The notes beneath the pieces were generated by a model. It was not told where the DNA came from. It searched no databases and worked only from the letters and a program-made list of their open reading frames with translations. Below are positions 1 to 42,592 of a stretch of DNA of 42,592 nucleotides, piece after piece. The number at the start of each line of letters is the position of its first letter. The first letter of the stretch is position 1. The stretch comes from Opitutales bacterium. GTDB lineage: Bacteria > Verrucomicrobiota > Verrucomicrobiia > Opitutales > Coraliomargaritaceae. The stretch lies in assembly GCA_049598495.1 (NCBI GenBank), contig JBMYNR010000013.1:1-42592 (forward strand), in the 5' to 3' direction. The position numbers and the translations under genes are program-made.

Positions 1-55
1 CAGAACGCGGCCCGCGCCTTGCCAGCCACGCTTCTGAACTCGTGAGATGTCCGGG
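1..55. mobile_element. Right end of a MITE-like element (same family as 13949-14189), truncated by the window edge
   Basis: 1-41 CAGAACGCGGCCCGCGCCTTGCCAGCCACGCTTCTGAACTC aligns with ~14134-14175 TGGAACACGGCTCGCGCCTTGCCAAAGCCAATTCTGGATCTC. It ends in ...GATGTCCGGG followed by TTAG (56-59), the reverse complement of the CTAA target at the other copy. Confidence 0.7.
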
Positions 56-1125
56 TTAGCGATGCTAAGCTGCTGGACACAGCGCAAGCAGCCATTGAGT
101 ATTTATTGGAAGAAAACAAGGTGCTGAAGGAGCAGTTTGAATCTACAGGCAAGAAGCTGAGCTTGAACAATCAGCAGCGGCGTGGTCTGGCCAAACGTGG
201 TAAAGCACTCGGATGGGCTAAGCTACAGGAGTATGCGACTCTGGTTCGTCCCGAAACGATACTCGCATGGCATCGCAAATTGGTCGCTCTGAAGTATACT
301 GCAAAACGCAAAATCAACACATCCAAGCAGGAGCGCATGGAGGCCATCCGCGAGTTATGCGTGAAGTTCTCCGAAGAAAATCCCGGCTGGGGCTATGGCC
401 GCATTCAGGGAGCCTTGTCGAATCTCGGTTATGAAGTAAGCATGACCACGGTCGGCAATATACTTAGGGCCAAAGGTATCACTCCATCACCTGAGCGTAA
501 CAAGCGTTCGAACTGGCGCACTTTTGTTCGTTCTCACCTCGACGTAATGACAGTGGCTGACTTCTTTACTGTCGAAGTTTGGACACTGAGTGGACTGGTT
601 CGTTATCAAGTGCTCTTTGCCATGCATCTGGCCAAGAGGGAAGTTCGTATCCTACACATCGGCTGCCAGGTGAACGGCAAGGTGATGGAACAGGTCGCCC
701 GCAACCTGACCGACGGCATCGACGGATTTCTTAAGGATCAACGCTTCTTTGTCTGTGACCACGACGTGCTCTTCACGAAAGCATTCCGTCGAATCCTGTC
801 GGATGCGGGTGTGGAAATTATTCGAACCCGTGTTGGGTGTCCGGAGCAAAACGGCTATGCCGAGAGTTTCGTATCCGCGATTAGACGCGAGTGTCTGGAC
901 CAGATGATTTTCTTCGGAGAGAAGTCGCTTCGCCGAGCAATCGAGCAATACATGGAGCACTTTCACAGCGAACGAAATCATCAGGGACTCGATAATTTGA
1001 TACCTTTCCCGAATAGTCCTCGAAGCCGCTCGGAAAGCGGACTGATCGTAAAAAGTGAACGGCTCGGAGGGCTGTTAAACTATTATCATCGAGAAAACGG
1101 AGAGGAGGAACGACTGGCCGGATAG
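56..1125 (+). pseudogene. Integrase-core (rve, DDE) transposase with a disrupted 5' end
   Basis: ORF 106-1125 has WGYGRIQGAL, ADFFTVEV, CDHD, P.QNGYAESFV..IRRECLD and ERNHQGL motifs. Upstream LAMLSCWTQRKQ (56-91) is out of frame with AIEYLLEENK, there is an in-frame TGA at 43-45, and a MITE end abuts at 55. Confidence 0.8.
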
Positions 1126-1563
1126 CAAAATCACAGAAAGCGTGATCGAAATGATCGAAATAATGCAAGGAAATCGACCCGAATTGGAGCCGTCTGAGGC
1201 GGGGCGGAAGCGTTATCTCGATCAAGATGATCAAAATAGAATCGACGTAATAGCCGAGAATCCCTTTAAATCAGGGCTTTAGAAGGTGTTAACCACTTTT
1301 GGATTATTTCGATCAGTTCGATTTTCAACATGTGATTGCCCAGCCACGATTACGCTGCTGACTTCACCGGAACCGCGTTGCTGGGCGCTATTTCGCTTTC
1401 CTTTGATGAGTCGCTTGATTTCGATTCACAGTCGTTGCGTTTTACCAATAAAATGGCAGCAAACGAGCTCTTAAAGAGCCAGTATTCATATCGTGAGGAG
1501 TTTCTCCCGGGATAGGCTCACCATTTCAATGTTCTCTGTGTATCCACATCCAGGCAAACAGGC

Positions 1564-2158
1564 ATGCTTCGATCCATTCTCCATTGTCTCTTGATTCTTG
1601 TGCTGAGTGGATTCATCAATCGTCACTCTATGTCTGCAAGTGAATCACGGTCTTATGAAATTGGTCTCTCCATGTATTCCCTGCGTGAGCTTTTCCGATC
1701 CGGTGAATTACATGCTCACGATTATCCCGAGTTTGCTAAGTCGACCTTCGGAATTACAAAGATTGATGTGTGGGATGGCGGTTACCCCACAGATTGGCAA
1801 GAAGACGCGGAGTTTCTTCCTGAATTGAAGCGCCGGGCAGATGCCGTAGGATCAGAGATTTTCCTAGTCATGGCAGGCACCGTCAATGCGGAGCCGAATG
1901 ATGATGCCATTCTTCGGGCCAATGGTGAAGGGAACAGATATTTACCAGGGCACCACCGATATGATGCCCCATACGGTTGTGGTTTCCGCGAAGACACATG
2001 ACATCCATCCCGACGGCTCGGCTGCTGAGTTTGACTACCCACGCTTGACGAAGATTATCCGTGATTCCGGCTTCAGTGGGATCGTTTCAATCGAATACGA
2101 AGGTGCCAATCTCGGCCCGGTCGAAGGCGTCCGTGCGACCCAGCGTCTTATCGAGTAG
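1564..2158 (+). pseudogene. Sugar phosphate isomerase/epimerase (xylose-isomerase-like TIM barrel) with internal deletion and frameshift
   Basis: The N-part IGLSMYSLR...FAKSTFGI is in ORF 1564-2001 and the C-part VSAKTHD...DY...GFSGIVSIEYEG is in ORF 1886-2158. The frame switches near 1930 and the central barrel segment is missing. Confidence 0.7.
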
Positions 2159-2203
2159 GTATCTTCAGGGCCGTGAAAACTCGAAGCCAAGCGGGTAACC
2201 GAG

Positions 2204-2279
<76 letters not shown>

Positions 2280-2331
2280 TTACCGAGGAAGACAGCAAAA
2301 ATGCCTCGGGTGATTCCCGCGTCAATAGTTT

Positions 2332-3135
2332 TTAGCGACTTTGTAGTTCTGCGAGGTATTCTCTCAGTTCTACCTCCGTCAGCTCCATATGCTCCTGGCA
2401 GAAACAGAGCATGTCAGCCTGTGGGTTTGCAGTGAAGGTGACTGTTTTTTCGGGAAAGTTGAAATCGTAGCGAAAACAATGAAGTGCCTGGCGCTGCATC
2501 GGCAGGACCTTTGCCATGCGATCGGTCCAACCATTTTCGATGAATTCGATGTAAAGGGTCTCGTCGGGGCCGTAAATTTTGTCGCCGACAATACGATGCC
2601 CGATGTAATCGGCATGCACTCGTATCTGGTGCTTGCGACCGGTTACAGGCACCACTCGGCAAAGGGTGTAGTTGTTGCATGACACAACGGGGATAAAGGT
2701 CGTCACTGCGGTTTGTGCGGTGCGGTCATCGCTGACCTCGGATTTGACGACCACGGGACCCCCTGTGCGTCGAGCGATCGAGCGATCTACCGTCAGTGGC
2801 TCATCCATTACGCCCTCTACGAGGGCAATGTAGATCTTGCTAACGATTCGATCTTGGATCGCCATTTGAAACTTGCGGGCTACTGCAGGTCGCTTTGCAA
2901 AAACGATGAGGCCGCTGGTTTCACGATCGAGTCGAGCTACCAAATGTAGCTTTTCGGCACCCGTGTATTCCCGAACCACGCCGACGAGACTGGACATGGG
3001 TCCGTTCTTGGACGGGTGGCAGACGAGCCAGCCGGGCTTGTTGACGATGAGCAAATCGTCGTCCTCCTGAACAATCCAAGAGTGAAAATCCTGCATCTCT
3101 ACAAGCGGCGCCTCTTCACCAAAGACCTCATTCAT
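2332..3135 (-). CDS. RluA-family pseudouridine synthase
   Basis: VNKPGWLVCHP, RLDRETSG, TGRKHQIRVH, IVGDKIYG and RQALH motifs. Confidence 0.93.
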   Translation of the reverse strand: MNEVFGEEAPLVEMQDFHSWIVQEDDDLLIVNKPGWLVCHPSKNGPMSSLVGVVREYTGAEKLHLVARLDRETSGLIVFAKRPAVARKFQMAIQDRIVSKIYIALVEGVMDEPLTVDRSIARRTGGPVVVKSEVSDDRTAQTAVTTFIPVVSCNNYTLCRVVPVTGRKHQIRVHADYIGHRIVGDKIYGPDETLYIEFIENGWTDRMAKVLPMQRQALHCFRYDFNFPEKTVTFTANPQADMLCFCQEHMELTEVELREYLAELQSR

Positions 3136-3961
3136 TCTTATGCTGTTCCAATCTCAATTTACGGAGAATCATGCCTCCAATTCGGGTGATACATAGTAGA
3201 GGGGCTTTACCTCCAAATAAGGCAATGCACTTATTCTTCCATCCCGTCACCACGAGTGTACGCTTGCGAGCGATGGCATTCAGGGTCAAATCGGCGACCT
3301 CGTCAGAGGTCATATCAAGGCCCTTGTTCGCACCTTTATTCATGGGTGGCGTCTTAAATCCGGCCGCTTTGAAGAAGTTGGAGCGGGTGGGGCCGGGGCA
3401 GACCGCAAGTGTTCGGACACCGGTATTTCTTAGGTCCTCATTTAGCGCGAGGGACCAATTTCGGACAAATGCCTTCGTCGCTCCGTAGGTAGCGAGAAAA
3501 GGAGTCGGCTGAAAAGAGGCTGTTGAGGCAATATTCACGATGACACCTCCGCGCTGGAGAATAGCCGGAAGGAGACGAGCAGTCAGATCGACCACGGCAC
3601 GCACATTCAAATCAATCATATTCAACTGTTTAGCGGGTTCGAGGTCCTGGAAGCAGCCATAGTCCCCAAAGCCGCTGTTATTCACTAGGAGGACCTCTCC
3701 TTGGGAGGACTCCTCGATCTTTTTCGCAAGTGACTCTGCAACAGCGGTTAACGCATTTGGATCCGATAGATCTGCCCCAAAATGAACACCGTTCGCGCCC
3801 AAATAAATTGCGGGCATAGACCGAGAAATGTTGCATAACACAATATTGGGTCTTATATTCAAAATTGATTTGATAATTGAGCGGCCAATTCCAGACGATC
3901 CTCCTGTAATAATGATTACAGAGAAGCGGCTGAAGTATTCCGAATGCTTCATGGGCTTCAT
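3128..3961 (-). CDS. Short-chain dehydrogenase/reductase (SDR)
   Basis: TGGSSGIG, VNNSGFG, NIAS and YGATK motifs. Start trimmed to the ATG at 3961 (or 3952) because the longer ORF overlaps hpf. Confidence 0.9.
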   Translation of the reverse strand: MKPMKHSEYFSRFSVIIITGGSSGIGRSIIKSILNIRPNIVLCNISRSMPAIYLGANGVHFGADLSDPNALTAVAESLAKKIEESSQGEVLLVNNSGFGDYGCFQDLEPAKQLNMIDLNVRAVVDLTARLLPAILQRGGVIVNIASTASFQPTPFLATYGATKAFVRNWSLALNEDLRNTGVRTLAVCPGPTRSNFFKAAGFKTPPMNKGANKGLDMTSDEVADLTLNAIARKRTLVVTGWKNKCIALFGGKAPLLCITRIGGMILRKLRLEQHKNE

Positions 3962-4060
3962 GGATATCTCAGGAGTTGGCTTTTTTGTGCTCAATCGAAT
4001 CGAGGCAGCGGTTTCAAAGGGACCGTTAAATCGAACCAATAAAAGAAAAGGAATACAAAT

Positions 4061-4426
4061 ATGAAGCAACATGACGTCATTATCTCTGGAATTAACATGG
4101 AACTGACAACTGCGATCAAAAATATGGTTCATGAAAAGGCGGAGAAACTCTTCGAGCACGACGATCAGATTATTCGCATGCGAGTAGAGCTCGAATATGA
4201 CCCCCATCAGAAAACTCACCAGAGGGAATTTATTGCGAAAGGCCAACTTGAGGTGAGGGGCAACGACCATTTCGCCTCAGCGGACACAGATGACTTGTAT
4301 AAATCCATTGATGACTTGGTTCATAAGTTGGATCGTATGCTCCGCCGGCGGTCGCGCATGAAGAAGGTTAAGCGTAAGGATACGCATCTAGTTGATATTC
4401 CTGCCGATATCCCGAAGGCTGTCTAG
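4061..4426 (+). CDS. hpf: Ribosome hibernation promoting factor (HPF/RaiA family)
   Basis: ISGINMELT..IK...EK..KL and DDLYKSID....KLDR.LRR motifs; AAGGA RBS upstream. Confidence 0.88.
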   Translation: MKQHDVIISGINMELTTAIKNMVHEKAEKLFEHDDQIIRMRVELEYDPHQKTHQREFIAKGQLEVRGNDHFASADTDDLYKSIDDLVHKLDRMLRRRSRMKKVKRKDTHLVDIPADIPKAV

Positions 4427-4483
4427 TTATACCACTTTATAAAATTATATTAGCGGTATTACGAATCATACTAGCCAATTCAG

Positions 4484-4513
4484 AGTCCACTGGCTCCGTC
4501 GGTGGACTTTTTT
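4484..4513 (+). terminator. Rho-independent terminator after hpf
   Basis: AGTCCAC...GTGGACT stem followed by a T run. Confidence 0.75.
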
Positions 4514-4552
4514 GCGTTTGCAGCGCGATGCATTTTCAATTTTCTTTCAAAT

Positions 4553-4912
4553 ATGGATCCAAATTTCTATCAGGTTCTTCACATTATCGGCATTTGCATG
4601 GTCTTTCTTGGCTACGGAGCCCTATTGGCTCGCAGCATGGTGGCGCCCGATGATTTTTCAGTTCGCAAGCTGGGTTCGATTACCAGTGGTATCGGCTTGT
4701 TGCTGATACTGATCGCTGGCTTTGGCTTGATCTCAAAGCTCGGACATGGCTTCACCGATCCGTGGCTGATTATAAAAATGATTATCTGGCTCGCACTGGG
4801 CGGTTTAATCGCCCTGATCAACCGTAAGCCACAGCTTGCCGTATTGCTTTGGTGGCTCTTAATTGCCCTCGGTGCAACGGCTGCAATCATGGTCTATGCT
4901 GTGCGTTTTTAG
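4553..4912 (+). CDS. Small 4-TM membrane protein (SirB2/DUF2269-like)
   Basis: YQVLHIIG...GIGLLLILIAGFGL...PWLIIKMIIW pattern and four hydrophobic segments. Confidence 0.7.
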   Translation: MDPNFYQVLHIIGICMVFLGYGALLARSMVAPDDFSVRKLGSITSGIGLLLILIAGFGLISKLGHGFTDPWLIIKMIIWLALGGLIALINRKPQLAVLLWWLLIALGATAAIMVYAVRF

Positions 4913-4995
4913 CAAATTAACAGATTCCTGTAATTTTTTGAAAGTTCTGCTTGATCTAGAGCGGTAGCTTTGTCTTTATCCCGCACTTCTCAAAT

Positions 4996-5072
<77 letters not shown>

Positions 5073-5260
5073 CTTTAAAGCGTTTCGTTCAACGGGGCGC
5101 TTTTTTGTTTGCTTAGGTTCAGCTGTATTCGATCGGGACTTTTCACCTTTGGTGTTCCGGTTCGCTGTCGCGCCCGGTCTTGTCGCCCGCTTCGCGGGCT
5201 CGGAACAAGTCCCTACAGGTGTGCCACTTTAAAGCCCTAAGCAAATCGTTCGGGGCTTTT
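5073..5260 (+). repeat. tRNA-linked repeat element (Arg copy): terminator, structured core, duplicated tRNA 3' end, second terminator
   Basis: 30-bp direct repeat 5052-5081 = 5206-5235. Core motifs TCCGGTTC, GCCCGGTCTTGTCG (5172-5185) and CTCGGAAC (5199-5206) are shared with the Tyr and Gln loci. Confidence 0.9.
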
Positions 5261-5359
5261 ACCACTGTTCGATATGATTGCGGGGCAGTGGGGCATTGCC
5301 CTCCATTCTATCAATCAACTAGCAATTATCTTTCGAAACGGCATAAATACCCTAGGCCT

Positions 5360-6064
5360 CTATGCATAAACCATTCGTGAGCACTGGTCACAGAAAGTCG
5401 GTTCACCCCGGTTTATAGCTTCTCGGGCCACTTCATTGGAAACACGCAGGTGGCAACCTCCACATTTGTGGGCCTCGATGCGTACAACATAAGGTGCACG
5501 TTTCGCCAGCTTCTTAACTCGGTCGTAATGCTCGAGCCAGTTCTCGTCGACTTCTGCCCGTGCGGCCTCAACCGCAGCCTTTGCTTCGTCGATCGAAGCG
5601 TTTAAGTTCTGTTCCAACTCGTCGAGTTGGACGATTTGTCTCCGTTGATCCGCAATCCGAGCATCGATCGTCGCCTTTTCTGAATGGAAGGCTTCCCGCT
5701 CACTGTCAATCTCGAGCATTAGTTCGATTTCGCGCTCCTCCAATCGGGAAATTTCGCTTTCCCCTTTTTCAATTTGGTGGGTAAGGGCGCGATATTCGTC
5801 GTTCTTTTTAACCTCTAACTGCTGAGTCCGGAATTTTGCGATACCTGCTTCTTTGGACTTCACTTCGGTGTCCAGTTCGTGTCGCTCTACTTCCTTCTCT
5901 TTGAGTGCTTGGCTCGCCGCTTCAATATTGGCCTCTTCTGCAGTGATTTTTGCCTCAATTGCCTGGAGGTCTTTTGGTATTCGCGCGAGTTCCTGCTCGA
6001 TTTTCTGAAGCGTGGTATCGCGATCTTGGACAATAAGAAGCTTTTCGATTTGCGGGTCGGCCAT
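5360..6064 (-). CDS. Coiled-coil C4 zinc-ribbon protein (DUF164/CdsZ-like)
   Basis: Long coiled coil and C-terminal CGGC...CDQCSR. Confidence 0.9.
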   Translation of the reverse strand: MADPQIEKLLIVQDRDTTLQKIEQELARIPKDLQAIEAKITAEEANIEAASQALKEKEVERHELDTEVKSKEAGIAKFRTQQLEVKKNDEYRALTHQIEKGESEISRLEEREIELMLEIDSEREAFHSEKATIDARIADQRRQIVQLDELEQNLNASIDEAKAAVEAARAEVDENWLEHYDRVKKLAKRAPYVVRIEAHKCGGCHLRVSNEVAREAINRGEPTFCDQCSRMVYA

Positions 6065-6127
6065 ACTGAGGTATCTCTAGCATACGACTCAAAACAGGCT
6101 CTTCCTCAGAGCAACCCTAAAGCGCCC

Positions 6128-6484
6128 ATGAGTGATACTTCTCTTCAGGACCAAATTGACGATGCCACCTTGGACTTCACCTTAGGTGACAGCGCCACTG
6201 CCATTGACAAGCTGACCAAATTAACGGAGGCCCATCCCGATACCTTTGCTGCCTGGCATGCGCTGACGGAGGTTTATTTCTCTGAGGGCGATTATGATGC
6301 GGCTCTGGCGGCAGGTCAAAAAGCGCATGCACTTTCGTCGGATGATATTCACATCAACACCAGCCTTTCCCGTATCTGGGTGGAACGTGGCGACAAGGAG
6401 AAGGCTGAGCACTTCGGTGCACAGGCCCGAATGCTGGGATGGAAGGATGAGCTGAAGTCGCCACCGGAAGCCGACGATATTTAG
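6128..6484 (+). CDS. Tetratricopeptide repeat protein
   Basis: TPR-like AWHALTEVYFSEGDYDAALAA helices; ATG at 6128. Confidence 0.75.
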   Translation: MSDTSLQDQIDDATLDFTLGDSATAIDKLTKLTEAHPDTFAAWHALTEVYFSEGDYDAALAAGQKAHALSSDDIHINTSLSRIWVERGDKEKAEHFGAQARMLGWKDELKSPPEADDI

Positions 6485-6520
6485 TCTGTATATGAGTCGT
6501 ATGCTCTTGGGTGAGCGGCA

Positions 6521-6550
6521 TTGACAGGCTGCAATACTCGAGCCTAAATC
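6521..6550 (+). promoter_or_regulatory. Putative sigma70 promoter of accA
   Basis: TTGACA at 6521-6526 and CTAAAT/TAAATC 17-18 bp downstream, just before the ATG at 6560. Confidence 0.45.
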
Positions 6551-6559
6551 TGCGGTTAC

Positions 6560-7534
6560 ATGGAAGACGTTACGTATACGCTTGAATTTGAAAAACCGCT
6601 CCGCGAACTGGAGAAGCAACTGATGACCTTAAATCAGGTATCGCAGGAATCGAAGGTTGATGTTTCGACCGAGGTCGCGGCGATTGAGGCCAAGATTGAG
6701 GAGACCAAGAAGGAAATCTACTCCAACCTGACGGCTTGGCAGCGTGTGCAACTGTCACGGCACCCCAAGCGTCCTTATTCTCTCGATTACATTGATCTTA
6801 TATTCGAAGACTTTGAAGAGCTGCATGGAGATCGCCGCTTTCGCGAGGATGCTGCTATAGTTGGAGGGCCCGCATTTTTGAACGGGCAGGCGGTGATGGT
6901 TCTGGGCCAGCAAAAGGGCCGCAACACACGCGAGAACCTGAAGCGTAACTTCGGCTGCCCGCACCCCGAGGGCTATCGCAAGGCCATGCGTTTGATGGAG
7001 ATGGCCGAGAAGTTCGACATGCCTATCATCACATTTATTGACACACCTGGAGCTTATCCGGGCATCGGTGCCGAGGAGCGGCACGTCGCTGAAGCCATCG
7101 CCGTGAATATTCGAGATATGAGTGCGCTAAAGGTTCCGATTATGACCATTGTGATCGGCGAGGGCGGTAGTGGCGGTGCTCTTGGTATGGCCGTAGCTGA
7201 TGAGGTCATGATCCTTGAGAACGGTTATTACTCCGTCATTTCCCCGGAGGGCTGTGCTGCGATCCTCTGGAAAGATCGCGCGGAGGCACCCAAGGCAGCC
7301 GAGGCACTCAAATTCAGCCCCGAATATCTGGAAAAGTTTGGTGTTGTCGATCGGGTGATTCCTGAACCGATGGGGGGTGCCCATCGTGATTATCAAGGTG
7401 CCGCAGAGAATTTGAAAAAGGCGATCCTCGATACACTCGGAACATTGAAGAAGAAAAGCACCAAGAAGCTCTTGGAGGATCGCTACACCAAATACCGGAA
7501 TCTTGGAGAATTTGCGGAGAAGGCGAAAGGATAG
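6560..7534 (+). CDS. accA: Acetyl-CoA carboxylase carboxyltransferase alpha subunit
   Basis: LEFEKPL, ELHGDR, PEGYRKA, DTPGAYPG, GEGGSGGAL and YSVISPEGCAAILW motifs. Confidence 0.98.
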   Translation: MEDVTYTLEFEKPLRELEKQLMTLNQVSQESKVDVSTEVAAIEAKIEETKKEIYSNLTAWQRVQLSRHPKRPYSLDYIDLIFEDFEELHGDRRFREDAAIVGGPAFLNGQAVMVLGQQKGRNTRENLKRNFGCPHPEGYRKAMRLMEMAEKFDMPIITFIDTPGAYPGIGAEERHVAEAIAVNIRDMSALKVPIMTIVIGEGGSGGALGMAVADEVMILENGYYSVISPEGCAAILWKDRAEAPKAAEALKFSPEYLEKFGVVDRVIPEPMGGAHRDYQGAAENLKKAILDTLGTLKKKSTKKLLEDRYTKYRNLGEFAEKAKG

Positions 7535-7560
7535 TCAGATTGCCTCTGCTGCCCGACTAC

Positions 7561-9189
7561 TTACGAGCCCAGTTTCTCCGCCGTCTCCTGTTCGAGACGT
7601 TCGATATATTCACTCACGTTGCATGTGAGCATACGTGTGCTTCCAGGGGAGACCTCGAGTACCTTGTTGACGACGCCGTCGAGGAAAGCACGGTCGTGGC
7701 TGACCAAGATCACAGTGCCCTCATAGAGATTGATCGCCTCCTGAAGCACCTCCTTAGACTTGATATCCAAGTGATTCGTAGGTTCATCCAGGATCATGCA
7801 GTTGGCGGGGTGCATGAGCATCTTCGCTAGGGCTACTCGGTTCTTCTCGCCACCTGAAAGAACAGAGGTTTTTTTTAGGGCCTCATCTCCCGAAAAGAGC
7901 AGGGCTCCCAAAGCACCGCGCGGATTGGCGTCGTCATTGCCGACGGAGGCTTTTTCAACTTCTTCAAGGACGGTATTATTGGGGTCGAGTTCCTCTGCCT
8001 GAGATTGGGCAAAATAGCCGATCACCGTGTTGATACCTTTCTCGACTTCGCCGCTCTGATACGGCTCGGTGCCAGCCATGATTCTCGCCAGAGTGGACTT
8101 GCCGGCACCATTGACGCCAACGACTGCGATCCGGTCGCCCTGGTCAATTCGGAGGTCCAGTCCATCGAATATCACATTGTCGTCGTAGGCCTTGTGCAGA
8201 TCCTTGATAGTAATGACTTTCGCGCTGGCGGGAGGCGCCTTGGGGAAGCGAAAGAACATCTTCTTCTCGTCCCGAGGGATTTTGATGATCTCCATTTTTT
8301 CGAGTTGCTTGATGCGGCTCTGAACCATGCTGGCCTTTTTAACATTTGAGCGGAATTTATTGATCCACTCTTTTGTTTCCGAAATTTCTTTTTGTTGGTT
8401 CTTGTAGGCTTTGCGCAATTGTTCGAGGCGAGCGTCGCTTTCCTTCACGTAGTAGCTATAATTGCCCTTGAAGCTGGTAAGATTACCCAGTTTGAGTTCG
8501 ATCGTCCGGTTGGTGACTTCGTCGAGGAACGCGCGGTCGTGTGAAATTACGATGAGCGCCCCCTGATAGTGCTTAAGATACTGCTCGACCCAGTGCTGCG
8601 AGACAATATCCAGGTGGTTAGTGGGCTCGTCCAGAATGATGAGTGACGGATTTTGGAGAAGGAGCTTGGCGAGTGCGATACGCATTTGCCAACCGCCGGA
8701 AAATTCACCTGTGTCACGCTCGAAGTCACTTTCGTTAAAACCCATGCCGAGCAGGATGCGCTCTATCCGCGACTTCATCTTAGCGGGTTCATAGTTCTCG
8801 AGTAGTTGTTCCCACTCTCCGATTGTGTCGATGAGTTCGTAGTATTCCTCCGAATCTGTGTCCATCTCAAGCAACTGTTCGTCCGCCTTTTCGATCTTCG
8901 ATTGCAGATCAAGGATGTCACCAAAAGCACTTTCCGCTTCGGCAAAAAGGGATTGTCCCGATACGGAAATCCCGTCCTGTGGTAGGTAGCCGACGCTTGC
9001 GTAATCCGGCTTATCAATTGAACCGCCGTCGCACTCAAGTTCCCCCATCAACATTCGCAGTAGGGTCGTCTTGCCGGAACCATTGGAACCCACCAGCGCG
9101 ATACGGTCTTGTGAGTTAATTACACAGTTTATCTCGTTAAAAAGGACCTTCTTGCCGAAGTTGTGAGTGACTTGGTTGATGGTAATCAT
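7561..9189 (-). CDS. ABC-F family ATP-binding protein
   Basis: Two ABC cassettes (GSNGSGKT, FSGGW, LDEPTNHLD; GVNGAGKS, LSGGEK, LDEPTNHLD) and no TM segments. Start trimmed to 9189. Confidence 0.95.
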   Translation of the reverse strand: MITINQVTHNFGKKVLFNEINCVINSQDRIALVGSNGSGKTTLLRMLMGELECDGGSIDKPDYASVGYLPQDGISVSGQSLFAEAESAFGDILDLQSKIEKADEQLLEMDTDSEEYYELIDTIGEWEQLLENYEPAKMKSRIERILLGMGFNESDFERDTGEFSGGWQMRIALAKLLLQNPSLIILDEPTNHLDIVSQHWVEQYLKHYQGALIVISHDRAFLDEVTNRTIELKLGNLTSFKGNYSYYVKESDARLEQLRKAYKNQQKEISETKEWINKFRSNVKKASMVQSRIKQLEKMEIIKIPRDEKKMFFRFPKAPPASAKVITIKDLHKAYDDNVIFDGLDLRIDQGDRIAVVGVNGAGKSTLARIMAGTEPYQSGEVEKGINTVIGYFAQSQAEELDPNNTVLEEVEKASVGNDDANPRGALGALLFSGDEALKKTSVLSGGEKNRVALAKMLMHPANCMILDEPTNHLDIKSKEVLQEAINLYEGTVILVSHDRAFLDGVVNKVLEVSPGSTRMLTCNVSEYIERLEQETAEKLGS

Positions 9190-9342
9190 AGCCGAGTGAA
9201 GTAATACCGCGCTATGCACGGAGTAAAAGTTAGATATGAGAATGAAAGCGCGGCGGGTGAAATGACCCTCTCTCCGAAGTTTCACTTTGGACTTCGCGCT
9301 ACGGATAAGCGCGGCAATGAAACAAGGAGGCCCGGTAAATGC

Positions 9343-9377
9343 AAAGAAAAAGCCCGCGGCATTATAGCCACGGGCTT
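9343..9377 (-). terminator. Rho-independent terminator after the EF-hand gene
   Basis: AAGCCCGCGGC...GCCACGGGCTT stem with an A run on the left (U tract on the minus strand). Confidence 0.75.
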
Positions 9378-9412
9378 CGGATACTGAGCGACTGGACTAA
9401 AACCCCCGAGTT

Positions 9413-9886
9413 CTAGATGTCCTTTTTAGCACGCATTTTCATGCCGCCTGTCCTCATTTCCTCCTTGGTTAATTCGCCATCGCCATCACTGTCGATCCCT
9501 TCGAATCGTTGTGCGAGTCGTTCGCCGGCTTCCTCCTTCGAAATGGAACCATTTCCGTTGATATCCATTTCTTCCAGTCTATTCGCACGTTCGCGTTGCA
9601 TATTTTGTTGGCGTTCGCGCATCTTTCGGGCGATTGATGTGTGCTCTTCTCGGGAGATACTACCGTCGCTATTCTGGTCGATGCGATCGAAGTGTTTTGC
9701 CAATGGGCCCTTAGCTTCCTCCTGAGAGATACTCCCATTTTGATCAGCGTCGAGTTTTGCAAACAATTGCTCAGGGTTCGGGCGATTTCCTTTTTCATGT
9801 AGTCTGTCGCCATCCGTTTGAGCCTGCAAACTGAGAGTAAGAAGTATTGCCGGTAGGGCGAGGAGTGTCCGTGTTTTAGATTTCAT
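9413..9886 (-). CDS. Secreted EF-hand calcium-binding protein
   Basis: Signal peptide followed by four DxDxNGxIS..E loops. Confidence 0.9.
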   Translation of the reverse strand: MKSKTRTLLALPAILLTLSLQAQTDGDRLHEKGNRPNPEQLFAKLDADQNGSISQEEAKGPLAKHFDRIDQNSDGSISREEHTSIARKMRERQQNMQRERANRLEEMDINGNGSISKEEAGERLAQRFEGIDSDGDGELTKEEMRTGGMKMRAKKDI

Positions 9887-10004
9887 ATTTTTGGGGTTGT
9901 CGTTCACTTAATAGCGTTTGTGCTGCGTGAATTAGGTATCGCCATAGCTCCCACAAAAGTTGCAGGAAGTTTTATGCCCGCTAAGCGATTTTATCCCCTT
10001 ACTG

Positions 10005-10237
10005 GAGCCGATTGCATTGAGTTGGAATTCTGGTGAGAGCCGTTTTGAGAGCCGCGCAAGGCGTCCAACCAAGCGTGCACCGAGGTGCCTAACGGCCTGG
10101 AGAACGCCGCAACCTCTCGAAAAGGCCTCATCCCTGCCCGTTCGGCGAGCTCAGGGCCTTGAATCGATTGAATCGACCGATAGGCGGGACTGGGGAGATT
10201 TTTGCTTCCAGTTATGCTACCTAAATGCAATCGGCTC
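10005..10237. mobile_element. MITE-like element with 14-bp perfect terminal inverted repeats
   Basis: GAGCCGATTGCATT (10005-10018) and AATGCAATCGGCTC (10224-10237); non-coding with internal hairpins. Confidence 0.7.
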
Positions 10238-10266
10238 TTAATATGGGGCCAAAACACTCCCGGATG

Positions 10267-10728
10267 TTAACGGGCGATGTCGTCCTGACCGATTACCCTG
10301 AGTTGATGGCGACTCAGGGTATCCGCAGCCAACTCATTATCCTCAAGGCTGATCGCCAGTGCGTAGCGTCCGTTTGGGCGAATCAAAAAGGGGTAGATGT
10401 AGTGGATATTTATTTCTGCCTGAACGAGCGCACGGGTCACTGTCTTTATCTCGGATTCGCTGACCAGTTCAACGGCCACAAGCTCACTATGGACGAAGGA
10501 GAACTGATGCTCGATTAGCAACTTATGTGCTTCTTCGGGGTAATCGACGATAATACGGACAATGGAGCTGTCAGTCGTATCGAGTATAGAGAGTGCAACC
10601 ACATGCACCTCGTGAACGGAAAGGAGACCTATGATCTCGTTGAGACGCCCCACCTTATTATCCGCGTGAATTGAAAACTGAATGACTGGCTCAAAAGCGC
10701 CCGGATTACGCATCACTTCTGCTGGCAT
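10267..10728 (-). CDS. Tandem ACT-domain protein
   Basis: [13 protein letters not shown] and [11 protein letters not shown] motifs. Start trimmed to 10728. Confidence 0.85.
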
Positions 10729-10860
10729 GTCGAAGAGGATAGGAGCGACGTGCTTGATTGCACGAATTATTTTGCTGCTCCCCAGGCAGAGAACTCGTCG
10801 ATTTATGCTTTCAAAATCATTGGGGAAACTGTTCATTAAAGCCTTTGGCGATGGCCCCCA

Positions 10861-11787
10861 ATGCAAATGATCGAGACTTTTGAATTTATAAACGAAGATT
10901 TACCTTGGTTTTACGCGTCGATCGCCGCGATATTTGGAGCCATTACGGGCAGTTTTCTAAATGTTTGCATCTACCGGATACCCGTAGGGCGTTCCGTCAT
11001 TTTACCCGGATCCACCTGTCGCTGTGGAAAACCGATACCATTGCACCATAATATCCCGATCCTCTCCTGGGTGATCCTTCGTGGTCGCGCCGCGTGTTGT
11101 GGCGCATCTTTCAGTGTCCGCTACCCGGTTATCGAGCTTCTCACCGCGCTACTCTTTCTTTGGAGCTGGCTGATTTATCCGCCCGTGGTGGCAATGATCG
11201 GCATGCTTTTTATCGCTTTCCTGATTTGTGCCACCTTCATAGATGTCGATCACATGATCATTCCTGATCGCTTTTCAATAGGCGGGATGGTCTTCGGTGT
11301 CGTCCTGTCAGGCGCTTTTCCTGCCCTACACGGGGTTGAGGGCTTGCCAATAATTTCCAACATTCAGTCGGCCGTGATTTCGATCATTGGCACCTTGGTC
11401 GGCGCAGGTCTCGTTTATTGGATTGCGGTCCTCGGGGAGATCGTCTTTCGGAAGCCGGCCATGGGGGAGGGCGATGTTAAGTTCGTTGGGTTTATTGGGG
11501 CCTTTTGTGGCTGGCAGGGTGCTGTATTCGCAATGTTCGGCGGGGCTCTGATCGGGTCTGCTCTGCTCTTGCCCTGTCTTTTGATTGGACGTCTATTTCG
11601 TGCATCTAAAGAGGATGCGGAATCGGATGCGAGAGAGGAGAATGATGAAGAAGATAACCTTCAATTTGGAGCACATGTTCCATTTGGACCCATGCTCGCG
11701 GTGGCGGGGCTTATCTACTTCCTGGGCTTTGGCGGTCACGTAGATGCCTATTTCGCAGAGTTTGCAGAGCAGTTTTTCAATCCCTAA
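10861..11787 (+). CDS. pilD: Prepilin peptidase / N-methyltransferase
   Basis: [12 protein letters not shown], Cys cluster, ID.DHMIIPD, MGEGDVK and VPFGPML motifs. Confidence 0.93.
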
Positions 11788-11830
11788 GCGAAGGATTACT
11801 AGATTGTGGGCTGCGCTGTAGCCACTGGAA

Positions 11831-13612
11831 TCACTCCAGCGAATCCTCGATCGCGTTCTGTTGACGCGCGATGTCGTGCAGGGTTACAATGCCAAGTAAC
11901 TTTCGATGGTCTTTTCTGCTAACGATTGGCGCCTGAAGGACATCTTTAACAACGAGGATGTTAGCGGCGTCGCGAATTGAATCATCCGGATAGATGCCGA
12001 TGATCTCACGCCCTAGCAGCCAAGCTTCGATTGGTTCCTTATTCATAGCAGCTTCCAATTCCTCAAGCTCGTGATGGGTTATAATCCCGATAAGTTTCTG
12101 TCTATTGTCGGACACGACGACAGGGTAACCATGGTGGGGGTGTCCCGATTCGGCGATACGATTCAAGTTTTCCCTTGCATTCAGGTGGCCGAGTAAGCTG
12201 TGACAGTCATGGGTCATGATCGTGCTAACGGGCAGATTTCTCCAGTCCCGGTCTCCGCGGTAGGCTGGTAGCTTTTTTAGACTGATCCCATCCTGTAGTA
12301 GAAGAGCATCGTAGATCGGTATGCTCCGAAGTTTGGTCGAGATCCAATAGGCAAGAAAATTGCCAACCATGAGCGGCAGGATCAATGAGTAGTTCTGTGT
12401 CATCTCGAAGATGATAAGCACCGAAGTGAGTGGACAGCGAATTACAGCAGCAAAAAAAGCGCCTGCTCCGAGGAGTGCTACCGCAGCAGCGATGGATCCG
12501 TCCAACTGTAAAAACTGCACCATCAGGACGCCCAAGAGACCGCCGAGCATGCTTCCTATGAAAAGTACGGGCGCAAAGATGCCACCACTGGCTCCCGATG
12601 CGTAACAAACTGCAGTTGCCAGTATTTTTCCGCTTAGCAGTAGGAGTAGAGCTGGCCAAATGAGCTGTCCGTTGAGGGCACTATTTAGATCTTTGTAGCC
12701 AATACTAAATACCCCGTGATGTCCCCCACTGAATTGCCATACAATGACACCGATGAGGCCGACGCTTAATCCGCCAAGGGCAGGGCGAGCCCAACTCGGA
12801 AAACAATGCCACTGTTTGAAGTGGCTGCGCAGGATGAGCAGTAGTGACGTAAATATATGACCCATTAGACCTGCCACAGGACCAAGAAATAGGCAAACGA
12901 ACATCCAAGAGGAGGTTTTGAATACCTCGTGGGTTGCATGCAGTGCACACTGTTCACCGAGTAAGCTCCTCTCGACTACGGCCGCCACCACCACTGCAAT
13001 GAGGATACCGCCGAGTGCCTTACTGCTGAAATTATTATCGAATAGCTCCTCAAAAACGAAGGTAATTGCGGAGATCGGTGCGTTGAATGCGGCAGAAATG
13101 CCGGCGCCCATGCCTACAGGTATCATCGCTTGAACCCTCAATTTACTTAGGCCGAAAATTCGACCTAATTTTGAGGAGACGGCGCTACAGATGTGCACGG
13201 TTGGTCCCTCTCGGCCCAGGCTGTTACCAAAACCGACGGATATTGTTCCAATGATAAAACGCCAAATTGCCTCAGATGTCTTAATCAGCCCAAATTTCTG
13301 GTGATAAGCTGCCTTCGTCTGCGGAATTCCCGAACCGCTGGCAGAGGGGGAAGCATGATGGATCAACAGTCCGACGATTAGCCCTGCGATTGCCGGAGAG
13401 AGAATCATTGCGGGAATGGCCCATGCGCCCCAATCGCCGTATAGCCCAAACAAGCCGTTAAAGAGAAGGGTGATCGCGAGGTGAAAACTCACCCCGACCA
13501 AGCCGCAGACCACTCCTGCACAGATGCAGAGTAAGAGAAAGCGCTGGCCGTCATCAAAGCGGCCCCGCATCCAATCCGGTAGATTTTTTAGACTAAAGGA
13601 CTCTCGAGTCAT
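11831..13612 (-). CDS. CLC chloride channel/antiporter with C-terminal CBS pair
   Basis: GSGIP, GREGP, GGIFAP and IY motifs plus CBS domains. Confidence 0.95.
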   Translation of the reverse strand: MTRESFSLKNLPDWMRGRFDDGQRFLLLCICAGVVCGLVGVSFHLAITLLFNGLFGLYGDWGAWAIPAMILSPAIAGLIVGLLIHHASPSASGSGIPQTKAAYHQKFGLIKTSEAIWRFIIGTISVGFGNSLGREGPTVHICSAVSSKLGRIFGLSKLRVQAMIPVGMGAGISAAFNAPISAITFVFEELFDNNFSSKALGGILIAVVVAAVVERSLLGEQCALHATHEVFKTSSWMFVCLFLGPVAGLMGHIFTSLLLILRSHFKQWHCFPSWARPALGGLSVGLIGVIVWQFSGGHHGVFSIGYKDLNSALNGQLIWPALLLLLSGKILATAVCYASGASGGIFAPVLFIGSMLGGLLGVLMVQFLQLDGSIAAAVALLGAGAFFAAVIRCPLTSVLIIFEMTQNYSLILPLMVGNFLAYWISTKLRSIPIYDALLLQDGISLKKLPAYRGDRDWRNLPVSTIMTHDCHSLLGHLNARENLNRIAESGHPHHGYPVVVSDNRQKLIGIITHHELEELEAAMNKEPIEAWLLGREIIGIYPDDSIRDAANILVVKDVLQAPIVSRKDHRKLLGIVTLHDIARQQNAIEDSLE

Positions 13613-13767
13613 ACTTCAATACGCGTAGAAAAGTTAAAGCTGTGTCGTATGTTTCACGCATCTGCTGAACAGCTAGTAGACGCTGAGTCGAATGCACAGA
13701 AGAAATTTCTAAAAAATTCTTGGCATCATGGATCGGAGTCCTACAGTCCACGCCTTCACATCTTTTC

Positions 13768-13852
<85 letters not shown>

Positions 13853-14275
13853 GTTTAGGCCGCCCGCGAGGGTGGCCTAAACTCTTTATAATTGCCGGAT
13901 GAGAACGAAGTGGTCCGGTTCATTGCGTGCCCGGTCTTGTCGGCCTAACCCGAATATTGCACCAGTTTGTTGCTGTCGTTCTTTATCTTGTTACGGGATG
14001 GCTACTTGCGAGTTTTCTTCAAAAACTCGTCGTGTCACAAAAGTGACAGCAACAAACTTTGAGTCCAGAAGCGTCCCTGGCTGTGTTCCGAGCGCGTAAC
14101 CCACTTAGTCACGCACTTCAGTGCGCTCCTGCGTGGAACACGGCTCGCGCCTTGCCAAAGCCAATTCTGGATCTCATGCAATAAGCGGGCTAAAGGCCTC
14201 GGAACGACGTAACGGAGTGGAGATGTCGAAGCGCGCAGCGCGAGTAATCCGGCTCCCACCACCATTTTAGGCCGC
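13853..14275 (+). repeat. tRNA-linked repeat element (Tyr copy) with nested MITE
   Basis: Direct repeat 13834-13863 vs 14246-14275 (29/30). Core motifs at 13914-13921, 13929-13942 and 14198-14205. Terminator hairpin TTTAGGCC...GGCCTAAA at 13854-13881. Confidence 0.88.
13949..14189. mobile_element. 241-bp MITE with imperfect TIRs and CTAA target-site duplication
   Basis: CCCGAATATTGCA / TGCAATAAGCGGG (11/13), CTAA at 13945-13948 and 14190-14193, and an internal 14-bp inverted repeat 13964-13977/14045-14058. Confidence 0.8.
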
Positions 14276-14668
14276 GTCGGACTTAGTCAGTTAAACACGC
14301 AGTTGATTAGTTTTCAGTTGTTGAGTTGTATTGTCTGGCCGTGAAGAGTCCGTAGTAAAGTTGGGGTCTACACCAAAGATTAGAGAAAAGGGTGTATATA
14401 TTAGGGCTATTGCTTGAATCGCCATTGGGAGCACTATCTGAGTGGAATTCGAGGATCTGGTTAGCTGAGAGTTTTCCAGTATAGCTGGGATTGGTAGATA
14501 ATCGCCCATCACACGCTGATCCGGGTTTTCAGCTTACCCCTGATTGGATGAGTGATTAGTAGAAGTTATCCCTACTAAAAATTCGCTCTCTCACTTATGT
14601 TATGTAGTCATAATGTGAGATAAGTCGAATCGACCATCTTCCGTGACTGCCCCTTGTCTGCTGGTTGC

Positions 14669-15271
14669 TTACATCCTTCTTTTGACAAGAGCAATCAGTT
14701 GGCGTGCGAGGGGGATGCGTCGGTAAACGATATCCGTTGGGTCCCAGTAGTCTTGATGGAAAACGATGCGTCCTTCGGAGTTGAAGCGCATATGGGTGAC
14801 CCCAATGGACTCTTCCCAGGTATTTTTCGGCGTTTTCTTGAAATCGAGACGCATCGTCCAGCTCAGATAGAAGTCGTCTCCAGTTCGAGCAACTTCATTG
14901 AAGACGAATTCTGCCTGATATAGTGGCTTGAGGCCTGCGAGCATATATTCTCGGAGCTCTGCGGGCTTCGTGAACTGTTTAAAAGCATCGCGGAAGTAGA
15001 ACTCCTCGGCGTAAACTGCGGTTAGGTTGAGCGCGATATTCTCATAGGTGTAATCCTCGAACAGCTTCTTAACCCGTTCCAGCATGGCTCGCTCCTCGGG
15101 CGTATCGGGTGCGGGTATAGAGTAGGAAGCAGTTCTCGAAGCCTCGAGGCTTTGCTTGTATAAGTTGTCTGGAATGGTTTGCGTATGCATGTTGGGGCTT
15201 AGTTTTGTGCATGAAGACACATGGAGTGCCAAGGATGCAAATAAGATGGGAATGATGGATTGCGAGCGCAT
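14669..15271 (-). CDS. SnoaL-like/NTF2-fold protein, probable lipoprotein
   Basis: VYAEEFYFRDAF, YLSWTM and GRIVFHQDYWD motifs; hydrophobic N-terminus ending VSSC. Confidence 0.85.
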   Translation of the reverse strand: MRSQSIIPILFASLALHVSSCTKLSPNMHTQTIPDNLYKQSLEASRTASYSIPAPDTPEERAMLERVKKLFEDYTYENIALNLTAVYAEEFYFRDAFKQFTKPAELREYMLAGLKPLYQAEFVFNEVARTGDDFYLSWTMRLDFKKTPKNTWEESIGVTHMRFNSEGRIVFHQDYWDPTDIVYRRIPLARQLIALVKRRM

Positions 15272-15354
15272 GGAAATGGAGCGTTTCAAGTCTCAAAAAC
15301 TTACCACGAATGTAAGGTTTTATAGTAGCTGGCGTTGTGTAGATACACATTAGA

Positions 15355-16380
15355 ATGAGTATAGGAATTAAATTAGCAGAACGCAGATTGGTCACAGATT
15401 CCATGATTCGCAGCGGCATTCGCAAGCTCCTCCGCGAGCGGTTGGAATCTATTTCGAACGATTCTCTATCAGCGGAAGAGTGGATTAGAGTCCTCGAGTC
15501 CGCTCCTGTGGCCGTGGAAACGGAGGTCGCCAATGATCAACACTATGAAATTCCCGCTCCCTATTTTCAAAGCGTCCTAGGTGGCCATCTGAAATACAGT
15601 TCTGGTTACTGGCACTCGGGTAACGAGAGCCTTGATCAATCCGAAGCGGCGATGCTTGAGCTTACCTGCGAGCGCGCTGAACTTGCGTCAAATCAACGTA
15701 TCCTCGAACTCGGATGCGGTTGGGGTTCGCTCTCTCTTTGGATGGCCGAGCATTACCGAGAAAGCGAAATTGTAGCGGTTAGTAACTCAAATAGTCAGCG
15801 AGAGTTTATCGAGGCCCAAGCTAAAGAGCGGAGCCTGAGGAATCTAAGTGTCATTACTTGCGACATCAATCGTTTCAAACCTGAAGGGAGTTTCGATCGC
15901 GTGGTATCCGTAGAAATGTTTGAACACATTCGAAATCACCGCCAGCTACTCGGGCGCATAGCGAAGTGGCTGAAACCAGGAGGGAAACTGTTTGTGCATA
16001 TCTTCACTCATAGAGCACATACCTACCTTTTTGAGGAGAAGAGTGAGAAGGATTGGATGTCCAAATATTTCTTTACTGGTGGTATCATGCCTTCGGTTGA
16101 GCTCTTACCAACGGCCGCTTTGGGCATTTTGGAAGAGGAGCAGCGCTGGTCGGTCAATGGACAGCACTACAGTCGGACTCTGGAGGCATGGCTGGCGAAG
16201 CAGGACAGCCATGCAGAACGAGTTCACGAAATATTTCTCAGTTGTTATGGGAAGAAGGATGTCAGGCTTTGGGCACAAAGATGGCGAATTTTTTACATGG
16301 CGTGCTCGGAGTTGTTCGCCTACAACAACGGCGAAGAGTGGCCGGTTACTCACTACCGATTCGCCCAAAATAGTGACTAA
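15355..16380 (+). CDS. SAM-dependent methyltransferase, Cfa/coclaurine-N-methyltransferase-like
   Basis: ANDQHYE, LKYSSGYW, ILELGCGWGS, VSVEMFEH and FFTGGIMPS motifs. Confidence 0.92.
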   Translation: MSIGIKLAERRLVTDSMIRSGIRKLLRERLESISNDSLSAEEWIRVLESAPVAVETEVANDQHYEIPAPYFQSVLGGHLKYSSGYWHSGNESLDQSEAAMLELTCERAELASNQRILELGCGWGSLSLWMAEHYRESEIVAVSNSNSQREFIEAQAKERSLRNLSVITCDINRFKPEGSFDRVVSVEMFEHIRNHRQLLGRIAKWLKPGGKLFVHIFTHRAHTYLFEEKSEKDWMSKYFFTGGIMPSVELLPTAALGILEEEQRWSVNGQHYSRTLEAWLAKQDSHAERVHEIFLSCYGKKDVRLWAQRWRIFYMACSELFAYNNGEEWPVTHYRFAQNSD

Positions 16381-17657
16381 TGCCAAAAGATGAAAACCCC
16401 CTAAAGATCGCTGTTGTTGGCTGCGGTGTCGCAGGTCTCACTGCTGCATGGTTGTTGGGTCGTCGACACGATGTGCATCTCTTTGAGAAAAACGACTATG
16501 CAGGTGGTCACACGCGGACATTAAAGGTGCCCATCGGGAAGGATGTCGGCATTCCCATCGACACCGGGTTCATCGTTATGAACCATCGAAATTACCCTGT
16601 GTTTACTCAGGTATTAGAACAGCTCGGAGTCGCTCTAGCCGACAGTTCCATGACTTTTAGCTTCTATGACGAAGAGACTGATTATGGTTACGCAGGCAAT
16701 AGTTTTGGCAGTCTCTTCCCGTCGCCAGCCTATTATTTCAAGCCGATGCATTGGAGATTCGTTAAGGATTTATGGAGATTTTCTAGGGTAGGATTTCGTG
16801 ATTTGAACTCGGGCTATCTAGAGGGGAAAACGCTGGGGGAGTATTGCGAAGGCAGGGGATTTAGTGGCTCATTTTTAAATCACTATCTTTATCCGATGGG
16901 TGCGGCTATTTGGTCATCACCCATTGATGAGATGCATAAATTCCCCGCTCAGCCATATCTGCATTTTCTGGAAAATCATGGTCTCCTTCGGCTGACAAAT
17001 CGTCCACAATGGAAATATGTAAAGGGCGGTAGTCGCAGCTACGTAGAAGCGATGCTTAAGCATCTCGAAACCCCTCCGAACCTATCGGCTGCGCCAGTCG
17101 GCATTCATCGTCATGAGAAAGGTGTCACGCTTATTCAGCATAATGGGAAAGCACTTGATTTTGACCACGTTGTGATCGGCACACATGCGGACGAGGCGCT
17201 CAAGCTCCTAGTTGACCCGACGGATACCGAACACAAGCTTCTCAGCCCGTGGAAATACCAGCCGAATGAGGTGGTTCTCCATACCAGCCCGATGCACCTT
17301 CCGCCCAATCGAAAGCTATGGGCTTCGTGGAATTTCATCCGTGCTCGTGGGCACTCCTGCGAGCGCCCCGTTTCAGTGAGTTACTACATGAACCGTCTGC
17401 AGGACTTGCAGACAGTCCACGATTATGTGGTCACGCTAAATCCTGAAAAGGAGATTCCGACGGATTGTGTCATTAACCGGACTATCCTGACACATCCCCT
17501 ATATTCGTTTGATTCGATGGCGACACAGGGCCCCTTGCGCGACAACAACGGTGCAAACAATACCTGGTTTTGTGGAAGCTATTTTGGATATGGATTTCAC
17601 GAGGATGCAGTTCGTTCAGCTGTTGAGGTTGCTGAAAAATTTGGAATTGAGCTATGA
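16380..17657 (+). CDS. FAD-dependent oxidoreductase (amine-oxidase family, cfa-cluster type)
   Basis: GCGVAGL, GGH, DTGFIV.N...YP and GYGFHEDAVRSA motifs. Confidence 0.92.
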   Translation: MPKDENPLKIAVVGCGVAGLTAAWLLGRRHDVHLFEKNDYAGGHTRTLKVPIGKDVGIPIDTGFIVMNHRNYPVFTQVLEQLGVALADSSMTFSFYDEETDYGYAGNSFGSLFPSPAYYFKPMHWRFVKDLWRFSRVGFRDLNSGYLEGKTLGEYCEGRGFSGSFLNHYLYPMGAAIWSSPIDEMHKFPAQPYLHFLENHGLLRLTNRPQWKYVKGGSRSYVEAMLKHLETPPNLSAAPVGIHRHEKGVTLIQHNGKALDFDHVVIGTHADEALKLLVDPTDTEHKLLSPWKYQPNEVVLHTSPMHLPPNRKLWASWNFIRARGHSCERPVSVSYYMNRLQDLQTVHDYVVTLNPEKEIPTDCVINRTILTHPLYSFDSMATQGPLRDNNGANNTWFCGSYFGYGFHEDAVRSAVEVAEKFGIEL

Positions 17658-18451
17658 AACTTAGGTCCAGTATTTTTCGAGGTAAGGTCGTTCATGAAAG
17701 ATTATCGCCGCGTCGCCATCGCTTCAGCTACCCGATGACATTTTTCGGCTTCGATTTGGAGGAACTGTCAACGCTTCGAGAGATGGCATCACTCTTTGGT
17801 TATAATGAGCCGCGTCCCTTGTGCCTCTACGACAAAGATTATTTATACGGCAGCCATGAGGCGATTGAATGCCAACTTGATAAGCTTCTTCCGGAGAAAC
17901 AGGCGGGGGAGCACACGATGCTGATCAGCTCCCCACGATATTTCGGCTACGCTTTTAATCCCGTTAATTTCCATCTTCGTTTACGTGGCGCTTTTTTGCG
18001 ATCGGTGGTGGCCGAAGTAAACAATACATTTGGCGATCGCCATGTATATCCGCTGATAGAATTGACGAAAACGGGTGAATCAAGTTGGAGCGCCCGCTGT
18101 CCTAAGGATTTTCACGTATCTCCATTCAATGACATGCTAGGGGAGTATCGGTTCAGCTTCCGCATCACCGACGAGGAGGTCTTTCTCGGAGTGGACTTGT
18201 ATAAATCAGGCGAGTGTGTGATGAAAACATGGATGTGTGGTGAGGCGCGCCCGATCACAAATGCAGCAATCATACGTTACGCGCTTTTACATCCACTGGA
18301 TACAGCCTTAAACAGTATGCCGCGAATCGTCTGGCAGGCGGCACTGCTCTATTGTAAAAAACGGATGGAGGTCTTCAAACGGCCGTCGCCGGTTTCTGAA
18401 CACACAATCGTGGATCGAGATAAGGCCGATTATCCGGGCTCTGTTGTTTGA
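17654..18451 (+). CDS. DUF1365 family protein
   Basis: H.R..P..H.FSY, PRYFGYAFNPV, AEVNNTFGDRH and K.FHVSPF motifs; ATGA overlap with the upstream gene. Confidence 0.92.
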   Translation: MKLRSSIFRGKVVHERLSPRRHRFSYPMTFFGFDLEELSTLREMASLFGYNEPRPLCLYDKDYLYGSHEAIECQLDKLLPEKQAGEHTMLISSPRYFGYAFNPVNFHLRLRGAFLRSVVAEVNNTFGDRHVYPLIELTKTGESSWSARCPKDFHVSPFNDMLGEYRFSFRITDEEVFLGVDLYKSGECVMKTWMCGEARPITNAAIIRYALLHPLDTALNSMPRIVWQAALLYCKKRMEVFKRPSPVSEHTIVDRDKADYPGSVV

Positions 18452-18486
18452 TCTCTAAATAACTGCCAGAATTTCCCGAAGCGGTA

Positions 18487-20355
18487 TTACTGCCCATGGG
18501 GGGTGTATTCGGGTATGTATCGGCGAATTGTAGCCTTCATCTGATCGGCATCACCCGAGGCGATTGCAGTCTCGATTTCCTCACAAAATGCTTGGATATC
18601 AAAGTTGCCGTATTGCTCAGAGACGAAACGCATGATCCGCTCGTGGCGAGTTGCCAGCAGCGATTCACTAATGTGCTGCACCTCTTCATAGAGCTTTTCC
18701 CCCGGACGTAGCCCGATATATTCAATGTCGATATCGACGCTCTCGCGAAGTCCGCTGAGAGCGATCATCTGTCTAGCGACATCCAGAATTTTTACAGATG
18801 CTCCCATATCGAGGACGAAGATCTCGCCACCATCTCCTAGGGTTGCTGATTGCAGGACGAGACCGACGGCTTCCTCGACGGTCATAAAGAAACGGGTCAC
18901 TTCCGGATCTGTCACAGTGATGGGTCCACCCTTGGCGATTTGTCTCCGGAAGATAGGGATGACGCTGCCTGAAGATCCCAGCACATTGCCAAAACGTACG
19001 GCCATGAACTTGGTTTCGTTGTTTTCTGCGTGCTCTTCAGCGAGGATGGCAAGCTCAGCCAAGCGCTTGCTCGCCCCCATCACGCTCGTTGGGTTGATGG
19101 CCTTATCCGTCGATATGAGTATGAAACGTTCGGCTCCCGCCCGACTGGCAATTCTGGCCAACTCGTGAGTTGCTATGAAATTGTTTCGCAGGGCCTCGTC
19201 GGGCTGACTCTCCATTAAATTTACGTGCTTGTGGGCCGCGGCATGGAAGATGACCTCGGGTCGATAGCATTTGAAGATGCTCTCGATTTGGTCCTTATTA
19301 TTGATGTCCAAGATTTTCGTGGTGATATCAATTTCTTCTGATAGCTCTGATATGACTTCGCGCTGAAGATTAAAAATAGCGATCTCGGCTTGATCGATAC
19401 AAAGTATACCCCGGGGAGTATAGCCAGCAATCTGGGAAATCAATTCGCGGCCGATACTCCCGCCTGCCCCGGTAATAAGCACGCGTTTTCCCGTGAGCAT
19501 GCGTCGGATATCTGCCGAATTCAGGTCCACTGGCTCACGTCCAAGGAGGTCTTCGAGTTGAATAGGGCGTAGCTGTGAGAGCTCGGCTTTGCCACTCACA
19601 AGGTCTGTTAGCGCTGGTACAGTATCAACCCTTAGTTGGGCTTCTCGTGCCATTTCAGCCACTTCCTGCACCCGTTTGATGGAGGCAGACGGAAAGGCAA
19701 CGATCACTTTGGAGACCCCATATCGCTTCGCTACTTCAGGGAGTTCATTGACTTCGTCTGCAACGAGAACTCCGTGTAAATATCGCCCAATTTTTCTAGG
19801 GTCATCGTCAAGAAAGGCGACCGGGCGCATGCCAAGTCGGGTTTTATGGAGCAAGTCTACGCAAAGAGCTGCGCCCACTTCACCCGCTCCAATAATGATA
19901 ACATTCTCAGACGAATCGGCACCAAGCCAGTCTTCAATGCCTCGACTGGATTTCACACGCATGAGAATCCGGAAGCCAGCAATGCCGAGGAAGCTTAGCA
20001 GGAAGAAGGTCAGGATTACCGCACGGGGAGGAACACTGTCGCCATGGTAGACATACCACATTGAAAGAAGGATCAAAGCATTGGCGAACAGTCCGGAGAA
20101 GAGTTTAAGCGCATCCGGAAGACGAAAATAGGAAAGAATCGAATCGATTTGGCCACAGGCGGTGAGCAACATCAGTTGAAGAGTTACAATCCACCAAAGC
20201 GTATTTATCCGGTCCAACTCGTAAGCGGGAGGCACATTGAAATCGAAGCGTAACTCGTATGCGGTCCAGTAGCTGGAGATCGTCACGAAGGCATAAAACA
20301 GAACCAAGGCAAGGGTTCTATAATTAAAGTAACGTATGAATAAATTGGTTTTCAT
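18487..20355 (-). CDS. Membrane-bound nucleoside-diphosphate-sugar 4,6-dehydratase (CapD/PglF/WbpM family)
   Basis: Four N-terminal TMs, TGAGGSIG, HAAAHKHV, STDKA.NP..VMGASK, VRFGNVLGSSGSV and GLRPGEKLYEE. Confidence 0.95.
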   Translation of the reverse strand: MKTNLFIRYFNYRTLALVLFYAFVTISSYWTAYELRFDFNVPPAYELDRINTLWWIVTLQLMLLTACGQIDSILSYFRLPDALKLFSGLFANALILLSMWYVYHGDSVPPRAVILTFFLLSFLGIAGFRILMRVKSSRGIEDWLGADSSENVIIIGAGEVGAALCVDLLHKTRLGMRPVAFLDDDPRKIGRYLHGVLVADEVNELPEVAKRYGVSKVIVAFPSASIKRVQEVAEMAREAQLRVDTVPALTDLVSGKAELSQLRPIQLEDLLGREPVDLNSADIRRMLTGKRVLITGAGGSIGRELISQIAGYTPRGILCIDQAEIAIFNLQREVISELSEEIDITTKILDINNKDQIESIFKCYRPEVIFHAAAHKHVNLMESQPDEALRNNFIATHELARIASRAGAERFILISTDKAINPTSVMGASKRLAELAILAEEHAENNETKFMAVRFGNVLGSSGSVIPIFRRQIAKGGPITVTDPEVTRFFMTVEEAVGLVLQSATLGDGGEIFVLDMGASVKILDVARQMIALSGLRESVDIDIEYIGLRPGEKLYEEVQHISESLLATRHERIMRFVSEQYGNFDIQAFCEEIETAIASGDADQMKATIRRYIPEYTPHGQ

Positions 20356-20359
20356 GCAT

Positions 20360-21472
20360 CTATAGGATCGCTTCTCTGATCGCTCTAACGACACGGCTGC
20401 GTGCATCATTTGTCATAGATGATCCGCTCGGGAGGCAGAGCCCGTGTTCAAAGAGATTCTTTGCGACGACACCGCCGTAGCAGGTATTTTTTGAAAAGAC
20501 CGGTTGAAGATGCAATGGTTTCCAAAGAGGCCTTGCTTCAATATCCTCTCGCTCCAGTGCATAAATTAAATCGTCTCGGGATGCATTCGAAACGGTGGGG
20601 TCAATCGTGATGCAACTGAGCCAGTAATTGGCGTCATCCGGTGCCAAGATTGGCATGGGCTTGATACCCGGCAGATCACCGAGTACTTCAGTGTAACTCT
20701 CGAAATGTCTGCGACGTATAGAGATCCTGCGGTCAAGATCCTTGATTTGGCTTAAACCAAGACCAGCCAGTAGATTACTCATCCGGTAATTGTATCCAAC
20801 TGCCTTGTGCTCGTAGTGGGTTACCGGTTCGCGAGCCTGTGTCGCGAGGTAAAGGGCTTGATCGGACAAATCGGCACGATCGCATAAAAGCATGCCACCT
20901 CCTGACGTGGTAATAATCTTGTTCCCGTTGAAGGAAAAAAAGGAAAGGTCGCCCATGGATCCTGCTGGCCTTCCCTTGTAGCATGCGCCGAGGGCTTCGG
21001 CCGCATCTTCAATCAGGGGAACCTCATACGATTTGCATAGTTCCAGGATCGGATCCATGTGGGCACACTGGCCATATAGGTGGACGACGATGACGGCCTT
21101 AACCTTTGTCTCCGAAGCGAGTGCCTCTTCTAGTTTCTCCGGATCCATGTTCCAAGTCGACATTTCGCTATCCACAAAGACAGGATTTGCGCCGAGATAA
21201 CAGATTGGATTTGCGCTCGCGGCGAAGGTAAGGCTGGGGCAGATGACAGTATCTCCCGGGCCGACTCCAATTAATTGCAGAGCTAAATGCAGTGCCGCTG
21301 TCCCGGAGTTTAGTGCGATTGCATGAGCTCGTCCCGTTCGTTCGCAGATGGCAGATTCAAACTCGTTTAGATGAGGACCTGCAGGGGCGACCCAGTTTGA
21401 TTCCAGGACAGCATTCAGGCTCGTATGATCCTGCGGGCTAATATCCGGTGGTGACAAGTAGATGCGTGCCAT
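20360..21472 (-). CDS. DegT/DnrJ/EryC1/StrS aminotransferase (PglE/EpsN-like)
   Basis: SGTAALHLAL, EDAAEALG, SFNGNKIITTSGGG and GYNYRMSN motifs. Confidence 0.95.
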   Translation of the reverse strand: MARIYLSPPDISPQDHTSLNAVLESNWVAPAGPHLNEFESAICERTGRAHAIALNSGTAALHLALQLIGVGPGDTVICPSLTFAASANPICYLGANPVFVDSEMSTWNMDPEKLEEALASETKVKAVIVVHLYGQCAHMDPILELCKSYEVPLIEDAAEALGACYKGRPAGSMGDLSFFSFNGNKIITTSGGGMLLCDRADLSDQALYLATQAREPVTHYEHKAVGYNYRMSNLLAGLGLSQIKDLDRRISIRRRHFESYTEVLGDLPGIKPMPILAPDDANYWLSCITIDPTVSNASRDDLIYALEREDIEARPLWKPLHLQPVFSKNTCYGGVVAKNLFEHGLCLPSGSSMTNDARSRVVRAIREAIL

Positions 21473-21537
21473 GGGGATATAAGCTCAACGATGAGCCAGG
21501 TCTTTTCCAACCTTAATTGCGGCTAAATTTAGCTAGC

Positions 21538-23340
21538 CTAGAGGCGGGAAATCATGAGTTCGCGTTCGAAGATCATTTCCTTGGGCAAGTGGGCATGTAG
21601 CTTCAAGAAGAGTTCTTCGTGGGGCAGCGTCTGCATGCGAGTCCGCTCGCGGTCGATATGCATAAGTTCCTCAAAGGCTTCTTTGCTCATGTCCATTCCG
21701 CGCCAATCCATATCCTGATAGCGTGGCATCCAGCCCAGCGGGGTTTCCTTCGCACCCGCGCGCCCGGTGGCACGTTCAACGATCCAGCGAAGCGGTCGCA
21801 TATTTTCACTGAAGCCAGGCCACATCCAGTTCCCATCCTTGTCCTTACGGAACCAATTTACGTTAAAGATACGTGGTGTTTCGCTTAAATCGCGCTGCAT
21901 ACGGATCCAATGCCGGAAATAATCGCCCATATGATAGCCACAGAACGGTAGCATGGCCATTGGGTCTCGACGGATCTGCCCAACAGTTCCTTCTGCTGCA
22001 GCTGTCATCTCAGATCCAGTGGTGGCTCCGAGGTAGACCCCGTGCCCCCAGTTAAATGCTTGTGTCACAAGGGGCACATCACTCATACGACGCCCGCCAA
22101 AGACCATTGCGTGGATGCGGACGCCTTCCGGTTTCTCCCAGTCCGGGTCGATCACCGGGCAATTGACAGCCGGGGCGGTAAACCTGCTGTTGGGGTGGGC
22201 CGCCGGAGTTTCACTATCGGGAGTCCAGTCGTTGCCTTTCCAGTCAATAACATGCGCGGGGAGGGTATCGGTCATGCCTTCCCACCAAACATCACCGTCG
22301 TCTGTTAGCGCGACATTCGTAAAAATGGAGTCCTTAGAGCAGGAAGCCATTGCACTCGGATTAGTGACTATTGAAGTTCCTGGCGCGACACCGAAAAATC
22401 CTGCTTCCGGATTGATGGCGTGCAGCGTTCCGTCGGGGCTTGGTTTGATCCAGGCAATGTCATCTCCTACGCAAGTTACCTTATAGCCCTTCATGTCTTT
22501 TGGGGGGACAATCATGGCAAAATTGGTCTTACCACATGCACTCGGAAAGGCCGCTGTTACATAGGTCTTCTTTCCGTCTGGTTCTTCGACGCCCAGGATC
22601 AACATATGCTCGGCCATCCAACCTTCGTCACGAGCGAGGGTGGAGGCAATCCGCAGGGCCAGGCATTTTTTGCCCAGTAGTGCGTTTCCGCCGTAGCCTG
22701 AACCGAATGAGACGATCGTTCGCTCCTCAGGGAAGTGTACGATGCGGGTTTCTTCAGGGTTGCAGGGCCAGGAGACATCCTGTGTGCCATCTTTGAGTGG
22801 ACAACCCACCGAATGTAGACATGGAACAAAGAACCCATCGTCGCCCAAGGCCTTGAGGACGGCTGTACCGATTCGTGCCATGATTCGCATGTTAACGACA
22901 ACATAGGGCGAGTCGGTCAATTCTACACCAATTTTGGATATAGGACCCCCGATCGGCCCCATACTAAAGGGGATGACATACATGGTGCGGCCATGCATAC
23001 AGCCTTTGAAAAGCTTCTTTAGTCTCCGTCGCATCACCCGAGGTTCTTCCCAGTTGTTCGTAGGACCTGCACCGTCACGGTTTTGCGAGCAGATGTAGGT
23101 TCGAGATTCGACGCGGGCCACGTCACGCGGATCGGAACGGAAGAGATAGCTGTTCGGCCGCTTGGCCTCGTTCAACTTGATACACATGCCCTTGTTCAGC
23201 ATCAGAGAGAAGAGATGGTCTGCCTCCTTTTGAGAGCCGTCACACCAATGGACCGCATCCGGTTCGCAGAGTGTCACCATCTTATTAATCCATTTTTGTA
23301 GCGCTTTATGAGTGGTCGCTGTTGCGGAGGAATCAGTCAT
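21538..23340 (-). CDS. pckG: Phosphoenolpyruvate carboxykinase (GTP)
   Basis: [40 protein letters not shown] and [13 protein letters not shown] motifs. Confidence 0.98.
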
Positions 23341-23512
23341 AATCTCATTCTAGCACTATCTCTGCCAATGGTAAGCAAAAACGCAATGAACGGGTAAATA
23401 TTTCGTCATAGAATCTCCTTGAGTCGGAACTCCTATTGGACCTTTTTCATATTCTGGTTCTGCCGTGTGTTGATCGGTAAGCGCATACTTTTCCTATTTC
23501 CAAGACTCCTCC

Positions 23513-25588
23513 ATGCCACGAAAAAAGACGTCCAAAAAAGACAATCTCGAGCTTGAACTAGACGGACTAGCCTCCGATGCCGGATTGGCTAAACCTTCAG
23601 ATGACGACCTTTTTTCCATGAAGACGGATGCGGGCCACGTCGATGATATGTTCAGTGAGTGGTTTCTGGATTACGCCAGCTATGTCATTCTAGAGCGTGC
23701 GGTTCCGCATGCAAACGACGGCTTAAAACCAGTCCAGAGGCGTATTCTCCATTCCATGCGCGAGTTGGAAGACGGACGTTATAACAAAGTCGCGAATGTC
23801 ATCGGGAATACGATGAAGTATCACCCACATGGCGATGCCTCAATTGCGGATGCTATGGTCCAACTCGGCCAGAAGGACTTGTTGATCGATATGCAGGGCA
23901 ACTGGGGGAACACGCTGACAGGTGATTCAGCCGCTGCATCCCGTTACATCGAAGCCCGCCTTTCGAAATTCGCTCTCGATGTCGTCTTCAACCCCAAGAC
24001 GACCCATTGGCTAGCATCCTATGACGGGCGCAACAAGGAACCGGAGACCCTACCTGTAAAATTCCCCTTATTGCTCGCTCAGGGCGCCGAGGGCATTGCA
24101 GTCGGGCTGTCCTGTAAGATACTTCCGCACAATTTTATCGAACTGATCGACGGCTGTATTTCGCTTCTTCGGAAAGAGACCCCCGAGCTTGTCCCTGACT
24201 TTCCAACAGGTGGGATAGCAGATGTTTCTGAGTATAATAATGGAAAGAGGGGCGGCAGGGTCAAGGTGCGTGCCCGTATCGAAAGGCGTAAGAAAAACCT
24301 TCTGGCGATCAAGGAACTACCGTTCGGAAAGACGACTACGAGTCTCATCGACTCGATTATTTCTGCTAACGAAAAGGGCAAAATCAAGATCGCTCGGGTC
24401 GAGGACAACACGGCGGATGAGGTCGAAATTCTTGTCTACCTTCCATCGGGTTCGGAAGCGGAAACCGTAGAGCAGGCATTGTATGCATTCACCGATTGTG
24501 AAATGTCGGTTTCGACAAATATCTGTGTAATCGAAAATGAGAAGCCTCACTTCTTTTCGGCATTGGATCTACTGTATCTCGCAACAGAGAAGACGCGAAA
24601 TCTCCTCAAGCGGGAGTTGGAGATTCAATTATCTGAACTAGAAGAAAAATGGCACTTCAGTTCTTTGGAGAAAATTTTTATCGAAAAACGAATCTACCGC
24701 CGGATTGAAGAAGAAGAGACATGGGAGGCCGTCATTAAGACGGTTGATGTAGGTTTGCGGCCTTACAAAAAGCACTTTAAACGGGAAATTACCCAAGAAG
24801 ACATTCTTCGACTTCTGGAGATTAAGATTAAACGCATCTCTAAATACGACACTTTCCGGGCCGACGAGTTGATCAAGAGCCTAGAGGAGGAGATCGCTCA
24901 GACGAAGAAAAACCTCAAGTATCTGACGAAGTATGCCATTAAATGGTTTACCGAGCTAAAAAAGAAGTATGGCAAGGGGCGCGAACGTAAGACCGAACTG
25001 GCTTCCTTCCAAAAAGTGCTCGCGCAGGAGGTGGTCATCGCCAACGAGACTTTATACGTGGATAAAAAAGAGGGCTTCGCGGGCATCGGTATGAAGAAGG
25101 ATGAGGCGGTCTGTAAATGCTCTCGCCTGGATGATGTGTTGGCCATTAACCAAGAGGGCAAATTGATCGTCAGCAAGGTCTCCGATAAAGCCTTCTTTGG
25201 GAAGAATATCCTACATATTGATATCTTTAATCGATCCGATCCGAATTCGTTAACCTACTGCTTGGTCTATCGCGATGGAAAGACTGGGCCAACCCTAGCG
25301 AAACACTTTACGATAGGTGGGGTGACCCGAGGTAAGGAATATGATTTAACCAAAGGAAAGCCAGCCACCCGTGTGTATTACGTCTCCTGCTATCCGACAA
25401 AAGATGGCGAACCGGATGCAGTTAAGATCAACCTGAAGCCTGCCCCGCGCATTAGAAAGACGGAGGAGGAGGTTCGCTTCAAGGAACTCACCGTGCGCGG
25501 TCGCAGCTCGGGCGGTAACATCGTAACGAAAAATGCTGTGCGCAATGTCGTTCGGCTGACTAAGGCTGAGCGGGATAAGGCTACCTAA
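23513..25588 (+). CDS. parC: Type IIA topoisomerase subunit A (topoisomerase IV A-like)
   Basis: DGLKPVQRRIL, YHPHGD and AASRYIEARL (catalytic Tyr); short C-terminal domain with no GyrA box seen. Confidence 0.85.
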   Translation: MPRKKTSKKDNLELELDGLASDAGLAKPSDDDLFSMKTDAGHVDDMFSEWFLDYASYVILERAVPHANDGLKPVQRRILHSMRELEDGRYNKVANVIGNTMKYHPHGDASIADAMVQLGQKDLLIDMQGNWGNTLTGDSAAASRYIEARLSKFALDVVFNPKTTHWLASYDGRNKEPETLPVKFPLLLAQGAEGIAVGLSCKILPHNFIELIDGCISLLRKETPELVPDFPTGGIADVSEYNNGKRGGRVKVRARIERRKKNLLAIKELPFGKTTTSLIDSIISANEKGKIKIARVEDNTADEVEILVYLPSGSEAETVEQALYAFTDCEMSVSTNICVIENEKPHFFSALDLLYLATEKTRNLLKRELEIQLSELEEKWHFSSLEKIFIEKRIYRRIEEEETWEAVIKTVDVGLRPYKKHFKREITQEDILRLLEIKIKRISKYDTFRADELIKSLEEEIAQTKKNLKYLTKYAIKWFTELKKKYGKGRERKTELASFQKVLAQEVVIANETLYVDKKEGFAGIGMKKDEAVCKCSRLDDVLAINQEGKLIVSKVSDKAFFGKNILHIDIFNRSDPNSLTYCLVYRDGKTGPTLAKHFTIGGVTRGKEYDLTKGKPATRVYYVSCYPTKDGEPDAVKINLKPAPRIRKTEEEVRFKELTVRGRSSGGNIVTKNAVRNVVRLTKAERDKAT

Positions 25589-26552
25589 GCAATCCCTCTC
25601 GCCAGCGGTCGGGCACACTGTTTGCCGCCCCGAGTAGGGCACCGACGACAGCTCCACGGTGGCAGTTGTCGCCACCGCAGTGTGCATTTGCGAGAATGCC
25701 GGCCGTGAAGTCATCCGCATATCGCCAGCAAAGAAACAGGCTGGCAGTGAAGGACTCGGGCAAATAGCAAGCCACGGTTAGGTGACGCCCGACAACGGAT
25801 CGATCCGGAAGGCTCGACCAAGTATCAAGTTGACCACTGCTCGCCCATGAACTTCCGAATACTTTAATCGTGTCCCTGAGTGTCGAGCCAGTATTAACCG
25901 CCGCCAGCATACGGGTCAATGTTTCAGCAGATTCCACGACGAAGCGGTTGCGGTGGGTCAATTGAACATGGGTGACTACCGTATCGACCTGCTCTTCGAC
26001 GCTGCCAACGCCGATTTGATCGAGTGCTGCAAGAAGCGCAGGCACTTGACTGATGCCGCCGATATGAAGGTCGTCGATTCCGCAGTCAAAGGGCGCTTTG
26101 CCTGATGCATAATGATTGAAAAATGCCCGATGATATTCCTCGAGATAAGTGTCTTCGTGCCAACCTGGTTCCAGCATTCGATTAATATATCGCTCCAGCC
26201 ACGCGCTCGCATCGTAACGCCCTTGATCGGTCACGAGCTGATAGAGTTCCTTGCTCAATTTATAGTTGATGGTATTTTCACCTGCTTTGAGAAATTGGTG
26301 GTAGTGGATACCTCTTTGGCCCCAGAAGCGGGCTTGCTCGTGAAGGATATTTCCCTTCGCATTTCGAGGAATGTAGCGTGAACGCCATAGTATACTGTCG
26401 CAGTGGGGGCTTTTAGGCGCGACATAGCCTTCTAACTGGCCGTAGTCAGCGTCGAGTGCTTGGGTATCGTAATACCAGTGGACGGGCATGGCGACAGCGT
26501 CGGCTGCGAGTGCCCCGACATATGCCTGTGCGTAAACGGAAGTCATGTGCAT
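25581..26552 (-). CDS. ADP-ribosylglycohydrolase-family protein (atypical motifs)
   Basis: GALAADAVAMPVHW at the N-terminus and NAHCGGDNCHRGAVVGALLGA...VP.RW at the C-terminus. Confidence 0.85.
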   Translation of the reverse strand: MHMTSVYAQAYVGALAADAVAMPVHWYYDTQALDADYGQLEGYVAPKSPHCDSILWRSRYIPRNAKGNILHEQARFWGQRGIHYHQFLKAGENTINYKLSKELYQLVTDQGRYDASAWLERYINRMLEPGWHEDTYLEEYHRAFFNHYASGKAPFDCGIDDLHIGGISQVPALLAALDQIGVGSVEEQVDTVVTHVQLTHRNRFVVESAETLTRMLAAVNTGSTLRDTIKVFGSSWASSGQLDTWSSLPDRSVVGRHLTVACYLPESFTASLFLCWRYADDFTAGILANAHCGGDNCHRGAVVGALLGAANSVPDRWREGLLR

Positions 26553-27724
26553 ATGGGGTCTTTGTAGAGTTTTTCGAGGACCGCAGGGACAGCTTTCTTA
26601 AAACGAAAGAAGCCCGCACGCGCATGTGGGTAGAGGTGGCTGTCCCACCAGTGGCGCGGTTTGTAGATAAGAATTCCATGCGGATTCAAAACCGCCTCAA
26701 TTGCGGGTAATACCGAATCCCAGATACCAACGGAAGGTTCTGCCATCATTACAGCATCGAGTTTCTCGGATCGGGCCCAGTCGGCCAGAGTTTCTGCCGA
26801 ACGATGTATCCGAGTGGAGTCCGGAAGGGTGGATCGCAGGCAGCTTTCACGGAAATCGATCACCTTATCGGAAATGCCGCTTTGATGATAAGCGTTACTT
26901 GGTAAGAAGCCCGCAATGGATTCGATGGGATACTCTTGTTGGATCCATCGAATCGAGGATAGATCGTCCTCGTGGACGAGAAGACCTAATTTCCCGGCTG
27001 ATGGGGGAACTTTCGTTTCAACTAACGGCTGCACCTTGGGATTCTCGCGGAAGGCGTCTACGATTGTAGGCGATTGTGCAAGTGGTGTTTTCACTTTAAA
27101 GCGCCCCCTCGTGTATTTTTCTATATTGGAAGCCTGTGCAAGATAGGTCTTTCCCACTGTTTGGAGGCCCGCTACCCAGCGCCAACTGAGTGTATTGGAG
27201 GCGGCATCGCCATCAAGTAGGTGGCGTAGGAAAAAGGCTGCACCAAGAACCCATGGCACCTTCAGCGTGTGCACCCAGATACTGGCATACCACATCCGCG
27301 CATGGTTATGTAGATAGCCCGTCTCGATGAGTTTTTGCGTCCACACGTCCATGCATTCGATCCCCGTTCTCGATACGATCAGGTCGCGATACACCGGATT
27401 TTTTTCGGCGCTTCTCTGCGCTAACTTCAGTTCCTCGATATAGTCATCCCAAATAGAAGGCCGCAAGGCCAGCCAGCCCTTCCAATACGTTCGCCAACAG
27501 ACCTCATCCACGAATTTTCCAGCATTCCGAGCCCCGTGTCTCTTGAGCGCGGCCGCCACCAGTTCCCACTCTGTCAAAAGCCGGACGCGTATCCATGGTG
27601 ATAAACGTGAAACATTGTCGCCGTAGGGTTGGTCGTAGTTTCGGGTCGCCGCATAATCACTGCCTGCACGTGGAAGGAAGTCGTGGAAACGCTGCAGTCC
27701 CGCCTCTCTGGATGGTTGAAACAT
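26543..27724 (-). CDS. Photolyase-family protein with N-terminal FAD-binding domain (inverted domain order)
   Basis: VSRLSPW, E..WR.YW, GYLHNHARMW.AS and LLDGD.ASN..SWRWVAG lie in the N-terminal half, followed by an alpha/beta-like C-terminal part. Start trimmed to 27724. Confidence 0.88.
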   Translation of the reverse strand: MFQPSREAGLQRFHDFLPRAGSDYAATRNYDQPYGDNVSRLSPWIRVRLLTEWELVAAALKRHGARNAGKFVDEVCWRTYWKGWLALRPSIWDDYIEELKLAQRSAEKNPVYRDLIVSRTGIECMDVWTQKLIETGYLHNHARMWYASIWVHTLKVPWVLGAAFFLRHLLDGDAASNTLSWRWVAGLQTVGKTYLAQASNIEKYTRGRFKVKTPLAQSPTIVDAFRENPKVQPLVETKVPPSAGKLGLLVHEDDLSSIRWIQQEYPIESIAGFLPSNAYHQSGISDKVIDFRESCLRSTLPDSTRIHRSAETLADWARSEKLDAVMMAEPSVGIWDSVLPAIEAVLNPHGILIYKPRHWWDSHLYPHARAGFFRFKKAVPAVLEKLYKDPICT

Positions 27725-27975
27725 AATAATACAACGATTTGGAGGCCCGAACCTTAGGATGTTTTGCCTTCCGGCGTCGCTCCCTGAGGACTTGAGTACA
27801 GCCTCCCAGTAGGTATGATGACAGAAAACCGAGTCTTCACTCGGCAAATATAGGGCCTGTGGTTATACCCACATTCGACAGGACGCGAACTGACGCCAGC
27901 AAGGTCGACGAATAAACGCTTCAGACTGTTTGGAACCCCACACGGGTCGACGCGACTTCAGGCCCGAACTAAAGT

Positions 27976-29109
27976 CTAATCATTCTTCGCTTCCAGCCCC
28001 ATGCTTTTTGCGCGCTCCAACCACTGCTTTCGCGCTAGTATGCGCATGTCGACGACCGAGTCGGTTTCGTCGATAATCTCTATTCCTATGAGCGTCTCTA
28101 CAAGGTCTTCCAAGGTGACAAGGCCCTTCGTGCCCCCGTATTCGTCCAGAACGATTGATATGTGTTGGCGCTTTTGAAGGAAATGGTCGAAGAGCTCAGA
28201 AAGTGGAATTGAGTCGCGGACAGTAATCAGCTCTCTTCGGATGCTCGCAAGAGGGGCATCACCCTCTCCTTTATTCGAAGCTATTAGCATATCGGCTCGT
28301 AGAACAAATCCGTTTATTTGATCTTTGTCATCGCGATAGAGTGGTATTCTAGAAAAAGGCTTACATGTGGCAACTAGGAGCGCCTCCTCGATGGTGCTAT
28401 CTTCTGGCAGTGATTCGATGACTGTCCGAGGGGTCATGATATCCTGGGCGCTCAGGGTGCTTAATTTGAAGAGATTCTTTAAAATTCTGGACTCGCTCTT
28501 CGGCATGGTTCCGGAGCTTTCGCCGATTCGTGCCATCGAGATGAGCTCATCTCGGCTGAAGATATGAGCCTTTTGTCCTCGGGAAACCCATTGGGTTAGT
28601 GATTCAGATAACCAAACAATTGGGTATAGCGACCAAATGAGAATTTCGACGAAAAGGGCCGTTGGAGCAATCAACTGCTTCCAATACACCGCGCCGAGAG
28701 TTTTCGGAATAATTTCGGACAGGAAGAGAATCATCAAAGTCATGATCGCGGAAAATAGTCCGAACCATGCACTTCCAAAGACGATAGTCGCTTTGGCTCC
28801 CGATAGAATTGCACCCACCGTATGCGCGATCGTATTCAATGTGAGGATTGCGGCTAGGGACCGATCGACGTTTTCGATTTTTAGGCGGCGAAGTCGTTCC
28901 GCTCGCTGAGGTCGATTCGTGCGCATGCTCTCGACATAGGAGGGTGTGACACTAAGAAGAGCTGCCTCGGCAATCGAGCAGAGAAATGAAAAACCCAGAG
29001 CGAGTAGGATCGATCCAATTAGGATGATCACGTCCATCTGTGTTGCCTCACGACTCGCTTCTATGGGCCCGGCGGTAACAGCTATCGGTAGTAAATCGAA
29101 AATCAGCAT
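27976..29109 (-). CDS. CNNM/DUF21-CBS (hemolysin-like) membrane protein
   Basis: SFLCSIAEAALLS, SEIIPKT, DIMTPR, FSRIPLY and DEYGG..GLVTLEDLVE motifs. Confidence 0.93.
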   Translation of the reverse strand: MLIFDLLPIAVTAGPIEASREATQMDVIILIGSILLALGFSFLCSIAEAALLSVTPSYVESMRTNRPQRAERLRRLKIENVDRSLAAILTLNTIAHTVGAILSGAKATIVFGSAWFGLFSAIMTLMILFLSEIIPKTLGAVYWKQLIAPTALFVEILIWSLYPIVWLSESLTQWVSRGQKAHIFSRDELISMARIGESSGTMPKSESRILKNLFKLSTLSAQDIMTPRTVIESLPEDSTIEEALLVATCKPFSRIPLYRDDKDQINGFVLRADMLIASNKGEGDAPLASIRRELITVRDSIPLSELFDHFLQKRQHISIVLDEYGGTKGLVTLEDLVETLIGIEIIDETDSVVDMRILARKQWLERAKSMGLEAKND

Positions 29110-29255
29110 GGTTGAGGTAATCTTCCGTGGATCGATCTGACAAGAGCAAGTATGCGCTTAGTCGGTTGCCAAAATCAGAGGCGCCCCTTGCGACGCCTGA
29201 GTCATCTCGGGCTTATTTAATCCAGCGGGCGCAAAGAATACACGACTCATAGTAA

Positions 29256-31313
29256 TTAGGCCGGTTCGACCCATTTTCCATGCTCCTTAATTAGATCAAT
29301 TAGGCGATCAAGTCCCTCAGCAGAAGGCACATTGTATTTTACGCACTCCTTGCCGACATAGAGATTGATCTTGCCCGGGGCCCCTCCGACGTAGCCAAAA
29401 TCGGCATCTGCCATCTCACCCGGCCCGTTTACGATGCAGCCCATGATTGCGATGGTGACGCCCTTTAGATGATCTGTTCTGGATCGGATTTTTTGAGTCA
29501 CGGTTTGCAAATCAAAAAGGGTCCGTCCGCAACTCGGGCAGGCTACAAATTCGGTTTTACTGATACGGGCTCGTGCGCCCTGAAGAATATTATAGGCTAG
29601 AGTGGTCGCCTTTTCGAGCAGCGGTTCGGTTTCAATGCTGATCGCATCGCCAATGCCATCGCAAAGCACGGCGCCACTGAGAATACTGCTTTCAAGAAGT
29701 CGATCTGAAAAATAATCTTTCGGATTAAGGGTATTCCTATTCGTGTTCCGAATCCATATGGGTGCATCTGGGGTGAATTCACGTGCGGCTTCGGCCAGCG
29801 CTCGAAAACTACCAAGGGGGTGCCTTGTATCTGCCGGTTTACTGGATGTTAAAATCAAGCGTTCGGTCCCCATTTGCTTAAGTTGCGCTCCGATTTCATC
29901 GCGAAGTTCGTCTGCCGCGCAATCGATCACGCAATTAAAATTCCTGCTTCGGCAAAATTGAAGGAGTTGCGTCGCGTAATATGCGTCTTCGCGTGACATA
30001 CACTGAAGTAGGGTAATGCCTGCAAGGCTCACCTCAGGCCATTTGTATACTTCAAGATGTGATATGTCGATGACATCCGACAGTTCGAGTATAAAGCACT
30101 GAACGACCGAGTGAAGTGCTTCATGAAGCATTCCGAAGGCAGCCAAATCTGAAGGTTTCTTTATCTCAACCTGCAGACCCTCGATCTTGCTGTCTTTCAA
30201 GTTCATCTGTGCAGCGCAAACCTCTTGGATGATTGTCTGGGTCGCATCAACGGCGTGAACGGTCTTCACGATGACTGCCGGCGTGGATTCGCCTCCAATC
30301 AAACAGTTTGGCCCCAGTTCAACGACGCGTGTAGCTCGCTTGTTGAATTCAAAGGGATTCACGCTGTCGTATCTTGTCTCTGACAGCGCCAAATCCGCCT
30401 GCTGTTCCCAAAGAGCCATCGCCTTGTCCGCTAGATCACGCGCGACGGGAATCTCGTAGATCGGATCTTCTGTCAGCGAGACACGGATCGTATCACCCAA
30501 ACCATCGTTGAGCAGCGTGCCAATTCCGATGGCGCTTTTCACCCGTGCATCTTCACCATCTCCCGCTTCGGTCACGCCCAGATGCAACGGGTAGTTCATC
30601 CCTTCAGCCTGCATTCGTGCGACCGCGAGTCGGTAGGCTTCAATCATTACTTTCGGATTGCTTGCTTTCATGGATATGCAGATCTCGTGAAAGCTGTGAC
30701 TCTCGGCGATGCGAATGAACTCTAAAGCGCACTCGACCATACCGATGGGGGTGTCCCCATAGCGATTCATAATTCGGTCTGAGAGGGAACCGTGGTTGGT
30801 GCCGATCCGCATGGCACGACCGAGTTCCTTGCATCGCAGGACGATTGGGCTAAATGCCACATGTAAACGCTCAAGTTCCTCCTCGTAGGCTGCGTCCGTA
30901 TATTCAAGCACGGCAAACTTCTTTTTGTCTGCGTAGTTACCCGGATTAATCCTAACCTTTTCGACATGCTTGGCCGCTTCCATTGCTGCGGCCGGTAGGA
31001 AATGTATGTCTGCAACAAGCGGCACCTCACACTTGGCGGCGCGCACTTTCTTGTGAATCTCTCCGAGCGCTTCAGCCGCTTTTTTATTGGGCGCAGTGAT
31101 TCGAATGATATCACAACCCGCCTCAGCGAGTGCGAGCGTTTGCTTGACCGTCGCATCGACGTCCTGGGTGTTCGTGGTTGTCATCGACTGCACGCGGATC
31201 GGATTGTCACCTCCAGTGTAGACGCCCCCAATATTAATCGCGCGAGATCTCCTGCGACGAGTTTGATAGCGAGATTCGCAGTAGCGAAAATCCGATGTTT
31301 CGAACGTATCCAT
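29256..31313 (-). CDS. ispG: 4-hydroxy-3-methylbut-2-en-1-yl diphosphate synthase, long form
   Basis: RVQSMT, VADIHF, RINPGN, RIGTNHGSL, HLGVTEAG, CPSCGRT and MGCIVNGPGE motifs with a central insertion domain. Confidence 0.98.
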   Translation of the reverse strand: MDTFETSDFRYCESRYQTRRRRSRAINIGGVYTGGDNPIRVQSMTTTNTQDVDATVKQTLALAEAGCDIIRITAPNKKAAEALGEIHKKVRAAKCEVPLVADIHFLPAAAMEAAKHVEKVRINPGNYADKKKFAVLEYTDAAYEEELERLHVAFSPIVLRCKELGRAMRIGTNHGSLSDRIMNRYGDTPIGMVECALEFIRIAESHSFHEICISMKASNPKVMIEAYRLAVARMQAEGMNYPLHLGVTEAGDGEDARVKSAIGIGTLLNDGLGDTIRVSLTEDPIYEIPVARDLADKAMALWEQQADLALSETRYDSVNPFEFNKRATRVVELGPNCLIGGESTPAVIVKTVHAVDATQTIIQEVCAAQMNLKDSKIEGLQVEIKKPSDLAAFGMLHEALHSVVQCFILELSDVIDISHLEVYKWPEVSLAGITLLQCMSREDAYYATQLLQFCRSRNFNCVIDCAADELRDEIGAQLKQMGTERLILTSSKPADTRHPLGSFRALAEAAREFTPDAPIWIRNTNRNTLNPKDYFSDRLLESSILSGAVLCDGIGDAISIETEPLLEKATTLAYNILQGARARISKTEFVACPSCGRTLFDLQTVTQKIRSRTDHLKGVTIAIMGCIVNGPGEMADADFGYVGGAPGKINLYVGKECVKYNVPSAEGLDRLIDLIKEHGKWVEPA

Positions 31314-31373
31314 TTACTGAACTCGGTAATTAGCCTCGAGCGTGGGCATTTTGCAATATTTGGTAGTCGGCAA

Positions 31374-31994
31374 TTAGAACTGGATCGATCCAGTCGCCCA
31401 GAAAAGGACGACTTGTATGCAGCCGATCATAAAGCCAAGAACGGCCCCGAGCCTTTCGATTGTTTGAAACTCGCGTCTGGCGACCTGATTCACGATCGCC
31501 TCGAGCCGATCTAGATCAAAGGCGGCTATATTCTCTTGAATCATCTGTCTAAGGTCGACTGAAGATTCGAATTCAGTGGCCACTTTCTCCATCAAGGGGC
31601 CAGCCTCTTCCTTCATGGCAGAGGCTGCAATAACTTCGAATTTGGAGAGCGTGCCGTCGTTGATGAATCCACCAAGCAAGGGAATCGCCTGTAATTGTGG
31701 GCCCACACGTTCCCAGACGAGTTTGCGTGCGGCTTCGTCGAGGTAGGGAGTCAGTTCAATTTTCCGGATCTCATGTAAGATCGCGTGCTGCTGGAGTATC
31801 TCTCGCTCGATAATTTCAGCGGACTCTTCAGCCAGTTGTTGTTGGCGGCGTGGGATTAATCCCTGCCAATTCCAGGAAAAAATACGCGTGGCCACCCTCG
31901 GATGAAAGAGCATCTGGATAGCGACCCAATTCGTTAGCCAGCCAATAGCAGCGGTGATGACGGGGGTTAGAAACAATAGCAAAGTTGTGTTCAT
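31374..31994 (-). CDS. DUF445 family protein
   Basis: IGWLTNWVAI.MLFHP, QGLIPRR and IE.LGAVLGF.IG motifs. Confidence 0.88.
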   Translation of the reverse strand: MNTTLLLFLTPVITAAIGWLTNWVAIQMLFHPRVATRIFSWNWQGLIPRRQQQLAEESAEIIEREILQQHAILHEIRKIELTPYLDEAARKLVWERVGPQLQAIPLLGGFINDGTLSKFEVIAASAMKEEAGPLMEKVATEFESSVDLRQMIQENIAAFDLDRLEAIVNQVARREFQTIERLGAVLGFMIGCIQVVLFWATGSIQF

Positions 31995-32049
31995 AGGTAA
32001 AATTCACTGAGGGTTGAACCTCATCAATTACTACATAAGCTCGGACGTG

Positions 32050-33087
32050 ATGTTGGACACGTCAATAGCAAGACCTTTGATACGGGCGACCCCGCGTGGA
32101 CTTTACTGCGAACAGGGCGATTTTTATATCGACCCGTGGCGACGTGTTGAGCGGGCCTTGATTACACATGCACATAGCGACCATGCTCGCAGCGGAATGG
32201 GTGCCTATCTGACCGCACAGAGTGGTCTCGATGTCCTACGCGAACGAATCGGCCTTGGTGCTCCCGCCAGGGGTCTGCCTTTCGGTGAAAGCATGACCGT
32301 TGGCCAGGTGAAGGTCTCGTTTCATCCTGCGGGCCACTTGCTCGGATCTTCTCAGATTCGCGTTGTGCATAAGGGCGAAGTCTGGGTGGTGACTGGGGAT
32401 TACAAAATCGCTCCCGACCTCTCTTGTGAAGCGTTCGAACCTGTTACCTGCAAGCACTTGATTACAGAGGCGACCTTTGCGCTGCCTGTTTATCGATGGC
32501 CGGACTCTGAATTGGTTTTCGATCAGATCAACCAATGGTGGTGCGACAATCAAGAGGCGGGGCGGACCTCCGTTTTATTTGCCTATTCATTAGGCAAGGC
32601 TCAGCGGGTGCTATGTGGCATCGATCCATCCATCGGGCCGATTGGGGTTCATGGCGCGGTTGATAAAATGCTGCCACATTACAAGGCGGCCGGTCGACCC
32701 ATCCCCGAAACGGTTAAAGCGGTCGCAGAAAATACGAATCTGCTCAAAAGACGTGGGTTGATCATCGCGCCGGGCTCCGTTCAAAACACTCCCTGGCTGC
32801 GAAAATTCGCGCCGCATTCACTCGCATTCGCATCGGGATGGATGGCCGTACGTGGGGCGAGGCGTCGACTTGCGCTGGATCGGGGATTCGTCGTTTCCGA
32901 TCATGTGGATTGGCAGGGGATTTTGCATGCTGTCGATGCTAGTGGCGCGCAAACGATCGGTGTAACCCATGGATATGCCGCCCCCCTCGTTCGTTGGTTG
33001 AAGGAAGAGAAGGGCCTTTGTGCTTATGAAGTACCTACGCGGTTTACAGGTGAGTCAGTGAATCACGAAGGGGAGGACAAGTCATGA
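32050..33087 (+). CDS. Ligase-associated DNA damage response exonuclease (MBL/beta-CASP)
   Basis: DFYIDPW, ITHAHSDH, PAGHLLGS, TGDYK, AYSLGKAQR and SDHVDW motifs; start uncertain (32014-32050). Confidence 0.93.
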   Translation: MLDTSIARPLIRATPRGLYCEQGDFYIDPWRRVERALITHAHSDHARSGMGAYLTAQSGLDVLRERIGLGAPARGLPFGESMTVGQVKVSFHPAGHLLGSSQIRVVHKGEVWVVTGDYKIAPDLSCEAFEPVTCKHLITEATFALPVYRWPDSELVFDQINQWWCDNQEAGRTSVLFAYSLGKAQRVLCGIDPSIGPIGVHGAVDKMLPHYKAAGRPIPETVKAVAENTNLLKRRGLIIAPGSVQNTPWLRKFAPHSLAFASGWMAVRGARRRLALDRGFVVSDHVDWQGILHAVDASGAQTIGVTHGYAAPLVRWLKEEKGLCAYEVPTRFTGESVNHEGEDKS

Positions 33088-34688
33088 AACGCTTTACCGA
33101 GTTGTTTATGGAGTTGGATGCATCCAACCGAAAAACGACCAAATTAGCGGCGCTTAAACGGTATTTTGCGGAAGTTCAGCCCGAAGACGGCGCTTGGGCT
33201 GTATTTTTTCTTACAGGGAACCGCTTGAAGCGTCCAATCAAGCTGACTAACTTTCGACAATGGGCAGGCGTGGCCTGCGGCTTTCCCACTTGGATGGTCG
33301 AGGAATGCTACAACCATGTCGGTGATTTGGCCGAAACGCTGGCCTTACTCTTATCGGATCGAGGGTCTATACGGGCTTCACGGGACCGCCCTCTCAACGA
33401 AATGGTCGAGCAGGAGATCGTACCGCTTCGCGATATGGAGACGGATGCGCAGCGCGCGGCAATCGAGCGAATCTGGTCGGAGCTCGATGGGGGCGCTTGT
33501 TTTGTTTTCAACAAGCTCATCACCGGAGGGTTTCGCGTTGGGGTCCATCACACTCTGGTTTGTGCGGCTCTCGCCGAACTCGCCGAAGTGGACCCTGCGG
33601 TTATGGCCCATCGACTTGTGGGCAACTGGAAGCCAACACCAGAGGCCTATCGAGGACTTTTCTCGGGTGAGGCCTCGGGTGATCAAGCAGCTAAGCCGTA
33701 TCCATTTTGTTTAGCATCACCGCTCGATGAAGATGCCAAGACGAGGCTGGGTGAAGTTCACGAGTGGCTGATCGAATGGAAATGGGACGGTATTCGGGCG
33801 CAACTGATTAAGCGAGGTAGCCAGGTGATTATTTGGTCCCGTGGTGAGGAGATGATAACGGATCAGTTTCCTGAAATCGCTGAGGCCGCGGCCCACTGGC
33901 CTGAGGACCTCGTGCTGGATGGCGAGTTGCTCGCGTGGTCTGGTGAGAAGCCGGCTCCGTTTTCAGAGCTTCAACGTCGCCTGGGACGAAAGAAGTTGGG
34001 GCCAAAACTTCGCAAAGAAATACCCGTCGTTTTTATGGCTTACGATATATTAGAAGACAAGGGCAGGGACATTCGATCGGAGTCGACCGAGTATCGACGT
34101 AGGGTGCTGGAATGCGTAGCGGAGTCGGTCAAATGTAATGTATTTTACCTCTCGCCGCTTGTCGAGGGGGATTCCTGGCATACAGTCGGTGCGCTTCGAG
34201 AGCTTTCTCGAGAACGTCGTGTCGAAGGGCTTATGCTAAAACGAAAAGATTCACCATACGGCGTGGGTCGGAAAAAAGGGGATTGGTGGAAATGGAAGGT
34301 GGCTCCATTTACAATCGATGCAGTGATGGTCTACGCTCAGCAGGGGCACGGGCGAAGGGCTGGGCTATACACCGATTATACTTTTTCAGTATGGAAGGAA
34401 GGGGAACTTGTCCCTGTGGCGAAGGCCTACACGGGGCTCAGTGACGCCGAGATTCGAAAAATCGACAGATGGATTCGGCAAAATTCGCTCGACTCTCATG
34501 GGCCTGTGCGGGTGTTGAAGCCCGAGCTTGTTTTTGAAATCGCTTTTGAGGGAATCCAAGAATCCAGGCGGCATAAATCCGGTATCGCCGTCCGCTTTCC
34601 TCGCGTGCTAAGATGGCGAATGGATAAGCAGGCAGAGGAAGCAGATTCCATTGAGACCGTCCGCGCTTTACTCGACATCGGGGCATGA
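33084..34688 (+). CDS. ATP-dependent DNA ligase
   Basis: EWKWDGIR, LDGEL, EGLMLK, WWKWK and RFPR motifs; ATGA overlap with the exonuclease. Confidence 0.96.
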   Translation: MKRFTELFMELDASNRKTTKLAALKRYFAEVQPEDGAWAVFFLTGNRLKRPIKLTNFRQWAGVACGFPTWMVEECYNHVGDLAETLALLLSDRGSIRASRDRPLNEMVEQEIVPLRDMETDAQRAAIERIWSELDGGACFVFNKLITGGFRVGVHHTLVCAALAELAEVDPAVMAHRLVGNWKPTPEAYRGLFSGEASGDQAAKPYPFCLASPLDEDAKTRLGEVHEWLIEWKWDGIRAQLIKRGSQVIIWSRGEEMITDQFPEIAEAAAHWPEDLVLDGELLAWSGEKPAPFSELQRRLGRKKLGPKLRKEIPVVFMAYDILEDKGRDIRSESTEYRRRVLECVAESVKCNVFYLSPLVEGDSWHTVGALRELSRERRVEGLMLKRKDSPYGVGRKKGDWWKWKVAPFTIDAVMVYAQQGHGRRAGLYTDYTFSVWKEGELVPVAKAYTGLSDAEIRKIDRWIRQNSLDSHGPVRVLKPELVFEIAFEGIQESRRHKSGIAVRFPRVLRWRMDKQAEEADSIETVRALLDIGA

Positions 34689-34748
34689 AATTTCTTATAC
34701 AGAGGGCTTGACGAGTAGGATGTGAATTCTACTGTTCCGACCTTCATT

Positions 34749-34822
34749 AGGCTCATGGTGTAATGGTAGCACTACGGTTTTTGGTACCGTCTGTCGGGGT
34801 TCGAATCCCTGTGAGCCTGCCA
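34749..34822 (+). tRNA. tRNA-Gln (TTG)
   Basis: AGGCTCA/TGAGCCT acceptor stem, ACGGT-TTTTGGT-ACCGT anticodon arm, GGTTCGAATCC, CCA; TTGACG/TACTGT promoter-like boxes at 34708-34735. Confidence 0.96.
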
Positions 34823-35026
34823 TTTAAGGCGTCTCGTTCTGCGGGGCGCTTTTTTTGGTTTCTGTTCCGGTGGACGAGGTTGTCGGGATTCTCACCTGCG
34901 GTGTTCCGGTTCCCATTCGCATAGCTCAGGGCCCGGTCTTGTCGCCTTTCGACAAGCTCAAGACTCGGAACGAATCCCTGTGAGCCTGCCATTTAAGGCG
35001 TCTTGTTCTGCGGGGCGCTTTTTTTG
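34823..35026 (+). repeat. tRNA-linked repeat element (Gln copy)
   Basis: 56-bp direct repeat 34802-34857 vs 34971-35026 (1 mismatch) including the terminator. Core motifs at 34931-34944 and 34964-34971. Confidence 0.92.
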
Positions 35027-35252
35027 TTTGCGGGTGGCGAAGGATGGAGGGCAGCGCTGGCGCGTTGCCACGACCATGTATGAGCTTCGTGGTCAATCTA
35101 AGAGTTCTCGTTTGCCTCTAATCGCAGGTGTATCCGGCAATGCGGGAGCCATGCACTCAGTGTGTAGTCACCCCACCAGCTAGGTTGTGAACCTTTTTGT
35201 TTGCCCAAGTCCCTCTCAGCCATTGTTTTCTCCGCTTTCCTTTTTCAGCCAG

Positions 35253-36830
35253 ATGTCACAAACGATCAAGATCTACGATACCACCCTCCGCGACGGAACG
35301 CAGGGAGAGGGCGTCTCTTTCACTGTTGCCGGAAAGCTCCGCGTTGCCGAGAAGCTGGATCTCTTTGGTGTTGATTACATCGAAGGCGGTTGGCCCGGGT
35401 CGAATCCACGAGATATGGCCTTTTTTGAAGAGGCTCAGAAATTGGAACTCAAGCATGCGAAGATCGCTGCTTTTGGCTCGACCCGTCGGGCGAGCCTAAG
35501 CGCTGAAGAGGATCCACAACTCAAGCTACTGCTCGATGCCAACACTCCGGTTGTCACCATCTTCGGAAAGACCTGGCTTCTGCATGTGACTGAAATCCTA
35601 CGGACCACGGCAGAGGAGAATCTTAAGATGATTGAGGATTCGGTTCGTTTTCTCACGGATAATGGACGTGACGTTATCTACGATGCTGAGCACTTCTTCG
35701 ATGGTTACTGTGATAATCCTGAATACGCGCTCCAGACGCTGGAAGCTGCGAATCGAGGCGGTGCAATCAACCTGACACTTTGTGATACAAATGGTGGGAA
35801 ATTGGTCAGCGAAGTTAGTCAAATCGTTAGTAAAGTTGTCGAGCAGTTCCCGGAAACTCCCGTTGGGGTTCATTGCCACAATGATTCTGGCTTGGGTGTC
35901 GCCGTTTCACTCGCGGGTGTGGAGTCCGGCGCAGTCATGGTTCAGGGCACCATGAATGGTGTTGGTGAGCGCAACGGAAATGCCAACCTCACGACAGTGA
36001 TCCCTAATCTTGCCCTCAAAATGAGTCGGAAGTTGAATTGTAGCGCGAATCTCAAGAACCTCCGTGATCTCTCGCTCTTTGTTGATGAGATGGCAAATCG
36101 TTCATCCGATATTTCCGCACCCTTTGTTGGAGCAAGTGCATTTGCACACAAGGGGGGCGTTCACGCTGATGCTGCAGCAAAGGTGAAGCACAGTTACGAG
36201 CACATTGAGCCTGAATTGGTCGGTAACCGCACACGGATCCTTGTCTCGGATATGTCCGGACGAAGCAGTGTGATGATGAAAGCGCAAGACATGGGTGTGG
36301 ATCTCGACTCCCGTTCGCCTGAGCTTAAGGATTTTCTGGCCAAACTGAAGGAACTCGAATTTCGCGGTTACGGCTATGAGGCGGCAGATGCCTCCTTTAA
36401 GCTACTTCTCAATCGTTTCCTTAAGGGAAAGAAGGACGACTTTGAACTAATCGGCTATCGTGTGATGGTCGGGCATCAATCCGCCCTCAAACGCACCGTT
36501 TCGGAGGCCACCGTTCAAGTGAAGATCGGCGATGAGATACACCACACCGTGGCCGAGGCCACGGGTCCCGTTGGTGCCCTCGATCATGCGCTTCGTAAGG
36601 CGATCGCACCGGTATTTCCCGAGATTATGGAAGTCGAACTCATTGATTTCAAAGTGCGTATTCTTGAAAGTCAGCACGGCGCGGATGCTATTATTCGGGT
36701 TCAGATTGAGTCCACGGATGGGAATGAAATCTGGGGTACGGTCGGAGCTAGTGACAATATTATCGAGGCGACTTGGGAAGCATTGGTTGATTCGGTTGAG
36801 TATAAGATTCAGCTCGAATCGGAAAAGTAG
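35253..36830 (+). CDS. cimA: Citramalate synthase (LeuA-like)
   Basis: YDTTLRDGTQGEG, YIEGGWPGSNP, YDAEHFFDG, HCHND and AFAHKGGVH motifs. Confidence 0.93.
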   Translation: MSQTIKIYDTTLRDGTQGEGVSFTVAGKLRVAEKLDLFGVDYIEGGWPGSNPRDMAFFEEAQKLELKHAKIAAFGSTRRASLSAEEDPQLKLLLDANTPVVTIFGKTWLLHVTEILRTTAEENLKMIEDSVRFLTDNGRDVIYDAEHFFDGYCDNPEYALQTLEAANRGGAINLTLCDTNGGKLVSEVSQIVSKVVEQFPETPVGVHCHNDSGLGVAVSLAGVESGAVMVQGTMNGVGERNGNANLTTVIPNLALKMSRKLNCSANLKNLRDLSLFVDEMANRSSDISAPFVGASAFAHKGGVHADAAAKVKHSYEHIEPELVGNRTRILVSDMSGRSSVMMKAQDMGVDLDSRSPELKDFLAKLKELEFRGYGYEAADASFKLLLNRFLKGKKDDFELIGYRVMVGHQSALKRTVSEATVQVKIGDEIHHTVAEATGPVGALDHALRKAIAPVFPEIMEVELIDFKVRILESQHGADAIIRVQIESTDGNEIWGTVGASDNIIEATWEALVDSVEYKIQLESEK

Positions 36831-36954
36831 GGGCCTTGCCCGCAACGCACGAGTCATTATGGGTTCATTACTTAGAGCGCGTGCCACGAAGAAATGGCCA
36901 TGTTCGCCGAAGAAACACATTGTTATGATCGCTCGCGCACTGCGATAGATCTAT

Positions 36955-37725
36955 GTGATCCTCGGACCTGACACGATACGATTCGAAAACCGACTACGCG
37001 AACGGGTGCGTCCCGCGGGTTCGCCCGTGATGTATCAACGTTGGCTGGAGCTACTCTTTCTCCATTGGTCAGTCGATCCATTCCTTATATTACCCACGCT
37101 TCCGCCGGGGTTATCAGTCGATACATTCGATGGGCGGGCATGGATCGGCGTGGTCCCTTTTCAGATGACGAGTGTTCGGCCACGCCTTCTTCCTGCCGTG
37201 CCGGGGATATCGCACTTCCCGGAATTGAACTTGCGCACCTACGTCGTCGATGAGCAGGGGCGGCCTGGGGTATGGTTCTATTCATTGGATACACCTAGGT
37301 CACTGTGCAACTGGATCGCCCGCACCTTCTTTTATTTGAACTATCGCTTAGCACGAATACGAGTAGAGACGAATGGGGGGACTATTCATTATTGCTCGGA
37401 ATTAAGTCAGAGCGGTCGTTGGGGTGACCTTCAAAAATATTCCTGGGAACGGGAAGGGGGTGCCTTTGAGGCTGAAGCTGGCAGTCTCGAGTTCTTTCTC
37501 GCCGAACGCTACCGGCTATTTACCCACGACCCAAGAAGGAAGCGAATCCTTACAGGCCAGGTGCATCATGTGCCGTATCCGCTCCAACGAGTTCGGCTGG
37601 GCGATTACTCGACGCATCTATTTGAGACAAATAAGCTGGAGGCGCCCCTCGGGCCACCTCATTCTTCGCTCGCATCCGCAGGCGTCGACGTAGAGATTTA
37701 CCCGATGGAACCGGTAGGGGCCTAG
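36955..37725 (+). CDS. DUF2071 (YqjF-like) protein
   Basis: MYQRW..LLFLHW, FPELNLRTYV, PGVWFYSLD and FLAERY motifs. Confidence 0.9.
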   Translation: MILGPDTIRFENRLRERVRPAGSPVMYQRWLELLFLHWSVDPFLILPTLPPGLSVDTFDGRAWIGVVPFQMTSVRPRLLPAVPGISHFPELNLRTYVVDEQGRPGVWFYSLDTPRSLCNWIARTFFYLNYRLARIRVETNGGTIHYCSELSQSGRWGDLQKYSWEREGGAFEAEAGSLEFFLAERYRLFTHDPRRKRILTGQVHHVPYPLQRVRLGDYSTHLFETNKLEAPLGPPHSSLASAGVDVEIYPMEPVGA

Positions 37726-37854
37726 TGTGGTATGACCTGCGATTGCGGCAGGCCGGAAGTTATACCCTCCATTGGGGTGATAAAACGCATTTTGGGGGGA
37801 AGGGGTCAAGCCCTCCGGTTGAATGGGTTGGCGGGCAGCGTTTCACCGCTGCCG

Positions 37855-38271
37855 CTATGCTGACCGATCCGGAGCCTGGTGCTCGAGAATTTCGACCTCG
37901 TAGCCGTCGGGGTCCGTGATGAATGCCATCTTCTTACCGCCGGCGAACTTCTCCCGCCAATTGGAAGGCCAGAGGTCCAGCGCGTAGCCTTGCTTTTCAA
38001 GCCCTTCGAGCATCTCGCAGTATTCGATGATGTCGTCTACACGAATGCAGGTATGAGCGAGATCTTCCGGCACCTTGATCGCGTAATCATCCGAATAGGT
38101 CAGTTCAAACTTATGAGCGCTCCCCGGAATCTGGAGGTGGGCCAATTGATTACCGCTGGGGGACTTGTCCGTGCGTCGGAGCACTTCAAACCCGCAGGTT
38201 TTGCAATACCAGTCGATGGATTTTTCGAGATCGGAGACGCGGATACGGGTGTGGTCGAAAGTTACGGGCAT
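37855..38271 (-). CDS. VOC/glyoxalase family protein (lactoylglutathione lyase-like)
   Basis: HTRIRVSDLEKSI, FELT and AFITDPDGYEVE motifs. Confidence 0.9.
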   Translation of the reverse strand: MPVTFDHTRIRVSDLEKSIDWYCKTCGFEVLRRTDKSPSGNQLAHLQIPGSAHKFELTYSDDYAIKVPEDLAHTCIRVDDIIEYCEMLEGLEKQGYALDLWPSNWREKFAGGKKMAFITDPDGYEVEILEHQAPDRSA

Positions 38272-38476
38272 GAGTCTTGTTCGTTGAAAATTGAGCGTTC
38301 ATGAATGCTTAGCAGGAAGATGGCAGGTCTTTTCTGACTTTCAACTAGCAACTGCCAATGTTGAGCGTCTCCAGATCGTGGGGCCTTAGCTTACTAAGGC
38401 CGTGTAGTGTTTCAAATGACCCGAGCAGGCCGGCTCGAGGACCCAAGGGCATTTCACATGCACACGAGCTACACTC

Positions 38477-39118
38477 TCACAAGCTCCGAACAACGGCCTT
38501 GGCAACTCCCTGAACCGTCAGTTCATTGATCGGATAAAGCTCGGGATAAAATTTGTTCTCGGCCTTGAGGTAGGGCGGTTCGTTACCTTTTTTGATAAAA
38601 CGTTTGAGAGTGGTTTCACCATCAATGAGCGCAGCTACAATATCTCCGTCACGTGGTTCACGCGGCTCGATTACCACCATATCACCCTCGTAGATTTCGG
38701 CGTCCACCATACTATCACCACGTACCTGGAGGGCAAAGCTGCGCCGGCGACTGGAGTAACCCGCGCTGGTGATATCCACCTGAAGGCGACCGATCTCTCC
38801 GGCGGGCTCAACGCGATCGGGGTAGCCAGCCGCAATATCGCCCATCACCGGAATATCGACCACCTCAATTGCATCTTCGGGAATATCGACGACCTCTGCA
38901 GTGTCTGGGCGATTGATTCGAAAAGTGCGCGCCTGCCCAGGAATGCGCTCAAGAACCTCCTTCTTTTCCAGTGCCCGAAGGTGCCCCATGACGGCATTCG
39001 TGCTTTTGAAGCTGAATTTCTCCTGAATCTCTCGGATGCTCGGCCAATAGCCGTTCCGCCACTCATGGTGCTCAATAAAGGTCAGAATTTCCTGCTGGCG
39101 CGACGTTAGTTCCTTCAT
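38477..39118 (-). CDS. lexA: SOS repressor LexA
   Basis: LT.RQ.EIL...PSIREI HTH, IAAG cleavage site, V.GDSM (Ser) and TLKRF (Lys). Start trimmed to the ATG at 39118. Confidence 0.97.
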   Translation of the reverse strand: MKELTSRQQEILTFIEHHEWRNGYWPSIREIQEKFSFKSTNAVMGHLRALEKKEVLERIPGQARTFRINRPDTAEVVDIPEDAIEVVDIPVMGDIAAGYPDRVEPAGEIGRLQVDITSAGYSSRRRSFALQVRGDSMVDAEIYEGDMVVIEPREPRDGDIVAALIDGETTLKRFIKKGNEPPYLKAENKFYPELYPINELTVQGVAKAVVRSL

Positions 39119-39128
39119 AGTGAGCACT

Positions 39129-39157
39129 TGTTTAGGTGAACACTTGTCCATTGTCAA
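39129..39157 (-). promoter_or_regulatory. lexA promoter with overlapping LexA box
   Basis: TGTTT-AGGT-GAACA at 39129-39142 (9/10 to TGTTC-N4-GAACA) and minus-strand TTGACA at 39152-39157, with the -10 falling inside the box. Confidence 0.8.
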
Positions 39158-39426
39158 GTATTCACTAGTCGGTATATGGGAACATGGTGTTTGACAACTA
39201 CCCGTGACGAAAAGCAAGGCGGCGCATTCTCGAGCGCTACATATCGTAACACCTGCTTCCGTTCGATCGGCCGCGTGGGACTTGTGTCTCTTCCGGTCGA
39301 GTCATCGCAAAGTGACTCGATGTGCTTGCTGAAGTATGACACGATGCCTGGTGTAAGGGCCTATCAGTGCCTAAAAAAGGGTAAATTTCCCTTGCGAGAG
39401 AAGGCGCTTGCTGTAACACGGTTGGA

Positions 39427-40785
39427 ATGAAAATTTGTTGTATAGGTGCCGGCTACGTGGGAGGTCCCACGATGGCCATGATTGCGCATAAGTGTAAAAA
39501 CCACACCGTCACGGTGGTGGATATCAATGAGGCGCGGATTGACGCATGGAACTCAGAGAAGCTACCTGTTTTCGAACCTGGCCTCGACGAAATCGTGCAA
39601 AAGGCACGCGGCAAAAACCTCTTTTTCTCCACCGATATCGACGCAGCCATCAAGGAAGCGGACATGATATTCCTCAGCGTGAATACCCCGACAAAGACCT
39701 ATGGAGTGGGGGCCGGCCGCGCGGCCGATCTCCGCTATATTGAAAAATGCGCACGTAAGATCGCGGAGGTCGCCGAAGACGATAAAATCGTGGTCGAAAA
39801 ATCTACCTTGCCAGTGCGCACCGCAGAGTCGGTGAAGCGTATCCTTGAGTCGAATTCCAAGGGGCGAAATTTTCAGATCCTCTCAAATCCGGAATTTCTA
39901 GCAGAGGGCACTGCCATGTCCGATCTCGAGGCACCCGACCGGGTGCTCATCGGAGGTGAGCAAAGTGAGGCGGGTAAGGCCGCAATCCAACAATTAGTGG
40001 ATGTGTACGCTACCTGGGTGCCGCGCGAAAATATCCTGACGACCAATATCTGGTCCTCCGAGCTATCCAAACTGACAGCCAACGCCTTCCTTGCACAACG
40101 GATCTCTTCGATCAATGCGATTTCTGCTCTTTGCGAGGCGACCGAAGCGAACGTTGACGAAGTCGCTCACGCAATTGGCAGGGATAGTCGTATTGGCTCC
40201 AAATTCTTAAAAGCCTCCGTTGGCTTCGGTGGTTCATGTTTCCAGAAGGACATTCTCAATCTTGTATATCTCTGCGAATATTTCGGTCTCCCCGAGGTGG
40301 CCGCCTATTGGAACGGCGTGATTGAGATGAATGACTACCAGAAGCATCGTTTCTGCCGCCACATCATCAGTTCCATGTTTAACACGGTTTCCGACAAGAA
40401 GATTGCTGTGCTTGGCTTTGCATTTAAGAAGGACACCAATGATACCCGCGAGTCGGCAGCCATTTATATTTGTAAGGACCTTCTCGAGGAGCAGGCTGAG
40501 GTGGCCATTTATGATCCTAAGGTCGAGGTCGAGCAGATACAACGGGATCTAGGTATCGACTCGGATAATAAACAGGTTCGATTTTGTACCGACGCATATG
40601 AAGCGACTAAAGACGCTCACGCCGTCCTTATTCTGACCGAATGGGATGCGTTTAAGGCTCTCGATTACCAGAAGATATTTGAACAAATGCAGCAGCCTGC
40701 CTTCCTCTTCGATGGTCGCAATATCGTCGATCTTGAGGCTATGCGCGCGATCGGTTTCGAAGCCAGCGGCATTGGAAAGAATTAG
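39427..40785 (+). CDS. ugd: UDP-glucose 6-dehydrogenase
   Basis: [37 protein letters not shown] and FKKDT.DTRES motifs. Confidence 0.97.
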
Positions 40786-41026
40786 AGTGACCAATTGCCC
40801 GCCGAGTGGGTGTTTGACGGTTTCAGTCAGTCATTGAAAAGCCGGGGCGGTTGTCTTCAAAGGTCGCGTGCGATCTCCATAATCGAGCGCATTCTTATAA
40901 GACGGGCCGCAGTTCACTCGAATTTAAACAAGGGCATCAGGCGGTTTCCCTTTAATTACCGATTGCCAAGAACGACACTCATCATTTCCATATAATCTTA
41001 CCCAACATATTTACTGAGAACACACT

Positions 41027-42205
41027 ATGATTGTTAAGCCACGTATCCGAGGATTTGTTTGTATCACGGCGCACCCAAAGGGCTGCGAAGCCAAGGTTCG
41101 CCAAGAAATTGAGATTGCCAAGTCGGCTAAGAAAACAGGCGGCCCCATGAAGGTCCTCGTGATCGGGGCCTCCACTGGTTACGGTCTCTCTACTCGTATC
41201 GCCTCCGCATTCACTTACGGGGCCGATACGCTAGGTGTTTTTTTTGAGCGTCCTTCTATGAAGGGAAAACCTGCCAGCGCTGGCTGGTATAACTCCTGCG
41301 CATTCGAGAAAGCTGCACACGAGTCCGGCCTCTACGCGAAGAGTATCAATGGCGATGCCTTCTCCGACGAGATCAAATCAAGAACAGTCGAAATGATTAA
41401 AGCTGACCTTGGGCAGATTGATCTTGTGGTGTATAGTCTAGCATCCCCTCGTCGCACGGACCCCAAGACAGGCCAGACTTTCAAATCCGTGCTCAAACCG
41501 ATTGGTGATTCCTTTAGTAATCGTACTCTCGACACGGATAAGAATGAGGTCACCGAGGTCACTATCGAGCCTGCCATTCAGGAGGAGATCGACCACACCG
41601 TTAAAGTCATGGGCGGGGAAGACTGGGAACTCTGGATGGATGCGCTTGCCGAGGCGGGTGTCCTCGCACCCGGTGCCAAGAGTGTCGCTTATTCCTACAT
41701 CGGGCCCGAGATCACCTGGCCTGTCTATACCAATGGCACCATCGGTCAGGCAAAAAAAGACGTTGAGCGCGCTGCCGCTGCAATTACCGAGAAACACGAC
41801 TGCGCCGCCTATGTCGCGGTCAATAAAGCGGTGGTTACCCAGGCCAGTTCTGCTATTCCGGTGGTCCCGCTTTATATTTCGATTCTCTTTAAGATCATGA
41901 AAGCTAAGGGCACTCACGAGGATTGCATTGAGCAAATGATCCGCTTGCTCAAGGAGCGTCTTTACGGTGAGGACCTGCAACTTGATGAAGCGGGGCGTAT
42001 ACGCATTGACGATTGGGAAATGGAGCCTGATGTCCAGCAGGCTGTCGCCGAGATTTGGCCCGGGATCACCAGCGAGACCCTCAATGTCGAGTCTGACTAT
42101 GCCGGCTACCAACAGAATTTCCTCAGTCTCTTTGGTTTCGGTATTCCCGGTGTCGATTACAGCGAAGATCTCGAGGTTGATGTCCCGCTGCCGAGTAGCC
42201 TTTAA
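41027..42205 (+). CDS. fabV: Enoyl-ACP reductase FabV / trans-2-enoyl-CoA reductase
   Basis: AHP.GC, GASTGYGL, VYSLASP, VMGGEDW, YSYIG, Y.NGTIG.AK and VTQASSAIP motifs. Confidence 0.97.
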   Translation: MIVKPRIRGFVCITAHPKGCEAKVRQEIEIAKSAKKTGGPMKVLVIGASTGYGLSTRIASAFTYGADTLGVFFERPSMKGKPASAGWYNSCAFEKAAHESGLYAKSINGDAFSDEIKSRTVEMIKADLGQIDLVVYSLASPRRTDPKTGQTFKSVLKPIGDSFSNRTLDTDKNEVTEVTIEPAIQEEIDHTVKVMGGEDWELWMDALAEAGVLAPGAKSVAYSYIGPEITWPVYTNGTIGQAKKDVERAAAAITEKHDCAAYVAVNKAVVTQASSAIPVVPLYISILFKIMKAKGTHEDCIEQMIRLLKERLYGEDLQLDEAGRIRIDDWEMEPDVQQAVAEIWPGITSETLNVESDYAGYQQNFLSLFGFGIPGVDYSEDLEVDVPLPSSL

Positions 42206-42213
42206 TACCATGT

Positions 42214-42504
42214 GCTTGTAGGTTACTCCGTGATGAGTGACCGGCTTTTTGAGCTCTTCCGAGAATGGACCGAAGTTGTTCGTCGGAGGAAGGGCTCGAA
42301 AAAGCCTCTGAATGCTGCGAAGCTTGGAGGTGCCAGGATGCCCCGAATCGGTGACGGCCGATTCGGGGCTGCTCGCGTAAAGATCAACAGAGTGCCGGAA
42401 CCTTTTGAGTTCATATTAGAGCATCGGTCTACGCGAGCACCCTGGCTTAATATCGAACAGTTGCACGAGCCTTCGGAAAATCCGTTGAGCTCATCTCTAC
42501 AAGC
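42214..42504 (+). ncRNA. Structured non-coding left end of an IS110 element, candidate bridge RNA
   Basis: Outer stem GCTTGTAG/CTACAAGC encloses hairpins at 42243-42306, 42340-42369 and 42370-42439, directly upstream of an IS110 ORF. Confidence 0.65.
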
Positions 42505-42516
42505 CAGATACAAGCC

Positions 42517-42592
42517 ATGAATCCAAGCACATACAACTATATCGCCATCGACGTCTCAAAATCAACTCTGCAAATCCAAAGCGAGTCGAAGG
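42517..42592 (+). mobile_element. IS110-family recombinase/transposase, N-terminus only (runs off the window)
   Basis: Translates as MNPSTYNYIAIDVSKSTLQIQSESK; IAIDVSK matches the first Asp motif of the DEDD RuvC-like domain. Only 25 codons are visible. Confidence 0.75.

Follow-up and report, generated by a model that had tools for sequence, protein, structure and literature searches.

Short repeats behind tRNA genes of an Opitutales bacterium pair an independently mobile core with an antisense arm that tracks the host tRNA

Introduction

tRNA-linked repeats (TLRs) were described in 1978 and their function is still listed as unknown, at least in the accessible part of the account we cite (PMC8144298). 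In E. coli, these repeats (RtT, RF00391) resemble the elements described here: they are small units that lie behind a tRNA gene, copy its last 18-20 nt and often stand in tandem. The tyrV repeats comprise a 10-nt antisense arm, a GA bubble, a copy of the 5' half of the T-arm and hairpins with GNA loops, and the lys repeats have shorter antisense arms and also GNA loops. The Rfam model of RtT draws a closing stem, so the stem as such is already on record for this family. According to the same part of the account, TLRs located behind 5S rRNA in E. coli are transcribed, processed and bind Hfq and CsrA, and an RNA role therefore exists for some members; that part mentions neither an arm, nor mobility, nor a DNA-level role (PMC8144298).

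Base-paired guides and a single active strand characterize the IS200/IS605 elements and the gene-less PATEs, as set out in the accessible sections of two reports (PMC3333891, PMC10055086). Integrative elements aimed at the tRNA T-loop, bounded by attL and attR, are similar to the repeats described here in that their duplication starts within the T-loop and makes the gene whole again. In integron attC sites, a single strand folds back and rebuilds a double-stranded site with unpaired bases. In the openly readable main texts covered by our search, neither the core reported below (core A) nor an action of TLRs at the DNA level is described. Here we describe repeats of this kind in a 42,592-nt stretch of DNA from an Opitutales bacterium, the whole of which we call the window.

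Results

The window contains four tRNA genes, of which those for Arg, Tyr and Gln are each trailed by a short gene-less element. Each element terminates in a copy of the 3' part of its tRNA and trailer (30 bp for Arg, 30 bp for Tyr and 59 bp for Gln), and all three carry the hallmark of TLR/RtT repeats, in which the final 18-19 nt of the tRNA recur as an identical 3' end. By our own reading, about 13 of the 33 called tRNA genes of the whole host genome bear such an element, whole or truncated. Two types occur in this genome: type A, with the core layout GKTCCGGT-hairpin-CCGGTCTTGTCG-hairpin-CTCGGAA, and type B, with the head layout GAT-GA-GAAC...GTTYGA. The three elements of the window are not all alike, the Tyr element being RtT-type and the Arg and Gln elements type A.

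The intact tRNA-Arg(ACG) gene (4996-5072; this and the other parts of the elements below lie on the plus strand, cores and the MITE-like elements being given without strand) is followed by a terminator-like hairpin with a T run (5077-5109) and then by the Arg element. The element opens with an antisense arm (5135-5141), the reverse complement of tRNA-Arg positions 57-63, and a small hairpin, P2 (5144-5154; family form CACC-TNC-GGTG, with the loop TTT here), whose 3' side GGT is a copy of tRNA positions 52-54. The mobile core A (52 nt, 5154-5205), whose GNA-loop strand is the minus strand, occupies the place of T55, and an exact 30-bp copy of tRNA-Arg 56-76 and trailer follows (5206-5235; source 5052-5081). 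An outer inverted repeat (5108-5117/5236-5245) is broken without compensation in related strains and is therefore probably due to chance. The Gln element has the same layout behind the intact tRNA-Gln(TTG) gene (34749-34822): an arm complementary to tRNA-Gln 57-63 (34885-34891), a P2 with a TGC loop, that is GCA on the minus strand (34893-34903), a core A of 68 nt (34903-34970) and a 59-bp copy (97%) of tRNA-Gln 56-76 and terminator (34971-35029).

Behind the intact tRNA-Tyr(GTA) gene (13768-13852), the element begins with an RtT-type (type B) head made of an arm antisense to tRNA positions 59-65, GA and a GAAC-GAA-GT hairpin (13894-13911), and continues after core A (13912-14204) with a type B, RtT-like body whose GNA loops lie on the plus strand (14205-14245) and a copy (97%) of tRNA-Tyr 58-76 and trailer (14246-14275). 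This element is a composite, in which core A was inserted later into a type B element at GT[T]CGA and a MITE-like element (13946-14192), TA-flanked and with imperfect terminal inverted repeats, is nested in the second hairpin loop of the core. Contigs of a related strain (runs X8 and X18) join 13906 to 14205 with five letters between, so that strain lacks both core A and the nested MITE. The same TA-flanked MITE recurs in the second hairpin loop of a core A at the end of G000 C16 and reaches very high depth in other organisms. A second MITE-like element of the window (10005-10237), with 24-nt inverted ends of the TTGCA...TGCAA type, also has high depth, with many foreign flanks in sequencing runs.

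Judged from its sequence, the Tyr type B element is probably a homolog of E. coli RtT/TLR. Head and tail motifs are common to the two by eye, the tyrV repeats of E. coli end in nearly the same 20-odd bases, and the Tyr element is the only RF00391 match in the genome, with its tail scoring 25.9 bits (E 0.0067), below the cut-off of 45, in a copy that is split by insertions. The Arg element gave no match to RF00391 at E values up to 10, and the Rfam scan returned tRNA as the sole family at cut-off. The first-pass annotation had listed the Tyr arm together with those of Arg and Gln; the arm exists, but in an RtT-type element that owes the common core to a later insertion. By eye, type B gains one A at GA^R and type A loses one base. 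Type B is probably a TLR relative, and type A is a TLR by layout with another core and a mirrored polarity (GNA strand minus; break at 55, not 58); the Arg and Gln elements have no RtT match, and their core also moves free of tRNAs. Elsewhere, a minimal 26-nt type B core without a tRNA arm lies in a small gene at GA^A (G000 C31, about 1635-1660).

The six 7-mers that the first-pass annotation had paired in the Arg, Gln and Tyr elements are all in place and are exact reverse complements. Its claim that the resulting stem covaries with the T-arm of the host tRNA holds as to the host tRNA, the own tRNA being favoured, and as to the T-stem strand for Tyr only: the Arg and Gln arms face tRNA positions 57-63, which comprise T-loop positions 57-60 and three T-stem bases and are not a T-stem, and only the Tyr arm (59-65) spans the T-stem strand. 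Further copies likewise pair preferentially with their own tRNA. Among 39 copies with an upstream duplication (3 of them, not at tRNA sites, kept in), the arm forms 5.79 of 7 pairs with its own flank and 4.45 of 7 with foreign flanks, a difference reached in 0 of 5000 permutations; the own flank is strictly best for 17 copies, tied for 14 and beaten for 8. A second set was chosen without regard to the arm, on the small hairpin and core start only; 46 of its 54 loci lie behind a same-strand tRNA or tmRNA of 14 kinds, and these 46 copies score 5.39 against 4.16 (0 of 10000 permutations). In a 38-row alignment, both sides of the closing helix have changed in 38 cells, compared with 13 in shuffles (0 of 500), although, as the copy sets overlap and contain kin, the P values overstate. 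The match of the arm to its own tRNA exceeds chance, and the covariation is real. Many arms are nevertheless imperfect, 8 of 46 in the second set pairing at all seven positions, and some retain C opposite A57, so arms lag behind changes of the tRNA. Type A units also stand behind tmRNA 3' ends (L376, L302).

The stem goes together with the insertion unit. Of 101 family genomes, 42 contain the small hairpin with the core start and 1 contains a core-less form of the head, compared with 5 control matches; of the suggestion that the fold is either selected or made by the insertion mechanism, what is borne out is that the stem tracks the host tRNA and belongs to this unit. It had further been proposed that GAAC, which replaces GTTC of the T-loop, pairs with GTTCCG of the core. 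Such pairing is possible, but the GTTCCG/CGGAAC stem has zero covariation in the 38-row alignment and is broken in 23 of 38 rows, and among 175 cores, 95 begin with GGTC or GATC at the left end while their right end shows no change to match. Nor does core A show MITE features, as free sites have no target duplication and end pairing is not kept.

The first-pass annotation had interpreted the closing stem as a tRNA-mimic 3' end. In such an RNA reading, a read-through small RNA with the helix, acceptor strand and CCA would be cut like a tRNA 3' end, or its arm would open the real T-arm and thereby tune tRNA maturation. CCA does end all three window copies and 29 of 50 family copies (those without it mostly lie behind tRNA genes with no encoded CCA), Rfam models RtT as an RNA with such a closing stem, and E. 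coli RrB yields a transcript that is processed close to the repeated end, as stated in the accessible part of the account (PMC8144298). Unconstrained RNA folding also prefers pairing of the arm with the real tRNA for Arg (0.96) and Tyr (0.995), with 0.10 for Gln; the 7-bp arm duplex (about -9 to -11 kcal/mol) is stronger than the bare T-arm hairpin (about -5 to -6), and if the cloverleaf is fixed, the partner of the arm is its own copy (0.88, 0.76). A tRNA-like 3' structure as a substrate for RNase P/Z or CCA addition, with an acceptor helix stacked on a T-stem with T-loop, is nevertheless absent. The Arg and Gln helix covers the T-loop rather than the T-stem, and in 52 copies nothing was found to pair with the duplicated acceptor strand (7.10 against 7.18; 6339 of 10000 permutations). 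The Arg copy of the window has the second highest score in this test, in which the spacer window was shifted in some rows; the partial match of its spacer to the acceptor strand is not general. A terminator-like hairpin precedes the Arg element, copies antisense to tRNA D-loops exist, and the loops and wobbles of type A lie on the wrong, untranscribed strand (both detailed below). In one RNA run, none of the contigs covers the Arg element, which weighs neither for nor against. We therefore regard tRNA mimicry as unlikely, and any RNA role of the arm, invasion of the real T-arm in read-through transcripts included, as improbable though conceivable.

Type A loops read TNC on the tRNA (plus) strand, which is GNA on the minus strand, in 18 of 30, 40 of 93 and 27 of 87 distinct hairpins, and GNRA or cUNCGg loops on the plus strand number zero. 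Terminator hairpins behind tRNAs have the pattern of RNA: 30 of 41 are tetraloops (6 GNRA, 11 UNCG) and none is a TNC triloop. GCGNAGC forms an extra-stable mini-hairpin in DNA, the RNA forms being much less stable (PMC13037366, accessible part). Arm mismatches on the plus strand are A.C rather than G.T by 13 to 4 in the 39-copy set and 17 to 4 in the second set, and would therefore be wobble pairs on the minus strand. In folding against shuffles, the plus strand of the Arg element does no better than chance (z -0.88) and the minus strand does better (z -2.58); the values for Gln are -0.51 and -3.48. Loops and wobbles together show that type A favours the untranscribed strand, as expected of single-stranded DNA. 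Tyr-like type B elements have the opposite loop bias, to the plus strand.

Core A moves on its own. We gathered 175 distinct type A cores from genome G000, 16 relatives and metagenome contigs; they measure 42-70 nt with two to three hairpins, their invariance being in part a product of the search patterns used. The majority are distant from tRNAs and armless, the 115 non-tRNA copies scoring 3.56 against 3.62. Of 92 distinct free sites, 87 have T at -1 and 86 have C at +1. In interrupted genes, substituting one N for the core restores long reading frames, among them those of group II intron RTs, a tyrosine integrase, a Y2 transposase, Y1 transposases and a 23S-IVP gene; the core therefore replaces the middle T of TTC, which in tRNA is T55. 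The core lies either way relative to genes, and its host sites comprise T-loop position 55, tRNA-Ser D-loops in antisense, the loops of GTAG-REPs and other mobile elements' genes. Armless cores also occur in a tRNA-Gly copy (L151) and in an island-end tRNA-Lys fragment (L280), and type A units of 102-155 nt form tandem arrays. At five loci the core lies on the antisense strand of tRNA-Ser D-loops with the 5' end of the tRNA copied, two of them with a 6-7 bp arm, and these copies are beyond explanation by any T-arm mimic.

One RT gene (L212) carries two cores in opposite orientations, for which reason we rejected a programmed intron. Core sites in RT genes include EAD-F, DLKS-F, YADD-F, FD-F and W-K-QW, as well as the non-conserved N-terminus and positions outside the frame; by inspection, a strict preference for conserved RT motifs is accordingly only partly borne out. 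Hairpin-loop targeting by free cores finds no clear support (40% vs 31%). Cores recur at the same codon in diverged genes: two Y1 genes (L138 and L149) differ by 17 synonymous and 5 non-synonymous changes in 44 codons, the RT genes of L212 and L252 share an identical core with 24 of 44 codons different, and core variants track the site more than the genome. This same-codon occupancy, for which the three-base target does not account, suggests homing or a strong site preference of the core.

Several cores have company. Y1 genes with a core A at GM-K-W (L138, L139, L149, L303) have a second, type B-like insert at KLF^QGRY, and share this later insert site despite many synonymous differences. Two group II intron RTs of G018 (L156, L159) have several cores each, and in L159 the DNA between the DLKS-F core and the YADD-F core is missing, as if the cores had recombined. 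In L199, L200 and L202, type B elements have a core A inserted at G[A]A in their antisense arm. Many free cores (L130, L143, L146, L183, L211, L213, L236, L242 and others) lie in 7-nt periodic repeats and have a second-hairpin variant in common.

We searched for a partner enzyme by neighbourhood and by co-occurrence. Neighbours of the core are mixed (140 of 169 flanking frames scanned); cores flank none of the 35 Y1 loci fetched, a sample outside which many further Y1 matches lie, and 1 of 30 GIY-YIG loci. The number of cores correlates alike with Y1 genes, GIY-YIG genes and genome size (rho 0.71, 0.73 and 0.63), and no dedicated partner stands out. Within 1.5 kb of 16 open cores there is no autonomous or long gene-bearing parent, save the MITE nested in the Tyr element, and the flanks of the IS91-type Y2 genes of G000 hold no core A. 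We know of no Y1 or IS91 element with a habit of losing one base of its target. The HDV, hammerhead and twister ribozyme folds were rejected, there being no Rfam match and the variable loop being unfit.

The units could also be shrunken attL/attR sites of integrase-driven islands aimed at the T-loop. The duplication starts at tRNA positions 56-58 and extends into the trailer, like the identity blocks of att sites, and in G000 a 3.8-kb island (C7, 12700-16800) is bounded on both sides by a 170-bp type B unit. Integrase insertion, however, is not known to make an antisense arm or a conserved core; the core is found far from tRNAs, the units measure only 100-170 bp, and beside the scanned tRNA-linked copies there is neither a tyrosine nor a serine integrase. 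We consider this origin very improbable. Translations of the C7 island read as a broken helicase gene and a HipA-type-looking toxin-antitoxin pair.

In a GTDB scan with a pattern that proved too loose, 9 matches in 8 of 119 stretches remain after filtering for a tRNA or an end; true copies make up about 5 of the loci, in records of Opitutae, Opitutales, Puniceicoccaceae and Verrucomicrobiae. A strict type B pattern, too strict for a census, hits 3 of 201 genomes of the phylum. IMG/VR holds 2 loci, and BLAST against phages and plasmids gave partial, chance-level matches only. A third family of hairpin repeats, which begins at the tRNA CCA, stands behind tRNAs in G000 (C7, C8, C10, C20, C23, C35, C50), sometimes in tandem and often with small GIY-YIG genes after them. 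The short AT-rich contig C70 of G000 has tRNA-Met and tRNA-Lys genes unlike the rest of the genome and is possibly foreign.

Discussion

The window repeats are probably mobile elements of single-stranded DNA, whether the arm serves as an address or arose as a by-product. With moderate confidence, we favour the reading in which the type A unit is a non-autonomous, gene-less element in which the arm reconstitutes a double-stranded target with the core inside it. Behind working tRNA genes, the core is accompanied by a fold-back head (the arm against 57-63 and the mini-hairpin holding 52-54) and by a copy of the 3' half of the tRNA, so the upstream tRNA stays whole. Along the GNA strand, the unit consists of the left half of the target, the core, the right bases of the target, a GNA-capped turn and the complement of the target. 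When this strand folds, the arm would fold back and restore a double-stranded T-loop site around the looped-out core, and its duplex with an intact target would contain a tandem G.A mismatch at the site of insertion. Since the arm would rebuild the T-loop target, the covariation may reflect a recombination or address structure and not tRNA mimicry.

Insertion of the 100-170 nt unit at the T-loop would require a recombinase that acts in trans on single strands, most probably a RAYT-like Y1/HUH transposase; the duplication would keep the tRNA gene alive, and repeated insertion or slippage between copies could produce tandem arrays. The Y1 enzymes of IS200/IS605 and REP elements carry out strand-specific, guide-paired single-strand transposition according to the accessible part of one report (PMC3333891), which makes a RAYT-like enzyme the first candidate. 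This reading is weakened by the lack of a partner gene near the cores scanned and of a long gene-bearing form among the open cores, by the loss of one target base, by the imperfection of most arms, by the lack of clear hairpin-loop targeting and by the RNA role of some E. coli TLRs.

Alternatively, given that free cores manage without an arm and that arms decay, fold-back repair may have produced the arm incidentally. The same mobile core would then be at work, but arm and duplication would stem from a fold-back template switch (forward, reverse, forward) at an essential tRNA during insertion or repair, with quasi-palindrome correction keeping the arm roughly matched, and the arm would guide nothing. 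Consistent with this, the 115 non-tRNA cores were inserted armless, arms are often imperfect and lag behind tRNA changes, and the arms of L162, L182 and L224 complement the junction exactly while leaving out the core. A mere by-product fits less well with the identity of the linker and C-GNA-G cap at 14 kinds of tRNA or tmRNA sites, with orthologous-looking Gln loci that retain arm and cap and a matched change at 57 while the spacer has diverged, with a head not found without the core, and with the same design in E. coli. We view this origin of the arm as possible but doubtful.

Of the known systems, TLRs/RtT come closest to the units. The definitions of REP, PATE, MITE and att sites, as given in the accessible parts of their descriptions, each disagree with one or more of the features tested (PMC3733652, PMC3184786, PMC10055086, 10.1101/2024.07.17.603846). 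Like REP/BIME/REPIN elements with their RAYT, the core is gene-less, multicopy hairpin DNA with a preferred strand, intergenic and sometimes in inverted pairs (G000 C3); unlike them, it has a consensus with neither GTAG nor CGTC as a tag at the foot of the hairpin, it uses the loops of GTAG-REPs as insertion sites, and it does not flank the Y1 genes examined. The free core shares with IS200/IS605 and PATEs the absence of target duplication, the hairpin ends and the single active strand, but PATEs insert 3' to a fixed 4-5 nt motif and neither add nor remove bases. At the target of the core, by contrast, nothing beyond T[T]C is conserved and one base disappears, and a parent with the same ends was not found near the open cores searched. 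As in integron attC, one strand of the type A unit would fold back into a double-stranded site, yet core A lacks the RYYYAAC...GTTRRRY order, cassette genes and a linked integron integrase. In contrast to islands between attL and attR, the window elements are tiny, have no integrase and carry an antisense arm.

A wider proposal, which we think rather unlikely, is that TLRs, from E. coli RtT to the repeats of this window, are footprints of an undescribed DNA-guided single-strand homing system. In that system, an enzyme in trans would recognise the structured core of 40-70 nt, and a reprogrammable fold-back arm would address the target strand by pairing with it across tandem G.A mismatches. The proposal takes in the cores at the same codon of diverged reverse transcriptase and transposase genes (YADD-F, GM-K-W).

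If TLRs are footprints of a single-strand mobile element, an old question becomes directly testable, even in E. coli K-12. To search for the enzyme in vitro, one needs exact ends, a rule for the target and a strand, and the free core supplies all three. Should the arm be an address, it would represent a new way to aim insertion by DNA base pairing. If the homing system were real, the core would be a tiny element that parasitizes or inactivates other mobile elements, and it might serve as a programmable tool for inserting single-stranded DNA.
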